This document shows positions 1 through 64,000 of a DNA stretch of 64,000 bases, piece by piece. The stretch's first letter is position 1. Each line of letters opens with the position of its first letter. A model generated the notes under the pieces. The model did no database searches, had not been told where the DNA came from, and was given only the letters and a program-made list of their open reading frames with translations. A program made the position numbers and the translations under genes. The DNA is from a virus (taxonomy: Duplodnaviria; Caudoviricetes), in IMG/VR virus record IMGVR_UViG_3300020047_001061, positions 8,564-72,563 of that record, one strand, 5' to 3'.

Positions 1-345
1 AATCTGCCCCCATTGGCCCAAAAGCTGAACATAGGATTCTTGAGCGTTGTACCCAAAGGCAGACATTGCAGTAAAAATGAAATAGGCCACAAAGATGGCT
101 ATAAGGGCCATAGGGCGAATATTCTTGGACAGCCAAGAGTCAGACCCCATGTCTGCTTTCCAACGGTCTGTGATGCTTGTTTGCTCCACCTCAAATAGCT
201 TGGTGTCGTTAGCCATCTTTGCCAACTCACCGTCTTGCGCCATCTTTGCCAACTCCATTTGTGCTTTGGCTTTGGCTTCTGGATCGGGCACTAGCTTGTC
301 AATCAGCTTGCCACCCACTTCAAGTAATGCGGTTAATGGAAACAT
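1..345 (-). CDS. Holin-like membrane protein (3' end outside window), copy A
   Basis: ATG at 345 overlaps the upstream TGA; my translation MFPLTALLEVGGKLIDKLVPDPEAKAKAQMELAKMAQDGELAKMANDTK matches the N-terminus of 52252-52716; open to window edge so absent from the ORF track. Confidence 0.65.
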   Translation of the reverse strand, partial: MFPLTALLEVGGKLIDKLVPDPEAKAKAQMELAKMAQDGELAKMANDTKLFEVEQTSITDRWKADMGSDSWLSKNIRPMALIAIFVAYFIFTAMSAFGYNAQESYVQLLGQWGQI

Positions 346-962
346 CAGTTACCTCTCTTGGTTAACATTGCGCTGGCGATCTCCAGCATGAATTTAATCT
401 GCTCAAGGTTCTCAGGCTGCTGTGTCCAGCCAACAGTAATCTGCCCAACAAACCTGTGGCTGTCTGGTGGGACACTTACCCGGCAAGTAAACCCAACGCC
501 CTTTTCGATGTACCACAGCCCAACCTCAGACTGAGCATATCGATACTCAGAGCAAGGAATCTCATTGGTCATCAACTTGATTACATCGGCATTGTTGGCT
601 GAGTTCTGGCTGAACAGGCCAACATCAATGTCCTCAATGGTTTTATCCCTGCCATCTTTGGTGTATGCCTTGTACAGCACACGGCTGTTAAACAAAGGGT
701 TAACCTTGAAGATGGCTACCACCGTAGCACCGGTCTTCTTGAACAGCATTGCACTGGCGTCATCGGCACGGCCTGTGTTGATCTCGGGCAGCTTCTTGGA
801 TTCTTTGTAGGCATCAAACATGAACTCTTGGTTCTGCCACATGAAGTAACCAGCAAAAGCCACAATGCCCATGATAAGGATGGCAAACAACTTAAAAGGC
901 GAGTCCACATACCCGAGAACTTTGTCTAGGGTTGTATTGGCGTTTAGTTTCTCGTCACTCAT
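345..962 (-). CDS. Lysis-region membrane protein, N-terminal TM plus soluble C-terminal domain (T4 holin T-like?), copy A
   Basis: Hydrophobic stretch FKLFAILIMGIVAFAGYFMW; highly similar to 51641-52252; sits directly upstream of holin. Confidence 0.6.
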   Translation of the reverse strand: MSDEKLNANTTLDKVLGYVDSPFKLFAILIMGIVAFAGYFMWQNQEFMFDAYKESKKLPEINTGRADDASAMLFKKTGATVVAIFKVNPLFNSRVLYKAYTKDGRDKTIEDIDVGLFSQNSANNADVIKLMTNEIPCSEYRYAQSEVGLWYIEKGVGFTCRVSVPPDSHRFVGQITVGWTQQPENLEQIKFMLEIASAMLTKRGN

Positions 963-1405
963 CTCAAGTGCAGCATGTACAAGACGATGCCGTAAACGAT
1001 CAAACCAGCAAGAATAAATGCTGCTATGCCAATGACGATATATTCAGTCAGCCTTGCCAGTTTTTCTTGCCGTCTAAGTGCTTCACGGGCAGCAGCTTCT
1101 TTTGCTTCTCTGCGTTTACGAGCAGCGGCGGCTTGGAACTTAACCCAATCGTCCCACATGCCCGGACGACCAGCGTAGACCATACGCTCACGCAATTCTT
1201 CTTCCTGCTGCCTGAGTCGCTCCAACGCCATGAATTCTTCCATGTCGGAGCCGCCACCTTTCTTGGTGGCCTTTTCTTGGATTGCCGCCTTGTTGTCAAA
1301 GTAGTCAAAGACTCTTGACCCAAGCTGGTGCAACTCCTTGCCATTGGCAAGAGCAGCTTTGATAACCGCAAAAGCAGCATTGGCGGCAGCAATTTCTGCA
1401 ATCAT
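959..1405 (-). CDS. Hypothetical coiled-coil protein with C-terminal TM, copy A
   Basis: Homologous to 51198-51644; ATGA overlaps at both ends. Confidence 0.7.
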   Translation of the reverse strand: MIAEIAAANAAFAVIKAALANGKELHQLGSRVFDYFDNKAAIQEKATKKGGGSDMEEFMALERLRQQEEELRERMVYAGRPGMWDDWVKFQAAAARKRREAKEAAAREALRRQEKLARLTEYIVIGIAAFILAGLIVYGIVLYMLHLR

Positions 1406-1494
1406 CGCAATACCTCAACAACAACTTTAACGGTCCAAATAACAATACAAACAATCAAAATTGCCGCGACAAGAGCCTCGGCAAACTCTCTCAT
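1402..1494 (-). CDS. 30-aa single-TM peptide, copy A
   Basis: MREFAEALVAAILIVCIVIWTVKVVVEVLR; ATGA overlaps on both sides; conserved at 51109-51201. Confidence 0.65.
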   Translation of the reverse strand: MREFAEALVAAILIVCIVIWTVKVVVEVLR

Positions 1495-1670
1495 TTTAGT
1501 ATCCAAACGGCAGAAAAGATCGTGCCAGCCATTGACGCAATCATTAGGCCAGCAGTCTTCATCATGATGCCCTCAATGCGCTTTAATCGTGCATTGATCT
1601 GCTCGTAACGAATAGCACAGACTTCTTCGTGGGTGGATAGCCTCGCCTCAGTAGCGTTAATCGTGCTCAT
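1491..1670 (-). CDS. Small coiled-coil plus C-terminal TM protein, copy A
   Basis: MSTINATEARLSTHEEVCAIRYEQINARLKRIEG; homologue at 50933-51112; start taken at MSTIN. Confidence 0.65.
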   Translation of the reverse strand: MSTINATEARLSTHEEVCAIRYEQINARLKRIEGIMMKTAGLMIASMAGTIFSAVWILK

Positions 1671-2713
1671 TTCATCCATTCCTTATTGGCAAGTAGTCTG
1701 GGGTCTTTGGGCTTGAATTTTAAAGCCTCGTCCAATTCTTGTCTTGCCTTGTCTTTGTAACCCAAATGCCAAGCAGCAATGCTACAAAGATCGTGTGGCT
1801 TGTCAGTCCACGCAGCCGGGTCCATTGTGTAAACCTCTAGCTTTTCTGTGATTTTTAACGCTCTGTTGGCTGCAAAATAGCAGGTTTCCCAATCATGAAT
1901 GTTATAGCAAAACATGGCGTAATCCACCCACGGCTCGCGGGTATTAGATTCTTCAAGGCAAGCGCCTTGATACCACTTCGCAGCCTCTTTAATCTCGCCT
2001 AGACTTTCATGTGACTTACCTAACAGCCGCATGGCATAGCATCGCTCATGGCTCCAACTGGCTTGGGGCATAGCCAAATATTTTTTAAGTGCTGGAATAG
2101 CTTCTTTCCACTGCGCGTAAAAAGTCAACTCCCTAGCGTAATAAAAAGCATTTCGGTGGCAATGCGGGTCTTCTTTGACCGCTAACTCAAGCAACGGCAG
2201 ATACTGGCTTCGTGACTTTGTTTCGTCAGGATGGTGGCTGACAAGCAGCATATCCGTGTGTGCGTACACCTCGGGGATTCTGTTGTCAGCCCGGATGTAC
2301 TCATGGATTGGATGATGCCAATGGTAGCCGTAGCGATGGTGTATTTTCTCGCTGTAGAACACGACCCCGTTGCTCCAATCGAACTTGTAGCGCAGACGGG
2401 TTGTATCTGTTGCCCATACACGTTCAATCTCTTTTCGCCATCCCGGTTCTAGCACTTCGTCTAGGTCTAGCGAGATGCAGATGTCAATGTCAGGCGGCAG
2501 CAAGGCAAGGGCAGCATCTCTGGCTTTGTCAAAACGCCAAGGCTTTACGCATATCTCAAACACTCTAGCGCCAGCGTTCATCGCCAACTGAACCGTGTCG
2601 TCAGTTGAGCCAGTGTCGGCAATGACAATCAAATCAGCATCTTTGGCTGAAGCACAAAATCTTTTGACAAAATGCGCTTCGTTTTTGCTGATGGCGTAGA
2701 CGGCTATTTTCAT
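1667..2713 (-). CDS. Glycosyltransferase family 2 with C-terminal TPR repeats, copy A
   Basis: DTGSTD and SLDLDE (DxD) GT-A motifs; helical TPR-like C-terminus; homologue at 49843-50946. Confidence 0.85.
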   Translation of the reverse strand: MKIAVYAISKNEAHFVKRFCASAKDADLIVIADTGSTDDTVQLAMNAGARVFEICVKPWRFDKARDAALALLPPDIDICISLDLDEVLEPGWRKEIERVWATDTTRLRYKFDWSNGVVFYSEKIHHRYGYHWHHPIHEYIRADNRIPEVYAHTDMLLVSHHPDETKSRSQYLPLLELAVKEDPHCHRNAFYYARELTFYAQWKEAIPALKKYLAMPQASWSHERCYAMRLLGKSHESLGEIKEAAKWYQGACLEESNTREPWVDYAMFCYNIHDWETCYFAANRALKITEKLEVYTMDPAAWTDKPHDLCSIAAWHLGYKDKARQELDEALKFKPKDPRLLANKEWMK

Positions 2714-2715
2714 AC

Positions 2716-2979
2716 TTAACAGTCTTGAGCGTCCTCAAAGCCGACTTGCAGCTTCAGGTCAGCATACAGACCGTCCATCAAGTTACCTTGTGGGGTAGCG
2801 CAGTAGAAAGCGTGTTGTGCCACTTCCTGTGCGTTTGCTTCACGAGCATCGGCATTGGCAGACACTGACACTTGGTATTGCATCTGATCTTTGTTGCCAA
2901 AGATGTTGGTGATACGGGCGTATGCGTCTGTGAAAGGAACGCCTACGTTGCTTGTGGGGATAGAGATTTTCAGAGCCAT
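2716..2979 (-). CDS. Hypothetical protein, fibre region
   Basis: 87-aa ORF tightly packed in late operon. Confidence 0.6.
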   Translation of the reverse strand: MALKISIPTSNVGVPFTDAYARITNIFGNKDQMQYQVSVSANADAREANAQEVAQHAFYCATPQGNLMDGLYADLKLQVGFEDAQDC

Positions 2980-4127
2980 TAGAAGGTCACCTCAGTTGTT
3001 TCGATTTTGCACACCCAGCGGATTGTGGTTGCTGCTGCGCCAGTAACAGTTACTGCAATGCCGCCGTTGGTGGTGTCAGCCGTAACAGCAACGGCCCACG
3101 TAACAGCGCCAACGTCCTGTGCGATAACAATTGGAGTCACAGCCGCAACTAAAGTAGTGGATGCAGCGTTAGCGCCGCGCTTGATTGCACCCTCAAACTT
3201 CCATGAGGAAGTGTCGCCAGCCGCAGTTCTTGCTGCAATGACAGTGCCTTGGAATGTGTAGGCGCTGTTGTTGGGTAGAATGACTTGGTTGGTTGTAGAT
3301 GCGGCAGATGTGTTGCTTGCCAGTACAGTTGCGGTTGCATCTGTGGTTTGACGACCCAACAATAGCGTTGCAAGTTGTTGCCTGCCTGCTGATGAAGCAA
3401 TAGGGCTACTACTTGCAGAGGCAACAAAATTTCCAATAATAGCCCTTGTTATGCCATAAGCACCACCAATAACCACACTTCTTTCAGAATTTGCTAGATT
3501 GTTTGAGCCGCCAACAACAACAGTATTTGAATCACTTGTTGTGTTGCTTGAACCAGCAAAGACACCAGAATTAAAGCCGCTTGCTGTGTTATTTTGACCT
3601 CCAACAATAGCAGAATAAAAACTACTTGCTGAGTTAGTTACACCACCACCAATAAAATTACTTATTCCTTGAGCAGCGTTATTGTTGCCACCTACGACAA
3701 CAGAATAATTATTGACCGCAGAAAGCGATCCCTTATTTAATGAAATCCAACCAGTAGCAAGCGAACCGCTTGCAGTTCCAAAAGAAATATTTTGTTTTGA
3801 ATAAACAAGAATTATTGATTCTGCTTGGCCTAATGTCATTAAAGGTTGAGTTGTCCCATCCCCGCTTGTATCAGATGAATAAATATCAATTTTTTGCGGG
3901 TTTCCACTATATTGCTGATTAACAATGGTTATTTGCTTTCCTTCAATAGGTGCTGTTGGCAAATACAATCTAATTGTGGTAGTGCTTGCGCCAGTACGAA
4001 ATACTTGAATAGGAGCGCAATCATCTGGCAAAGATACTGAACGAACAGCAGATGTACTTGCAAATGCCCTAAAGAAATCCCGCACCTGAATTGCAGGTGT
4101 GTTTTCGGATGAAAAGCTCGTAAACAT
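2979..4127 (-). CDS. Putative tail fibre / adhesin with ~14-aa beta-roll repeats
   Basis: Repeats SVVVGGNNNAAQG, NFIGGGVTNSASS, SAIVGGQNNTASG, TVVVGGSNNLANS resemble YadA-head-type repeats; position in fibre block. Confidence 0.6.
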   Translation of the reverse strand: MFTSFSSENTPAIQVRDFFRAFASTSAVRSVSLPDDCAPIQVFRTGASTTTIRLYLPTAPIEGKQITIVNQQYSGNPQKIDIYSSDTSGDGTTQPLMTLGQAESIILVYSKQNISFGTASGSLATGWISLNKGSLSAVNNYSVVVGGNNNAAQGISNFIGGGVTNSASSFYSAIVGGQNNTASGFNSGVFAGSSNTTSDSNTVVVGGSNNLANSERSVVIGGAYGITRAIIGNFVASASSSPIASSAGRQQLATLLLGRQTTDATATVLASNTSAASTTNQVILPNNSAYTFQGTVIAARTAAGDTSSWKFEGAIKRGANAASTTLVAAVTPIVIAQDVGAVTWAVAVTADTTNGGIAVTVTGAAATTIRWVCKIETTEVTF

Positions 4128-4570
4128 CAGTAGTCCCCACCAATAGCAGTCAGGTGGAATCCTGCCGCTACTGCTGTGCCGAATGTGGCATACACACGAT
4201 AACCTGCTGCCAAACTAATGTTCAAAGGCAAGATGATGTCAGGCTGTTCTGCTGTTTGCGATACAGTAGTCGCCGACAGTGTTCGCTCAAGATACAGCGT
4301 GTTGTTGGCTGCTGTAGTTGTGGCTGCGCCGTTGTTGATCCAGATTCGGATTACAGTTGCCACGTTAGTGCCAAGCGCCCTGACTTTTATGAAGTCAAGC
4401 CGTGAGCCATCAGTGGCATCAGCCGTAAAGATCGGGCCGTAGTTTGTGCCTGTTGTCAGGTCAGTGGTTGTGTTTGCATCTCGACCGGGAGTACCTGCGG
4501 TCGCGGCTGTTCCGCTTACCCACAATACTTCAGGAACTAAGGGGAAAATAGGGTTTGTGTTCTGTGCCAT
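4127..4570 (-). CDS. Hypothetical virion protein
   Basis: 147-aa Thr/Ala-rich ORF between fibre genes. Confidence 0.6.
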   Translation of the reverse strand: MAQNTNPIFPLVPEVLWVSGTAATAGTPGRDANTTTDLTTGTNYGPIFTADATDGSRLDFIKVRALGTNVATVIRIWINNGAATTTAANNTLYLERTLSATTVSQTAEQPDIILPLNISLAAGYRVYATFGTAVAAGFHLTAIGGDY

Positions 4571-5499
<929 letters not shown>

Positions 5500-5503
<4 letters not shown>

Positions 5504-5988
5504 ACAACCACGATGCCATCAGAGCGAACAAGGAACAGCAAAAAGATAATGCTGTCATCTGCTGGAGTTGTGCCAGCCGCAGGGAATGACACCTTAACGC
5601 GACCAGAGTAACCAACGCAGCTTTGAGCGTTAATGTCCAACTGCGGGTCAGTAGTCATCAAGCCCCATGCAGTTGAATCAATCACCAATGTGCAAGTGCC
5701 AGCGGCATCAACGCGATTGCTGATCGTCAGTGAAATTGGAGTTGGTGTTGGCGTGTAATCTGCGATGTCAAACGTCAGACCGTTGCGAGTGTCTTGAATG
5801 TTTGTAACGCTACGCCGAACAATTTGCGCTGTGATTGTTGCGCCCGTCAAATCTAGCGGCAAACCAGAGTTTGAGTTTGTAAAAGACAAGTTCCAAAAGG
5901 TGTTCTGGTTGTATACCAGTTCGCCAGCAAGGATTGGATTGTCAAAGCCGCTGACCTGCGCCAGAGTGTTTTTGTTGAAGATAGCCAT
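5500..5988 (-). CDS. Baseplate/fibre-anchor (BppU N-terminal-like) protein, copy A
   Basis: [15 protein letters not shown] motif typical of BppU-like domains; homologue at 43034-43516. Confidence 0.6.
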
Positions 5989-6069
5989 AACAGTTCCCTG
6001 TTCTCAGGTGGTGACGCTCCCTATGTACTCACAGGGCTACGGATGCTGTCTTGTATATGGAATATTATC

Positions 6070-6348
6070 TCAGAATTTTCTTTCTGCAAAGACGTTTACA
6101 AAAACAGTGTTGTCTTCCAGCGCTTCAATCTCGTGCCACTCATTTGCGACAAGGTTTACGGGCTGCGTGTCTTTGGTCATCACCAAACTGCGGCGCTCAT
6201 TGCTGACTCTTACGGAGCCAGCGTGACACATTGTCAGGTGCGAAAACGTGTGGCTGTGTTTAGGCAAACCCTCGCCTATCGCTGCATGGTAAACATTCAG
6301 CGTTGCGCCGTCTTAAGTGACAGTGAACCGAAGGGTTGCGGGGGTCAC
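6070..6348 (-). pseudogene. Cupin-fold protein interrupted by in-frame TAA at codon 12
   Basis: GTG at 6348 overlaps upstream TGA (GTGA); reads VTPATLRFTVT*DGATLNVYHAAIGEGLPKHSH; cupin motifs HSH...H and HEIEA; TAA at 6313-6315. Confidence 0.6.
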
Positions 6349-6596
6349 AGTGTCTGCGCTCCGTCTATAACGGGCTGTACTTGCTCTGACGGTGCAACGT
6401 ACTCCGCAATTGAACCGTATGTGCCAGAAACAATGTCAGCAAAAATGGCGCGGCCATGTGCTTCTGAGTCGTTCTGGCTTGCTGTAAACGGCAAAATTTC
6501 AATTCCAAATTGACTGGTCGTGATTTCGCAGTCAATGGTTGTGTGCTCTGCGTTTGACCAACGAGGGTTAGACAGTGATGTTAGATGTGCTTGCAT
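6345..6596 (-). CDS. Tail fibre assembly/chaperone-like protein
   Basis: NPRWSNAEHTTIDCEI...PFTAS.ND.EAHGRAIF pattern common downstream of phage fibre genes. Confidence 0.6.
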   Translation of the reverse strand: MQAHLTSLSNPRWSNAEHTTIDCEITTSQFGIEILPFTASQNDSEAHGRAIFADIVSGTYGSIAEYVAPSEQVQPVIDGAQTL

Positions 6597-6605
6597 GATT
6601 ACTCC

Positions 6606-7256
6606 TTATGAAATACGCAGCCACAAGGCAATGCCTACCAAGTCGCCATTGTTGTATGTGTAGTCCGTCATGGCTCTCCAAGTCCCCGACAAGGCAGCGC
6701 CGTATGGCATAGTGTTGGCTACATTGATAATCCCGACCATAGCAGACTGACGACGGAGAGCGCTGCCAGCAAGGGTGTTACCTGCTGAAACGTCACCCCC
6801 AGTAAGACCGGCCCTGCTCGCTAACGCGTATGTTCCCACAGCGCCAAAAGAAGCACCTGCTGTTGCGGCCAAAACTGTTGCAGTTGTAGGGGCTACGGCT
6901 GCCGTAGTTTGCGTGGTGGCATCGCTAAAAGTTATGCCATTGGTAAAAGTCTTTGTGCCGCCAATTGTTTGATTACCCGTTGTGTACACACCGTTTGTAA
7001 CTGTGGTTGCATTGGTAGCTGTTGCAGCATTGCCAGAGATTGCAATAGGCCAAGTGCCAGAAGCGCCCGTACCCGTTGGGCTAGGAACATCAGTACCGAT
7101 AGCAACACCAAGGTTTGTTCTTGCTGCTGTTGCGGTAGATGCTCCTGTGCCACCGTTCGTCACAGGCACAGCGTTTACCAACCCGTCAGTCGCATCTAGT
7201 TGGCCTGAAGTGTTCAGGTTGTTTGCAAGTTGCGAAAGGTTAAATGCTTGAGTCAT
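6606..7256 (-). CDS. Short tail fibre protein
   Basis: VPVTNGGTGASTATAARTNLG fibre motif; C-terminal GAVGTYA...LSGTWRAM...LWLRIS tip-type motif. Confidence 0.7.
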   Translation of the reverse strand: MTQAFNLSQLANNLNTSGQLDATDGLVNAVPVTNGGTGASTATAARTNLGVAIGTDVPSPTGTGASGTWPIAISGNAATATNATTVTNGVYTTGNQTIGGTKTFTNGITFSDATTQTTAAVAPTTATVLAATAGASFGAVGTYALASRAGLTGGDVSAGNTLAGSALRRQSAMVGIINVANTMPYGAALSGTWRAMTDYTYNNGDLVGIALWLRIS

Positions 7257-7265
7257 GTTATATCC

Positions 7266-10200
7266 TTATGCAGCGCCAATTCTGGCAAATGTTTGCTGGT
7301 TAAGCAATGTGAAATTATTGTCAAACGCTGTTGTCAAATTATAGTTTGAACTACTTGCGGTGTAGTCATATCCGGAACCTTTGGTCAACAAAACGCCATT
7401 TGCATAAATTTCCATTGCCAACGGGTTGCTGGCAAAAATGTATGTCAAAGCGCCATTAACTGAATACGCAACAGTGTTTGTCACGTTAGATGCTGGAATG
7501 CCAAGGTTATTTTCAGCATACATGATGATGGTCATTTTGCCAGTTACGTTAGCTGGGAATCCTGTAATTGCATCTCCAGACAAGTCGTAATCAACTTCAT
7601 TAAACTGAGAGCCGTTGACATAGACTGATTCAAAACCATTACGAATGGTGAAGTCTGTTGGCGTATAAGTTGATACGTTGGTTAGATCAAACGTGTATCG
7701 GCTAAACGGACGGTATGCTGCACCAGCCGCACGCTTTCTAAACACGCCAAATCCAGCCGTAGCGCCAGAAATACTTGTTGTGAATGTGATGGTATTTGTA
7801 GACAAATTCACAGATTGGACAGTGAATGTTGTTGGCGTATCGGCAGAAGCTGGTTGAGTTGCCGCAAAACAAAGCAAATCACCGACCTCAATAATTTGAT
7901 CTGTTGGGTCGCCAAATACAATTGTGCTTGTCCCGCTTGATGTAATTGTTGTGCCAAGAACCTCGTAATATTGATTTGTGCTAACTGCTCTCATATTAAT
8001 GACAACAACAATTTCACCAGTAGCGCAAGCAGTTCCCATGACAACAGTGGTTGTTGTCTCGGTGTATTCCGATGTATCCAACAAAACGCCATCACGAAAA
8101 ACAAGAATATTGCCTACAACGTGTGTCACAGAAAATGATGTCTGACCGCTTGTTGCACTGAAAACAGTTTCCGAATAAAAGAATTCATCTGATTCAGTAA
8201 AGCCAACTACCCGACCATAAACGTCTACGGTCAACGTGGCAGCATTAAACGACTTTGAATAAACGCCAGACCCAAAGTTAAGGAACTTTTCTAACGACAC
8301 AACCATTGAGCCGCCAGTGTTGTTTGTCACATTCAACAAACCATCAGCAGAACTAATTGCAGTAGTGCCTGCTTTAGTTAACTGCCCAGTGCGCTCATCA
8401 AGGTCAATATAGTTCTGCCCATCTTCCAATGCACTCCAAACAGATGAGTCATATATAGATGTTTCTGACGGAACAAAAGTGCCGCCAAAATTTATAAAGC
8501 CAGCATTGCCCACTGCAAAACTAAATTTGCGATTAGAACGATTGGCAATCAACAAGTAATCCAACGTCCCAAAGCTGGCCGCATACCATGTGTAGTCAGC
8601 AGGGTTTGCGCTTCCGTTGGCTGTTGTGTTGTTAAACAAGCCGTAGTAAGTCTTTCCACGAGGATTAAGGCTAAAGCCAGATGTGCCCGTAGCGTTGTCA
8701 GCATAGGCCACTGCAATCCATCGTTCAACATACTGGAAAGTTGTTGGCCTCCAGTCAAACACAGCAGAAGCTGGAGAGTATTGACTCACAGCCGCTGGAT
8801 TGACTAGCCTATAAAACAAGTACCAATTGCCAGCAGGGATTTGCAATTCAACAGTTGGCAAAGTCTGTCCAACAACATAAGGCACACCATTGCTTGGAAT
8901 GCTTGTTGTGCCGCCAAGATAAATTTGAGATGCCGTTGGGCTGCTAAATGCTGAGTACCAGACCTCGGCATAAGTCACAAAGCCAGCAGTGCCCATGTAC
9001 GGTTGCACATTAAAACTTGGCAAAGCAGCCGATGGATACTGAGAAGCAATTGTTGGGGCTGGCAGCGTACCAAAAAATGCAGGGTCTGGAAGGTCTGTGT
9101 TTGCGGCAGCAGTGTATTTGGTTATATCTCTGTCATCGTAGACTTGCGCGTTGTATTCGTTCAACTCAAATGATGCGCCAAGGTTGCCATCAGGCAAAGA
9201 AATTTCTGCAACTTTCATTACTCGGAACAACTTAGCTGTCCAGCCGTATGAAGAATTGGTAATAGAAATCACATCACCAGCGTCCACCTGAATGCCTGTG
9301 TAAACGGTGCTAATGCTGACAATCAAATCTTCCCGCGCTTGCTCAAGAATGCGAGATGCCAAGTATTGAGCCTGAACAGAATCGTTGACCATCGACAACT
9401 GGATGGATTGCTTGTTAACTGGTTCATTTGGATACAGCAGAATAGCAGGAGTCTCGTAGTAAACAAAGTCTGACTGATCGCGGTTCTGCTTACTTGGAAA
9501 TTCTGCTTCAATTTGATTAACGCTGCTGGTGATGTCAAAAGCACTGACGCGAATTTCGCCAACAATGTTGCTGTCGTTGAAAGCGTAGCCAGTTGTTTCT
9601 GCTTTGTTGATGACAACGCTCCACTGCCCTAATGCTGCGTTGTATTGGTTCCAAGAATCACACGCAACCATAATTGCATTGATGTTGGTCAAGCAACTTT
9701 GCCCCGTATCAACAACACCGTTAATGCGATACCGGGCTTGCGTATATGAACTACCGCCTTCTGTGTAGGGGATTAAGCCATCGGAGTATGAATTCAACGC
9801 CGTTGCAGAAGATGCGTTAACAATGTTTGTCGACATTGCTGCGCCATACAACTCGTTGGTCATGTAGTCATACCAAACATCACCGGGCTTTGCTGCACCA
9901 GTGCCGTTCAAATATTGACTTGCTTTAAATGTCAACGTCTGCATGCCAGTTGTTTCGGCATCGCGGTTGTAGTTAAGTTTGACAATAGCAAAAGCCAAGC
10001 CATTCATTTGACGGCCAGAAGATGCCCAACGAGTTTCAACAGGAATGTCACTTCCACCCATAAACGTGGATGGCAAAGAAGCCCCGTTTGTGGATGTGAT
10101 AACACCACCGTCTGTTGATTTGTACAAAGCAATATACAAATTGCCGCTGACTTTCCCATCTACGTTGCCAGCGCCATCAGTCAGGCTTACAACCTTAGTC

Positions 10201-10583
10201 TGGTCAGTGCCATCAAAAGTAATCTTGCGATCACCCCAATACATATTGCTTGTGTCAAAGCTAAACTGTCCATTGGGGCTTATGTGCGAGACAACCATGA
10301 CGTAATACATGGTTTTGGCATCAGTACTCAGTACAGCATCAATAAAGCGACCACCGCAATACGCATCGCCATAAATTACAGGAATGCTGTTTGTAGATGA
10401 AGGAGGAACTTGTTGGCGAACGCCGTTATCAATTGCTTGATTAGAACTGCTGTCAGGCGCAAAAGACCGTGAGATTAAAGTTGAAACAGCAAAGTTAATT
10501 GCAAACGCAGAAGCCGTCATTGCAAACGTAAAACCAGCAACTGCTGTTCCCGTTACATAAGCAACAATAAGTGACCCGACCAT
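7266..10583 (-). CDS. Central tail tip / host-specificity protein, copy A
   Basis: 1105 aa; RQQVPPS...IPVIYGDAY lambda J-like N-terminus; first ~600 aa homologous to 39813-42965. Confidence 0.8.
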   Translation of the reverse strand: MVGSLIVAYVTGTAVAGFTFAMTASAFAINFAVSTLISRSFAPDSSSNQAIDNGVRQQVPPSSTNSIPVIYGDAYCGGRFIDAVLSTDAKTMYYVMVVSHISPNGQFSFDTSNMYWGDRKITFDGTDQTKVVSLTDGAGNVDGKVSGNLYIALYKSTDGGVITSTNGASLPSTFMGGSDIPVETRWASSGRQMNGLAFAIVKLNYNRDAETTGMQTLTFKASQYLNGTGAAKPGDVWYDYMTNELYGAAMSTNIVNASSATALNSYSDGLIPYTEGGSSYTQARYRINGVVDTGQSCLTNINAIMVACDSWNQYNAALGQWSVVINKAETTGYAFNDSNIVGEIRVSAFDITSSVNQIEAEFPSKQNRDQSDFVYYETPAILLYPNEPVNKQSIQLSMVNDSVQAQYLASRILEQAREDLIVSISTVYTGIQVDAGDVISITNSSYGWTAKLFRVMKVAEISLPDGNLGASFELNEYNAQVYDDRDITKYTAAANTDLPDPAFFGTLPAPTIASQYPSAALPSFNVQPYMGTAGFVTYAEVWYSAFSSPTASQIYLGGTTSIPSNGVPYVVGQTLPTVELQIPAGNWYLFYRLVNPAAVSQYSPASAVFDWRPTTFQYVERWIAVAYADNATGTSGFSLNPRGKTYYGLFNNTTANGSANPADYTWYAASFGTLDYLLIANRSNRKFSFAVGNAGFINFGGTFVPSETSIYDSSVWSALEDGQNYIDLDERTGQLTKAGTTAISSADGLLNVTNNTGGSMVVSLEKFLNFGSGVYSKSFNAATLTVDVYGRVVGFTESDEFFYSETVFSATSGQTSFSVTHVVGNILVFRDGVLLDTSEYTETTTTVVMGTACATGEIVVVINMRAVSTNQYYEVLGTTITSSGTSTIVFGDPTDQIIEVGDLLCFAATQPASADTPTTFTVQSVNLSTNTITFTTSISGATAGFGVFRKRAAGAAYRPFSRYTFDLTNVSTYTPTDFTIRNGFESVYVNGSQFNEVDYDLSGDAITGFPANVTGKMTIIMYAENNLGIPASNVTNTVAYSVNGALTYIFASNPLAMEIYANGVLLTKGSGYDYTASSSNYNLTTAFDNNFTLLNQQTFARIGAA

Positions 10584-10585
10584 TT

Positions 10586-11032
10586 CTATTCCTTCACAAA
10601 ACTTGCACCAACAGCTTTGTAGCCACGCTTGGTGTAATCAATCAACGGGCCAGATGCCGACACTGAAGTTACCGAAAAGTGTATGTCGCCACGCTCCAGC
10701 ATTTCAGTGGCTTCTTGGTCAAACGCTTTCCACAGACGGCCACCGATTGTTCCGTTTCTGTACTCAGGCTCAACCCACCAAAGCAACTCATTCAATTCTC
10801 TCACCTTTGGACACCAGATGTTTGGGTTTTTTATGCCAATGATTGCGCCACGCATATGGTTGTCAATGTAAACAAACCCGCGCCCCATGATGATGCCAAA
10901 CAACAAGCTCTCAACATACTTGGGGTCATGGTTTATCTGCTTGCCCAAGGCTGTAATTGGATTCTCAAAGGCATATGCCTCAACAATTTCAAGCAGCCGA
11001 GGAATGTCGTATCTTGTCGCTTTTCTTATCAT
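10586..11032 (-). CDS. GNAT-fold acetyltransferase-like protein in tail operon, copy A
   Basis: MIRKAT..DI start and WVEPEYRNGTIGGRL motif-A-like segment. Confidence 0.6.
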   Translation of the reverse strand: MIRKATRYDIPRLLEIVEAYAFENPITALGKQINHDPKYVESLLFGIIMGRGFVYIDNHMRGAIIGIKNPNIWCPKVRELNELLWWVEPEYRNGTIGGRLWKAFDQEATEMLERGDIHFSVTSVSASGPLIDYTKRGYKAVGASFVKE

Positions 11033-11667
11033 CGCCCAAATATTCTTTGTGAGGGTGCGTTGGATGCTGCTTGGCTTCCTGTTGAAGTTGGCTGACCACC
11101 AAAATCAAAGTAAGAGCCAGCAATTGATGGAACACGGTTCATGCTGGTGTCGCCGGGATAATAAACTTGCCAAATCTTTGGAGTGGTCCTAACACCGCCA
11201 ACACGATTCTCAAGGATTGTCCTGAAAGAAGCGCAAGACAACCCAACAGTTGCCACGCGAGTTCTGGCTTGTTCATTCCAATCTTCTGTAATTGAAAAGT
11301 TAGACACAATGCCTTGATAGCGTTTAAAGAACTGCTGAGTAGGTGAAGTAATGATCTGATTGTTTGAGTCCAAAAACCCACGCCACACTTCAATTTGAGA
11401 GCCTTTAATTTGGGAGCCAAGCACAATGGCGATGTTTGTGCCATCAACGCCTGTCAGAGAAATAGACAGATCGGAACTGTTGGCTTTTACATCGCGCTTA
11501 ATGTCGCTCAACTGGAGCAAACTGCCAAGGTTTGTAAATGTGATGCTGTTTACAGTAATAGGAGCCGCCGCATTACAAAACGTGTAAGTGTTTGACGGCA
11601 TCGTCAATCTGATGAATTCAGCTTGTCGGATAGATGAACTATCCAGAGCAGTCATTATTGTGGTCAT
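11029..11667 (-). CDS. Tail tip/hub protein (minor tail protein L position), copy A
   Basis: Synteny after distal tail; homologue at 38719-39363. Confidence 0.65.
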   Translation of the reverse strand: MTTIMTALDSSSIRQAEFIRLTMPSNTYTFCNAAAPITVNSITFTNLGSLLQLSDIKRDVKANSSDLSISLTGVDGTNIAIVLGSQIKGSQIEVWRGFLDSNNQIITSPTQQFFKRYQGIVSNFSITEDWNEQARTRVATVGLSCASFRTILENRVGGVRTTPKIWQVYYPGDTSMNRVPSIAGSYFDFGGQPTSTGSQAASNAPSQRIFGR

Positions 11668-12302
11668 GCTGTAATGTTCTCTCTAAATACAAACGCATCA
11701 TCCCATTGCACAAAAGCACTTCCGGGGGCTGGCATTAGTGTATAGGTTGGACACTTTTCTGCCAAGACATTAAAAGTGCAATTGTTGCCGCAAGCCACAG
11801 CAGCACCAGATACAGGCGATCCAATAACTGGCCTGTGAATTGACACGGTGGCTGTTGCCCCCGTATACGGCACATCTTCAGTTATCTTGTAGCTGTAGCC
11901 GCCAATCATAATAAAATCACCAGCCTTAAAAATAGGGCCAGTAGATGAAGGCAGGTTGGCAAGCGACAGCGTTTGCGAGTTAGCGGCAGGAGTAGCCCCT
12001 AGCGTCACAGTGGTTGGAGTGGTTACTGCGCCACCTTGGTATGACGTAAACCAAGACAAGTTTGCGCTGTTAAACGTAATAGTCTCTGGCAACTGACGGT
12101 CAAGGTTGTCAATCGTTTGGATGATTGTGCGTGAGGTTGCGTAAGCAAGATAACTGTGAGGCGAAACCGTAAACACCCAAGGAACTGTTGTCAGGTATTG
12201 CGCCACACGAACTTGCCCAGACCGACTGTATTGTTGACCAACAGTCCTGCGGTTGTTCACCGTCATAGACTGCTGAATTTCAAAAATCGTTTGAAAAGAC
12301 AT
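11664..12302 (-). CDS. Distal tail protein, copy A
   Basis: Directly follows tape measure; homologue at 38126-38722. Confidence 0.65.
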   Translation of the reverse strand: MSFQTIFEIQQSMTVNNRRTVGQQYSRSGQVRVAQYLTTVPWVFTVSPHSYLAYATSRTIIQTIDNLDRQLPETITFNSANLSWFTSYQGGAVTTPTTVTLGATPAANSQTLSLANLPSSTGPIFKAGDFIMIGGYSYKITEDVPYTGATATVSIHRPVIGSPVSGAAVACGNNCTFNVLAEKCPTYTLMPAPGSAFVQWDDAFVFRENITA

Positions 12303-14722
12303 TAGGTTCTCCCGAAACTTGTAGCAAGGTTCTTGTTGGCATAAGCATTGGCCGCCCAGATCGCATTAGAACTGCCTAGAAGCCTGTCTTCAAACGATTT
12401 GGTATCAATGGCATTGATGTAGTTGTTTGTGACGTTGGTGGTGCTTCCAATGTTGCTTATCTGATTGTTTGGAATAACCGTTCCAGATGATCTTGGAATA
12501 AACAACTCGGGTCCACGTTCTCCAACAACGTAGGGAGTATTAGCATTAGCCGGTCCACCTTCAGCAAGAAAGCCGCCAAGGTCTTGATTACCAAAAGCAT
12601 TCCCTGTTCCGAATCCACCACCAGTGAAAGCACCAAACGCAGCCCCAAGAAACTTCATTGCAGCAGCCTTCATCTGGATTGCAATCAAGTCTTGTATGAC
12701 GCTACGAGCAAAATCCTTCATGTTGAATTTGCCCGTCTTGACAAAGTTGTCAATGGCCGAACCCATGTTGCCCCAAACAGTATCAAAAATCTGCTGAGTC
12801 TTTTGCATAGATTCTTGAATGGTGACATTCAGCTTTTCAAGAGCCTCTTGTCGGTCAAGTTGCTTTGTCAAGAAGTCTACTTCTGGACTGCCTTCAATTT
12901 CTTTGCGCTTTCGTGCGTACTCCAAAGAAATCATAGCCAGCTTTTGCTCTTTCTCAGTTGCATAAACCAACCGATACTTCAATTCAAGACGCTCTTTATC
13001 AATTTCAAGAGAACGAGTCGTTCCTTGTGCGTCTGTTCTCATTGCTGCGCGGCGATTGTCTTCTGCAACAACCGCATCAGAGATTTCTTTTTCAGTACGC
13101 ACAGCCTCTTCGTACTCAGCAAGGTTTGTCTTTGTGCGGATTTGTCTAATCTTTTCGGCTGCTTCGGCTGCAATAACAATTGCTTTGTTTTTGTATATCT
13201 CAAGGTTTTGCGCTGTGGCTCGGCCATCTTCCTGCTGATTTTTTTCAGCCATCTCTCTGCGAGCATCTTCAAGTTTTTTGGCCGCTTCAATTTCCAAAAT
13301 TTGAATTTCGTTCAAACCTTCTCTGGCAACAGCAAACCTTGCATCAGACTCTGCTTTGGCAACTTCTAAGGCTTTGCTCTTCAGCATCCCTTTATATTTG
13401 TCGTACTCGTCAATTTTGCTTTTTGCATCACCAACATCTTTAGACGATGCAGAACGGCCCTGAAGACGTTGAATTTCTTGCAAGTTATCTTTGCTGGCTT
13501 GCAATGACGCAAGAACCTTACGCCAGCCTCTGGCATACGCTGTGTCTTCATCTTCCGCTGTGCCAGAAAGTTTTTGCTTAATGTCTGTAATTTGCTTATC
13601 AAGCGCCTCAAGGGTTTGCGATTGATTGGGGCCAGTAAGAAACTGTTTAAATTGATCCCAATAGTTGCTCATGGCAGTTGTCACAGACTTCCACGCGCCC
13701 TCAAGCAGACCAAGCTCGCGGCGTTGCTGCTCCAGTTTTGTGTTCAAAGCAACAGCCACAACTTGTGCGGCTTCTTGCTTTTTGTTTGCCTTTTCCAAAG
13801 CCTCAATTTGTTTGTACTGCTCTAGCGTAAGGAAATTCATCTCTTTGTTCAGAGACTTTGCGCCTTCGGCTGTGCCACTCAAACCGCCTTTAAGTTTCTG
13901 AGCAGCCTCAGTTGCAGACACACCGGCAATCTGCGAGTAGGTGATGATTGCTTGAGTTACTGCGTTAATTGATTCGCCAGTAAACTGTCCAGACGAAATC
14001 ACGGCCATCAACGCTTCTTTGGTTGAACCAAGACTTGCTTTGGTGTTACCGCTTAAAGTGCTTGCCAGCTTCTGGAAAGACTCTTCAGTTACTTTGGAAT
14101 AGTTGCCAGTCAAAGTCAACGCATCGTTCAACTGCTCCAACTCAGTGGCTGCATCATATGCAGCCTTTGCAGTTGCACCAATAGCAATTGCAAGAACACC
14201 AAATCCAACCGTGGTCGGGGTAAACAAAGAGCCAACGGCTTTAAGCGCATTGCCAACGCCACCCATAACGTCTTTAAGTTGACCACCCTGCTGCAAGATG
14301 GCAATAAATGGGCTTTGGCCTGAAGCGATCTGCGTCACCAAGTCAGTTGTTTGATAGGTCAACTGAATCTTCTGCTGCTCGTTCATCTTGAACTGAGCAT
14401 TGGTTGCATTCTTTGCAGCGTTTGCGATTTTGTCGTATGCAGCCGCTTGTTCAAGCAATTGCTTCTTTACATCAGTAGTGGCGTTTTTAAAGCGGCCAGC
14501 GGCCATCTCGCGCTCAACCATTGTGACCCGAGACACAACCTTGCCATAGTCATCAGTTGCATATTTAAGGGCGACAATTTCTTTTGCAGCCGCATCAGTT
14601 TCGCGGCGAATAGCATTTTTGAGCTTGACGTTTTCGGCAATAGCTTTGTCAATGGACGCCGTAAATTCAGCCGTGTCCAAGCCAAGGACAACGCCAAGTC
14701 GGGCAATATTTTGTGAAGCCAT
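12302..14722 (-). CDS. Tail tape measure protein, copy A
   Basis: 806 aa helical; QIASGQSPFIAILQQGGQLKD lambda-H-like motif; C-terminal GGPA...YVVGERGPELFIP. Confidence 0.9.
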   Translation of the reverse strand: MASQNIARLGVVLGLDTAEFTASIDKAIAENVKLKNAIRRETDAAAKEIVALKYATDDYGKVVSRVTMVEREMAAGRFKNATTDVKKQLLEQAAAYDKIANAAKNATNAQFKMNEQQKIQLTYQTTDLVTQIASGQSPFIAILQQGGQLKDVMGGVGNALKAVGSLFTPTTVGFGVLAIAIGATAKAAYDAATELEQLNDALTLTGNYSKVTEESFQKLASTLSGNTKASLGSTKEALMAVISSGQFTGESINAVTQAIITYSQIAGVSATEAAQKLKGGLSGTAEGAKSLNKEMNFLTLEQYKQIEALEKANKKQEAAQVVAVALNTKLEQQRRELGLLEGAWKSVTTAMSNYWDQFKQFLTGPNQSQTLEALDKQITDIKQKLSGTAEDEDTAYARGWRKVLASLQASKDNLQEIQRLQGRSASSKDVGDAKSKIDEYDKYKGMLKSKALEVAKAESDARFAVAREGLNEIQILEIEAAKKLEDARREMAEKNQQEDGRATAQNLEIYKNKAIVIAAEAAEKIRQIRTKTNLAEYEEAVRTEKEISDAVVAEDNRRAAMRTDAQGTTRSLEIDKERLELKYRLVYATEKEQKLAMISLEYARKRKEIEGSPEVDFLTKQLDRQEALEKLNVTIQESMQKTQQIFDTVWGNMGSAIDNFVKTGKFNMKDFARSVIQDLIAIQMKAAAMKFLGAAFGAFTGGGFGTGNAFGNQDLGGFLAEGGPANANTPYVVGERGPELFIPRSSGTVIPNNQISNIGSTTNVTNNYINAIDTKSFEDRLLGSSNAIWAANAYANKNLATSFGRT

Positions 14723-15213
14723 TATCTTTTCCTTCGCGCCAGTTTCTTGGCGTAATCAGGGATTCTGACCGCCAATTGTGATTTTAGTTCAGTCAGGACA
14801 GCATCAGCATTTTCTTGCAATGCAGGACGCAAAAATGGGTTTGCCCCCATCTTAGATGTGCCAAACTCGTTTGCTAGTGATACCGCGCTTTTCTTAACCG
14901 ACACAACCGCAATTGCCGCATCGGAGTCATTAACGTATTCGCTCATTCTGTCTTTGCCACTTGGAATTCTGGCATCCAGACGAATAGTGTCGCGCATGTG
15001 AATTGGATTTTTTGCATCCCGTGGCTTGTCGCCAACTGGCGCTCTTACTTTTGCTGCATCTAAAACAACCTCCATTGCTGCTTTGGCAGATGGAACAAGC
15101 GTGTTTCTTGCGACCAAATCACCCCGGAATCCTTCAGCCATTTCTCGCAACTGCTGTTCAAATTCGGCAAATCCTTCAAGCTCAAAAGATTTGCTTTGCG
15201 GGGTATAGGCCAT
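14722..15213 (-). CDS. HK97 gp10-like tail-completion protein, copy A
   Basis: EFGTSKMGANPFLRPAL motif. Confidence 0.8.
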   Translation of the reverse strand: MAYTPQSKSFELEGFAEFEQQLREMAEGFRGDLVARNTLVPSAKAAMEVVLDAAKVRAPVGDKPRDAKNPIHMRDTIRLDARIPSGKDRMSEYVNDSDAAIAVVSVKKSAVSLANEFGTSKMGANPFLRPALQENADAVLTELKSQLAVRIPDYAKKLARRKR

Positions 15214-15214
15214 T

Positions 15215-15559
15215 TCACACTTTCAAGAATGCCTCCGAACCGGGTCTAGTTGCAATAAAGTTCAGCAGTTGCTGATTAACTTGCTCTTGCTGCTGTTTCT
15301 CGGTCAAAGGTGGAATGATGTATTCATGCGTTGACGGCAAGACATCCTGCATTCGGAATGGCTTTGCTGTTTTCTGCATTTTCGAGTTTAAGTTGCCAGT
15401 GGTCAAGGAACTTAACGCCAGCAGCAGCGCCTTATTTCCAATCATCCCATCCGACAACATAATCTCAATGTTTCTTAAATCATCCACCGGAACATCATCA
15501 GGACACCCACCGTGGGCATAAATATACGCCCTAGCTTGCGAGTGAGCGTCCTGAATTAG
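15215..15559 (-). CDS. Tail assembly chaperone frameshift extension (GT-like), copy A
   Basis: -1 frame is open from the slippery site to 15215: LIQDAHSQARAYIYAHGGCPDDVPVDDLRN... Confidence 0.7.
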   Translation of the reverse strand, partial: LIQDAHSQARAYIYAHGGCPDDVPVDDLRNIEIMLSDGMIGNKALLLALSSLTTGNLNSKMQKTAKPFRMQDVLPSTHEYIIPPLTEKQQQEQVNQQLLNFIATRPGSEAFLKV

Positions 15560-16026
15560 TTTTTTCGTGCGTCCTTATATCCCGGCTGGATGCACTCGGT
15601 AATTTTGGCAATTATTTCAAGCTGAACGGTCATGGGCCACTCGGCCTCGACTTCAGCATATGTCAAGCCGTCCCAATCGCCAACTTCAGGCACAAGCAGC
15701 TTGATGTATTCAACAATCCTCTGCTCCATCAGCATGACAGAACGAGCCAATCCTTTGGTTGATCTGCCTTCAACGATTACATCGTCTTCAGTGACTTCTA
15801 CGCCTTCAATGACCGTGCCATCCCGAAAACTGCCCGACATCTTTTTATATCGTTCATTTAAATCGGATTCGTCAATTTTTGTAATTCGCTCTTCTAGTTG
15901 CTCCATCTCTTTGGTCAAAGGGATGCGAACTTTAAAGAGATGCCCACCAAGCTCAAAATTCTTGGTACGCAGATGTGCAGATGCTTTTTGGTAGCTGTCA
16001 CCAAAAGCAGATGAAATTCGTGACAT
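15556..16026 (-). CDS. Tail assembly chaperone (G-like), copy A
   Basis: Between tail tube and tape measure; ends in A AAA AAC TAA. Confidence 0.75.
   Translation of the reverse strand: MSRISSAFGDSYQKASAHLRTKNFELGGHLFKVRIPLTKEMEQLEERITKIDESDLNERYKKMSGSFRDGTVIEGVEVTEDDVIVEGRSTKGLARSVMLMEQRIVEYIKLLVPEVGDWDGLTYAEVEAEWPMTVQLEIIAKITECIQPGYKDARKN
15559..15565 (-). other. -1 ribosomal frameshift heptamer A AAA AAC, copy A
   Basis: X XXY YYZ in correct frame just before stop; identical at 34866-34872. Confidence 0.75.
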
Positions 16027-16035
16027 GTAATTTCC

Positions 16036-16257
16036 TTATCGTGTCGTTTTGATAATCTTGTGGTAAATCGACTCATTCAGACTCATGGCGTAATCCACCA
16101 CTTCATCTGGAGTCATCTTATCAGCATGATACCTTGCAATGTCATGTGCAAGCGCAATCGCTGTAATTCTCTGTTGTTGAAACCCAAACCAATTCTTGGA
16201 AGAATCGGATTGGGCTACAAGAAAGTTTAGAAGGTCATTGCTGTCTTTTACTATCAT
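16036..16257 (-). CDS. Hypothetical tail-region protein, copy A
   Basis: Homologue at 34171-34395. Confidence 0.7.
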   Translation of the reverse strand: MIVKDSNDLLNFLVAQSDSSKNWFGFQQQRITAIALAHDIARYHADKMTPDEVVDYAMSLNESIYHKIIKTTR

Positions 16258-16262
16258 GTGTT

Positions 16263-16475
16263 TTACTCTGTTGTGTCTGGTGCAACTTCTTCAATAACGA
16301 CCACAGGAGCAGTCACGTTATATTTTTTTAACAAGGCCAAAGCAATGGCTTCTGCTGTGTCTGGTTTGGCAGTGGCTTTTGCAAGCTCACCAGCGTCCAC
16401 CACCAAGCTACGGGCAACAACTTCAATGTCGCCGTAGCTGGTCACAATTGCTTTAATTGCGTCATTCACGCTCAT
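16263..16475 (-). CDS. Hypothetical protein unique to copy A
   Basis: MSVNDAIKAIVTSYG start forms ATGA overlap with tail tube stop; no counterpart in copy B. Confidence 0.55.
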   Translation of the reverse strand: MSVNDAIKAIVTSYGDIEVVARSLVVDAGELAKATAKPDTAEAIALALLKKYNVTAPVVVIEEVAPDTTE

Positions 16476-16993
16476 GTGTTGTTCGACCAGCCGTACTGGT
16501 TGCCCCGTGGATGAACAGTGAAAGTGCATTTGGCTTCAGCGCCCGGTGCAGAGTCAATTTGGAATTGACCAACGCGACCATTGAAAGCATAAGCGACAGT
16601 GTTTACGCCCTCAACTGCTGCAACCACGAAAGTGCGGTCCACAACACCAGAGTAAGCGTCAGAACGAATCTGAAGCAAAGCTGTGTCAGCAGGGTTCCAA
16701 GCAGCCGTAATGGTCATGCTTGTAGGCGCGGCCTGAACAGGAATCTTGTCGCTTTGACGAGAACCAGCCACACCGAAACTTGCCACCGCATCATCCATGC
16801 CAAATGCAGGGATTGCTTCAACAGGAACAGCAACGCCGTTAGCGCCTGTGCCGTTGGCTACAGTACCAACAATCGCAGCTACTTGAGCAGTCCATACAGA
16901 CAAGTTGGCCGTGCTCAAAGGAGTTGGAGTTGCAGCCGCTTGCATCCAAAGCGATGCGCTAAAACCGGGAAGAACTTTTGCAGGGATAGCCAT
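16472..16993 (-). CDS. Major tail (tube) protein paralogue 2, copy A
   Basis: PVEAIPAFG.DDAVASF...AWNPAD...YAFNG..HPRGNQYGWSNN shared with 17003-17497 and 33640-34164. Confidence 0.75.
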   Translation of the reverse strand: MAIPAKVLPGFSASLWMQAAATPTPLSTANLSVWTAQVAAIVGTVANGTGANGVAVPVEAIPAFGMDDAVASFGVAGSRQSDKIPVQAAPTSMTITAAWNPADTALLQIRSDAYSGVVDRTFVVAAVEGVNTVAYAFNGRVGQFQIDSAPGAEAKCTFTVHPRGNQYGWSNNT

Positions 16994-17002
16994 GATGACT
17001 CC

Positions 17003-17497
17003 TTATGCGTTGTTGGACCAACCGTACTGGTTGCCACGGGGATGGATGGTAAATGTAGCCTTGGCTTCTGCACCGGGAGCAGAATCAATCTGGAACTGGC
17101 CTACGCGACCGTTAAAGGCGTAATAAACGATGCCTGTACCATCGGTGGCCGAAATCACGAAAGTGCGGTCAATCACGCCAGAATAGGCGTCTGCGCGCAT
17201 CAACAGCAAGTTGGTGTCGGCAGGGTTCCAAGCAGCAGTGATTGTCATGCTGGTAGGAGCAGCTTGCACAGGAATCTTGTCAGACTGACGCGACCCGGCA
17301 ACACCGAAACTAGCAACAGCATCGTCTTGACCGAAAGCAGGAATTGCCTCGACAGGAATAATGTTGCCGCTAACAGCAATGGGAGAAACGCTGGCAACCA
17401 AGGACAACTGTGCAGTAGTCAAAGGAGTTGGCGTAGAAGTCGGTTGTGCGTAAAGAACGGCGCTAAAACCGGGGAGAACTTTGTTTGGTAAAGCCAT
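17003..17497 (-). CDS. Major tail (tube) protein paralogue 1, copy A
   Basis: Follows tail terminator; strong RBS (gaaggatactcaaaATG); paralogue of adjacent gene. Confidence 0.75.
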   Translation of the reverse strand: MALPNKVLPGFSAVLYAQPTSTPTPLTTAQLSLVASVSPIAVSGNIIPVEAIPAFGQDDAVASFGVAGSRQSDKIPVQAAPTSMTITAAWNPADTNLLLMRADAYSGVIDRTFVISATDGTGIVYYAFNGRVGQFQIDSAPGAEAKATFTIHPRGNQYGWSNNA

Positions 17498-17534
17498 TTT
17501 GAGTATCCTTCAAAAGTTGAACAATTGTCTTGTA

Positions 17535-17954
17535 TTACGCTGGAATGTCAATGGTGCAGTCTAAGAAGATTTGCGCCATTTTTTCCTCATCGTTGTAACT
17601 GTTATACAGCCACATGACATCAGCTTTAGAAATGTAAAAGCCTTCTGCTGGACTGCCCAAAATTCCACTATACCCATGTAAGGCTTGCAGAATCTGATTT
17701 GAGATTGTAAAACCATCTTCAATCTGTTGAGTGAAAATAGAAATCTGAAATACAGGTCGGTCAATGCCTTTGTTGCTTTGCTGTGGCCCCGTATATACAG
17801 GCTGATGCACATTACGCAGCATCCAAGTAATGAACTTAGGCTGAGTGGCAAAATTACGGTTAAAAGCCGCATACACAGGCACAGGCGTGACTATGTTTGC
17901 CAGTTGGTACTGAATGGCTTTACCGTAAACAACAGGATTGAGTTGAGTTGCCAT
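17535..17954 (-). CDS. Tail terminator protein, copy A
   Basis: Synteny; RPVFQISIF segment; near-identical protein at 33177-33596. Confidence 0.7.
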   Translation of the reverse strand: MATQLNPVVYGKAIQYQLANIVTPVPVYAAFNRNFATQPKFITWMLRNVHQPVYTGPQQSNKGIDRPVFQISIFTQQIEDGFTISNQILQALHGYSGILGSPAEGFYISKADVMWLYNSYNDEEKMAQIFLDCTIDIPA

Positions 17955-18298
17955 TACACCGCCGTAACTGGATCAGAACGGTAGCACAAGAAAATGACGT
18001 TCATACGATCATCAGATTCCCTTGCGCTGTCAATACGCCAATCTTTACCACGCCATGTGATTGAGTACAAATGCTGGTTATCAACAATTGTCTTCATGTT
18101 TGGCGTGTAATTCAACGTGAAGTTGGTCATGTCTTGATACAGCCGATACTTATCAGCAATCTTCAGACTGTTTGAAACTGCCGCAACTCTTGCCCGTGTC
18201 GCAAACCACAATGCCTGAACAGTCGCAGACTCACCAAAATCCGACTTGGTGAAAGTCAGGTTGTTGATGTTGATGTTCTCAAAACGAGCAATTGCCAT
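17954..18298 (-). CDS. Head closure / head-tail joining protein, copy A
   Basis: ITWRGKDWRIDS pattern of SPP1 gp16-like proteins; synteny. Confidence 0.75.
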   Translation of the reverse strand: MAIARFENININNLTFTKSDFGESATVQALWFATRARVAAVSNSLKIADKYRLYQDMTNFTLNYTPNMKTIVDNQHLYSITWRGKDWRIDSARESDDRMNVIFLCYRSDPVTAV

Positions 18299-18299
18299 T

Positions 18300-18971
18300 T
18301 CACATCACCAGAGGTTTGTAAGACCGCAGCAAGGTTGTTACACCAAACGGAATGTCTTTTAGCTTTGTCTCTGTTGCATTTGCACGGTTGTTATACAAAT
18401 GCGTGAGCAACAACAACCCTGCTTGCTTAATGACAGGGTAAGCGGCCAAAGGGTTGGCAACAGTTGTATATTGCACAATGATTGGCGCAGTCATCACCGA
18501 ATTCACATCTGTTGGCAAGTTATTCACAATTACTTTGTTGCCCGAGGCATCGTAGTAGTAGCTGGAACTTGCAAGAGTTGTGAACACAGGAGGGAAAGCA
18601 TCGTTCCAGTATCCGACTGAATCAATACTGACACCAGCTTGATTGGCGTAAAAGTTTTGGCTAACTTCAGGCAAATCAAGACTAATTGGCGATGCTACAA
18701 GGCTCTCAGAACCGTACCAGACGCGATAACTTACCGGAAGGATAGACATCCCCAAGTAGTCTTCAATTGCTTGTCTGGTGGCTACTTCAAGGCCAAGCAA
18801 ATACCCGTCTTGGCTTTCGTCATCAAACAAGTTGAGTTGATTCGTGATTTCCTCAAGAGTCAACCACGCAGTGACACTATCACGCCCAATCTGTTCAACC
18901 TTTGCGTAGTTAAACGGATTGCGCGTCTGAGCGCCAAAAGGCGCAGCGTATTGATAGTTGTCAACGCTCAT
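18300..18971 (-). CDS. Head-tail connector (HK97 gp6-like), copy A
   Basis: LTLEEITNQL...IKQAGLLLLTHLYNNR...IPFGV..LL..YK motif. Confidence 0.8.
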   Translation of the reverse strand: MSVDNYQYAAPFGAQTRNPFNYAKVEQIGRDSVTAWLTLEEITNQLNLFDDESQDGYLLGLEVATRQAIEDYLGMSILPVSYRVWYGSESLVASPISLDLPEVSQNFYANQAGVSIDSVGYWNDAFPPVFTTLASSSYYYDASGNKVIVNNLPTDVNSVMTAPIIVQYTTVANPLAAYPVIKQAGLLLLTHLYNNRANATETKLKDIPFGVTTLLRSYKPLVM

Positions 18972-18973
18972 GT

Positions 18974-20017
18974 TTAAGTCTCAATTGAACGAACACCAGC
19001 AAACACATCACGCACGGTGCTAACCATACGTTTTTCAGCATACAAGTTTACAAAGCCGGGAGTTGTTTGCTCCATTGCTTGGACAGTCATTTCTTCCACA
19101 TCGGCAATCGTCATAAAACGAGGCCAGTTGGCAAGATACATTGACTTGCAGCCGACTGTGCCTGTAGCGTCCAAATATGGGTTTGGAATCACAGGGAATC
19201 CATACACATGCAGCAACGAACCTGCTTCGGCAGAACCTGTTTCAACAAAAGAATAACCAGCACCGCCATGAGCATAGTTACGCAAAGTCTGAATGGCAGT
19301 TGGGTGCATCATCCAAGCAGTACCGGGCAAAGACCAGTATTGTGCTGGCAAAGCATTGGCCATTGCTGCCAAAGTCTCAGCTTCAAGACCGCCAGTGTTG
19401 TTGTAGCCGACAGTACGGATTGTGTGCAAGCCGTTTGTGATGGCTGTACCGCTTGAACCGAATGCAGCAGCAGCGCCAGCAGCGCCGGGGTAGCTGTTCA
19501 AGCCACGCAGACCATCAGTGCCACCGGTTGATGTAGTGGTAGAACCTGCTTGGTCATTATTCAGGCCGCATGATGCGCCTTCCAACTGAGCAAATTCCAT
19601 CATCAGGTCTTCAACCAACTCGTTTTGCAAACCGTTCACATCCGACAACACAGCCGAACGAACAGGCAGTTGTGCAGAAATTACGCGAGTTGGCAATTGC
19701 CAGATGCTTGTATTGATGTTGGGAGAACCACTGTTGGGGCTGACTGTGTAGCCCCAAGGGTTTGTGCTGTCAGCAGCGTTACCAGTCTTGGCAACAAACT
19801 GAACAGCGGAATTTCCGGGAACTTTGATGTTCCGTGCGCCTTGACGAAATGGGTTTGCATAGCGCAGGGCTGCAAACGCTTCGTCAAAGTGAGTGCGACC
19901 ACCGACATTCAATCCTGAACCAGTGATAGCAGATGCCTCGCGCAAGTCGATTTTGACTTGATCGCCAGTTTCCAAAGTTTGCTTAATTCCAGACAGGATG
20001 CGTTCGGTAATGGTCAT
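18974..20017 (-). CDS. Second HK97-fold capsid protein paralogue, copy A
   Basis: EASAITGSG..GGR..FD..FAALRYANPFR aligns to major capsid; ends YAEKRMVSTVRD. Confidence 0.75.
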   Translation of the reverse strand: MTITERILSGIKQTLETGDQVKIDLREASAITGSGLNVGGRTHFDEAFAALRYANPFRQGARNIKVPGNSAVQFVAKTGNAADSTNPWGYTVSPNSGSPNINTSIWQLPTRVISAQLPVRSAVLSDVNGLQNELVEDLMMEFAQLEGASCGLNNDQAGSTTTSTGGTDGLRGLNSYPGAAGAAAAFGSSGTAITNGLHTIRTVGYNNTGGLEAETLAAMANALPAQYWSLPGTAWMMHPTAIQTLRNYAHGGAGYSFVETGSAEAGSLLHVYGFPVIPNPYLDATGTVGCKSMYLANWPRFMTIADVEEMTVQAMEQTTPGFVNLYAEKRMVSTVRDVFAGVRSIET

Positions 20018-20040
20018 ATCAGTTCCTAAATTATTGGCTC

Positions 20041-20067
20041 AAAAAGGAGGGGCAGTTACGCCCCTCC
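20041..20067 (-). terminator. Rho-independent terminator after major capsid gene, copy A
   Basis: GGAGGGGC-gtaact-GCCCCTCC followed by TTTTT on minus strand; same stem in copy B. Confidence 0.8.
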
Positions 20068-20073
20068 GATTTA

Positions 20074-21423
20074 TCAGGTAGCTGTACCTGTCGAGCGATA
20101 ACGCACCATCGCGTTAGGATCACGCACAGAAGTTGCCAGACGCTTCTCACCAAAGAAGGTGATGTAACCGGGCAATGTCTGGTCGTAGCGGCGCATGACC
20201 ATGTTCAAACGGTCAATGATGGTGTGGCAACGGCTCCAGTCACCAAAGTACATTGGGTACAGGCTAGTTGTGCCAGCCGAACCAGTTGTGCCTTGGCTTG
20301 GGTTGTCCAGATACTTGTTCATCACCACATCAAAGCCGAGCATTTGACCAATGATGCCATCAGGGTTCAACGACTCCATAGAGTTGAAGATCGGACGGCC
20401 ATTGGTGTCTTGCAGACCACGGATAGCTTGAGCCAAGATAGGGCTGACCATGAACTTGGCGTTCGATGTCCAGTATTGCTGTGGCAAAGCGTACATGAAG
20501 TTGATGACGTCTTTGTACTGGATGGCGTTAGCACCAACAGTGTTGACGTTAGAAGTGATCTGGTCATAAGTAGCCAGCGAGTGCAGACCGCTTGTAGAGC
20601 CAGTGCCAGAAGTGCCGAAAGCAGCAACAGTAGAAGTACCACCAGCGTAGGTAGCAGCAGCACCAGCGTACTGATCCAGACCACGCAGACCGTTTGTACC
20701 GCCGTAGGGGTTAGTGCCCGACTGTGCAGCTTGGTCGTTGTTTTGGATCATCGACAGGGCTTCAGCTTGAGCGAACTCAGCCAGCATGTCGTCAACCACG
20801 TTGGCTTCCAAGCCATCAATGTCATCCAGAGCAGCAGTACGGATTGGGAACTGCACGTTCAGGTCTTGCAGAACCAATTGCCAGATGCTGGTGTCTTCAG
20901 TAGTGGTTGCACCGTTGTTCTGGATTCCATAACCCCATGCAGCACCAGCATTGCCAGTCTTGACACGGAATTGATAGCTAGAACCATCGGTAGCCACAGT
21001 GCGCGACAGACCACGCATGGGGTTAGCCAAACGCAGAGCAGCAAACACTGGATCGTAGCCAGTACGACCACCCTTGCCATCACCGCCAGCGGTCAGGGCA
21101 GAGGCTTCTTTCAGGTACGCATCCATTTGGCTTTCGTCTGCAAAGATTTGCAGTTCTTTCTCAAGGCGGTTGTTGCCTTTGTAGAAAGTAGCCAATTGCT
21201 CTTTCACCGAACGGTTCACGTCTTGGCGAATGGTTTTGGCAGGAGTGCGAATGAACTCAGGCATCTGAATGGAGGCAACTTTGGCTTCCAGAGCAGACAC
21301 CATTTCAGCCATTTCAGCTTTAACAGCTTCAACAGCGGCGGGGATTTTGGCCTCAACAGCCGAGATGCCTTCAGCTTGTTTAGCTTCGATGGCATCCAAT
21401 TTTTCGAGGATAACTTGGGACAT
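20074..21423 (-). CDS. Major capsid protein (HK97 fold with delta domain), copy A
   Basis: Coiled-coil N-terminus; C-terminal YFGDW....IIDR....RRYDQ...GYITFFGEKR. Confidence 0.92.
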   Translation of the reverse strand: MSQVILEKLDAIEAKQAEGISAVEAKIPAAVEAVKAEMAEMVSALEAKVASIQMPEFIRTPAKTIRQDVNRSVKEQLATFYKGNNRLEKELQIFADESQMDAYLKEASALTAGGDGKGGRTGYDPVFAALRLANPMRGLSRTVATDGSSYQFRVKTGNAGAAWGYGIQNNGATTTEDTSIWQLVLQDLNVQFPIRTAALDDIDGLEANVVDDMLAEFAQAEALSMIQNNDQAAQSGTNPYGGTNGLRGLDQYAGAAATYAGGTSTVAAFGTSGTGSTSGLHSLATYDQITSNVNTVGANAIQYKDVINFMYALPQQYWTSNAKFMVSPILAQAIRGLQDTNGRPIFNSMESLNPDGIIGQMLGFDVVMNKYLDNPSQGTTGSAGTTSLYPMYFGDWSRCHTIIDRLNMVMRRYDQTLPGYITFFGEKRLATSVRDPNAMVRYRSTGTAT

Positions 21424-21426
21424 GAT

Positions 21427-22227
21427 TTAACCTTTAAGACGTTGGTCAAGGAGTTTGAGAAGTTCACGTTGCTCAAGAGCAGCGAGAATTTCAGCTTCGG
21501 TTGCCTCCGCATCAGAATCACTCTGAGTTGGCGCATTTTCAATAGGCTTTTCAACAGCATCACGCTGTTCAATCACCGTCTTGAACACAGATGCGGCGGC
21601 AACCGACATCTGCTTGGACAGACCTGCATCCCGCAGGGCTTCTTCCAATACCTTCAAATCAGCAGAGCCATCAGGTCGGAAATATTCCAACTTTTTGATT
21701 TCTGCCTTCATGTTATTGGGGTGCATGACAACGCTAGTTTCGCGCAAACCACCTTTAGTGATTTGGAAATAACCTTCGTCCCAATAGTCGCCGGAACCAG
21801 CAGGAAAAACACTGCCATCTTCCTTAACCCACTGATATTCTTCAGCATAAGCGCCAACAGAAACCCCGCCAAACATATTGGGGGATTCTTTCATCACTTG
21901 ATACAAGTCAGAACCAGTTGTGGTGTTGAGATACAGGCGGCCAGAGGCGTTCATGCCATCGTCATCCATTTCAATGCTGGTCCACTCACCAACAGGAATG
22001 GCATCAGCGTTGTGATTGACGTACATGGGAAGTGGCCGACCTGATGCGGCAAACTCTTTAGCCCATTGCATAAAGCCTTCTGGCTTGTAGAAGAATTTAC
22101 GACCATCAGCGCCTTCACGCGCACCCCAAGTCGTAATGCGAGCCTCAATCAGTCCAGACGCTTCGCCGTTGTCGGCTTTTTCGTTGAGATTCAGCTTGGC
22201 TTCGCAGATTAGATTCAATGTCTTCAT
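21427..22227 (-). CDS. HK97-family prohead protease, copy A
   Basis: PMYVNHN...PVGEW, GVSVG catalytic Ser region, LRETSVV. Confidence 0.9.
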   Translation of the reverse strand: MKTLNLICEAKLNLNEKADNGEASGLIEARITTWGAREGADGRKFFYKPEGFMQWAKEFAASGRPLPMYVNHNADAIPVGEWTSIEMDDDGMNASGRLYLNTTTGSDLYQVMKESPNMFGGVSVGAYAEEYQWVKEDGSVFPAGSGDYWDEGYFQITKGGLRETSVVMHPNNMKAEIKKLEYFRPDGSADLKVLEEALRDAGLSKQMSVAAASVFKTVIEQRDAVEKPIENAPTQSDSDAEATEAEILAALEQRELLKLLDQRLKG

Positions 22228-22357
22228 TGATTGCCCCTAAAGCAATGGATTGGTTATTGTCCTGTATTTTAGGGGGTTGCCCTAATAGTACAGGCAACTG
22301 TTTAGGCCGTTTGACCTGTTTGGCTAATGCTACCAGATATTGTCTATCAGTTTGCAT
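22145..22357 (-). CDS. Conserved small ORF overlapping protease start, copy A
   Basis: Same frame, similar length and sequence as 28169-28384. Confidence 0.4.
   Translation of the reverse strand: MQTDRQYLVALAKQVKRPKQLPVLLGQPPKIQDNNQSIALGAINEDIESNLRSQAESQRKSRQRRSVWTD
22269..22285. promoter_or_regulatory. Palindromic operator-like site TTAGGG-N5-CCCTAA, copy A
   Basis: Perfect 6-bp inverted repeat; equivalent at 28244-28260; related to 56041-56055 and 63975-63990. Confidence 0.45.
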
Positions 22358-22363
22358 GATATA

Positions 22364-23761
22364 TCAAGTAGTCCCAATATTCATTTTTTTGGTCTGATTG
22401 CCGCCGCCGCCACCAGTATCCTTGGGGCTACTCCCAGCAATTGGCTCGGCAGGATCAGGCTCTTTGACCAACTCATCCGCGCCTTCCATAGAGGGCAAAT
22501 TCATGTAATTACGGGCTTCGTTGGGCGTCATAATGCCACCCTTCACACCAGCGGTCGCAAAGTTCATCTGATCCAAAGGCGCACCCTTCAAGAAGTCCTT
22601 TGTGTCAAACTCCACGCACAAAGAAGGATACCCCTCCAGCAAGTGCTGCGTCAACTTCTGCTGAATATTGACAATTGTCGGGTACATGGTGGTTTTGTAA
22701 AACTCATCCAAAGCCGTTTGGCTGTTGTTGAATTTACCGTCATGGATTCCAATCATGGAAGGCGGCACACCAAACAAACCGCAGATTCGGCGCATGGTCT
22801 GCAACTTCAAAGCAGCAGCATCTGTGTCTTGCAAGGTCAGCATTTCCACCCGCTGATATTTCATGCCTTGATCCAGCAACATACCTTGACCCGGCTTGCT
22901 TGGATCGCTGGTTTTGCTGCCGGTCATGTTGTTCCATGCCTCTTTCAGCCGGGCGGCGATTTCTTTGTATTTGCCATCAGGAATAACTTGGTCGGTCACA
23001 AACATGCCAGATGGCTTTGCGCCGTTCTGCATGACAAAGTTGGCGTAGAGGTCAATGTCTTGGTCAAGGCCAACTAATTCGGTCGCCAAGATAGCTTTGT
23101 TAAAGCCAGCAGAACCTTGCCAAGCCATTTCTTTGCTGTGCATGACTTGGTAATACTTAAACTCGTGGTCTTTGTTAAAACCATAGCTGGGAGTAGACAG
23201 CCGGAAAGTCGGATAGCGTGTAGGCGTGATATTCACAGCGATCAGCGTTGAATCCAGCACATACATCTCAAGCGGAGTCTCGGTAGAACTGTTCTGGTCT
23301 TTCCTCCACCACAGAGTAAAGGCTTCACCAGACAACTCGTACCACATCAGCCACTGATACCAAAACTCGTATTTGCTTTGAAAGTTATTTGGGCTATTGA
23401 GCAGCTTGGCAACTTGACGGGCTTTGGCTTTGTCTCGCGTTCCTACGCCTTCACCTTTGACAGCATCAACGGTTTTGCCGTCTGCCATTTCGCAACAAAT
23501 CTTGATTGGCAACTGAGCCAAAGCACGGGCTTTTACACCCACGCAGGACATGATTGTGCTGTTTCTGGTCAGCACAGACATATCCACAGGGCGACCAGCA
23601 GTTGTTGTGCTGGCAGTGGTCACATAGAGGATTTGGGTGTTAACCCCGGCACGTTTGTCACTTCCTTGATAAACAATGTTGTTACCAAGGGCCGTCTGAC
23701 CGAACAAAGTATTGCTCTCAGACTGAGTGTTTTTACGCTTGAAAATGTCAAGAATTGCCAT
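22364..23761 (-). CDS. HK97-family portal protein, copy A
   Basis: FVMQNGAKPSG, ICGLFGVPPSMIG, IMTPNEARNYMNLP motifs. Confidence 0.92.
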   Translation of the reverse strand: MAILDIFKRKNTQSESNTLFGQTALGNNIVYQGSDKRAGVNTQILYVTTASTTTAGRPVDMSVLTRNSTIMSCVGVKARALAQLPIKICCEMADGKTVDAVKGEGVGTRDKAKARQVAKLLNSPNNFQSKYEFWYQWLMWYELSGEAFTLWWRKDQNSSTETPLEMYVLDSTLIAVNITPTRYPTFRLSTPSYGFNKDHEFKYYQVMHSKEMAWQGSAGFNKAILATELVGLDQDIDLYANFVMQNGAKPSGMFVTDQVIPDGKYKEIAARLKEAWNNMTGSKTSDPSKPGQGMLLDQGMKYQRVEMLTLQDTDAAALKLQTMRRICGLFGVPPSMIGIHDGKFNNSQTALDEFYKTTMYPTIVNIQQKLTQHLLEGYPSLCVEFDTKDFLKGAPLDQMNFATAGVKGGIMTPNEARNYMNLPSMEGADELVKEPDPAEPIAGSSPKDTGGGGGNQTKKMNIGTT

Positions 23762-23785
23762 GATTTCCCCTCAATTTCCTACACT

Positions 23786-25465
23786 TTACCACTCTATTGA
23801 TCTAAAGCCAAATGATTCGCTGACAAATACGTTATCCAAATGACAGTGCAAGGCCATAATCATCGCAATAATACCGTCCACCTTGGCTGACGGGTCTGCT
23901 TCGTTCTTTCTGACCTTCACGTTGCCGTTCACATCGGTGTAAACCTCGCAGTTACCAAGCTGCCAGCCAACAAAAGGGTTGCCATCGTGCTTGATGGCTT
24001 TTTTCAGAATAAGCTGCTCGGTAGTCTTGGACGGGTTAGAAAGCATAGCCATGCCCTGACCAACCTTTTTTACCGGCAAGCCATCAGCGTACAGGTTAGC
24101 CACCAAAGCAGCAGCGTTGTACGGGTCATATCCGATTTCTTTGACATTGTGCTTCTCGCATTCCTGCTTAATGTAGCTTTCAATCTCGTTTAAGTCGGTT
24201 ACGTTACCCGGCGTGAGCCTGAGAATGCCACTAGCTTGAGCCTGTAAGAAAATGCTCTTGTAATGGTTGGGAATAAGCTCAATAGATTCTTCCGGCAGAA
24301 AGAATTGGAACTTGGAATAAAAATCTTCTTCGCCATATCTGTGCAAAGTACAAACAGCGTTCAAGTCTCGGGTGTGCGCCAAGTCAAATGCAACAAACGT
24401 AGATTCTGGCTTTTCTTCCGAAATTGGCGCAACAGACTCATCCCAATACCTACGGTCAACCCAAGCTGAATTGGCCGAAACATAAATGTTTAACTGCTTG
24501 CACAGAAACTCGTTTAGGCTTGCTGGCTTGGCAGACGCTTCTTCAGCCATTTGCTGAATGTGCTGAGTCGTGACCGAAACCCCAAGCATCGGGTTCGCTT
24601 TGCCCCATACCGCAGGATCAGCCCAATTGTCTCCGGGATCAATGCTATAGAGTAAACCAAACCAGCGAAAAGAATCAGGAGCAGCGCCACGCAAGACGCT
24701 ACGAAAGTGCGAAAGGTCTTCAAAGAACTTGGTTTCCTTGGTAAAGCTGGCAGTTGTCAGATACATCCGCAGCGGGTTCTTACGAGCGCCCATGCCCGAA
24801 TGCAAGACCTCAATCGACTGCCTTTCAGTAATCTGAGCAGCTTCGTCAATCATGGCGCAAGATGGGTTTTTACCGTCACCTGTCTTACGGTTCTCCCGTG
24901 ACAGCGCCCTGTAGGTAGAAGTCGAGTCTCCAGACTTCTTTAATTCGCTGCGGTAGGCAAGGAACTTAGCGCCCAACTCGGGCCTCATGTTTTCTACAAT
25001 GGCTTTGGACGAATCAAAGCAAATAGACGCCTGATCCCTGTTGGTAGCCAGAGTAAACACTTCAGCGCCAGCATCACCAAACTGCAACTCATACAGCGCA
25101 ATGATGGACGCAATGGTTGTCTTGCCAGATTTACGAGGCACGAACAAAATGACATCAGTAACCCACCGATACGAATGATCTTTCCTGTCGCGGAAACCAT
25201 AGATGCCCGCCAAGTACATAACCTGAAAAGGCTGTAGCTCAATTGATTTCCCGGCATCCGGGCCTTTGACATGGCGGCAAAATTTGACAAATTTGAGTAT
25301 GTGTTCAGCCTTGGCAGGGACAAACTCGTAAGGCGCATCCTTACGTTCGGCCATATCCAAGAACCGCTGGCAAGCCAGTTTGACATCCTCACACGCCTGA
25401 ATGTCACCCCGAGTTACCGCTACCGCATACTCAAACGCAGGGTTAAGCAGTGGCGAATAGCTCAA
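23786..25465 (-). CDS. terL: Terminase large subunit, copy A
   Basis: Walker A VPRKSGKTT, Walker B AMIDEA, YLTTAS, nuclease AFDLA and KVDGIIAMIMA. Confidence 0.95.
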   Translation of the reverse strand: MSYSPLLNPAFEYAVAVTRGDIQACEDVKLACQRFLDMAERKDAPYEFVPAKAEHILKFVKFCRHVKGPDAGKSIELQPFQVMYLAGIYGFRDRKDHSYRWVTDVILFVPRKSGKTTIASIIALYELQFGDAGAEVFTLATNRDQASICFDSSKAIVENMRPELGAKFLAYRSELKKSGDSTSTYRALSRENRKTGDGKNPSCAMIDEAAQITERQSIEVLHSGMGARKNPLRMYLTTASFTKETKFFEDLSHFRSVLRGAAPDSFRWFGLLYSIDPGDNWADPAVWGKANPMLGVSVTTQHIQQMAEEASAKPASLNEFLCKQLNIYVSANSAWVDRRYWDESVAPISEEKPESTFVAFDLAHTRDLNAVCTLHRYGEEDFYSKFQFFLPEESIELIPNHYKSIFLQAQASGILRLTPGNVTDLNEIESYIKQECEKHNVKEIGYDPYNAAALVANLYADGLPVKKVGQGMAMLSNPSKTTEQLILKKAIKHDGNPFVGWQLGNCEVYTDVNGNVKVRKNEADPSAKVDGIIAMIMALHCHLDNVFVSESFGFRSIEW

Positions 25466-26211
25466 AACATTGCCTCCTGTTTTGGCAAGTCAACAGCAGA
25501 AGTTCCATTGAATCCAAACATATCAAAAGTGCGTTGTGCGTCTTCTATGCGTTTACAAGCAATCTCAAAGTATTTTGGTTCACGCTCAATCCCTATAAAC
25601 TTTCGCCCCATTTGAACAGCAGCCACGCCTGTTGTGCCGCTTCCCATAAATGGGTCAAAAATGGTTTCTCCACGATCTGTAAAGTCGTTGACAAATTCAG
25701 AAAATAAGCCGATGGGTTTTCCTGTTGGATGGCCGGAGTTGTTGCTACCTTTGGGCCAGTTATAGAAAGCGTGTTTGCCACCACCGTTCCAACGCTTCTT
25801 GCCAGCCTTGTGACATATAGCGATGGCCTCCCAACCCGTACCGGGTCTGTCGCCAGTAAACTGAGGCGCACCGTCTGGTTTGCGCCATATGCCAAACCTA
25901 ACGAGAAGTCCGGCTGCGTCAAGTGAATTAAGAAACTTCCATTCGCTGGTAAACACAACCCAGCGGTTTGCCATGTCAACCCACTGTTGGGCCATAGCAA
26001 GCATTTGCTTTTCGTTAATTCCATCAAACCCAAGCTCTTGACCAGCAGGCTTTCCGTCCTTAAGAACTACACTTGCAAGATGCCCAGCGTGTGTTGCTGT
26101 GTCGCCATAAGGCGGGTCAGTGATAACCGCATCCACTTTTGGTAGCGTGGGCAAGATGTCCATGCAGTCGCCAAGGTACAGGGTGGCGTTCCCTATTATT
26201 GTCTTGTTCAT
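25462..26211 (-). CDS. N6-adenine/N4-cytosine DNA methyltransferase (beta class)
   Basis: DPPY catalytic motif precedes FDPFMGSGTTG SAM-binding motif; HPTGKP. Confidence 0.9.
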   Translation of the reverse strand: MNKTIIGNATLYLGDCMDILPTLPKVDAVITDPPYGDTATHAGHLASVVLKDGKPAGQELGFDGINEKQMLAMAQQWVDMANRWVVFTSEWKFLNSLDAAGLLVRFGIWRKPDGAPQFTGDRPGTGWEAIAICHKAGKKRWNGGGKHAFYNWPKGSNNSGHPTGKPIGLFSEFVNDFTDRGETIFDPFMGSGTTGVAAVQMGRKFIGIEREPKYFEIACKRIEDAQRTFDMFGFNGTSAVDLPKQEAMF

Positions 26212-26216
26212 GTCTT

Positions 26217-26579
26217 TTAAGCCGTAGCAAACAATTCATCTACATCACTCACTTTTGCCTTCAACTTTGGACGACCACGGGCCACAAGACCTAGTTCAGC
26301 CAGCATCTTGATAGCCTTGTCAGCCATCTCAGTGCGAATCTTGAACCAAGCTGTTACGCCTTCGTTGTTCCCGTAGACAGTGACATGGCCCATTTCACGA
26401 ATGTTGATTTCAGCAGTCAGCAAGCTGTCTACCGTGATGACCAATGTGCCAACCAGCAGTTCATCAGATGCCGTGAGCGTTCCTGTCGAGGCTTCGACTT
26501 CTGCGCGAATGGCCGTTTCAAACGCAGCCTTGTCCCAAGTGGACGGGTCGTTTAAATAGCCTAGGATGTGACGAGGTTT
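26217..26579 (-). CDS. terS: Terminase small subunit, 5'-truncated at junction, copy A
   Basis: Frame open to KPRHILGYLNDPSTWDKAAFETAIRAEV...; ELGLVARGR C-terminal motif of P27-type TerS; no in-frame ATG before an upstream TGA across the junction. Confidence 0.7.
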   Translation of the reverse strand, partial: KPRHILGYLNDPSTWDKAAFETAIRAEVEASTGTLTASDELLVGTLVITVDSLLTAEINIREMGHVTVYGNNEGVTAWFKIRTEMADKAIKMLAELGLVARGRPKLKAKVSDVDELFATA

Positions 26580-26734
26580 ACATTGATGTCAACGGAAACG
26601 TAAAGGTGAGGAAGAACGAAGCCGACCCAAGCGCCAAAGTTGACGGTATTATTGCGATGATTATGGCTTTGCACTGCCATTTGGACAACGTATTTGTCAG
26701 CGATTCATTTGGCTTTAGGTCGCTAGAGTGGTAA
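26573..26734 (+). pseudogene. terL: 3' fragment (54 codons) of terminase large subunit, copy B
   Basis: EVYIDVNGNVKVRKNEADPSAKVDGIIAMIMALHCHLDNVFVSDSFGFRSLEW*; 141/162 nt identical to 23786-23947 by hand alignment. Confidence 0.9.
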
Positions 26735-26758
26735 AGTATGCGGAAATAGGAGCGAATC

Positions 26759-28162
26759 ATGGGTATTCTTGACGTTTTCAAGGGCAAAAACACAGCCCAA
26801 AATGAAGCGAACACACTGTTCGGTCAGACTGCTTTGGGCAACAACATCGTCTATCAAGGCGATAACAAGCGTCCGACTGTCAATACCCAGATTCTGTATG
26901 TAACGACCTCCAGCGCAACCACTGCTGGCCGTAGTGTGGACATGTCGGTGCTGAGTCGCAACAGTACCATCATGGCTTGCGTTGGTTTGAAGGCTCGGGC
27001 GCTTGCTCAGTTGCCAATCAAAGTTTGCTACGAGACAGAGGAAGGCCAGACTGTTGATGCCATCCGTTCTGACAAAGTTGGCACTCGGGACAAAGCCAAG
27101 GCCAAGCAAGTTGCCAAGCTGCTCGGCAATCCCAACAACTTCCAGAGCAAATATGAGTTCTGGTATCAGTGGCTCATGTGGTACGAGTTGTCTGGCGAGT
27201 CGTTCACCTTGTGGTGGCGCAAAGACCAGAAGAGTTCGACTGAGACTCCTCTGGAAATGTACATCTTGGACAGCACACTGATTGCTGCTCAGATTACGCC
27301 TACCCGTTACCCGTCCTACCGCCTGTCTACGCCAAGCTACGGCTTCAGCAAGGATGAGCCTTTGGCCGCGCACCAAGTCATGCACTGCAAAGAGATGGCT
27401 TGGCAAGGTTCGGCTGGTTTCAACAAAGGCATCTTGGCGACTGAGCTTGTCGGCCTTGACCAAGACATTGACCTGTACGCCAACTTTGTCATGCAGAACG
27501 GCGCAAAGCCATCTGGCATGTTTGTGACGGAGCAAGTTGTTCCTGACGGCAAGTACAAGGAAGTTGCTGCTCGACTGAAAGAGGCTTGGGCCAACATGAC
27601 TGGCAGCAAGAACTCTGACCCAAGCAAGCCCGGTCAGGGCATGTTGCTCGACCAAGGCATGAAATACCAGAAGCTGGAAATGCTGAACCTGCAAGACGCT
27701 GACGCTGCTGCTTTGAAGCTGCAAACCATGAAGCGTATCTGTGGTTTGTTTGGTGTGCCGCCTGCCATGATTGGCATCTCGGACAGCAAGTTCAATAACA
27801 CCCAAACGCAAATGGACGAGTTCTACAAGTCCACCATGTACCCGATTATTGTCAACGTACAGGAAAAGCTGAAGGGCCACTTGCTGCAAGGCTACCCAAG
27901 CCTTTGCATTGAGTTTGACACGAAGAACTTCCTGAAGGGCGCTCCGCTGGACCAGATGAACTTTGCAACTGCTGGCGTGAAGAACGGCATCATGACTCCG
28001 AACGAAGCTCGTGAGTACATGAACATGCCTGCCAAGGATGGCGCAGACGAGTTAATCCAGAACGATCAGCCTGATGAGCCAATCCCCGGCAGTTCTGCTC
28101 AAGACACTGGCGGCGGTGGTGGACGCCAGAAAAGCAAGATCAATATCGGCTCTAAGACTTGA
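26759..28162 (+). CDS. HK97-family portal protein, copy B
   Basis: Same motifs as 22364-23761. Confidence 0.92.
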   Translation: MGILDVFKGKNTAQNEANTLFGQTALGNNIVYQGDNKRPTVNTQILYVTTSSATTAGRSVDMSVLSRNSTIMACVGLKARALAQLPIKVCYETEEGQTVDAIRSDKVGTRDKAKAKQVAKLLGNPNNFQSKYEFWYQWLMWYELSGESFTLWWRKDQKSSTETPLEMYILDSTLIAAQITPTRYPSYRLSTPSYGFSKDEPLAAHQVMHCKEMAWQGSAGFNKGILATELVGLDQDIDLYANFVMQNGAKPSGMFVTEQVVPDGKYKEVAARLKEAWANMTGSKNSDPSKPGQGMLLDQGMKYQKLEMLNLQDADAAALKLQTMKRICGLFGVPPAMIGISDSKFNNTQTQMDEFYKSTMYPIIVNVQEKLKGHLLQGYPSLCIEFDTKNFLKGAPLDQMNFATAGVKNGIMTPNEAREYMNMPAKDGADELIQNDQPDEPIPGSSAQDTGGGGGRQKSKINIGSKT

Positions 28163-28168
28163 TTAAAA

Positions 28169-28384
28169 ATGCGTACTGATTCAAAATATCTGGTAGCATT
28201 AGCAAAACAGGTCTTTCGGCCATCAATACACTTGCCCGTGCAATTAGGGCAAACCCCTAAAATACAGGACAATAACCAATCCATTGCTTTAGGGGCAATC
28301 AATGAAGCAACTGAATCTAATCTGCGAAGCAAAACTGAACCTGTCCGAAAAGGCCGCAAGCGGCGAACCGACAGGAAAGATTGA
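28169..28384 (+). CDS. Conserved small ORF overlapping protease start, copy B
   Basis: Homologous to 22145-22357; basic C-terminus. Confidence 0.4.
   Translation: MRTDSKYLVALAKQVFRPSIHLPVQLGQTPKIQDNNQSIALGAINEATESNLRSKTEPVRKGRKRRTDRKD
28244..28295 (+). promoter_or_regulatory. Palindrome plus alternative stem over protease RBS, copy B
   Basis: TTAGGG-caaac-CCCTAA hairpin competes with CCCCTAAA(28254-28261)/TTTAGGGG(28288-28295) stem that covers the AGGGG RBS. Confidence 0.45.
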
Positions 28385-29102
28385 AGCTCGTATCACCACT
28401 TGGGGCGCTCGTGAGGGTGCTGATGGTCGTAAATTCTTCTACAAGCCTGAAGGCTTTATGGAATGGGCGACTGAGTTTGCCAAAGCTGGCCGACCCCTGC
28501 CTATGTTCCTGAATCACAATTCTGATTCCATGCCTGTTGGCGAATGGACCGAGTTGGAGATGGACGAAGAGGGCATGTGCGCCAAGGGTCGTTTGTTTAT
28601 GAACACGACTGCTGGCAAAGACCTGTACCAAGTGATGTCTGAGTCGCCCAACATGTTTGGCGGCGTTTCTGTTGGCGCTTATGCTGACGAATATCAGTGG
28701 GTCAAGGATGACGGCGAGGCATTCCCTGCTGGCTCTGGCGACTACTACGAAGACGGCTACTTCCAGATCACCAAAGGTGGTTTGCGCGAGACAAGCGTTG
28801 TGATGTATCCCAACAACCCCAAGGCAGAGGTCAAGAAGCTGGAGTATTTCCGTGAAGACGGCTCCGCTGACCTCAAGGTATTGGAAGAAGCCCTGCGGGA
28901 TGCAGGTCTGTCCAAGCAGATGTCGGTTGCCGCCGCATCTGTGTTCAAGACGGTGATTGAGCAGCGTGATGTTGCTGGAAAGCCTATTGAAACTGCGCCA
29001 ACTCAGAGTGATTCTGATGCGGAGGCAACCGAAGCTGAAATTCTTGCTGCTCTTGAGCAACGTGAGTTTCTTAAACTCCTCGACAAACGACTGAAAGGTT
29101 AA
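28302..29102 (+). CDS. HK97-family prohead protease, copy B
   Basis: Homologue of 21427-22227. Confidence 0.9.
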   Translation: MKQLNLICEAKLNLSEKAASGEPTGKIEARITTWGAREGADGRKFFYKPEGFMEWATEFAKAGRPLPMFLNHNSDSMPVGEWTELEMDEEGMCAKGRLFMNTTAGKDLYQVMSESPNMFGGVSVGAYADEYQWVKDDGEAFPAGSGDYYEDGYFQITKGGLRETSVVMYPNNPKAEVKKLEYFREDGSADLKVLEEALRDAGLSKQMSVAAASVFKTVIEQRDVAGKPIETAPTQSDSDAEATEAEILAALEQREFLKLLDKRLKG

Positions 29103-29104
29103 TC

Positions 29105-30451
29105 ATGTCCAAAGAAATCATCGAAAAATTGGATGCTATCGAAGCCAAGCAGGCTGAAAGCATCGTGGCTGTAGAAGCCAAAATCCCCGCTGCTGTTGAA
29201 GCCGTCAAGGCCGAGTTCAGCGAAATGGTTGCTGCTCTGGAAGCCAAAGTTGCCTCCGTGCAAGCTCCCGCTGTCATCAAGCCTGAAAAGACTGTTCGCG
29301 GCGATGTGAACAAGTCGGTTCGTGAGCAACTGAAAGCTGTTGTCAACGGCAAGTCTTCTTTTGAGAAAGAACTGAAGATTTTCGCTGACGAGTCGCAGAT
29401 GGATGCGTACATGAAAGAAGCCTCTGCTTTGACCGCTGGCGGTGATGGCAAGGGTGGTCGTACTGCTTACGATCCAGTGTTTGCTGCTCTGCGTTTGGCT
29501 AACCCCTTGCGCGGCGTGTCTCGCACTGTGGCTACTGACGGCTCCAGCTATCAGTTCCGTGTCAAGACTGGCAATGCTGGCGCTCAATGGGGCTACGGCA
29601 TCCAGAACAACGGTACGCCCACAACTGAAAACACTTCCATCTGGCAAATCGTCCTGAAGGACATCAACGTTCAGTTCCCAATCCGTACTGCGGCTTTGGA
29701 CGACATTGATGGCTTGGAAGCAAACGTGGTTGATGACATGTTGGCCGAATTTGCACAGAACGAAGCTCTGTCCATGATTTCCAACAACGACCAAAGCGGT
29801 GACGGCACTACCGTTGCAACTGGCGGCGCTGATGGCCTGCGTGGTTTGGATCAGTACGGCGGCGCTAACTCCACCTACACTGGCGGTACAACTTCTACTG
29901 CTGCTTTCGGTTCGTCTGGCACTGGTTCCACATCTGGCTTGCACAGCTTGGCTACCTACGACCAGTTGACTTCCAACGCTAACACTGTTGGCGCTGCAAA
30001 CATCACTTACAAAGACGTTGTGAACTTCATCTACGCACTGCCACAGCAGTACTGGACTGAAAGCGCAAAGTTTGTCGTGAGTCCTGTTTTGCTGTCGCAA
30101 ATCCGTGGCTTGGTTGACGACAACGGCACTCCCGTGTTTGAGCGTATGTCCCCTCTGGAAACCAACGGCATCGTTGGTCGTCTGTTGGGCTTTGATGTGG
30201 TGGTCAACAAGTATCTGGACAATCCTAGCCAGACAACTACTGGCACTGCTGGCACTACCAGCCTGTACCCAATGTACTTTGCTGACTGGAGCCGCTTCCA
30301 CACCATCATCGACCGCTTGAACATGGTCATGCGCCGCTACGACCAGACATTGCCCGGTTACATCACCTTCTTTGGTGAGAAGCGTTTGGCAACCTCGGTG
30401 CGCGATCCCTTTGCAGGCGTTCGCTACCGTTCGACAGGCACTGCGACCTGA
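29105..30451 (+). CDS. Major capsid protein, copy B
   Basis: Homologue of 20074-21423. Confidence 0.92.
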   Translation: MSKEIIEKLDAIEAKQAESIVAVEAKIPAAVEAVKAEFSEMVAALEAKVASVQAPAVIKPEKTVRGDVNKSVREQLKAVVNGKSSFEKELKIFADESQMDAYMKEASALTAGGDGKGGRTAYDPVFAALRLANPLRGVSRTVATDGSSYQFRVKTGNAGAQWGYGIQNNGTPTTENTSIWQIVLKDINVQFPIRTAALDDIDGLEANVVDDMLAEFAQNEALSMISNNDQSGDGTTVATGGADGLRGLDQYGGANSTYTGGTTSTAAFGSSGTGSTSGLHSLATYDQLTSNANTVGAANITYKDVVNFIYALPQQYWTESAKFVVSPVLLSQIRGLVDDNGTPVFERMSPLETNGIVGRLLGFDVVVNKYLDNPSQTTTGTAGTTSLYPMYFADWSRFHTIIDRLNMVMRRYDQTLPGYITFFGEKRLATSVRDPFAGVRYRSTGTAT

Positions 30452-30458
30452 TAAAAAT

Positions 30459-30483
30459 GGAGGGGCTAAAGCCCCTCCTTTTT
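30459..30483 (+). terminator. Rho-independent terminator after major capsid gene, copy B
   Basis: GGAGGGGC-taaa-GCCCCTCC-TTTTT. Confidence 0.8.
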
Positions 30484-30507
30484 GCGCCATTACTTTAGGA
30501 AATTGCC

Positions 30508-31521
30508 ATGACCATCACTGAAAAAATCCTCGCTGGAATCAAGCAAGCCATTACCGAAGGCGGCACAGTCAACATCGACCTGAAAGAAGCCTCTGCAATC
30601 ACTGGCTCTGGTTCTGGTGTGGGTGGTCGTGCAGTATTTGATGATGCTTTCGCCGCACTGCGTTATGCCAACCCCTTCCGTATGGGTTCGCGCATTACGC
30701 CTGTTGCTGGCTCTGACATGCAATTCGTTGCCAAGACTGGTAACGCAACATACCAAACAAACCCTTGGGGCTACCCGGTTCAAAACAACACTGGTACTCC
30801 CGGCACAAACACCAGCATCTGGCAACTGCCTGTGCGCGTGGTGACTGCTCAACTGCCCATCCGTTCGGCTGTCATGTCTGACGTAAATAGTCTTGAGTCC
30901 TCCATTGTTGAAGACCTCGCCTTGGAATTTGCCCAAGTTGAAGGCGCTTCTATGGCGATCAACAATGACCAAGCTGGCTCGACCACAACATCTACAGGCG
31001 CGACATCTGGTTTGCGTGGTCTGGACATGTATGTGAGTGCTTCAACAAGCGCCTACGGCACATCTGGCACTGCCATGACAAACGGCATTCACAGCATCGC
31101 TACAGTGGCTCAGACAAGCGGCGGCGTGACGTACAACAACATTGTTGATGTTGTAACCGCATTCCCATCGCAGTATTGGGCATTGCCCGGTAATGCTTGG
31201 CATATCAGCCCTGCCATGATTGACTCGCTGCGTAGCCTGAAGGATTCGCAAGGTCTGCCATTGTTCTTGGAAGTTGGCGATGAAGACGGTGCTGCTGTTG
31301 GCCGCATGTTTGGTTTCCCCGTAATTCCAAACCCATACCTGTCTAGCTCCTTCCCAATTTACTTGGGCAACTGGCCTCGTTTCCTGACCATTGGCGACAC
31401 TGAGCAGATGTCCATTCAAATGATGGAACAAACAACTCCCGGTTTCGTTACACTGTACGCAGAAAAGCGTGTGGTTAGCTCCGTGCGTGACCCGTTTGCT
31501 GGCGTTCGCATGAGCGCCTAA
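30508..31521 (+). CDS. Second HK97-fold capsid protein paralogue, copy B
   Basis: Homologue of 18974-20017 and paralogue of upstream capsid. Confidence 0.75.
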   Translation: MTITEKILAGIKQAITEGGTVNIDLKEASAITGSGSGVGGRAVFDDAFAALRYANPFRMGSRITPVAGSDMQFVAKTGNATYQTNPWGYPVQNNTGTPGTNTSIWQLPVRVVTAQLPIRSAVMSDVNSLESSIVEDLALEFAQVEGASMAINNDQAGSTTTSTGATSGLRGLDMYVSASTSAYGTSGTAMTNGIHSIATVAQTSGGVTYNNIVDVVTAFPSQYWALPGNAWHISPAMIDSLRSLKDSQGLPLFLEVGDEDGAAVGRMFGFPVIPNPYLSSSFPIYLGNWPRFLTIGDTEQMSIQMMEQTTPGFVTLYAEKRVVSSVRDPFAGVRMSA

Positions 31522-31532
31522 TTGGAGCAGTT

Positions 31533-32204
31533 ATGACTGTGCAAAGCGTTCTGACTGGTCTGCCTTATGGTGGGCAATCTCGCAATCCGTTCAACTACGT
31601 CAAGGTCGAGCAGATTGATCGTGATGTAGTCACAAACTGGTTGACTGCTGAAGAAATCACTCAGCAGTTGAACTTGTTTGGCGATGAGAGTCAGGACTCT
31701 TACATCTTGTCGCTTGAACTGGCGACACGCATGTACATTGAGGATTTCCTTGGCATGTCCATCTTCCCTGTGACGTACCGTGTTTGGTACGGCGCAGAGA
31801 GCCTTACAGCAACGCCTGTGAGCTTGGATTTGCCAGAGGTGAGCCAGAACCTGTATTCAAACCAAGCTGGCCTTGAGATTGAAGTTGTGGGCTACTACAA
31901 CTCTTTGTTCCCGCCTACGTTTGTTGCTGTTGAGCCATCTCAGTATTACTATGATGCCAGTGGCAACAAGATCATCATCTCCAGCCTGCCTACCGACATC
32001 AACACACAGATGACGGCCCCAATCATTGCTGAGTACACGACTGTGGCAAACCCACTGTCCACATACCCGGTGATTAAGCAGGCTGGCCTGTTGATCCTGA
32101 CGCATCTGTACAACAATCGTTCGGACACAACCGAAACAAAGCTGAAGACCATTCCTTATGGCGCACAAGTGCTTTTAAGAAATTACAAGCCCCTCATTAT
32201 GTAA
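31533..32204 (+). CDS. Head-tail connector (gp6-like), copy B
   Basis: Homologue of 18300-18971. Confidence 0.8.
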   Translation: MTVQSVLTGLPYGGQSRNPFNYVKVEQIDRDVVTNWLTAEEITQQLNLFGDESQDSYILSLELATRMYIEDFLGMSIFPVTYRVWYGAESLTATPVSLDLPEVSQNLYSNQAGLEIEVVGYYNSLFPPTFVAVEPSQYYYDASGNKIIISSLPTDINTQMTAPIIAEYTTVANPLSTYPVIKQAGLLILTHLYNNRSDTTETKLKTIPYGAQVLLRNYKPLIM

Positions 32205-32208
32205 ACTT

Positions 32209-32832
32209 ATGTTTGTATATTGGATTCATTTGCCAGAGCAAACCAACGTAGCAATTGAAGGCTATGTTGGTATCGCCATGAATTTTGAGCAACGGATGTC
32301 TGCTCATAAGTCATGTGCAAAAACCGGCAAAGAGCAAACCTTGTACAAAGCAATTCGCAAATACGGATGGGAAAATCTTGTAAAGGAAATAATTTTGATT
32401 TCCGATGAAAATTACTGTCTTGAGATTGAGAAAAAGTTAAGACCAGCGCCAAGGATTGGATGGAACATTGCTGTTGGTGGTGGTGAAATTACCGGGGCAC
32501 ATCTCAAAGGCGTTAAACAATCTGAGCAGCATCTTGCCAACAGGAAAAAAGCACTTGTTGGAAGGGTTTCTGGCATGAAAGGCAAAAAAATGCCAAAAGA
32601 GTCTATGGAAAGAACAATGCAATATGTTCGCGGCATTCCAAAGACTGAAGAATGCAAAAAAAGGATTGCCGCATCAAAACATAAGCCCTTGATGGTCAAT
32701 GGTATAGTTTATAAAAGCTGGAAAGAGGCAAGTCAAAAGACTGGCATTCCAACAGGAAGCATCTCTTATTTGCTAAAAGCTCCACCCGCAAAAGGCAAAT
32801 GGTCTGATTACAGTGTTAAGGAAGTGTCGTAA
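32209..32832 (+). mobile_element. Free-standing GIY-YIG homing endonuclease with NUMOD-like repeats
   Basis: VYWI...YVG...R...H N-terminus; GxKxSEEH/TEECKKRI-type repeats; AT-richer than flanks; absent at syntenic site in copy A (18298-18300). Confidence 0.8.
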
Positions 32833-33176
32833 TGGCAATCGCACGTTTTGAGAATGTGACCATCAAGAACCTGACCTTTGGGCAGTCTTCTTTTGGTGAG
32901 CAGTCCACTACTCAGACAGAGTGGTTTCAAACCCGTGCGCGTGTTGAAGATGTGGCGAACAACGTCAAGATTGCAGACAAGTACCGTCTGTACCAAGACT
33001 TGGTGAACTTCACATTCAACTACACTCCAAACACCAAGCTGATTGTTGACAACCAACAGTCGTACTCTATCAACTGGCGTGGCAACGATTGGCGCATTAC
33101 GGATGTTCGTGAATCGAATGACCGCATGACCGTCAAGATGATGTGCTACCGCGCTGACCCTGTTACGGCGGTGTAA
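32832..33176 (+). CDS. Head closure protein, copy B
   Basis: Homologue of 17954-18298. Confidence 0.75.
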   Translation: MAIARFENVTIKNLTFGQSSFGEQSTTQTEWFQTRARVEDVANNVKIADKYRLYQDLVNFTFNYTPNTKLIVDNQQSYSINWRGNDWRITDVRESNDRMTVKMMCYRADPVTAV

Positions 33177-33596
33177 ATGGCAACACAGAACAACGTCATC
33201 CAGTATGGTCAGGCCATCCAGTATCAACTGGCAAACATTGTCACGCCTGTGCCTGTGTATGCGGCTTTTAACCGTAACTTTGCGACACAGCCCAAGTTCA
33301 TTACTTGGATGCTCCGCAACGTCCACCAGCCTGTATATACAGGCCAGCAGCAAAGCAACAAAGGCATTGACCGTCCAGTGTTCCAGATTTCGATTTTCAC
33401 TCAGAAGATTGAAGACGGGTTCACTATCTCCAATCAGGTGCTTCAAGCCCTGCATGGTTATAGCGGTCAATTTGGGAGTCCGTCAGACGGCTTTTTCATC
33501 GCAAAAGCTGATGTGATGTGGCTTTACAATAGCTACAACAACGAGGAAAATATGGCGCAAATCTTCTTGGATTGCACCATTGACGTTCCGGCGTAA
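33177..33596 (+). CDS. Tail terminator protein, copy B
   Basis: Homologue of 17535-17954. Confidence 0.7.
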   Translation: MATQNNVIQYGQAIQYQLANIVTPVPVYAAFNRNFATQPKFITWMLRNVHQPVYTGQQQSNKGIDRPVFQISIFTQKIEDGFTISNQVLQALHGYSGQFGSPSDGFFIAKADVMWLYNSYNNEENMAQIFLDCTIDVPA

Positions 33597-33639
33597 TACA
33601 AGACAACTTGTTCAACTATCTTTTTGAAGGAAACTCAAA

Positions 33640-34164
33640 ATGGCTCTCATTAACAAAGTCTTGCCCGGTTATGTGGCAACCCTGTGGTGTCAAACTGGCG
33701 CTACGCCCACACCTCTGACTGACGCTCAATTGTCAACTTGGACTGGTCAAATCGCTGACATCATCGGCACTGCCGCTGGTGGTACTGGTACTGACGGTAT
33801 CAACGTGCCTGTTGAAGCAATCCCTGCTTTCGGTGCTGATGACGCTGTGGCCGCTTTCTCGGTTGCTGGCGCTCGTACTGGTGCAAAGATCACCACTCAG
33901 AACCAAGTGACCTCGTTGAGCATCACTTCTGCTTGGAACCCTGCTGACACTGCTCAGTTGTTGATCCGTGAAGACGGCTACAACGGCACAATCGTTCGCA
34001 CCTACGTTATTGCTGTGTATGACGGCGAAGACACTGTTGCCTACGCTTTCAACGGCATGGTTGGCGGTATGTCTTGGGACATGTCTCCTTCTGCTGAAGG
34101 CAAGTTCAACTTCACAATCCACCCAATCGGTGGCAACAGCTACGGCTGGTCAAACAACGCCTAA
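33640..34164 (+). CDS. Major tail (tube) protein, copy B (single copy)
   Basis: PVEAIPAFG.DDAVA, AWNPAD, YAFNG, YGWSNN motifs. Confidence 0.75.
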   Translation: MALINKVLPGYVATLWCQTGATPTPLTDAQLSTWTGQIADIIGTAAGGTGTDGINVPVEAIPAFGADDAVAAFSVAGARTGAKITTQNQVTSLSITSAWNPADTAQLLIREDGYNGTIVRTYVIAVYDGEDTVAYAFNGMVGGMSWDMSPSAEGKFNFTIHPIGGNSYGWSNNA

Positions 34165-34170
34165 GACAAT

Positions 34171-34395
34171 ATGACGACAATAAAAGACAACACAGACCTG
34201 TTGAGTTTCCTTGTGGGCCAAGCCGATTCTTCCAAGAATTGGTTTGGCTTCACTCAGCAGCGCATTACGGCCATTGCTTTGGCTCACGACATTGCACGGC
34301 ATCATGCCGACAAACTCACGCCAGATGAAGCTGTGGCTTATGCCATTGCATTGAATCAGGCCGTATACGACAAGATCATCAAAACTACACGATAA
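34171..34395 (+). CDS. Hypothetical tail-region protein, copy B
   Basis: Homologue of 16036-16257. Confidence 0.7.
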   Translation: MTTIKDNTDLLSFLVGQADSSKNWFGFTQQRITAIALAHDIARHHADKLTPDEAVAYAIALNQAVYDKIIKTTR

Positions 34396-34404
34396 GGAAA
34401 TCAC

Positions 34405-34875
34405 ATGTCACGCATCTCATCTGCTTTTGGCGACAGTTACCAAAAGGCATCTGCACATTTGCGTACCAAGTCTTTTGAACTTGGTGGGCACATCTTTAAG
34501 GTTCGCATCCCTTTGACCAAAGAGATGGAACAACTGGAAGATCGAATCACAACCATTGACGAAGTCGAATTGAACGCTCGCTACGAGAAGATGTCGTCCA
34601 GCTTCCGTGACGGCTCAATCATCGAAGGTGTTGAAGTCGCCGAGGACGATGTAATCGTTGAAGGTCGTTCCACTATGGGTTTGGCGCGTTCCGTCATCCT
34701 GATGGAGCAACGAATTGTTGAGTACATCAAGCTGCTTGTACCTGAGACTGGAGACTTGGACAATCTGACGTATGAGGAAGTTGAAGCTGAATGGCCCATG
34801 ATGGTCCAGCTTGAAATTATCGCGAAGATTACCGAGTCGATTCAACCGGGCTACAAGGACGCTCGAAAAAACTAA
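34405..34875 (+). CDS. Tail assembly chaperone (G-like), copy B
   Basis: Homologue of 15556-16026. Confidence 0.75.
   Translation: MSRISSAFGDSYQKASAHLRTKSFELGGHIFKVRIPLTKEMEQLEDRITTIDEVELNARYEKMSSSFRDGSIIEGVEVAEDDVIVEGRSTMGLARSVILMEQRIVEYIKLLVPETGDLDNLTYEEVEAEWPMMVQLEIIAKITESIQPGYKDARKN
34866..34872 (+). other. -1 ribosomal frameshift heptamer A AAA AAC, copy B
   Basis: In frame before TAA; -1 frame open to 35216. Confidence 0.75.
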
Positions 34876-35216
34876 TTCAGGACGCTCACTCACAAGCCAG
34901 AGCGTACATCTACGCTCACGGTGGGTGTCCTGATGAAGTTCCTGTTGATGACCTGAGAAACATTGAGATTATGTTGAGCGATGGGATGATTGGGAACAAG
35001 GCGCTGTTGTTGGCGCTAAGTTCCTTGACCACTGGCAACTTAAACTCGAAAATGCAGAAGACGGCAAAGCCATTCAAGATGATGGATGTGTTGCCGTCAA
35101 CGCACGACTACATCGTTCCACCTTTGAGTGAAGAGCAGCAGCGTGAGCAAACTAACCGACAACTGTTGGCGTTTGTTGCGATGAAGCCGGGTTCGGAGAA
35201 ATTCTTGAAAGAGTGA
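34872..35216 (+). CDS. Tail assembly chaperone frameshift extension, copy B
   Basis: LIQDAHSQARAYIYAHGGCPDEVPVDDLRNIEIMLSDG... stop-free; conserved with copy A. Confidence 0.7.
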   Translation, partial: LIQDAHSQARAYIYAHGGCPDEVPVDDLRNIEIMLSDGMIGNKALLLALSSLTTGNLNSKMQKTAKPFKMMDVLPSTHDYIVPPLSEEQQREQTNRQLLAFVAMKPGSEKFLKE

Positions 35217-35217
35217 C

Positions 35218-35709
35218 ATGGAATACACCCCGCAAAGCAAATCTTTTAAGTTGGAAGGGTTTGCTGAATTTGAGCAGCAGTTGCGAGACATGGCTGAAGG
35301 ATTCCGGGGTGATTTGGTGGCTCGAAACACGCTCACGCCAGCCGCAAAGGCTGCAATGGGTTCAGTCTTTGCATCGGCCCAATCAAGGGCTGCTGTTGGC
35401 GACAAGCCACGGGACGCTGACAACCCAATCCACATGCGCGACACAATCCGTCTTGACTCCAGAATTCCAAACGCCAAGGACAAGATGAGCGAATACGTCA
35501 ATGAGACTGACGCTGTGATTGCTGTGGTTTCTGTGAAGAAGAGCGCTGTATCTCTTGCCAACGAATTTGGCACATCCAAGATGGCTGCTCGACCTTTTCT
35601 GCGCCCTGCCTTGCAAGAAAACGCCGAGTCTGTGTTGACTGAACTAAAATCACAGTTGGCTGTCAGAATCCCTGAATATGCCAAGAAACTGGCGCGAAGG
35701 AAGAAATAA
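35218..35709 (+). CDS. HK97 gp10-like protein, copy B
   Basis: EFGTSKMAARPFLRPAL. Confidence 0.8.
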   Translation: MEYTPQSKSFKLEGFAEFEQQLRDMAEGFRGDLVARNTLTPAAKAAMGSVFASAQSRAAVGDKPRDADNPIHMRDTIRLDSRIPNAKDKMSEYVNETDAVIAVVSVKKSAVSLANEFGTSKMAARPFLRPALQENAESVLTELKSQLAVRIPEYAKKLARRKK

Positions 35710-38129
35710 TGGCTTCACAAAATATTGCTCGACTTGGCGTTGTCCTTGGCTTGGACACGGCTGAATTTACAGCTTCCATTGACAAAGCAATCGCCGAAAA
35801 CGTCAAGCTCAAAAATGCCATTCGCCGCGAGACTGATGCTGCTGCAAAAGAGATTGTTGCGCTTAAATACGCCACTGACGATTACGGTAAGACTGTCTCC
35901 AAGGTCACTCAGGTTGAACGTGAGATGGCCGCTGGACGATTCAAGAACGCCACCGTTGATGTAAAGAAGCAGTTGCTGGACCAAGCTGCTGCTTACGACA
36001 AAATTGCCATGTCGGCAAAGAGTGCAACTGGCGCTCAGTTCAAGATGAACGAGCAGCAGAAGCTGCAACTGACATATCAAACGACTGACTTGTTTACGCA
36101 GATTGCTTCTGGTCAAAGCCCGTTTATTGCGCTCATCCAGCAAGGTGGTCAGTTGAAAGATTCGATGGGTGGCTTGGGCAACATGTTCAAGGCTATTGGA
36201 TCGTTGTTTACTCCGTTTAGTGTTGGTCTTGGTACTGTGGCTATTGGCCTTGGTGCGGTTGGTTTGGCAGCTTATCAGGCAAGGGATGACTTGGATAAGC
36301 TGCGTAATGCTTTGACGCTTACCGGGAACTACTCTGGGGTGACTGAGGAGTCCTTTAAGAAACTGGCTAACACTTTAAGTGGAACGACAAAAACAAGCCT
36401 TGGAAAAACAAAAGAAGCCTTAATGGAGGTCATTTCCTCTGGTCAATTTACCGGGACTTCTATCAATGCCGTTACGCAAGCAATCATCACTTATTCGCAG
36501 ATTGCTGGAGTCTCTGCTGCTGAGGCAACCCAAAAACTAAAGGGTGGCTTGAGTGGGACTGCTGAAGGTGCAAAAGCCCTCAACAAGGAAATGAACTTCC
36601 TAACTCTTGAGCAATACAAACAAATTGAGGCTTTGGAAAAAGCCAACAAAAAACAAGAGGCTGCTCAATTAGTTGCTGTTGCTCTGAACACAAAGCTGGA
36701 GCAGCAGCGCCGAGAGCTTGGTTTGCTTGAAGGCGCATGGAAATCCGTCACGACTGCCATGAGCAACTATTGGGACAGATTCAAAGAGTTCCTGTCTGGG
36801 CCAACACAGGTGCAGACGCTTGATGCTCTTGATAAGCAAATTTCAGAAATCCAGCAAAAACTTTCTGGGACGGCAGAAGATGAGGACACGGCATACGCTC
36901 GGGGCTGGAGGAAAATTTTAGCTTCACTGAAAGCCAGCAAAGAAAACCTTCAAGAAATTCAGCGCCTTCAGGCTCGTTCTGCGTCATCCAAAGAAATTGG
37001 CAACGCCAAAGAAGAAATTGATGAGTACGACAAGTACAAAGGAATGTACAAGGCAAAGGCAATGGAAGTTGCCAAAGCTCAATCAGAAGCAAGATTTGCT
37101 GTAGCCAAGCAAGGCGCAAATGAGATGCAGATGATTGAGCTTGAGTCTGCCAAAAAACTTGAAGATGCGCGAAGGGAAATGGCTGAGAAAAATCAGCAAG
37201 AGGATGGTCGCGCCACTGCTCAAAACCTTGAGATTTACAAAAACAAAGCTATTGCAATTGCAACTGAGGCTGCTGAGAAAATTAAACAGATTCGCACCAA
37301 GTACGCAATTGCACAGTTCAATGAAGAAGAGGCTGCTGCTCAAGAGTTTAATGCGGCATGGGCTGCGGAAAACAATCGCCGCGCCGCCTTGGTTGTTTCT
37401 TCTCAGGAAAAAACTCGTGACATGGAGTACCAGCGTGAATCTCTTGACTTGAAATACAAGATGATTTACGCAACAGAGCAAGAGCAAAGATTGGCTCAAA
37501 TTTCTCTTGAGTACGCTCGTAAGCGTAAAGAGGTTGAAGGCCAAGACACATTTGTCTTAAAAGAGCTTGAGCGTCAAGAGCAGATGGAAAAAATGTTTGT
37601 GACTATGGCTGAGTCTGCAAGACGCACACAGGAAGTGTTTGACTCTGTGTGGGGCAACTTAGGTTCGGCCATCGACAACTTTGTCAAGACTGGCAAGCTG
37701 AACATGAAGGACTTTGCCCGTAGCGTCATTCAGGACTTGATTGCAATCCAGATGAAGGCTGCTGCTCTGCGGTTTCTTGGCGCTATGTTTGGCAGCTTTG
37801 GAAATGTTGGGGCCAATGGAGCAAGTGGGCTTGGCACTGGCGTTACTGGCTTTGGCTCATCTTATGCTGAAGGCGGAAGCCCAACGCCTAACACTGTCAA
37901 TCTTGTTGGCGAGAATGGTCCAGAATTGTTTGTCCCTCGCACTGCTGGCACAATCATTCCAAATCACGACCTTGGGAAAATGGGCAGCACAACGACTGTC
38001 ACAAACAACTACATTAACGCAATTGATGCCAAGTCGTTTGAGAACAGGCTGCTGGAGAGTAGTAACACAATCTGGGCTGGCTACCAGTACGCTAACAAGC
38101 AGCTTGCATCGAACGGGAGAAGGGCATGA
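35709..38129 (+). CDS. Tail tape measure protein, copy B
   Basis: 806 aa, same length as and homologous to copy A. Confidence 0.9.
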   Translation: MASQNIARLGVVLGLDTAEFTASIDKAIAENVKLKNAIRRETDAAAKEIVALKYATDDYGKTVSKVTQVEREMAAGRFKNATVDVKKQLLDQAAAYDKIAMSAKSATGAQFKMNEQQKLQLTYQTTDLFTQIASGQSPFIALIQQGGQLKDSMGGLGNMFKAIGSLFTPFSVGLGTVAIGLGAVGLAAYQARDDLDKLRNALTLTGNYSGVTEESFKKLANTLSGTTKTSLGKTKEALMEVISSGQFTGTSINAVTQAIITYSQIAGVSAAEATQKLKGGLSGTAEGAKALNKEMNFLTLEQYKQIEALEKANKKQEAAQLVAVALNTKLEQQRRELGLLEGAWKSVTTAMSNYWDRFKEFLSGPTQVQTLDALDKQISEIQQKLSGTAEDEDTAYARGWRKILASLKASKENLQEIQRLQARSASSKEIGNAKEEIDEYDKYKGMYKAKAMEVAKAQSEARFAVAKQGANEMQMIELESAKKLEDARREMAEKNQQEDGRATAQNLEIYKNKAIAIATEAAEKIKQIRTKYAIAQFNEEEAAAQEFNAAWAAENNRRAALVVSSQEKTRDMEYQRESLDLKYKMIYATEQEQRLAQISLEYARKRKEVEGQDTFVLKELERQEQMEKMFVTMAESARRTQEVFDSVWGNLGSAIDNFVKTGKLNMKDFARSVIQDLIAIQMKAAALRFLGAMFGSFGNVGANGASGLGTGVTGFGSSYAEGGSPTPNTVNLVGENGPELFVPRTAGTIIPNHDLGKMGSTTTVTNNYINAIDAKSFENRLLESSNTIWAGYQYANKQLASNGRRA

Positions 38130-38722
38130 GTTTCCAAACTATCTTTAACATCCAACAGTCCATGACGGTGAACAACCGTAGGATGGTTGGACAGCAAGTT
38201 GCAAGGTCAGGCTACATCACTGTGGCTCAGTACCTTACGGCTGTGCCTTGGGTGTTTACTGTGTCGCCTCACAGCTACTTGTACTATCCACAGGTGCGCG
38301 ACATCATTCAGACAATTGACAACAAAGACCGTCAGTTGCCAGAAACAATCACGTTCAACAACAGCAACCTTGATTGGTTTACCAAAACACTTGGAACGGC
38401 CACAGCGGCAACATTGAACGGTACACCTACCCCAAACACGCAAAGCCTCAATTTGACCTCTAACGGCACGTTTAAGGCGGGTGATTTCATTATGGTGGGT
38501 GGCTATACCTACAAGGTCACAGCCGACTCTGCTGGCTCTGTGGTGACAATCCATCGTCCGTTGATTGGAACTCCATCATCTGGTGCTACGGTGTCAATTG
38601 GCAACGCCTGTACTTTTACTGTTGTGGCGGAGAAGTGCCCAACGTATACTTTGAACCCAATGACAAATGGCGCATTTGTTCAATGGGATAGTGAGTTTGT
38701 GTTTCGGGAGTACATCACATGA
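38126..38722 (+). CDS. Distal tail protein, copy B
   Basis: Homologue of 11664-12302. Confidence 0.65.
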   Translation: MSFQTIFNIQQSMTVNNRRMVGQQVARSGYITVAQYLTAVPWVFTVSPHSYLYYPQVRDIIQTIDNKDRQLPETITFNNSNLDWFTKTLGTATAATLNGTPTPNTQSLNLTSNGTFKAGDFIMVGGYTYKVTADSAGSVVTIHRPLIGTPSSGATVSIGNACTFTVVAEKCPTYTLNPMTNGAFVQWDSEFVFREYIT

Positions 38723-39363
38723 CAACAATGACGGCTCTTAATGGGCCACAAATCAATCACGCAGAGTTTGTGAAGTTGACCGTTGGCACTGCCGAGACTG
38801 TCTACACGTTTTGCAACGCAGCGGCTCCGATTACTGTTGGCGGCAATACGTTTACAAACCTTGGCGCGTTGCTGAACGTAGGCGACGTGCAGCGCGATAT
38901 GCGCTCTACATCTGATGACATGACCATTGCTTTGACTGGCATTGACCCGGCAAGCATTGCACTTATTCTCAGTAGCGACATCAAAGGTTCTCTGGTTGAA
39001 GTGTGGCGCGGTTTTTTTGACTCCAACAACCAGATCATCACAACACCTACAACGCAGTTTTTTAAGCGTTATCAGGGCATCATCAATAGTGTTTCAATCA
39101 CTGAAGACTTCAACACTGAAGCCAGAACACGCATTGCCACTTGTTCAATTGCTTGCTCGTCAATGCGGCGCATTTTGGAAAACAGGCTTGGTGGCATCAA
39201 AACAAATCAATCAAGCTGGCAATTCCTGTACCCGAACGACACAAGCATGAATCGTGTTGCTACGATTGCCAACACATACTTTGACTTTGGTAAGCCGCCA
39301 CAGAAAGAAACTCAATCAACAGACACTACGCAAGTTGATTATTCTGGAAATTGGGGCCAATAA
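38719..39363 (+). CDS. Tail tip/hub protein, copy B
   Basis: Homologue of 11029-11667. Confidence 0.65.
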   Translation: MTTMTALNGPQINHAEFVKLTVGTAETVYTFCNAAAPITVGGNTFTNLGALLNVGDVQRDMRSTSDDMTIALTGIDPASIALILSSDIKGSLVEVWRGFFDSNNQIITTPTTQFFKRYQGIINSVSITEDFNTEARTRIATCSIACSSMRRILENRLGGIKTNQSSWQFLYPNDTSMNRVATIANTYFDFGKPPQKETQSTDTTQVDYSGNWGQ

Positions 39364-39810
39364 TTGATAAGAATAGCAACAAGATATGACATACCAAGAT
39401 TGTTGGAAATTGTAGAGGCGTATGCCTACGAAAACCCGATTGAAACTCTTGGCAAGACACAACATCACAATCCAAGGCACGTTGAGCAATTGCTGTTCAA
39501 TATTATTTTGGGTAGAGGCTTCATCCTGATTGACAATCACATGCGCGGCGCTTTGATTGCGGTAAAGCAAAATAACATCTGGTCGCCTAACGTCCAAGAA
39601 CTTCATGAGTTGCTTTGGTGGGTTGAGCCAGAACACAGGAATGGGTCAGTTGGTGGCCGCTTGTGGAAAGAGTTTGACAAGATAGGAGCGGAAATGTTGG
39701 AACGCAACGATGTTGATTTTGTTATCACCTCTGTCAGCGCACACGGTCCGTTGATTGATTACACAAAGCGCGGCTACAAAGCAGTTGGCGCAAGTTTCGT
39801 AAAGGAATAA
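39364..39810 (+). CDS. GNAT-fold acetyltransferase-like protein, copy B
   Basis: WVEPEHRNGSVGGRL; homologue of 10586-11032. Confidence 0.6.
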   Translation: MIRIATRYDIPRLLEIVEAYAYENPIETLGKTQHHNPRHVEQLLFNIILGRGFILIDNHMRGALIAVKQNNIWSPNVQELHELLWWVEPEHRNGSVGGRLWKEFDKIGAEMLERNDVDFVITSVSAHGPLIDYTKRGYKAVGASFVKE

Positions 39811-39812
39811 AA

Positions 39813-42800
39813 ATGGTCGGAACAATGATTGTCGCTGCGGCGGCTGCAACTACGGCGGCTGGTGTTGCTGCTTCCTTTGCGCTTACTGCTGCTGCGTTTG
39901 CTGTGAACTTTGCAGTCTCACTGATTGTGTCTCGCGTATTTGGTCAAGACCAGCAAGGCCCACAAGACAGCGGCACAAGGCAACAAGTTCCACCATCAAG
40001 CGTCAACGCAATTCCAATTGTGTATGGCGATGCTTACCTTGGCGGCACGTTTGTTGATGCCGTTCTAACGACTGACCAAAAAACAATGTATTACGTTGTG
40101 GCTGTTTCTTGCATTAGCCCCAACGGTCAGTTTTCGTTTGACACAACAAAGATGTATTACGGAGACAGGCTAATCACGTTTGATGGGACTGACGCAACCA
40201 AAGTTGTTAGCCTTACAGATGAGGCTGGTAACGTAGACACAAAAATTTCAGGCAACCTCTACATCAACCTGTACAAGTCAACCGTGGCTGGCTCGATTAC
40301 GCCAATCAACGGCTCTGCTGCGCCTAATTCTGTAATGGGCGGCTCTGACATTGATGTTGACTTGCGATGGCCTTCCAGCGGTCGTCAGATGAATGGCTTG
40401 GCGTTTGCCATCATCAAGCTGAACTACAACCAAGACGCTGGCACAACTTCACTGTCGCCAGTTACGTTTGCTGCCAAACATTACTTGAACTCCACAGGTG
40501 TAGCCAAGCCCGGCGATGTTTGGTACGACTACATCACCAACGCGCAATACGGCGGAGCTGTTGATTCTGCTTTTGTGAATGCAAGTTCAGCAACCGCTTT
40601 GAACTCATACGCAGATCAAACAATCACATACACGCCCTCTGGCGGAGGTTCCGCTACTCAAGCGCGATACCGTATGAACGGTGTGCTTGATGCTGGTCAG
40701 CCAGTGTTGAGCAACCTTGACAAAATTATGACCTGCGCTGATTCTTGGATGGCGTACAACGCTGCTCTTGGTCAATGGTCTATTGTCATTAACAAGTCAG
40801 AAACTGCATCTTTTGCATTTGATGATGACAACATCATTGGCGAAGTTCGGGTTAGCGCCACAGACATCACGCAATCTGTCAACCAAGTTGAAGCGAAGTT
40901 TCCAGATAAAGGTTCACGCGATCAACCTAACTTTGTCAACATTGCAACGCCAACAATCTTGCGTTACCCCAATGAGCCTGACAACAAGTACAGCGTCACC
41001 TATGACCTGTGCAACGATTCTGTGCAAGCGCAATACCTTGCTAACCGAATCCTTGAGCAAGCCCGTGAAGACTTGATTGTCAGCTTCAGCACAACGTACT
41101 ACGGCATTCAAGTTGACGCTGGCGCTGTTGTGAGTGTGACCAACTCTGACTATGGCTGGACAAACAAATTGTTCCGTGTGGTCAAGGTCAATGAGGCGTC
41201 TTTGAATGATGGTAGCCTTGGCGCAAAACTTGAATTGAGCGAGTACAGCGCGGCTGTGTACGATGACTTTGACATTACGCAGTATGTGCCTGTGCCTAAC
41301 AGCGATATTGCATCTGTTGTTTATTTCAGCGCACTGTCTGCGCCTACAGTAACTGCAAGCAATCCAAGCAGTTCAATACCAAACTTCAACGTAACAATCA
41401 CCATTCCAGCAGCAGGGCGCGTTACATACAGCGAGTTGTATTACACAACTGTTGCTTCTCCTGTTGCGTCAGATTGGAAGTTGTTATCTTCTGCAAGTGC
41501 AATTGATGGACAACCATTAACGCCAAGCAGCACATATTTGTATGCAAACCAAGTCCTACCAACTGGTGCAAGCCCATCTGCAACATATTATTTTGCTTAT
41601 GTTGTTGGCAATGATTTGGCAAAGTCAACGCGAAGCTCAATGAGTTCGTCCTTTACTTGGACTCCCGAGGCTACAACAGGAGAGACGGGACCAAGAAGTG
41701 CAAGTGGATTTATCTACTACGCATTTGCAAGCGCAACAGCACCTTCTGCGCCAACGGCAAGCGGCTTTAACTTCACTACGGGTGCGTTTTCAAGTTTGAC
41801 TGCCAATTGGTCAACAACATTTACTGCGCCCGACCCGGTAACGAATCCTGCGACAGAAGCTGGCTCTAAGTTTTGGGCTGTCAGATACGCTGTATCAGAA
41901 GCAACTTTTGGCGGCACTCAAACGGTAACTTTGTCTGCGGTGTTTAACTGGCAGAACTTGGATGGTTTGGTGACTTTTACAAACGTGGCTGCACCAAGCG
42001 GAACCACTTTTATTGATGGCGGCAACATCATCGCCGACACGTTAACAGTCAGCCGAATTAAAAACAACACAAGCGGCACGTTTAATACATACGGCACATT
42101 TGGTCTTGGCACTGGAACATCTGTTGGGGGGTTTCTTGCTGCCGGAGCATTTACTTCAACCAACATAAGCTACTATGGTTTGCTTGCGGCAAATACTGCT
42201 GGAGGTAATGCCATTGGAGCCGGAACAACGTCAACAACTGCTGAAGGCGCTCTTGTTGGTGTTGGTTACTCAAACAGCACATTTTCAACATTTAGATTTC
42301 GAGGAATTGTTGGTGCTGGTGAGTCGGGTGGAATTTTCCAAACAGGAGGCGCAAATACACTTCAAGCAGCGGTAACGGCTGACATTCGTTTGGCTCGTTA
42401 CACGGGCGGTGTTTCTTACGCTTACTACATTATTAGTGGCGCAGCTTACCCGTTCACTGCTGGTCACGATGGTTTGCAACTTCTAACTGAAGCAGAGCCT
42501 GATGTTGGCGACATCATGGTTGATGTGCAGCTTATTGCTGCTGATGACATCAACAACACAATCACAGCAATGTCTGTTAGCACATCTGCAAATCAAGTTG
42601 GAGCAATTGGTGCTTATGTTGGCAATTCTGGCGCTGAATTTGTCCCCGCTGCCTTGGGTGAGTACACCGAAGGCCCTCAAGGCGCACTAACAAATTTTGT
42701 GTTCAAGCCTCAATTTGCTGACATCTATGACACTTACAGACCAATTGCTGTTAACGCTGTGGGTGAAGGAAAGATCAACGTATGCAACCAAGGCGGTGAC

Positions 42801-42965
42801 ATTGCGATTGGCGATTTGATTGTTTGTTCTGACGTTCCCGGAAAAGGAATGAAACAAGCAGATGACGTTTTTCGCAGTTACACTGTGGCGAAATCCAGAG
42901 AAAATGTAACTTTTGCTGGCCCAAGTGACGTAAGGCAGATTGCTTGCATTTACATGGGCGGTTAA
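39813..42965 (+). CDS. Central tail tip / host-specificity protein, copy B
   Basis: N-terminal ~600 aa homologous to copy A; distinct C-terminus with FTAGHDG...GEGKINVC...GDLIV.SDVPGKGMKQ resembling an intramolecular-chaperone domain. Confidence 0.8.
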   Translation: MVGTMIVAAAAATTAAGVAASFALTAAAFAVNFAVSLIVSRVFGQDQQGPQDSGTRQQVPPSSVNAIPIVYGDAYLGGTFVDAVLTTDQKTMYYVVAVSCISPNGQFSFDTTKMYYGDRLITFDGTDATKVVSLTDEAGNVDTKISGNLYINLYKSTVAGSITPINGSAAPNSVMGGSDIDVDLRWPSSGRQMNGLAFAIIKLNYNQDAGTTSLSPVTFAAKHYLNSTGVAKPGDVWYDYITNAQYGGAVDSAFVNASSATALNSYADQTITYTPSGGGSATQARYRMNGVLDAGQPVLSNLDKIMTCADSWMAYNAALGQWSIVINKSETASFAFDDDNIIGEVRVSATDITQSVNQVEAKFPDKGSRDQPNFVNIATPTILRYPNEPDNKYSVTYDLCNDSVQAQYLANRILEQAREDLIVSFSTTYYGIQVDAGAVVSVTNSDYGWTNKLFRVVKVNEASLNDGSLGAKLELSEYSAAVYDDFDITQYVPVPNSDIASVVYFSALSAPTVTASNPSSSIPNFNVTITIPAAGRVTYSELYYTTVASPVASDWKLLSSASAIDGQPLTPSSTYLYANQVLPTGASPSATYYFAYVVGNDLAKSTRSSMSSSFTWTPEATTGETGPRSASGFIYYAFASATAPSAPTASGFNFTTGAFSSLTANWSTTFTAPDPVTNPATEAGSKFWAVRYAVSEATFGGTQTVTLSAVFNWQNLDGLVTFTNVAAPSGTTFIDGGNIIADTLTVSRIKNNTSGTFNTYGTFGLGTGTSVGGFLAAGAFTSTNISYYGLLAANTAGGNAIGAGTTSTTAEGALVGVGYSNSTFSTFRFRGIVGAGESGGIFQTGGANTLQAAVTADIRLARYTGGVSYAYYIISGAAYPFTAGHDGLQLLTEAEPDVGDIMVDVQLIAADDINNTITAMSVSTSANQVGAIGAYVGNSGAEFVPAALGEYTEGPQGALTNFVFKPQFADIYDTYRPIAVNAVGEGKINVCNQGGDIAIGDLIVCSDVPGKGMKQADDVFRSYTVAKSRENVTFAGPSDVRQIACIYMGG

Positions 42966-43033
42966 AATAAACACAACAAGACACTATCGCCCGTGGGAAT
43001 CACGGATGTTCTACCTGAGTGCAGAGAACCGAT

Positions 43034-43516
43034 ATGGCCATCTTCAACAAAAATACGCTGGCACAAGTCAGCGGTTTCGATAATCCAATTCTTGCTGGCG
43101 AACTTGTCTGGGATCAGCAAACCTATTGGAACTTGTCATTTACATCAAGCACATTGCCCGTCAACCTGACAGGTGCAACGATTGACGCGCAGATTGTTCG
43201 CCGCCAATTGTCAAACATTACAGACACTCGCAACGGTCTGACGTTTGACATTGCAGACTACACACCAACGCCCGCAGCGATTCCTTTGACGGTAACAAAC
43301 ATTGTTGCTGCTGCTGGAACTTGTACGCTAGTTATTGACGCTGGCGCATGGGGCTTGATGGGTAGCGACCCTGAATTGGAAATTGATGCTCAAAACCCGG
43401 TTGGCTATTCTGGTCGCGTTAAAGTTTCCTTCCCTGCTGCTGGCGGCACACCCGCTGATGACATGATTATTTTCTTGTTGTTCATCGTTCGTTCTGATGG
43501 CATTGTTGTGTTGTAA
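43034..43516 (+). CDS. BppU-like baseplate/fibre-anchor protein, copy B
   Basis: [25 protein letters not shown] identical to copy A start. Confidence 0.6.
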   Translation: MAIFNKNTLAQVSGFDNPILAGELVWDQQTYWNLSFTSSTLPVNLTGATIDAQIVRRQLSNITDTRNGLTFDIADYTPTPAAIPLTVTNIVAAAGTCTLVIDAGAWGLMGSDPELEIDAQNPVGYSGRVKVSFPAAGGTPADDMIIFLLFIVRSDGIVVL

Positions 43517-43525
43517 GGTGTAGCC

Positions 43526-46500
43526 ATGAGCAATTTAAAAGTTACCGTTCTGGATGGCAACAACGTCAATCTTGAAGTTGTCCCGCAACCTCGCGTTGAG
43601 GCTCGCATTGATCGTGGTGTAGCTGGCCCTGTTGGCCCTACTGGTCCGTCTGGCGGTCCTACTGGCCCAACTGGGGCGACTGGTCCACAGGGGACTGGCG
43701 TTGCCATTAAAGGCACGGTTCCTACTGTTGGCGATTTGCCATCAACAGGCAACACTCCCGGTGACTCTTACATTGTTCAGTCAAACGGCAATTTGTATTC
43801 TTGGTCGGGTTCTGTATGGGTGGATGCTGGCCCTATCGTTGGCCCTACGGGCGCTACAGGCAGCACTGGCCCTACTGGTCCAACAGGTGCGAATTCAACT
43901 GTTGCTGGTCCAACTGGCGCTGTTGGGGCCACTGGCCCTACTGGGGCGCAAGGTACGCAAGGTATTGTTGGACCAACTGGCCCTCAAGGTGTGCAGGGTA
44001 TTCAGGGTGTGCAAGGTGATACAGGGGCAACTGGTCCAACAGGGGCGCAAGGCGCACAAGGCGTAACTGGCGCTACTGGCCCAACTGGTAGCACTGGCAG
44101 CAATGGCTCTACTGGACCAACTGGTCCAACGGGTGCTGACTCTACGGTTGCTGGCCCTACTGGTCCAACAGGCGCACAAGGCTTGCAAGGCAATACCGGG
44201 CCTACAGGTGCAACAGGCGCTGACTCAACTGTAGTTGGCCCTACTGGTCCAACTGGCGCTCAAGGAAACCAAGGCGACCAAGGTGTTGCTGGACCAACTG
44301 GCCCACAAGGTATTCAAGGCGCACAAGGCAATGTCGGGCCTACAGGCGCACAAGGCGACCAAGGCATACAAGGCATAACAGGACCAACTGGCCCTACGGG
44401 TAGCCAAGGCAATAGCATTACTGGCCCAACTGGTCCAACTGGCGCTCAAGGGCCAATTGGCACTGGTGGCGTGGTTGCTTATTGGGGTGGTTTCTATGAC
44501 ACCACAGACCAAACAATTGCAAGCACCACAACGGCTTACCCTGTCAATCTGTCAAACACAGACGCTGACAGCAATGGTGTAAGCATTGTCAGCAATAACC
44601 GAATTACATACGCACATGACGGGGTGTACAACTTCACCTACTCGCTGCAAATGGTTAACACGGACAATTTTGTCCATGATGCAACCGTGTGGATTCGTAA
44701 AAACGGCGTAGATGTTGCTGATTCGGCATCTTTCTTTGCGGTAACGCCAAGTCGTTCGGGATTTAATGGCAACTTTATTGCTGTGTGTAACTACACATTT
44801 GAAGTTGTTGCTACCGATTACATTCAATTGATGTGGCAAGCAGAAAGCACATCTGTGTCGTTGCAAACAATTGCTGCTGGTACAACTCCAACAACGCCAC
44901 AATCTCCAAGCGCAATTGTTACATCACAGCAAGTTACTTACACACAGCTTGGCCCTACTGGTCCGCAAGGTTCTGTCGGCCCTACTGGTTCCGTTGGCCC
45001 TACTGGTAGTCAAGGTGAGCAAGGCGTAGCTGGTCCAACAGGTTCACAAGGGGCTGTAGGCGATGTGGGTCCAACAGGACCGCAAGGCATTCAAGGTATT
45101 CAAGGAGTTCAAGGTGACACTGGCGCAACAGGCCCAACAGGTCCGCAAGGCATCCAAGGTGCGGTCGGACCTACTGGCCCCCAAGGTATACAAGGTGTGG
45201 TGGGTGCTACTGGTCCAACTGGCGCTCAAGGCATTCAAGGCGACACTGGCGCTACTGGCCCAACTGGTCCTCAAGGTATTCAGGGTGTAGTTGGACCTAC
45301 AGGCCCGCAGGGAATTCAGGGTGATACTGGCGCAACCGGGGCTACTGGACCGACAGGCGCACAGGGTATTCAAGGCGATGTTGGTCCTACAGGTCCACAA
45401 GGCGTACAGGGCATTCAAGGGGTTCAGGGTGATGTTGGTCCAACGGGGCCGACTGTTTACCCCGCTGCTGGAATGGCTGTCTCTACGGGAACTGCTTGGG
45501 GCACATCCAAAACAACTCCATCTGGTGATGTTGTTGGCACTACAGATACACAAACACTGACAAACAAGACTTTTGGTAATGCAACTGTTGTTGCAGTCAC
45601 AGACAACACCAACGCGGCTTTGCGTATCACTCAGCTTGGCACTGGCAATGCGCTGCTGGTGGAGGATTCAACCAATCCTGATTCAACACCTTTTGTAGTG
45701 GATTCAGTTGGCGCAGTTGGTATTGGGGGAGCACCCAGTGTAAAACTGGAAACTTTTGGAGATAGCAATAACTGGATGCGTATTAACTCCGCAGCAGGAC
45801 TTGCTATTTTTGCTGGCTACAGGTCCAACGGAACCATTGCATCAAAAACCATACTTTCTTCAGGCGACACTATTGCGCGGTTCGATGCGCGAGGCTATGA
45901 CGGTGCAAACTTTGTTCAGTCTGCACAAATTAATGCGGAGGTAGACGGAACGCCCGGCACAAACGACATGCCCGGTCGCTTGGTGTTCAGCACAACTGCT
46001 GATGGTGCAAGTTCACCTACTGAGCGTGTGCGTATTAATAGTGCTGGCAACGTAGGAATTGGAACAAGTTCGCCGGGGCAAAGACTTGATCTTGGAAACG
46101 GAAACATAAATTTTGGTTCAAGTTTGTTTAGCGGCACAGGTGTTTCTACTGGGGACGTTGCTTTTGAAGTTGGTGGCAACAGAACAGGGTCGGGCAACGT
46201 ATACATTGACCTTCACGCCGTCAATGGAACTGACTTTGAATCGCGTCTTTTGCGTATTGGAGGAGTTAACGGCGCACTTCAATTAACAAACACGGGCACT
46301 GGGGATTTACGCATTCGTCAAGAAGGTGCTGGGCCAGTTATTTTTGACACAAGCGCAACTGAGCGTATGCGCATAGACAGCGCAGGTAACGTAGGTATTG
46401 GTGTTACGCCAGTGGCAAGCAACGGCATCTTGCAGCTTGGAAGTTATGCAAGTGTTCAAGCATTGATGGAAAAAGCCACTGTATCTGCTACGGCGGCTAC

Positions 46501-46843
46501 TGGAACCATCAACTTTGATGCAGCAACACAAGCCGTCCTGTACTACACAACCAATGCCTCTGGTAACTGGACAATCAACATCCGTGGTAGCAGTGGTCTG
46601 ACGCTTAATAGCATGATGCAAACAGGTCAATCTTTGACTTTGGCATTCATGGCAACCAACGGCGCAACTGCTTACTACCAGTCTGCATTGACCATTGACG
46701 GTACAAGCGTTACACCCAAATGGCAAGGTGGTACAGCACCTGCAACTGGCAACGCAAGTGCTATTGATGCGTATGTTCTGACAGTTATCAAAACTGGCTC
46801 TGCAACATTTACTGTGTTGGCTTCTCAAACCAAGTTTGCATAA
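43526..46843 (+). CDS. Long collagen-like tail fibre with internal globular (C1q/BclA-CTD-like) domain
   Basis: Two G-X-Y tracts rich in GPT/GAT/GxQ flank a ~150-aa beta-rich domain; C-terminal GNVGIG repeats. Confidence 0.8.
43620..45450. repeat. Collagen coding repeats (two tracts, ~43620-44470 and ~44950-45450)
   Basis: Recurrent units encoding [17 protein letters not shown]. Confidence 0.75.
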
Positions 46844-46852
46844 GGGGTAGCA

Positions 46853-48835
46853 ATGCCTGTTGTTGGAACAAAAGCGGCAGCATCTTCCCAAGGTTTTGGG
46901 GAGTTTGCTCAATCATCCAGTGTGCCGAACTACATCGAGGATGTGTTTAGCACGTACCTTTACACAGGCAACGGTTCTAGTCAGACGATCACCAACAATA
47001 TAAATTTGTCTGGGAAAGGTGGAATGGTTTGGATTAAAGACCGAACCAATGCATATAACAATAATTTGTTTGACACCGTTCAGGGCGCAACAAAAGTCAT
47101 GCACTCCAATACAACGGATGCACAAACAACTGATGCTGCTTCATTAACTGCTTTTAGTACAACTGGTTTTACTCTTGGCACAGGCAGCACATCTGGAAGT
47201 GAAGTAAACAGCAATACTGATTCTTTTGTCTCGTGGTCATTCCGCAAGCAGCCGAAGTTCTTTGATATTGTTACTTACACAGGTAATTCGGCAAACCGAA
47301 CGATTGCCCATAATCTTGGTAGCGTTCCCGGCTGCATTATTGTTAAACGTACCGATGCTGCCGGATATGCGTATCAGGTTTATCACCAAAATTTAAGCAG
47401 TGCAGCATACAGCCTTTCATTAAACTCGGTAGCAGCAGAAGCCAATAATCCATCATATTGGAATAGCACAGCCCCCACTGACACAGTGTTTTCGCTTGGA
47501 ACAAGTATTTTCACCAATGTTTCTGGTGGAACTTTTGTTGCTTACGTCATTGCTTCTGATGCAGGCGGTTTTGGTCTTGCTGGCACGGACAATGTAATTA
47601 GCTGCGGCAACTTTGTAGGTTCTACGGGCGCTGCAATTGATGTCAATATTGGTTATGAACCTCAACTGATTATTTATAAAAATAGAACTTCAAACGGTAA
47701 TTGGACTATTCTTGACAATATGCGTGGGTGGAGTGTTGCTGGAAATACTGCAATTCTGCAACCAAACACTACCGCTGCCGAAACAAATGGAAGTGTTCAA
47801 GGATACCCCACTGCAACAGGTTTTCATTTCAATGCTTTCGCAACGGTAACGGCCAACTACATCTACATCGCCATCCGCCGTGGCCCCATGAAAGTGCCTA
47901 CGGATGGGACTAAGGTGTTTGATCCAGTTTTGTATGTTGGAAATAATTCCACTACAAGAACATTCACATCAAGCACCGTATCGCCAGTTGATTCTGTAAT
48001 TTCTCTAAGTCGAAACGGCTTTTCAGGCAGTGGGAATATTTGGTGGGTTGATAGGTTGCGTGGGAATGCAGTTATCCGCACCGACTACACAGATGCAGAA
48101 ACTGGCGCGTATTCAGGGTTGACATTTGATTTTCAGAACGGCTATGCAAACAATGCGCCGCCGTCTTACTATGGCTGGAACAACACCAGCGACAATTGCG
48201 AAAACTATTTTTTAAAACGCGCCCCCGGCTTTTTTGATGAGGTTTGCGATAGCGGTACAGGCTCTGCTCACACAGTCACGCATAACCTTGGTGCTGTGCC
48301 TGAGTTGATAATTCGCAAGGGCCGTTCAGGCGCAACTCAGTGGGAAATTTATTCTTCTGCTTTGACAAACACTGAAAAGATGGTGCTGAATAGCACTGCT
48401 GCAAAAGCCACGGATACATCTGCATGGAACAGCACTACACCAACAAGCAGTGTGTTTACAGTTGGGACGGGGGCTAACGTCAACACAAATGCGGCAACTT
48501 ATGTAACGTACCTCTTTGCATCTTGCCCCGGCGTTTCCAAAGTAGGCAGCTATACAGGTAACGGCACAACACAAGCCATTGCTTGCGGCTTCACAGGTGG
48601 GGCAAGGTTTGTGTTAATTAAGCGGACTGACTCAACAGGCGATTGGTACGTCTACGACACGGCTCGTGGCATGACGGTGATGACAGACCCTTACCTGCTT
48701 TTGAACAGCACTGCTGCTGAAACGGCAACGCTTGGTTCTGTAATTACTTCAACAGGCGGCTTCACCGTTAACGCAGCAATCTTGGCGGCAGTTAACACCA
48801 ATGCTGCCAGCTACATCTTCTTGGCAATCGCGTAA
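46853..48835 (+). CDS. Virion/fibre-associated protein with internal YTGNG-type repeats
   Basis: Repeated YTGNG/xxxxRT modules (e.g. YTGNGSSQTI, YTGNSANRTI, YTGNGTTQAI). Confidence 0.65.
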   Translation: MPVVGTKAAASSQGFGEFAQSSSVPNYIEDVFSTYLYTGNGSSQTITNNINLSGKGGMVWIKDRTNAYNNNLFDTVQGATKVMHSNTTDAQTTDAASLTAFSTTGFTLGTGSTSGSEVNSNTDSFVSWSFRKQPKFFDIVTYTGNSANRTIAHNLGSVPGCIIVKRTDAAGYAYQVYHQNLSSAAYSLSLNSVAAEANNPSYWNSTAPTDTVFSLGTSIFTNVSGGTFVAYVIASDAGGFGLAGTDNVISCGNFVGSTGAAIDVNIGYEPQLIIYKNRTSNGNWTILDNMRGWSVAGNTAILQPNTTAAETNGSVQGYPTATGFHFNAFATVTANYIYIAIRRGPMKVPTDGTKVFDPVLYVGNNSTTRTFTSSTVSPVDSVISLSRNGFSGSGNIWWVDRLRGNAVIRTDYTDAETGAYSGLTFDFQNGYANNAPPSYYGWNNTSDNCENYFLKRAPGFFDEVCDSGTGSAHTVTHNLGAVPELIIRKGRSGATQWEIYSSALTNTEKMVLNSTAAKATDTSAWNSTTPTSSVFTVGTGANVNTNAATYVTYLFASCPGVSKVGSYTGNGTTQAIACGFTGGARFVLIKRTDSTGDWYVYDTARGMTVMTDPYLLLNSTAAETATLGSVITSTGGFTVNAAILAAVNTNAASYIFLAIA

Positions 48836-48844
48836 GGAATCAAA

Positions 48845-49339
48845 ATGCAAATCAGAACACAAGACGGTCAAGTAATGTACGAGGCAGAGTTCCGTACATT
48901 CATCAAAGCCAACGGTGGCCCTACATGGGATACAACAAGTACTGAAGTCTTGGAAAGCTTGGGCGCTGATGTGGTCTTTGAAGGCCCACAAGCAACAGGC
49001 GGTACGGTCTACCAATACAGCCAGCGTGAAGGCGTTGAGCAGATTGAGGGCAAGTGGTACACCAAGTACATCCTCGGCCCTGTCTTTACAGACACTACAG
49101 TTGAGGGCGTGACAACCACTGCTGCCGAGAATGAAGCTGCGTACAAAACCATGAAAGACGTTGAGCAGGCCAAGTCTGTACGCACACAGCGTGGTGAGAA
49201 GCTCAAGGAATGCGATTGGACACAAGTAGCGGACGCTCCTGTAGACAAAGAAGTTTGGGCAACATACCGTCAAGCATTGCGTGATGTAACTGGTCAAGAG
49301 GGTTTCCCTTGGACTATTGATTGGCCTGTAGCACCGTAA
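48845..49339 (+). CDS. Tail fibre assembly chaperone-like protein
   Basis: C-terminal VRTQRGEKLKECDWTQ..D.P....WATYRQALRDVT.Q.GFP..I.WP motif. Confidence 0.7.
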   Translation: MQIRTQDGQVMYEAEFRTFIKANGGPTWDTTSTEVLESLGADVVFEGPQATGGTVYQYSQREGVEQIEGKWYTKYILGPVFTDTTVEGVTTTAAENEAAYKTMKDVEQAKSVRTQRGEKLKECDWTQVADAPVDKEVWATYRQALRDVTGQEGFPWTIDWPVAP

Positions 49340-49357
49340 TGTGGCATAATTCAAAGC

Positions 49358-49846
49358 ATGAATATAGATGCTTTGAAATCATTGTTGCGATACGATCCTG
49401 AAACGGGTCTGATCTATTGGATTGCCAAAGGTAAAGGCAAGATAAAAAAGAAAGCTGCTGGCACTTTGTTGCATAGCGGCTATCTTGGAATCTGCATAGG
49501 ACCAAAAAGATGGCAAGCACATAGGATTGCTTGGGCTTTACATCATGGGGATTGGCCTAAAGACCAAGTTGACCACATCAATGGCATCAAAACTGATAAC
49601 AGGGCTTGCAATTTAAGAGAGGCTACAAATTCTCAGAATGGCAAAAATTTAAAGTTGTCAAAAGCCAACAAAACTGGAATTGCTGGAGTTTGTTGGAATG
49701 AAAAACATCAAAGTTATCGTGCCTATATAAAAGTTGAGCACAAAGCGATGTATCTTGGTACATACAAAAACATTGATGATGCAGCAAAAGCAAGACGCAC
49801 TGCTGAAGATAAATATTTTGGAGAATGGAAAAGGAACAAGACATGA
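49358..49846 (+). mobile_element. Free-standing HNH homing endonuclease with AP2-like domain
   Basis: AHRIAW...VDHINGIKTDNRACNLREAT..QN; C-terminal GVCW...YRAYI...YLGTY; absent at syntenic site in copy A. Confidence 0.85.
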
Positions 49847-50946
49847 CATTAAAAATTTGCGTTTATGCAATTAGCAAGAATGAATCGGAATTTGTGCAGC
49901 GGTTTTGCGACTCTGCCAAAGAGGCTGATCTTGTTTTAATTGCCGATACTGGTTCTACCGATGACACGGTAAAGTTGGCGCTTGAATGTGGCGCAAAGGT
50001 CTATGACATTTGCATTAAGCCGTGGAGATTTGATAAGGCCCGTGATACTGCTTTGGCGCTAATCCCCGGAGACTTTGACGTATGCGTTTCTCTTGACCTT
50101 GACGAGGTTTTAGAGCCGGGTTGGCGACAAGAAATTGAGCGCGTATGGACTGAAAACACTACACGGTTGCGCTATAAATTTGATTGGGGTAGTGGCATTA
50201 GTTTTTACTACGAAAAAATTCATCATCGTCATGGATATTGGTGGAAGCACGCAGTTCATGAGTGGCCTAAAGCTGACGAGCGTATCCAAGAGATTTACGC
50301 TCATACCGACATGCTGCTTGTGCGCCACTTGCCTGACAACACCAAGTCGCGTGGTCAGTACATGCCATTGCTTGAGTTGGCAATCAAGGAAGACCCACGA
50401 TGCCCAAGAAACGCTTTCTATCACGCCCGTGAGTTGACGTTCTATGCCCGCTGGGATGAGGCTATTGTGTATCTCAAAAAGTACCTTGAGATGCCAGAAG
50501 CAACTTGGCCCAACGAACGGGCTTACGCCATGAGGCTGTTGGGTAAGGCGTATTCCGAAAAAGGCAACGCTACAGACGCTTTAAAGTGGTTCAGGCTGGC
50601 TGTTGCTGAAGCACCGGGAACCCGTGAGCCTTGGGTTGAGTTGTCGGCACAGTGTTACCGCCTGAGCATTTGGGCTGAAAGCTACTCAGCCGCCAAGTCT
50701 GCCTTGCAGATTACTGACAAACAGGCTGTCTACACAATGGACCCGTCCGTCTGGACTGAGAAGCCATACGACTACGCCAGTATTGCTGCATGGAACCTTG
50801 GACTCAGGGATGAATCTGTCCAACTTTGCCAAAAGGCTTTAGAATTAGCCCCGCAAGACAGTCGCATTCAGCGCAATTTACACTACATGACAACAGGGGA
50901 GTTCCCAAAAACCTTTGACCATGTAGTAAACCATGAACACGATTGA
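49843..50946 (+). CDS. Glycosyltransferase family 2 with TPR repeats, copy B
   Basis: DTGSTD, SLDLDE; homologue of 1667-2713. Confidence 0.85.
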   Translation: MTLKICVYAISKNESEFVQRFCDSAKEADLVLIADTGSTDDTVKLALECGAKVYDICIKPWRFDKARDTALALIPGDFDVCVSLDLDEVLEPGWRQEIERVWTENTTRLRYKFDWGSGISFYYEKIHHRHGYWWKHAVHEWPKADERIQEIYAHTDMLLVRHLPDNTKSRGQYMPLLELAIKEDPRCPRNAFYHARELTFYARWDEAIVYLKKYLEMPEATWPNERAYAMRLLGKAYSEKGNATDALKWFRLAVAEAPGTREPWVELSAQCYRLSIWAESYSAAKSALQITDKQAVYTMDPSVWTEKPYDYASIAAWNLGLRDESVQLCQKALELAPQDSRIQRNLHYMTTGEFPKTFDHVVNHEHD

Positions 50947-51112
50947 CGCGACAGATGCAAGGCTATCAACCCATGAACAGGTTTGCGCCTTTCGTTACGA
51001 GCAAATTAACGCACGGCTAAAGCGGCTGGAAGGCGTGATCGTAACGGCAGCAGGGGTGATGATTATGGCTATGGCAAGCGTAATCTTTTCTGCCATGTGG
51101 CTCACAAAATGA
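50933..51112 (+). CDS. Small coiled-coil plus TM protein, copy B
   Basis: MNTIDATDARLSTHEQVCAFRYEQINARLKRLEG (59 aa, below ORF-track cutoff). Confidence 0.7.
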   Translation: MNTIDATDARLSTHEQVCAFRYEQINARLKRLEGVIVTAAGVMIMAMASVIFSAMWLTK

Positions 51113-51201
51113 AAGACTTTGCCGAGGCTTTTGTCGCGGCATTTCTGATTGTCGGAATTGTCATTTGGACAATTAAAGTGTTGATTGAGGTGTTGCGATG
51201 A
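51109..51201 (+). CDS. 30-aa single-TM peptide, copy B
   Basis: MKDFAEAFVAAFLIVGIVIWTIKVLIEVLR; ATGA overlaps. Confidence 0.65.
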   Translation: MKDFAEAFVAAFLIVGIVIWTIKVLIEVLR

Positions 51202-51644
51202 TTGCAGAACTTGCAGCAGCAAACGCTGCTTATGCGGTCATCAAAGCTGCACTAGCAAACGGCAAAGAGTTGTCAGCCCTTGGGTCCAAGGTTTTTGATT
51301 ACTTTGACAACAAGGCCAAGATTCAAGAGAGAGCCACACAAAAAGGTGGAGGCTCTGACCTTGAAGAATTCATGGCGCTGGAGCAGCTTAAACAGCAAGA
51401 GGAGCATCTGCGCGAGTCGATGGTCTACGCTGGTCGTGCTGGCATGTGGGAGGACTGGCAAAAGTTCCAAGCTGCTGCTGCAAAACGTAGGCGCGAGGTC
51501 AAAGAAGCCGAGGCGCGTAGAGTTGCTTCTCGCAAAAAGAGAGCCGAGCAGATGGTTGAGTACATCGCCATCAGCCTTGCTGGATTGATTCTGACGGCTC
51601 TGATTATTTATGGAATCGTGCTGTACGTCAGGTATCTGCGATGA
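51198..51644 (+). CDS. Hypothetical coiled-coil protein with C-terminal TM, copy B
   Basis: Homologue of 959-1405. Confidence 0.7.
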   Translation: MIAELAAANAAYAVIKAALANGKELSALGSKVFDYFDNKAKIQERATQKGGGSDLEEFMALEQLKQQEEHLRESMVYAGRAGMWEDWQKFQAAAAKRRREVKEAEARRVASRKKRAEQMVEYIAISLAGLILTALIIYGIVLYVRYLR

Positions 51645-52252
51645 GTGATGAAAAGCCCTCCTCCATCATCGACAAGGTGCTGACTTATGTGGACAGCCCC
51701 TTTAAGCTGTTTGCCGTCTTGCTGATGGGCGTGGTGGCCTTTGCTGGCTACTTCCTGTGGCAGAACCAAGACTTCATGCGAGATGCGTACAAAGAGTCAA
51801 AGAAGCTGCCAGAGATCAACACGGCGCGGACAGATGATGCTTCTGCCATGTTGTTCAAAAAGACTGGCGCTTCCGTGGTGGCTGTGTTTAAGGTCAACCC
51901 ATTGTTCGGCAGCAGGGTGCTTTACAAGGCATACACCAAAGAAGGTCGAGACAAGTCTGTTGAAGACATTGATGTTGGTTTGTTCAGCCAGAACTCAGCA
52001 AACAACGCCGACATCATTAAGCTGATGACCAACGACATCCCATGCTCAGAGTACCGCTACGCACAATCAGAAGTTGGCTTGTGGTATCTGGACAAAGGCG
52101 TGACGTTTACTTGCCGGGTAAGTGTCCCTCCAGACTCACATCGTTTTGTTGGACAGATCACTGTGGGATGGTCGGAGCCACCACAGAACATTGAGCAAGT
52201 GAAATTCATGCTGGAGATTGCCAGCGCCATGTTAACCAAGAGAGGAAATTAA
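51641..52252 (+). CDS. Lysis-region TM protein (T4 holin T-like?), copy B
   Basis: Homologue of 345-962. Confidence 0.6.
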   Translation: MSDEKPSSIIDKVLTYVDSPFKLFAVLLMGVVAFAGYFLWQNQDFMRDAYKESKKLPEINTARTDDASAMLFKKTGASVVAVFKVNPLFGSRVLYKAYTKEGRDKSVEDIDVGLFSQNSANNADIIKLMTNDIPCSEYRYAQSEVGLWYLDKGVTFTCRVSVPPDSHRFVGQITVGWSEPPQNIEQVKFMLEIASAMLTKRGN

Positions 52253-52716
52253 TGAACCTAAGTGACTTGAACCCACTTGCTGCTATTGGCGGCAAACTGA
52301 TTGATCGTTTTTTGCCTGACCCTGTTGCTGCTGAGAAAGCAAAACAAGAGTTGGCGCAGATGCAAGAGAACGGCGAGTTGGCTCGGATGGCAAACGAAAC
52401 CAAACTGGTTGAGCTAACCAATGCCAACACCGACAGCGCCCGAGACATGAACGCCAAGATTCAGGAATCTGATAGCGCATCTTGGCTGGCAAAGAATACC
52501 GCCTATGCGCTTGATGTTGGAATTGTTGCGGCTACCATTTTCTTGGCATGGTTTGCGTTCATCAAAGGTGTACCACAGCAGAACAAAGAACTGGTGTACA
52601 TGGCGCTCGGGTCACTGATTACTATGTCTGGAACTGTTTTAAACTTTCATCGTGGAAGCTCTCAAGGCTCCAAAGACAAAGGCAGCGAAATCCAAAAACT
52701 CAAGGATGTGAAATGA
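52252..52716 (+). CDS. Holin-like membrane protein, copy B
   Basis: Two C-terminal hydrophobic segments; directly precedes endolysin. Confidence 0.65.
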   Translation: MNLSDLNPLAAIGGKLIDRFLPDPVAAEKAKQELAQMQENGELARMANETKLVELTNANTDSARDMNAKIQESDSASWLAKNTAYALDVGIVAATIFLAWFAFIKGVPQQNKELVYMALGSLITMSGTVLNFHRGSSQGSKDKGSEIQKLKDVK

Positions 52717-53222
52717 AAGAGAACTTTGCTGAAGCACTGCAAAAAGTCTTGCACCATGAGGGCGGGTTTGTAAACCATCCGTCTGACCCCGGTGGCATGA
52801 CAAACCTTGGCTGCACAAAAGCAGTCTGGGAAGAGCATTGCGGTCATCCAGTTGACGAAAAAGCAATGAGGGCACTGACCCCGGCTGACGTTGCTCCGCT
52901 GTACAGGCGCAAGTATTGGGACAAGATCAAAGGCGATGAGTTGCCTACTGGCGTTGATTACGTTGTGTTTGATTGCGCCATCAACAGCGGCCCCGGACGC
53001 GCCGCCAAAATGTTGCAAGCATGTGTTGGTGTTGAGCCTGATGGCGGCATTGGCCCTAAGACTCTGGCGGCAGTGAATAGCTTTGACCCGAAACAACTAG
53101 TCGAGGACTACTCAAAGCGCCGTCTGTCTTTCATGATGGACTTGCCAGCTTGGGGTGTGTTTGGCAAGGGTTGGGGCCGCAGGGTTGCGGAAGTTCAAGC
53201 AACTGGCTTGGACATGGCTTGA
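52713..53222 (+). CDS. Endolysin, glycoside hydrolase family 108
   Basis: HEGGFVNHPSDPGGMTNLG signature; FDCAINSG; FGKGWGRR. Confidence 0.9.
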   Translation: MKENFAEALQKVLHHEGGFVNHPSDPGGMTNLGCTKAVWEEHCGHPVDEKAMRALTPADVAPLYRRKYWDKIKGDELPTGVDYVVFDCAINSGPGRAAKMLQACVGVEPDGGIGPKTLAAVNSFDPKQLVEDYSKRRLSFMMDLPAWGVFGKGWGRRVAEVQATGLDMA

Positions 53223-53512
53223 TCTTTGTACTCAAGTTCAAGCAACAACTCTAAGTAATGAATGGCCTTGCGGATGTCCGCAGCGCCATTCTTTTCTTTG
53301 TGTCGGGTGACGTATTTCACTACGTTGCCCTCACAAAACCCAAGATTGTTGGCATGGATGTAGATGATGGGCTGGATGCCCTTGTCCTTGTAGTGATTGC
53401 CAGATACTTGTTTGTCCAGAGCAGACGGCTTGAATTCTGACTGTTTAAATTCTGGACACAAGTTTCCGCCTCCACAAGAGCCAAATACTTGGCAAGCATC
53501 GCAAAGCATCAC
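53195..53512 (-). CDS. DUF3310-like phage protein
   Basis: QV.GNHYK...QP.....FCEGNVVKYVTR...KNG..DIRKA.HYL signature. Confidence 0.75.
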   Translation of the reverse strand: MMLCDACQVFGSCGGGNLCPEFKQSEFKPSALDKQVSGNHYKDKGIQPIIYIHANNLGFCEGNVVKYVTRHKEKNGAADIRKAIHYLELLLELEYKDQAMSKPVA

Positions 53513-53814
53513 GACTCCTTAACAAACACGCCGTTGGGCATCAGTGTGCCTTTACGGTCTTTGATTTCGGCATAGGCTTCTTCCATGCAACTTACAAGGT
53601 TGATGTCTTGCAAGGCGCAATAGTTGACCAAACAAACCATCACATCGCCAATGCCATCACGAATCTTTGACGGCTCTTTTTTGATGGTGGCATCAGCCAA
53701 CTCTCCAAGCTCAGACACAGCTTTGAGAAGCTGAGTTTCAGGGCTTGAGTTTGGAATGATCTTCCGCGCTTCAGCCCACCTAATAATTTGAAGTTCAACA
53801 TCTGCGTAACTCAT
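53509..53814 (-). CDS. MazG-like nucleotide pyrophosphohydrolase
   Basis: K..SELGEL.D.....D.IGD acidic motif. Confidence 0.8.
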   Translation of the reverse strand: MSYADVELQIIRWAEARKIIPNSSPETQLLKAVSELGELADATIKKEPSKIRDGIGDVMVCLVNYCALQDINLVSCMEEAYAEIKDRKGTLMPNGVFVKES

Positions 53815-54020
53815 GCTTGCTCCAATGGCAGTTCTTCTTGCTCTTGGCGAAGCGCAGACTCAATGGATGATCCTTTAGAGACAAGATCAATTAGTTGATC
53901 TTGCGTTGGAACGTCAACATTGATGACACCAGTTGCAACGTGGTTCAATGCTTGTGCGCGTGTGTTGGCACGGATGAGACGTGTTTCACGACCATAGCTG
54001 ACAATGTAAATTCGGGACAT
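53811..54020 (-). CDS. Hypothetical protein
   Basis: RLIRANTRAQALNHVA; RBS AGGAGA upstream. Confidence 0.65.
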   Translation of the reverse strand: MSRIYIVSYGRETRLIRANTRAQALNHVATGVINVDVPTQDQLIDLVSKGSSIESALRQEQEELPLEQA

Positions 54021-54036
54021 GTTTTCTCCTGTGGTT

Positions 54037-54111
54037 AAAAAAGGGTGGGCCTACTCGCTGCGTCCGTGTGGGTTCTTATGTTCCTGCCGCACAGCATCCG
54101 CTTTCGGCCCG
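54037..54111 (-). ncRNA. Candidate structured RNA / terminator-like element downstream of ssb
   Basis: GGGCC...GGCCC closing stem enclosing GAAA/GAGUA internal loop and inner stems, followed by U6. Confidence 0.4.
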
Positions 54112-54115
54112 AAAA

Positions 54116-54532
54116 TTAAAATGGAATGTCGTCTGCCATGTCATCAAATCCACCGCCATGCTGCGGGCTTGAATTTGATTGTGGTTGGCTTGGGTTTGAT
54201 GTTGATGGCTTGCCGCCAAGCATCTTCAGTTCTTGACATTGGATTGATGTCGCGTAATGGTCTTGACCATCTTTCTGATACTTGCGAGTCTTCAATTTGC
54301 CAGACACATACACAAGCGAACCCTTGTGCAAGTATTGACCAACAATTTCAGACAAGCGGCCAAACGTGCTGATGTTGTGCCACTCTGTATGTTCTTTTTG
54401 TTCTCCAGTTTGCTTGTCTTTCCATTTTTCAGTTGTTGCAATTGAGAAGTTTGCAACAGCTTCGCCGCTTGGCAGAAAGCGTGTTTCTGGATCGCGCCCC
54501 AGATGTCCAATGATTTGTACTTGATTGAGCAT
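54116..54532 (-). CDS. ssb: Single-stranded DNA-binding protein
   Basis: LNQVQIIGHLGRDPE, EWHNI, KGSLVYVSGKL, acidic DDIPF tail. Confidence 0.95.
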   Translation of the reverse strand: MLNQVQIIGHLGRDPETRFLPSGEAVANFSIATTEKWKDKQTGEQKEHTEWHNISTFGRLSEIVGQYLHKGSLVYVSGKLKTRKYQKDGQDHYATSIQCQELKMLGGKPSTSNPSQPQSNSSPQHGGGFDDMADDIPF

Positions 54533-54541
54533 TTTTACCTT

Positions 54542-55171
54542 TCAAAATGTATGTTGATGTGCGATTTCTTTTACCATTTGCTCATAGAAATCACATGCTG
54601 CTTCGACTTTGACTTTGATCTTGTTTTCCAAGGCCAAGTCCCTCTTGTATTGGACTCTGGTTACGCGCAGTTCTGGAGCAATGTGTTCTACAGAATGGAG
54701 CGCGTAATCTTCGTACCCAATTAGTTCATCTGGTGTGTTGACAAGGCAATAGTCAATTTCAAACTCATCCATGTCCCACAGCATCATGTAAGCCCGTCCT
54801 TGCCACTCGTAGGTTTTATCCTCGCCTTGACTTGCTAAAACGGGGAATGTCGCCAGTGACCACGATGATTTGATGTCGTGAATTTTGCCATTCCCAACAA
54901 CGTCACATTCGCCTGTGATCCATTGATTTGTTTTTCTTTCTGTGTTCTTTTTGTAGCTTGTAAAAAGAACTGAGTTCAAAAGCTCAATTGAACGATCTTC
55001 AACCTTAATGCCTTTGTCCATGTACTTGCTGCTGATGTTTTCATCGTAGCCATAGATGAATTGCTTTGCCATTTTTGTAATGGCAGTTTTTGCTCCAACA
55101 GACAAAATTTCATCTTTGCCTTTTGGGTCTGTCATTATTTCGGCCAATGACGATGCTCTAAATTTAACCAT
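54542..55171 (-). CDS. Lambda-exonuclease/YqaJ-like PD-(D/E)xK nuclease
   Basis: MVKFRASS start; GECD...IHDIKSSW; YEWQ..AYM. Confidence 0.75.
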   Translation of the reverse strand: MVKFRASSLAEIMTDPKGKDEILSVGAKTAITKMAKQFIYGYDENISSKYMDKGIKVEDRSIELLNSVLFTSYKKNTERKTNQWITGECDVVGNGKIHDIKSSWSLATFPVLASQGEDKTYEWQGRAYMMLWDMDEFEIDYCLVNTPDELIGYEDYALHSVEHIAPELRVTRVQYKRDLALENKIKVKVEAACDFYEQMVKEIAHQHTF

Positions 55172-55679
55172 TTGCCAAAGCCTCTTGAAGTTTTTTCTCT
55201 TGTTGTTCAGACAAAATAAACCGTTCATTGAGTTGAACCGTTGTGTACTCTCCAGCTTTAATCTTCACAATCGCGCCATCAAGACGGTCATCTGTAATTT
55301 GCTGCTTGACTGCAATCTTGCGCTTTTCTGGAGGGATGGCGCTGATGCGTAAGCCTTCAACAGTTTCCTTGCCAAATCTCACGGCAGGGTCAACATAAAC
55401 CGTGATTGCAACATTTGACCAATCGTCAATGAAGGACGAGCCAGTCAGCTGCTTCAGCATCTTGCTGTTGGTGCTGTTTAAGATCATTGGCTTAAGTTTT
55501 TCGCCATCACGAATTTCTCGTTCAGCAAAATATGCCGTGTTGAACAAGTCTTTGGTTTTCTTTGTTTTGTCTGGCTGGAGCCGAACCTCTTTGATGGTCA
55601 AAGTTGTTGGCTCAACAATGTCTGCCGCTGACAAATATGGAGAGTCAAAGGCTTTTCTAAAGTGTGTTTTTTCTGTCAT
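55164..55679 (-). CDS. Putative ssDNA-binding/annealing partner of exonuclease
   Basis: SPYLSAAD...MILNSTN pattern; adjacent to exonuclease and ssb. Confidence 0.5.
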   Translation of the reverse strand: MTEKTHFRKAFDSPYLSAADIVEPTTLTIKEVRLQPDKTKKTKDLFNTAYFAEREIRDGEKLKPMILNSTNSKMLKQLTGSSFIDDWSNVAITVYVDPAVRFGKETVEGLRISAIPPEKRKIAVKQQITDDRLDGAIVKIKAGEYTTVQLNERFILSEQQEKKLQEALANG

Positions 55680-55680
55680 G

Positions 55681-55833
55681 TCATCTAAACCAAAGGTACA
55701 TCCCGTGCAATATGCCGATGGGAAAAAGCAAAGCGCCTGCAATGAGAAAGCCCCAAAGACCTTCAGCAAAGCATGTAAAAACGTGTGTGAACCATGCGAA
55801 CACGCAGGCTAGGCCAATAACCAAGCCCATCAT
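55681..55833 (-). CDS. Small membrane protein
   Basis: 50 aa, two hydrophobic segments; ATGA overlap with upstream gene. Confidence 0.55.
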   Translation of the reverse strand: MMGLVIGLACVFAWFTHVFTCFAEGLWGFLIAGALLFPIGILHGMYLWFR

Positions 55834-55985
55834 TTCACCCGAGCAACTGGTTGTGCCAAGAGCCACTTGTCGCCAAGCTGGTGAACAGATCGCGCCCACT
55901 TCAGTTGGTATTTGCGAATGACATCAGGGGACGCATTGTATGTTTGAAACAGTTGCCGTGCGTGGCGTAAAAGTGTTGTGTTCAT
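55830..55985 (-). CDS. Hypothetical 51-aa protein
   Basis: MNTTLLRHARQLFQTY...; strong RBS AGGAG; below ORF-track cutoff. Confidence 0.65.
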   Translation of the reverse strand: MNTTLLRHARQLFQTYNASPDVIRKYQLKWARSVHQLGDKWLLAQPVARVK

Positions 55986-55998
55986 GTGAACTCCTATC

Positions 55999-56055
55999 TT
56001 GTTGAGCCTCCATCATATTGCTCAACAAATAAAAAAACATTAGGACAAACCCCAA
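55999..56055. promoter_or_regulatory. Divergent control region with 9-bp inverted repeat and TAGGACAAACCCCAA motif
   Basis: TTGTTGAGC-N12-GCTCAACAA (55999-56028); motif at 56041-56055; lies between divergent gene blocks. Confidence 0.55.
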
Positions 56056-56090
56056 TATACAAGCGGGTCTAAGATGATAACCTTGCCAGC

Positions 56091-56282
56091 ATGACTACAC
56101 CAGATCAACTTGAATACGACTCTGCATGGCATATACGAGATGCCGCAATGCTGGAGGCAGTAGACAACTGCAAAAACCCCGAGGATTGGGATGCCGCCGC
56201 TGTGGCAATCCTGACTCATGCAATTGAAATCATCACCCAAAAGAAAGTGGAAATATGCTACAAGAAAAACAGTTCTTTCTGA
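56091..56282 (+). CDS. Hypothetical protein
   Basis: First gene of rightward block. Confidence 0.55.
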   Translation: MTTPDQLEYDSAWHIRDAAMLEAVDNCKNPEDWDAAAVAILTHAIEIITQKKVEICYKKNSSF

Positions 56283-56665
56283 GTTGCCTGAAAGACGGCC
56301 CTATGTCTCAGAGAAAGCTATCGAGCAGGTTGTCAAACAGGTATGACACTTCTCCAGCAGCAGTCAAAGATGCGTTGCTTGCTGACGGCTTGATTGAGTT
56401 GTCGCACATCAAACGAGAGGGCGCAACACACAAGCTCAACCATTACTTCAAGTTGACTGGCAAAGAGTTGGTGATCCCAGAAAACGCTGGTGCAAACAAA
56501 GTCAAGCCACAGACATTTGTTTGGGAAGACGGAACGCCAAAGTCGCAAGGCAATGCTTTTGACTGGTCCAGCAAGAAATGCGGCCTGTTCACAAAGTCAG
56601 AACTTGCTCAGATGGCGCAGAAGTACAACAACAACAATCCCATCACCATTTACAGCCGAGCCTGA
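56255..56665 (+). CDS. Hypothetical protein, possible winged-helix domain
   Basis: FLSCLKDGPMSQRKLS...LLADGLIE...HYFKLTG. Confidence 0.55.
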   Translation: MLQEKQFFLSCLKDGPMSQRKLSSRLSNRYDTSPAAVKDALLADGLIELSHIKREGATHKLNHYFKLTGKELVIPENAGANKVKPQTFVWEDGTPKSQGNAFDWSSKKCGLFTKSELAQMAQKYNNNNPITIYSRA

Positions 56666-56678
56666 TTGGTGGTATAGT
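56649..56678 (+). promoter_or_regulatory. Sigma70-like promoter
   Basis: TTTACA-18 nt-TATAGT with TG extended -10. Confidence 0.5.
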
Positions 56679-56683
56679 TTTAT

Positions 56684-56745
56684 GAAACCCGGCTAGGCAG
56701 AGAGTAGCTACTCTGCCAAAAAGTGAACCTCCCACCTGCCGTGCG
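56684..56745 (+). ncRNA. Structured leader RNA upstream of replication gene
   Basis: CGGCTAGG...CTGCCG outer pairing, GGCAG-AG-AGT-agct-ACT-CTGCC hairpin and AAAAAG linker. Confidence 0.35.
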
Positions 56746-56776
56746 TTTCTTTCTGGAGGTTTGCGAGGATGCTTCA

Positions 56777-57550
56777 ATGCACTACTATCAATTCAACATT
56801 GGGGACTATGCGTCCCATACTCGTCACCTCGACTTGCTTGAGGACTTGGCGTATCGCAGACTACTTGACCTTTATTACCTGCATGAACGGCCACTAAGCA
56901 ATGATGCTTCTGTTGTTGCAAAGCAAATTGGTATGCGTGACCATGCTGCCCTTGTTCGTGATGTGCTTAATGAGTTCTTTGAGCATTCTCAAGAGGGTTA
57001 TGCCAGCAGTCGTGCTGACAAGGAAATAGCTCACTTTCACTCGAAAATCGAACAAGCGTCACGCGCAGGTAAAGCATCTGCTGAACGCCGGAACAACGCC
57101 CGTCCAACGGACGTTCAACCAAACAATAAACAAGAACCAATAACCAATAAACAAGAAACAAAGAAAGAGAAGGCAACTGTCGTTGCTGCGCCTGAAGGCG
57201 TATCACAGGATGTTTGGGATACCTTTGTCAAACAAAGGAAGACCGCCAGAGCTGTCATCACCCCTGTCGTCATCAAGTCCATAGCGGCTGAAGCAGAGAA
57301 GGCAGGCTGGACATTGGAGCAGGCTTTGGCAGAGTGCGCTGCTCGTGGTTGGCGTGGATTTAAAGCTGAGTGGGTGGCCCCCAAGCAGACCTTTGCCCAA
57401 CAAGCTGCTGACATTGCCCGAACGACAGTCCCTGCTCAACACACTGGACCTGACCCTGTGCTGCTTAAAATTCAGGCAGACCGTCAGAAGGCTGTTCCTA
57501 TGCCAGACAGCATCCGTCAACAAATCAGCCAAGTATTGAGGAAAGTATGA
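56777..57550 (+). CDS. Replication initiator-like protein (YdaU/DUF1376-type N-terminus)
   Basis: MHYYQFNIGDY..HT.HL...E..AYRRLLD.YY..ERPL; C-terminal RGWRGFKAEW. Confidence 0.8.
   Translation: MHYYQFNIGDYASHTRHLDLLEDLAYRRLLDLYYLHERPLSNDASVVAKQIGMRDHAALVRDVLNEFFEHSQEGYASSRADKEIAHFHSKIEQASRAGKASAERRNNARPTDVQPNNKQEPITNKQETKKEKATVVAAPEGVSQDVWDTFVKQRKTARAVITPVVIKSIAAEAEKAGWTLEQALAECAARGWRGFKAEWVAPKQTFAQQAADIARTTVPAQHTGPDPVLLKIQADRQKAVPMPDSIRQQISQVLRKV
57083..57165. other. Putative replication origin inside initiator gene
   Basis: AACG-rich repeats, palindrome CGTCC-aac-GGACG, and CAATAAACAAGAA repeated at 57124 and 57145 (21-bp spacing); lambda-O-like placement. Confidence 0.4.
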
Positions 57551-57735
57551 CGCGCACCTACGCCCTTAAACGCCTGCTTGAACACGGCGAACTGTCCAGC
57601 AAAGAGATTGAAGAGATCACCTGTTGGACAACAAAGCAAGTGTGGGCAACCATCCAGCGCCTGCAAAAAACAAAAATTCTGTGCAAGTACCCCAAGATGA
57701 AGTGGGGCTTGATTCAACTATGGCCCTACCCATGA
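57547..57735 (+). CDS. Small HTH-like protein
   Basis: LLEHGELSSKEIEEITCWT..QVWATIQRL. Confidence 0.6.
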   Translation: MTRTYALKRLLEHGELSSKEIEEITCWTTKQVWATIQRLQKTKILCKYPKMKWGLIQLWPYP

Positions 57736-57938
57736 CACGCAGACAGATTCAAGACGCTGGCGACAGGTACATGATTGAACTTGGTGAAGCACGGGTTCTG
57801 TACCGAACCTACCAATCAACAGGCCAAAAAGTTCTTACGCAAGTTCGGATGGAATGGCTGGAGCGAAGGTACGGCACAGGCGCTGTTGTACGTATTCGTG
57901 GCTACATGCAGAAACTACAAAGTGGGGAATTGGAATGA
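57732..57938 (+). CDS. Hypothetical protein
   Basis: ATGA-coupled to neighbours. Confidence 0.6.
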   Translation: MTRRQIQDAGDRYMIELGEARVLYRTYQSTGQKVLTQVRMEWLERRYGTGAVVRIRGYMQKLQSGELE

Positions 57939-58348
57939 CCTTTGAGGTAATTTACAGCGTAGAAGGTGATCCTGTTGGCAAACAAAGACCAAGGTTTTCC
58001 CGTGGTCGGACGTACACACCAAAGAAGACGGTTGACTATGAGAGGCTTATTGCCGCCAAAGCGCTGTCTGCAATGGCTCCAACATTGCCCGTAGAAACGC
58101 CTGTAGCGGTCTATATTTGGATCAACCATGCAATCCCCGCCAGTTACTCCAAAAAGCGCAAGGAAGCCTGTTTAAACCGTTTAGAGCATCCAAAGAAGCC
58201 TGACTTGGACAACACAGCCAAAGTCTTCTTGGACGCAATGAACGGCATTGTCTACAAGGATGACGTTCAGGTCGTGACGTTGCGCGTGATGAAGCGTTAC
58301 GACACGGTTGCAAGCGTCCATGTTTTGGTCAGGGAAGAACTGCCATGA
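57935..58348 (+). CDS. rusA: RusA-family Holliday junction resolvase
   Basis: GDPVGKQRPR; KPDLDN..K...DAMNGIVYKDDVQV. Confidence 0.9.
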   Translation: MTFEVIYSVEGDPVGKQRPRFSRGRTYTPKKTVDYERLIAAKALSAMAPTLPVETPVAVYIWINHAIPASYSKKRKEACLNRLEHPKKPDLDNTAKVFLDAMNGIVYKDDVQVVTLRVMKRYDTVASVHVLVREELP

Positions 58349-58668
58349 CACCTACTCTCAGATCAGATCAGCAAAACAAACTCATGCACAGCATCATTGC
58401 TCAAATTGCCAAGCAAGCCGAATTGCACGGCAGTCGTTGGAATGCTGAGAGCTTTAAGCGTTTTCTGATTGACCAATGGGCGCACGAAAGTGGCGAAATG
58501 AAAACGATCAGCAAGATCATGCCAAGCATTGATGGCGAACGAGTCGTTCAGCTTGGTCATCAAAGCAGGCGCTTCACCAAAGAGCAAGCTGTAAGTTTTA
58601 CTGAGTGGTTGATGTATTGGGCAACAAACAACGGGGTGACACTTGAAGAACGCAGAGAAGAAGCATAA
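58345..58668 (+). CDS. NinB-like recombination protein
   Basis: RS.QQN.LMH.II.QIAKQ; ends S.FT..Q...F.EWLM.W. Confidence 0.7.
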   Translation: MTPTLRSDQQNKLMHSIIAQIAKQAELHGSRWNAESFKRFLIDQWAHESGEMKTISKIMPSIDGERVVQLGHQSRRFTKEQAVSFTEWLMYWATNNGVTLEERREEA

Positions 58669-58927
58669 GCAAGCCGTAGCAAGCCTTGGCTGTGCTTTGT
58701 GCCATCACTTGTACGGCGACCATGACCCGGCTACTGTGGAACTCCATCATTTAAGAGCAGGCGGTTGGGGCAAAGGCGATTACATGACGCTAATCCCACT
58801 TTGTTTTGCCCACCATCGCGGAGATAAGGGTTTTCACGGGCTTGGCAGCAAAGGATTTGTTGAATACTATGACATCACTCAGCAAGAACTGCTTGAGTGG
58901 ACACTAAACAAGATAGGACAGAAATGA
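58643..58927 (+). CDS. Zn-binding HNH/Ref-like nuclease
   Basis: GCALC...ELHH...IPLCFAHH. Confidence 0.65.
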   Translation: MKNAEKKHKQAVASLGCALCHHLYGDHDPATVELHHLRAGGWGKGDYMTLIPLCFAHHRGDKGFHGLGSKGFVEYYDITQQELLEWTLNKIGQK

Positions 58928-59178
58928 ACTACAACGCAATTGCATCGGCTATGCAAGCCGAGATTAACAACCCTCAAAAGCTGTATATGCCCAACAGCCC
59001 CGGCGCATTTGTGCGGGACAGGCTGTTTAAAGACTGCCATTGGGAAGAAGCCGCATATTTTTGGTCGTGTTATTGCAGTCGGCAGTTTTTCAACCAAGAA
59101 ATGCAAGACCTGTACGTCAAGCTGGAAGCACTTGCCGCCAACGAATCAATGCCCGATTGGGGAACAAAAGGCACATGA
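58924..59178 (+). CDS. Hypothetical protein
   Basis: Coupled ORF in operon. Confidence 0.6.
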   Translation: MNYNAIASAMQAEINNPQKLYMPNSPGAFVRDRLFKDCHWEEAAYFWSCYCSRQFFNQEMQDLYVKLEALAANESMPDWGTKGT

Positions 59179-59318
59179 TGCAAAAGATTATTGACTTAAT
59201 CAAAAGCTGGTTCACCCCTGTGCCGCCAGCAGTTACTGACGAGCACTGTCCTTTTTGCCAAGGACTTGGCTATGACAGCAGCGGATGGACTTGTGTGTGT
59301 TTGAGGGAGAAGAAATGA
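59175..59318 (+). CDS. Small Zn-finger-like protein
   Basis: CPFCQGLG...CVC; ATGA overlaps. Confidence 0.5.
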   Translation: MMQKIIDLIKSWFTPVPPAVTDEHCPFCQGLGYDSSGWTCVCLREKK

Positions 59319-59548
59319 ACATCGTGATCTACAGTAAAAGCGGTTGCCCCAACTGCGTGACAGCCAAGCGGCTGCTGGACAGCAAGGGGATTGGGTATGA
59401 CGAAATGAATCTGGATGATATTGACAGGTTTATTGAATTTCAACTTTGCTACCCAGAAGCCAAACAAATGCCACAAATTTTCATTAACAAACAGCGTGTC
59501 GGCGGCTTGGCTGGACTGCAAGCAGCATTGACGGGGTTGGGGCTATGA
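59315..59548 (+). CDS. Glutaredoxin
   Basis: IYSKSGCPNC active site; MPQIFIN...VGG. Confidence 0.9.
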   Translation: MNIVIYSKSGCPNCVTAKRLLDSKGIGYDEMNLDDIDRFIEFQLCYPEAKQMPQIFINKQRVGGLAGLQAALTGLGL

Positions 59549-59709
59549 ACAAGATAGAAGCACTTGCCGCAATCAAACTGTTGTCGGCATTGGAATCGTG
59601 GGCATTCACCGTATCAAACAGCAAAGGCAGTCCAATCCCTGATTACCTGCATGACCACCTGCAAGAGTCAATGGATGTGCTGGAGCGCATATTGTTGGAG
59701 AAGCCATGA
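59545..59709 (+). CDS. Hypothetical 54-aa protein
   Basis: MNKIEALAAIKLLSALESW...; ATGA overlaps both sides. Confidence 0.55.
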   Translation: MNKIEALAAIKLLSALESWAFTVSNSKGSPIPDYLHDHLQESMDVLERILLEKP

Positions 59710-60041
59710 GCCGAGAAGAGCACCACAACCAATTGCAAATAGCTTTGCATCAAGACTTCCTTGCCAAAAAGCAAGCATGGCTGGAATGGCACACAGCCAA
59801 TCCAATGGTCTGGAAGATGTTTGAGCAGTTCGCCTTCCAAGCAGTCAAGATGAACCGAAAGAAGATCAGCCACTGGCTCATCATCAATCGCATTCGTTGG
59901 GAGACATCAATCATGACTACAGGCAATGAGTTCAAGATCAGCAATGACCTTATCGCCTTCTATGCCCGTCATTGGAAGGAAACATACCCTGCCTACAAAG
60001 ACCTGTTTAACATTAAGCGCATGATTGGCGAGACAATATGA
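59706..60041 (+). CDS. Hypothetical phage protein
   Basis: Coupled ORF in operon. Confidence 0.65.
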   Translation: MSREEHHNQLQIALHQDFLAKKQAWLEWHTANPMVWKMFEQFAFQAVKMNRKKISHWLIINRIRWETSIMTTGNEFKISNDLIAFYARHWKETYPAYKDLFNIKRMIGETI

Positions 60042-60433
60042 TTGTCCTAAGAGACAAGAACGTGGCAAGAAACCCCATTGCCAGAGCAGTTGCAGCACAG
60101 CAGCTTAAAGCCAAGATGCTTGACCAGCGCATACAGTTGCTGATGCTGGACGAAGGGGCAGACGCAAGGTCCAGCATTTTGCCAATCTCAGATGCCGTCT
60201 TTGTCATGGCATACGCCTATGAACTGATGGAGCAGGAAGACTCAGTTGAGTACAGGAAGCTGAAGTCGGCCATGCTGACCCTGACAGCCTGCTCAGAACG
60301 GAATTTCAAATGGCACAACGCTGACGCAATCACCATTGACAACGCCATTGGCATTTGCGTGGATAAATGGAAGACAGTGCCTCACGACCTGCTCCAACAG
60401 TCAATCAATCACATCTTGGGTACAATCAAATAA
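60038..60433 (+). CDS. Hypothetical protein
   Basis: Coupled ORF in operon. Confidence 0.6.
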   Translation: MIVLRDKNVARNPIARAVAAQQLKAKMLDQRIQLLMLDEGADARSSILPISDAVFVMAYAYELMEQEDSVEYRKLKSAMLTLTACSERNFKWHNADAITIDNAIGICVDKWKTVPHDLLQQSINHILGTIK

Positions 60434-60445
60434 AGGATCACAGCC

Positions 60446-60835
60446 ATGAAGTTCACCATCATTGAAGCAAAGTCTGACATCATCAGTGACTACGCCATGT
60501 GCCTGCTACACAGCGTCACAGCCGCACACGTTCACCACTGGAACACATCCAGCTACTCACAGCACAAAGCATTGGGTAAGTTCTATGACCAACTGGCTGA
60601 TCTTGCTGATTCCTTTGTCGAGGCGACCCTCCTCCAGAAAGGCAAAATAATTTCCAGCGAGATGCCACTTTTTCTGGGGGAAAATGGTCTGGAGCTTGTC
60701 AAGTACGTTTACGCAGAAACAGCGGAAAAGCGTTCTGCTCCCGGCTTTCCTCAAGAGTCTGAAGTGCAAAACATCGTGGATGAAATCGCCGCTTTGTGCC
60801 GTCACACTGAGTTTTTGCTAAACCGTCTGAACTGA
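60446..60835 (+). CDS. Ferritin/Dps-like four-helix protein
   Basis: HVHHW..SSYSQHKALGKFYD.L.DL.D.FVE pattern. Confidence 0.7.
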   Translation: MKFTIIEAKSDIISDYAMCLLHSVTAAHVHHWNTSSYSQHKALGKFYDQLADLADSFVEATLLQKGKIISSEMPLFLGENGLELVKYVYAETAEKRSAPGFPQESEVQNIVDEIAALCRHTEFLLNRLN

Positions 60836-60836
60836 T

Positions 60837-61025
60837 ATGACATTCCCAAACAATCAAGTCGGTTGGTATTGCGGTCTACAAGGGCCATTTGAGAACAAAG
60901 CTCAAGCGCTGGCTTTACGCAAGAACGCTGTTAAAGTTGGCTACAAGCCGCCACAAGTTGAGGCGATTTCCTACAGAGTTGACAAAAATCTCTGGAAGTC
61001 GCCTAATATTTTGGTAGAAAAGTAA
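60837..61025 (+). CDS. Hypothetical protein
   Basis: Last ORF before terminator. Confidence 0.55.
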   Translation: MTFPNNQVGWYCGLQGPFENKAQALALRKNAVKVGYKPPQVEAISYRVDKNLWKSPNILVEK

Positions 61026-61081
61026 GAGACATTTCCAGAAAAGTTTTTTCAGATTTCCAGCAGTTGCAAAGAAGGGAATTT

Positions 61082-61109
61082 ATGCCTAGCCAGTCTAGGC
61101 ATTTTTTTT
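61082..61109 (+). terminator. Rho-independent terminator ending rightward block
   Basis: ATGCCTAG-ccagt-CTAGGCAT followed by T run. Confidence 0.75.
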
Positions 61110-61175
61110 CTTCCAAATTTTTTTTCCGAAATGCGTAGTTGGCCTATGGACTTTTTTGGCCCCTGTTACTGGTCG

Positions 61176-61250
61176 GTTCAGTCAAAAACCGCACCGTTCA
61201 GTCAAAAACTAGACTGTTCAGTCACAAACTGAACGGTTTAGTCGGGAAAA
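61176..61250 (+). repeat. Four direct repeats GTT(C/T)AGTC at exact 20-bp period
   Basis: Starts at 61176, 61196, 61216, 61236; first two read GTTCAGTCAAAAAC. Confidence 0.8.
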
Positions 61251-61608
61251 CCCAGAAAACCCAACAAAATCAAGCGTTTGCGCCCGGGTTTGCGTGTCTG
61301 ACATTAGGTTTTTTGCCCAATCGCCCCGACCCGATCAACCCAACGGGGGCCAATCCAACCCGCCCCCGCCAATTGCCCCCAAACAACCCAACCAACCCCG
61401 GGCCAACCCGGGCAAATGCGGCCCCGGTCAACCCAGCACGGCCCAAACCAATCGCCCCGGGGATTTTTGGGTTTTCCCGGTTGTTGACCGATCCAACCCG
61501 CCCCGCATTTGTGGGCATGCGCCCCCATAATCGTCCCGCCAATCGCCCCGGGATCAAACCCCGGGCCAATGACCAACCCAGCACAATCGCCCCGCAAACG
61601 GGCTTTTG

Positions 61609-61628
61609 AAGTGAGCGCTTACTAACTT
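61609..61628. promoter_or_regulatory. Imperfect palindrome AAGTGAGCGCTTACTAACTT
   Basis: AG/CT-rich island in otherwise depleted non-coding DNA. Confidence 0.45.
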
Positions 61629-61637
61629 AGCAAGCCC

Positions 61638-61660
61638 AAAAAAACCCCGGTTTCCCGGGG
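61638..61660 (-). terminator. Terminator ending the leftward terminal operon
   Basis: CCCCGG-GAAA-CCGGGG then T7 on minus strand, just after stop at 61675. Confidence 0.8.
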
Positions 61661-61674
61661 ATCGTTTGGGTTTA

Positions 61675-61896
61675 TTAAGTCAATTCCCAATAATCGCAAA
61701 CGTCAAATTGTATGATTGACCCGGGGTCATCAACCGGGGCAAACAATCCAACCGATCCAATCATTTGCAACAAATTTAAAAATCGGGGGGGTTGGCCCGG
61801 ATCATTCAGGCAAACCCCAAATGACCCGATCCGGGGGGTTGTTGTTGGCTTTTCGCCATACGTCAATTCGACATCAATATCAGAAAAACGGCCCAT
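61675..61896 (-). CDS. Hypothetical protein
   Basis: MGRFSDIDVEL...; RBS AGGGG; last gene before terminator. Confidence 0.6.
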   Translation of the reverse strand: MGRFSDIDVELTYGEKPTTTPRIGSFGVCLNDPGQPPRFLNLLQMIGSVGLFAPVDDPGSIIQFDVCDYWELT

Positions 61897-61898
61897 GT

Positions 61899-62072
61899 TC
61901 ATCCCCTGTAGTTGTTGGATCGGCCCCGATTGCGCCCGTAAAATTGCACGGGGGGCGGGGTTTGTAAAACGGTTTTAACGTCATCAATTGACATCCTGAG
62001 CATTTGCGCCAATTGGGCGATTGTCAGGTTTGGGTTGTTGTCGTAAAAATCACAAATTTGTTGATTGGTCAT
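61899..62072 (-). CDS. 57-aa protein with helix-turn-helix-like core
   Basis: MTNQQICDFYDNNPNLTIAQLAQMLRMSIDDVKTVL...; ATGA overlap; below ORF-track cutoff. Confidence 0.6.
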   Translation of the reverse strand: MTNQQICDFYDNNPNLTIAQLAQMLRMSIDDVKTVLQTPPPVQFYGRNRGRSNNYRG

Positions 62073-62278
62073 TGTTGGCCCCGGTTTGTATCGATCAAAA
62101 AATATTGTTTTTCGGTTGGTTTTCCGTTGGTGTATGCATTACGCCATCCCGGGATTGATCGGCCAACAACCAACCCGCCCCGGGTTTTCCAATCGGTAAA
62201 ATTGTCGTTTTGCATGCTTGGATGAACATCCAACGGCCCGACAATGTCAAAAAAATGCTTTTGGTTAACTTTAATCAT
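62069..62278 (-). CDS. Hypothetical protein
   Basis: MIKVNQKHFFDIVGPLDVHP; RBS AAGGGG. Confidence 0.65.
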   Translation of the reverse strand: MIKVNQKHFFDIVGPLDVHPSMQNDNFTDWKTRGGLVVGRSIPGWRNAYTNGKPTEKQYFLIDTNRGQQ

Positions 62279-62288
62279 TGTTGTCCCC

Positions 62289-63167
62289 TTAATGCATTGC
62301 AATTGCGATAACGCGGTTTTTCATTTGGGGCAATCCGCATGCATGCCCCGCCCCTGTACATGTACCGCATGCGCCCGGGCATGGAAAAACCTTAATCCCG
62401 GGGAATTTGGCCCGGATTGCCGCATTTGTGCTGGGTGATCCGTGATCGGTTGATTTTACTTTTCGCCCAATTGAAACCGCGATAAATTCCCCCCGTGTGA
62501 TCGGCAATCGTTTGACAGCGTCAACAACCGTTTGCGGGGCATTGTGACCCCCGGATATGTTTAATTGATAATTTGTAGGCCAAACCCCAACAACGTCAAA
62601 CCCCAACAATGCATGAAATGATTTGCTGTAGCCATAGGCCCGGGCGGTTGGGGTTGATGATAACAACGACATCCAAAATGCAACATCCCCCCCGTTTGCA
62701 AAATCCCCGTCAACGTACAAACGGAAATCAAACCCCCCGGGCCGTTTTGCGGCAATAGCGGCAAACGCAAACGCGATTTGATCGGGGGCAAACCGCATTA
62801 AATAGGCGTTTTGGATCATGCGCGCAAATGCGGCCGGAAATCTCCATGCCCTATAGGAATAGCAAAACGTGATGCAATCCCCCGCCCCGGGGCATGTCAC
62901 CCCCGGGATTGTAGAGAATGAGACAAACGGCAATTTGGAATTGCCCCCCAATGCAAAAATTGCCAATTGGGGCATTTTGCTCCCAAAAGTATCGGCCAAT
63001 TTGGCAAAATTGGATTGCCAACCCGGGCCGGAAAAATCGGGGTCACATTGCAATTGCAACAATTCCCGGGCGATAACGTAATCGTCACCAGTTTGCACGG
63101 CAATCGCCAATTGTTGCAACTTTGCAAATTTGGGCGCGTTTTGAAATGATTTGATTTGCATGATCAT
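62289..63167 (-). CDS. Cys-rich protein resembling phage Gp88-family / Fe-S proteins
   Basis: CPGAGDCITFCY, FRLYVDGDF, YGYSK, and C-terminal CPGACGTC (CX3CX2C). Confidence 0.55.
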   Translation of the reverse strand: MIMQIKSFQNAPKFAKLQQLAIAVQTGDDYVIARELLQLQCDPDFSGPGWQSNFAKLADTFGSKMPQLAIFALGGNSKLPFVSFSTIPGVTCPGAGDCITFCYSYRAWRFPAAFARMIQNAYLMRFAPDQIAFAFAAIAAKRPGGFDFRLYVDGDFANGGDVAFWMSLLSSTPTARAYGYSKSFHALLGFDVVGVWPTNYQLNISGGHNAPQTVVDAVKRLPITRGEFIAVSIGRKVKSTDHGSPSTNAAIRAKFPGIKVFPCPGACGTCTGAGHACGLPQMKNRVIAIAMH

Positions 63168-63280
63168 TCTCCCAACAACCCGGACACCACAAACAACCCG
63201 GCCCCGCTCACTGCAACCGTGCAAAGTGAGACAACAACCGACCCAATGCCCAACGCCAACGCCAACGCGCCAAACTGCAT
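63164..63280 (-). CDS. Small hydrophobic peptide
   Basis: MQFGALALALGIGSVVVSLCTVAVSGAGLFVVSGLLGE; ATGA overlap with next gene; start uncertain. Confidence 0.4.
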   Translation of the reverse strand: MQFGALALALGIGSVVVSLCTVAVSGAGLFVVSGLLGE

Positions 63281-63489
63281 ACTTTTAGTTCTCACACGGC
63301 CATGCGGTAATGCCCCGGTACTACGTTTCAAATGCCGGATCGGTCGGATCATGTGCAATCGCAAACAAACGGGTTACATAATGCGCCCGGATTGCATGAT
63401 CGGGGCATGATCGGGGCATGATTGGCCCCCGTTTGGCCCCCGGTTGGGCCGTTGGGCGCGTTGTTGGCCCCGGTTGGGGTTGGGGCGCG

Positions 63490-63942
63490 TCAATCCCGGG
63501 GCGGGGCGGGGTTGGGATCGGGTTGGGACATCATGCGGCCCCAATCCCCGGGGGAATAATCAACAACCCCCCGGTCGGTGTAATGCCTGAAAACCCCCCG
63601 GTTTTCCAATCCCGTTTTTACAGAATGGCACGGGGCGCATAACGATTGGAAACGGTTGGCCGTGAATGCATGCGGCCCGATTGGTTTCCATGCAATGACA
63701 TGATCAACATGCACGGCCCCAACAACCCGCCCCGCCAACATGCACGATTGGCAAAGCGGTTGTTTTGACAATTGCCCCGCCCGTATCGTTTGCCATATGG
63801 CCGTTTTGTATTCCCGATCACTTTCCCTTTTTGCTTTGCTGACATGTACCGGGGGCGCGTGATCCATGCACATGGATGACCCGGGGCGGGTTGGTTGTTT
63901 GCATCTATATACAGAACATTGGGGGCGGGGTTGGGTTGGCAT
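63490..63942 (-). CDS. HNH endonuclease (HK97 gp74-like, packaging-associated type)
   Basis: W..IR...L..QPLCQSC...HVDHVI...QSLCAPCHSVKT. Confidence 0.85.
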   Translation of the reverse strand: MPTQPRPQCSVYRCKQPTRPGSSMCMDHAPPVHVSKAKRESDREYKTAIWQTIRAGQLSKQPLCQSCMLAGRVVGAVHVDHVIAWKPIGPHAFTANRFQSLCAPCHSVKTGLENRGVFRHYTDRGVVDYSPGDWGRMMSQPDPNPAPPRD

Positions 63943-63974
63943 GCCCTAATTTTAAAGCACTGTACATAAAACCA

Positions 63975-63990
63975 TTAGGGTTTGTCCTAT
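63975..63990. promoter_or_regulatory. Operator-like motif TTAGGGTTTGTCCTAT upstream of HNH gene
   Basis: Reverse complement ATAGGACAAACCCTAA closely matches 56041-56055 and 28244-28260. Confidence 0.45.
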
Positions 63991-64000
63991 ATAGAATTTT

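What the first reader, a model, noticed from the sequence alone, without database searches (positions are those of the whole stretch)
61270..63900. A 2.7-kb gene block purged of AG/CT dinucleotides, probably the first-injected end of the phage
Seen: AG plus CT make up ~2.6% of positions here (hand count ~69 in 2,700 nt; 17 of 45 sixty-base lines have none) against ~12% in a sampled line just upstream. GA/TC is not depleted, so this is not a base-composition effect. The purge covers non-coding DNA and six leftward ORFs, which favour TTG/TTA, CAA, GCA/GCC/GCG and CGG codons. The left edge is sharp, right after the 20-bp repeat array. Established: in cos-type lambdoid phages the end next to the HNH gene and upstream of terS is ejected first, and T5/T7 leading regions are compositionally adapted. 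Inference: this is a leading region that avoids an AG/CT-keyed event, either a host defence that marks or cuts incoming DNA at AG/CT-containing motifs, or the phage's own AG-context modification, which would have to be absent for host RNA polymerase to read the earliest genes. A dinucleotide-level rule is far broader than ordinary restriction-site avoidance.
Basis: partly seen in the sequence, partly recalled or inferred. Interest (0 to 1): 0.85.

Follow-up and report, generated by a model that had tools for sequence, protein, structure and literature searches.

The report
AG/CT-free early gene cassette in phage
A 2.6-kb gene cassette next to the DNA-packaging genes of an uncultured freshwater phage has lost about four fifths of one DNA letter pair (AG/CT) on both strands through ongoing natural selection, which points to an unidentified process that reads this two-letter step on DNA.

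Summary
Window 61300-63900 has 63 AG/CT steps where 304 are expected. No other 2.6-kb stretch of the contig has fewer than 258.

The purge is equal on both strands, covers non-coding DNA and has sharp edges. Base and amino-acid composition do not explain it: GP88 has 22 steps against 96±7 in codon shuffles. It has even changed the proteins (2-3 unavoidable steps against 5-18 in relatives).

It comes with a 5.7-fold excess of CCC/GGG and with blocks of A/T and G/C letters.

Related freshwater phages keep the purge across 12-27% DNA divergence. It recurs in 14 of 80 cassettes built around the related DUF7227 enzyme. It always forms a bounded 2-4 kb block, and it abuts the terminase genes in the three relatives examined.

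The main cargo, GP88, folds like a radical-SAM enzyme. Its nearest solved structure is the DNA-repair enzyme spore photoproduct lyase.

The "first-injected leading region" reading is plausible from gene order but is not shown. It is weakened because the block carries restriction-type palindromes that the rest of the genome has purged (CCCGGG 20 against 0).

The agent that reads AG/CT is unknown. This scan has noted AG/CT purges before on other DNA (unchecked notes).

The parts
61255..63900 (.). AG/CT-purged block: 63 AG/CT steps where 304 are expected; rich in CCC/GGG, with A/T and G/C letters in blocks
63943..64000 (-). Outer control region with normal AG/CT content (element 'PE'), upstream of the leftward operon. 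The same element flanks the HNH cassette as an inverted repeat in relative L010
63490..63942 (-). HNH endonuclease gene (150 aa). It is part of a cassette found in either orientation in relatives
   Evidence: Pfam PF01844 and PHROG 144; orientation; opposite-strand joint 63178/64000 in a public run
63380..63489 (+). Short G-rich, AG/CT-free repeat stretch beside the HNH 3' end
63164..63279 (-). Small hydrophobic ORF (about 38 aa) directly before GP88; relatives have a counterpart
62289..63161 (-). GP88-family protein (290 aa), Cys-rich, radical-SAM-type fold
   Evidence: Pfam PF17338 E 2.8e-14; model pLDDT 95; spore photoproduct lyase Z 9.3 and many radical-SAM enzymes
62069..62278 (-). o69, small ORF absent from many relatives (an indel)
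   Evidence: the joint 62078 to 62285 skips it in three runs
61899..62072 (-). o57, small ORF that looks helix-turn-helix by eye (untested); weak PHROG 141 match; found only in purged blocks so far
61675..61902 (-). o75, small ORF with motif GVCLNDxxxPPRF; found only in purged blocks so far
61645..61660 (-). Intrinsic terminator that ends the leftward operon
61603..61633 (-). Conserved element 'HP', rich in AG/CT. It follows a terminator in both purged and unpurged relatives; function unknown
61300..61600 (-). Non-coding array of degenerate G-rich repeats (C-rich on the + strand) with only 3 AG/CT. It varies in length among relatives
61168..61243 (+). Three to four 20-bp iterons at the inner edge, just outside the purge. 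Relatives have other repeats here (perfect DnaA boxes in L001)
61082..61102 (+). Terminator of the rightward nin/regulator operon that converges on the block

Best explanation
What it is. The block is a self-contained early gene cassette. Reading leftward it holds a promoter region, an HNH cassette, a small membrane ORF, a GP88 radical-SAM-type enzyme, small ORFs, a terminator and a repeat array. It sits at the end of a lambdoid siphophage genome of about 37 kb, next to the terminase genes.

Shown. Continuing purifying selection on the duplex DNA itself keeps the block almost free of the AG/CT step. It spares only functional sequences: ribosome-binding sites, the terminator/HP element and control regions.

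Inferred, step 1. This cassette is the first phage DNA to be exposed and read in a new cell. It would be packaged last and ejected first, as in lambda. Its promoter lies at the outer end, and a terminator and repeat array lie at the inner end, which recalls the first-step-transfer segment of T5.

Inferred, step 2. During that time an agent acts whose harm grows with the number of AG/CT steps. It cannot be an all-or-none cutter, because 63 steps remain.

My leaning. I consider a host-side agent (an unknown defence, or a marking or adaptation process) somewhat more likely than the phage's own chemistry. Sister lineages with 80% identical GP88 in the same position differ in the purge, and AG/CT purges were noted by this scan in unrelated genomes.
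For: Real and local:
- 63 AG/CT against 304 expected, P about 1e-68, with sharp edges.

DNA-level:
- The depletion is equal on both strands (25 AG and 24 CT on the sense strand inside ORFs).
- The non-coding array has 3 AG/CT in 300 bp.
- There is no RNA-structure signal.

Selection:
- Codon shuffles give 96±6.7 for GP88 against 22 observed.
- Steps forced by the protein sequence number 2-3 in purged genes and 5-18 in unpurged orthologues.
- Single-step synonymous routes are nearly exhausted: GAG 0%, CAG 3%, GCT 3%.

Ongoing:
- Purged relatives differ by 12-27% in DNA yet each keeps 22-39 AG/CT in GP88, where 46-55 would follow from background codon use.
- 62 of 111 residual positions are private to one sequence.

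Recurrent and always bounded:
- One purged GP88 clade has 100/100 support.
- 14 of 80 DUF7227 cassettes are purged, with at least 3 changes on the gene tree. Blocks are 2-4 kb and never a whole contig.

Position and layout:
- The block abuts terS/terL in three packaging-gene contexts: G001, L065 and L093.
- A terminator and repeat array lie at the inner edge.
- DnaA boxes lie at the edge in L001. The T5 injection stop signal also has DnaA boxes (bioRxiv 10.1101/866236).

Published principle:
- Only motifs in the first-injected region decide Type I restriction of Autographiviridae phages (PMC12455610).
Against: - The virion ends and the order of DNA entry were not measured.
- The block carries words that the rest of the genome has purged: CCCGGG 20 against 0, GCATGC 6 against 1, ATGCAT 5 against 1, and 41 CCGG. 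This is odd for the most exposed DNA. Even so, many other restriction-type words are absent from the pooled blocks.
- No known defence, PAM or modification reads a bare dinucleotide. All NAG and AGN contexts fall alike, and ATG is not avoided. This fits the type I-E PAM set (from my own knowledge) poorly.
- Words avoided in the rest of the genome are not enriched for AG/CT.
- AG/CT avoidance alone does not explain the accompanying excess of CCC/GGG: 72 observed against 28.5±4.6 under AG/CT-constrained sampling.
- No anti-defence family was recognised among the cargo.
Confidence: 0.42

Rival explanations
1. The phage's own DNA chemistry. The cassette's radical-SAM-type enzyme (GP88 or DUF7227), or another phage enzyme, makes or removes a modification or lesion at AG/CT steps. 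The cassette that must be read first, or that lies closest to the newly made enzyme, therefore has to lack the target step.
For: - GP88's best structural match is spore photoproduct lyase, which works on a dinucleotide lesion in DNA (Z 9.3). Most of the top 20 matches are radical-SAM enzymes.
- Phage M6 gp53, also lyase-like, installs a DNA hypermodification (PMC8989533).
- Every purged block found here is built around GP88 or DUF7227. Many further cassettes are intermediate, and 'unpurged' GP88 modules still have somewhat low AG and GA.
- The depletion behaves like a dose effect.
- DNA methyltransferase genes lie in the terminase neighbourhood of relatives.
Against: - All loci were fetched with GP88, DUF7227 or HNH queries, so the link to the enzyme is a sampling effect until it is tested.
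- GP88 that is 80% identical sits in an unpurged cassette (L006).
- The rest of the genome has normal AG/CT and avoids AG/CT-containing palindromes as strongly as the others (AAGCTT 1, CTGCAG 0, AGATCT 0). There is therefore no sign of a protective AG/CT mark.
- The radical-SAM motif sits at the usual place but is CX5CX3C, not CX3CX2C.
Confidence: 0.2
2. General shrinking of the DNA vocabulary. AG/CT is the only non-self-complementary dinucleotide pair that can be removed from both strands of a coding sequence without losing an amino acid. Purging it may be the cheapest way to delete about half of all possible 6-base target words from a critical segment, against many different defences at once.
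For: - Enumeration shows that only AG/CT and CG leave every amino acid with a codon.
- The block holds 819 distinct 6-mers against about 1248 in equal pieces of the rest.
- 30 of the 64 six-base palindromes are absent from 8.9 kb of pooled blocks, and CGACG occurs 0 times against 18 expected.
- The same pair is purged in unrelated genomes according to unchecked notes of this scan.
Against: - CG, the other removable dinucleotide and part of very many restriction sites, is not reduced (rho 1.05 against 0.78).
- The block has 12 times more 'unsafe' palindromes per kb than the rest (15 against 1.25).
- The excess of CCC/GGG adds new repeated words such as CCCGGG.
Confidence: 0.1
3. A local mutation bias, not selection. 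Error-prone or slippage-type synthesis confined to this genome end turns mixed steps into runs (AG to AA or GG, CT to TT or CC). Only selection on the proteins filters the result.
For: - Runs and blocks rise together with the purge. AA/TT and CC/GG rho are about 1.7 and 1.5, G or C runs of 4 or more are about 8-13 times commoner, and W/S junctions number 356 against 516 per kb.
- GA/TC is also lowered.
- Non-coding DNA is affected.
- Most residual AG/CT are private to one sequence.
Against: - The block is no more diverged between relatives than its flanks: 80-85% against 74-82% identity.
- AG is five times lower but GA only 1.4 times lower.
- AT and CG steps rise, and ATT falls in favour of ATC, which run extension does not predict.
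- AG/CT persists exactly in ribosome-binding sites, the HP element and control regions.
- No known process would be confined to 2-4 kb with sharp edges.
Confidence: 0.1
4. Selection on the messenger RNA. The transcript avoids AG so that Shine-Dalgarno-like sites occur only at true starts. It avoids CU so that nothing pairs with those sites or is cut by a ribonuclease. The aim would be fast early translation.
For: - 7 of the 63 residual steps lie within 18 nt before start codons.
- Plasmid leading regions are adapted for translation rather than for motif depletion (PMC13478746).
Against: - The non-coding array behind the terminator is purged as strongly (3 in 300 bp).
- The HNH cassette stays purged in either orientation.
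- Codons rare in this phage become dominant (GGG 57% against 8%, CGG 39% against 8%).
- The many G and C runs should, in my judgement, favour pairing within the mRNA (not tested).
Confidence: 0.06
5. A compositional fossil. The cassette was imported from phages whose whole genomes lack AG/CT and has not yet drifted back.
For: - This scan noted phage lineages with genome-wide AG/CT depletion (unchecked notes).
- The cassette moves between phages with unrelated structural genes.
Against: - None of about 25 purged loci lies in a contig that is purged as a whole. The lowest whole-locus value among the 80 DUF7227 loci is 0.071.
- The purge is kept through 12-27% divergence and down to 36-50% protein identity between cassette types.
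- In the relatives that share the flank (L002, L003, L005, L021 and the window), the compositional edge lies within conserved syntenic sequence, which argues against a recombination joint.
Confidence: 0.05

Closest known systems
First-step-transfer (pre-early) segment of phage T5 and its injection stop signal
   Same: - It is a terminal segment of about 7-8% of the genome with its own early genes.
- A long non-coding region full of repeats bounds it on the inside. In T5 this region has DnaA boxes (bioRxiv 10.1101/866236). Relative L001 has three perfect DnaA boxes at the edge of the block.
- From my own knowledge, the T5 segment lacks EcoRI sites that the rest of the genome has.
   Different: - Two-step entry and terminal repeats are not shown here.
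- No pre-early T5 families were recognised in the family searches, and A1/A2 were not searched for specifically.
- The window's own phage has iterons, not DnaA boxes.
- What is avoided is a dinucleotide, not a 6-base site, and the block is richer in restriction-type palindromes than the rest.
Motif avoidance in the early-injected region of Autographiviridae phages (PMC12455610)
   Same: Selection on DNA words acts only on the leading part of the genome, while the same words are tolerated elsewhere.
   Different: There a defined Type I recognition motif is lost in a few copies. Here about 240 copies of a two-letter step are lost, proteins are altered, and no cognate system is known.
Genome-wide restriction-site (palindrome) avoidance in phages
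   Same: The rest of this genome shows it to an extreme degree. 78% of the 64 six-base palindromes lie below a quarter of expectation, with z -13 to -15.
   Different: The block follows another rule. Its palindrome count matches its own composition (z about 0), CCCGGG is frequent, and the avoided unit is not a palindrome.
Leading regions of conjugative plasmids (PMC11541004, PMC13478746)
   Same: They are the first DNA to enter, are GC-richer than the rest, are not consistently depleted of short palindromes, and carry early-acting genes.
   Different: Plasmid leading DNA enters single-stranded and is tuned for codon adaptation. This block uses the phage's rare codons and is purged of one dinucleotide.
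CpG depletion by methylation and deamination
   Same: It is a dinucleotide-level deficit that is equal on both strands.
   Different: CpG loss is mutational and genome-wide. This deficit is local and sharply bounded. It needs transversions and amino-acid changes, and G+C content does not fall.
Spore photoproduct lyase and phage M6 gp53 (radical-SAM enzymes acting on DNA), as a comparison for the GP88 cargo
   Same: Same fold class. The lyase is the best structural match (Z 9.3, 198 residues aligned). M6 gp53 shows that phages use such enzymes on DNA.
   Different: Sequence identity is about 10%. The cluster motif is CX5CX3C with a second C-terminal Cys cluster. Substrate and activity are unknown.

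Membership tests
Target-site avoidance in first-injected phage DNA | The segment is the first DNA to enter the cell | not testable with these tools
   Only gene order bears on this. The block abuts terS/terL in G001, L065 and L093. No raw reads were on hand to map the ends.
Target-site avoidance in first-injected phage DNA | Depletion beyond what base, codon and amino-acid composition give | tested here: met
   GP88 has 22 AG/CT against 96±6.7 in codon shuffles. The block has 63 against 304, P about 8e-69.
Target-site avoidance in first-injected phage DNA | The avoided word is the recognition motif of an identified defence system | tested here: not met
   All NAG and AGN contexts fall alike. 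Words avoided in the rest of the genome are not enriched for AG/CT. No dinucleotide-reading system turned up in the papers searched.
Target-site avoidance in first-injected phage DNA | The segment encodes anti-defence functions | tested here: inconclusive
   Only HNH and GP88 find families. The small ORFs match nothing in Pfam, PHROGs or NCBIfam apart from one weak PHROG 141 row for o57.
T5-type two-step DNA transfer | Non-coding, repeat-rich stop region with DnaA boxes at the inner end of the segment | tested here: inconclusive
   The window has a repeat array and iterons. L001 has three TTATCCACA boxes at the edge of the block. The window has none near the block.
T5-type two-step DNA transfer | The segment lies in a long terminal direct repeat | not tested
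   This needs read depth or end mapping. Only contigs were available.
Pfam GP88 (PF17338) | Match above the curated cut-off, with the conserved Cys, DGD and YSKS motifs | tested here: met
   54 bits against a cut-off of 24.4. The invariant columns include C90, C96, C100, D151, D153, C265, C268 and C275.
Radical-SAM superfamily (for GP88) | Partial (beta/alpha) barrel fold | tested here: met
   The model has pLDDT 95. Matches: spore photoproduct lyase Z 9.3, viperin 7.8, QueE 6.8 and many others. Foldseek alone gave nothing clear.
Radical-SAM superfamily (for GP88) | CX3CX2C cluster motif after the first strand | tested here: not met
   The motif at that place is CX5CX3C (C90, C96, C100). A CX3CX2C lies near the C-terminus (C261, C265, C268).
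Radical-SAM superfamily (for GP88) | Binds an iron-sulfur cluster and cleaves S-adenosylmethionine | not testable with these tools
   This needs biochemistry.
HNH endonuclease (PF01844) | Match above the curated cut-off | tested here: met
   26.5 bits against a cut-off of 21.4; PHROG 144 E 4e-20.
Mutational dinucleotide decay (CpG-like) | Deficit explained by one context-dependent mutation, with matching product excess | tested here: inconclusive
   AA/TT and CC/GG both rise. But G+C does not fall, GGT gives way to GGG and CGT to CGG by transversions, and the block is not more diverged than its flanks.

The most novel reading that the evidence does not exclude
An undescribed DNA-level process reads the bare AG/CT step. 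It could be a defence that marks or damages incoming DNA, or a radical-SAM (GP88/DUF7227) chemistry on adjacent bases. Phages answer it by keeping the cassette that must work first free of that step. The same process would lie behind the AG/CT purges that this scan noted in unrelated phages and in one bacterium.
Probability: 0.3. Interest if true: 0.92.

Novelty: new variant of a known kind. Interest (0 to 1): 0.8.

Why it matters
Word avoidance in phage DNA has so far been read as a footprint of systems that recognise 4-8 base motifs. This block differs in four ways:
- a two-letter step is removed from one sharply bounded cassette;
- the removal is strong enough to change protein sequences;
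- it recurs in separate lineages;
- no known reader explains it.

If the cause is a host agent, it is a new kind of defence or marking with very low sequence specificity. If it is the phage's own enzyme, it gives the large, uncharacterised GP88/DUF7227 family a testable substrate: a dinucleotide step in DNA.

The purged and unpurged versions of the same genes form a natural recoding experiment that could be moved directly to the bench.

The contrast with the rest of the genome is also useful. Near-total palindrome avoidance outside the block but not inside it shows that different parts of one phage genome live under different defence pressures.

Tried and rejected
- Near-identity searches of the phage collection with the block and with 25 kb of the window found nothing.
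- tRNA and Rfam scans of the block found nothing above chance.
- Folding energy. The mRNA and antisense strands of the block are no more structured than controls, apart from the terminator/HP window. Secondary structure as the cause was dropped.
- Helical phasing. No convincing 10-11 bp periodicity of A/T or G/C runs was found; GG/CC power was 8.4 against a control maximum of 7.7. Intrinsic curvature or a packaging-bending idea was dropped.
- Type I-E CRISPR PAM avoidance (PAM set from my own knowledge). AAG is no more depleted than AGA, CAG or AGT, and ATG is enriched. CC/GG enrichment also argues against I-F or Cas9-type PAM avoidance.
- UV dipyrimidine avoidance. TT and CC are enriched, so this was rejected.
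- Collateral nicking by the cassette's own HNH. G001 has the purge but no HNH.
- o75 as the obligatory partner of the purge. The motif is absent from 12 of 14 purged DUF7227 loci.
- 'The block is simply exempt from restriction avoidance.' This was refined: many restriction-type words are absent from pooled blocks, and only some are abundant.
- Sequencing runs. No RNA holder was listed. The DNA holders were assembled contigs with at most a quarter of the sampled words, so ends, depth and expression could not be read.
- Foldseek against the PDB gave no match at E 0.001 or better.
- Profile comparison of GP88 with the L054 enzyme gave nothing. Pfam places that enzyme in DUF7227.
- The ESM Atlas gave no lead for o75.
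- Paper searches for a published AG/CT (ApG/CpT) purge in phages found nothing relevant.


Full report
**1.

- A sliding count over the window and over the whole 72,563-base contig shows AG+CT at 2.5-2.8% of steps between about 61300 and 63900. Everywhere else the value is 9-15%.
- In 61300-63900 there are 63 AG/CT steps where the background rate of 0.117 predicts 304 (binomial P about 8e-69). The poorest other 2600-base stretch of the contig has 258.
- Base composition barely differs from the rest. Rho is 0.22 for AG and 0.21 for CT, against 0.92 and 0.95.
- All eight trinucleotides that hold AG fall 2.4- to 8-fold, so the avoided unit is the dinucleotide itself.
- The best-fitting change points are 61255 and 63821. 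The left edge lies just right of the 20-bp repeats.
- GA/TC is also lowered, but only about 1.4-fold.

**2. Context**

- The window is G000:C1:8564-72563, and the contig ends 100 bases after the block.
- The contig is an inverted join of two related phages of about 37 kb each, 70-75% identical in DNA. The block belongs to copy B, which lacks terS and most of terL at the join. This agrees with notes made on the same window.
- Copy B is a lambdoid siphophage. Its genes run: portal, capsid, tail, glycosyltransferase, endolysin, a leftward exonuclease and single-strand-binding pair, then a rightward O-like replication gene, RusA, NinB and a small regulator. Then come a terminator, the iterons and the block.
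- All block genes point leftward: HNH endonuclease, a small membrane ORF, a GP88-family protein, o69, o57 and o75. They are followed by an intrinsic terminator, a conserved AG/CT-rich element (HP) and a 300-base non-coding array of G-rich repeats.

**3. Selection, not composition**

- With the protein sequences fixed and codons drawn from the phage's own usage, GP88 should hold 96±6.7 AG/CT. It holds 22, and the other ORFs behave alike.
- The proteins themselves have shifted. The number of AG/CT that no codon choice can avoid is 2-3 in purged GP88 genes and 5-18 in unpurged orthologues.
- Inside ORFs the sense strand keeps 25 AG and 24 CT. The non-coding array keeps 3 in 300 bases. Seven residual steps lie just before start codons and eight lie in the terminator/HP element.
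- The depletion is therefore equal on both strands and independent of coding, and it yields where function demands. This points to the duplex DNA as the target.

**4. A second signature travels with the purge**

- CCC/GGG is 5.7-fold and CCG/CGG 3.3-fold enriched. Even under sampling that forbids AG/CT, GP88 should have 28.5±4.6 CCC+GGG and has 72. GGG codes 57% of Gly, against 8% elsewhere.
- A/T and G/C letters are sorted into blocks: 356 weak/strong junctions per kb against 516. The usual 3-base periodicity is gone.
- I could not derive this second signature from AG/CT avoidance.

**5. Relatives**

- GP88 homologues were fetched from IMG/VR. Nine loci carry the purged block, and eleven or more, with 42-80% identical GP88, do not.
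- On the protein tree the purged genes form one clade (100/100). Its sister, L006, is only partly lowered.
- The purged block sits in mosaic phages with unrelated structural genes. The block is 80-85% identical in DNA to G001 while the tail proteins are 24-34% identical.
- Within the purged clade the DNA differs by 12-27%. Yet every member keeps 22-39 AG/CT in GP88, where 46-55 would follow if the differing codons used background frequencies. Of 111 residual positions, 62 are private to one sequence. This is the pattern of continuing removal.
- A more distant cassette (L054) is purged too. It has an HNH that is 50% identical, o57- and o75-like ORFs at about 36%, and a DUF7227 enzyme in place of GP88.
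- Among 80 DUF7227 loci, 14 are strongly purged, 37 are intermediate and 29 are normal. The state changes at least three times on the gene tree.
- Blocks measure 2-4 kb and no contig is purged as a whole. Most of the larger blocks show the CCC/GGG excess and all show the blocky letters.
- All these loci were fetched with the cassette's own genes. The link to the enzyme family is therefore untested.

**6. Position**

- In G001 the block lies beside a Nu1-like terS and a large terminase.
- In L065 it starts 34 bases from a C5 methyltransferase gene that precedes terS and terL. In L093 it lies beside terS and terL.
- In each case it is transcribed away from the terminase genes.
- By the lambda rule (my own knowledge) the DNA end upstream of terS is packaged last and ejected first.
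- The inner edge carries a terminator, a repeat array and phage-specific iterons. L001 has three perfect DnaA boxes exactly there. This recalls the T5 injection stop signal.
Neither the ends nor the order of entry could be measured, because public runs held only contigs.
- Those contigs show that o69 is an indel. They also show that the HNH segment 63178-64000 occurs inverted in another strain, in line with the inverted repeats around HNH in L010.

**7. The fact that cuts against the simple reading**

- The rest of both phage copies is almost free of six-base palindromes. 78% of the 64 lie below a quarter of expectation, with z -13 to -15. CCCGGG occurs 0 times in 69.7 kb, and CGACG 2 times against 109 expected in a 136-kb pool of four related genomes outside their blocks.
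- The block has 20 CCCGGG, 6 GCATGC, 5 ATGCAT and 41 CCGG. Its palindrome count matches its own composition.
- It is not simply exempt, however. In 8.9 kb of pooled blocks GGGCCC, GGCGCC, GCCGGC, CCGCGG, CGATCG and CGACG are absent, while CCCGGG occurs 55 times.
- Unpurged GP88 genes are also palindrome-rich and hold 3-8 AAGCTT each.
- The cassette thus lives under a regime of its own in all lineages. I cannot explain this.

**8. The cargo**

- GP88 gives a confident model (pLDDT 95).
- An exhaustive structural comparison puts spore photoproduct lyase first (Z 9.3). Viperin, QueE, lysine aminomutase and many other radical-SAM enzymes follow.
- The cluster motif after the first strand is CX5CX3C, not the canonical one, and a second Cys cluster lies at the C-terminus.
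- One phage enzyme of this lyase-like kind, M6 gp53, installs a DNA hypermodification (PMC8989533).
- GP88 is thus a plausible DNA-acting enzyme. Its substrate is unknown, and an 80% identical copy sits in an unpurged cassette.

**9. Weighing**

- Shown: a real, sharply bounded, DNA-level AG/CT purge that selection maintains and that recurs, in a cassette that lies next to the terminase genes in the relatives examined.
- Inferred: the cassette is read first, and an agent with dose-like harm acts on AG/CT.
- I rank a host-side agent first. Sister lineages differ in the purge, and unchecked notes of this scan report AG/CT purges in unrelated phages and in one bacterium.
- The phage's own chemistry comes second.
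- The remaining readings each have specific evidence against them, given in the structured fields: vocabulary shrinking, local mutation bias, mRNA-level selection and a compositional fossil. Vocabulary shrinking rests on AG/CT being the only such pair removable from coding DNA.
- I found no published account of a dinucleotide purge confined to a phage cassette.

Noticed in passing
window 1-26580 against 26580-64000: The contig is an inverted join of two related phages of about 37 kb each (70-75% DNA identity). Copy A is cut in terS and copy B in terL, so it is probably an assembly chimera.
   Followed up: partly
whole contig outside 61255-63900: Extreme avoidance of six-base palindromes. 78% of the 64 lie below a quarter of expectation, with a median observed/expected of 0.065. 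Only CAATTG, TTGCAA, AAATTT and a few AT-rich ones are tolerated. In a 136-kb pool of four related genomes outside their blocks, CGACG occurs 2 times against 109 expected, CCWGG 31 against 210 and GGCACC 0 against 52.
   Followed up: partly
window 61397-63880: There are 20 CCCGGG sites in the block and none in the other 69.7 kb. In pooled purged blocks CCCGGG occurs 55 times but its mirror GGGCCC never. L054-type purged blocks have no CCCGGG.
   Followed up: partly
window 63178-64000; L010 44-570: The HNH cassette occurs in both orientations among relatives. In L010 inverted repeats of about 80 bp flank it, and one public contig joins 63178 to 64000 on opposite strands. It may be an invertible or homing cassette.
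   Followed up: partly
window 25462-26211 (-); L065 7124-7867 (-): DNA methyltransferase genes lie among the packaging genes. An N6/N4 type lies between the terS fragment and terL of copy A. A C5 type abuts the AG/CT-free block of L065. Their specificities are unknown.
   Followed up: no
window 61603-61633; L011, L013, L044, L046, L049, L052: A conserved element of about 24 nt (GCTAAGTTAGTWAGYGCTCACTTC). It follows a terminator wherever the upstream sequence was inspected, in both purged and unpurged phages. It is the one AG/CT-rich island inside the block. Its function is unknown.
   Followed up: partly
L006-L018, GP88 genes: Unpurged GP88 genes hold 3-8 AAGCTT sites each, where codon permutation gives 0.6-2.3. 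In L018 all four AAGCTT of the 14.6-kb locus lie inside GP88.
   Followed up: partly
L001 9162-9271 and 11810: All four DnaA-box matches of this 19.6-kb locus, three of them perfect TTATCCACA, lie at the two edges of its AG/CT-free block.
   Followed up: partly
window 62069-62278: o69 is an indel. Contigs of three public runs skip exactly 62078-62285. Where present, o69 is fully purged (3 AG/CT in 204 nt). An insert in L010 (about 600-1050) still has normal AG/CT.
   Followed up: partly
window 61300-63900: The 3-base periodicity of A/T against G/C letters, strong in all control stretches (mean power 8.6), is absent from the block (0.1), although about 80% of the block is coding.
   Followed up: no
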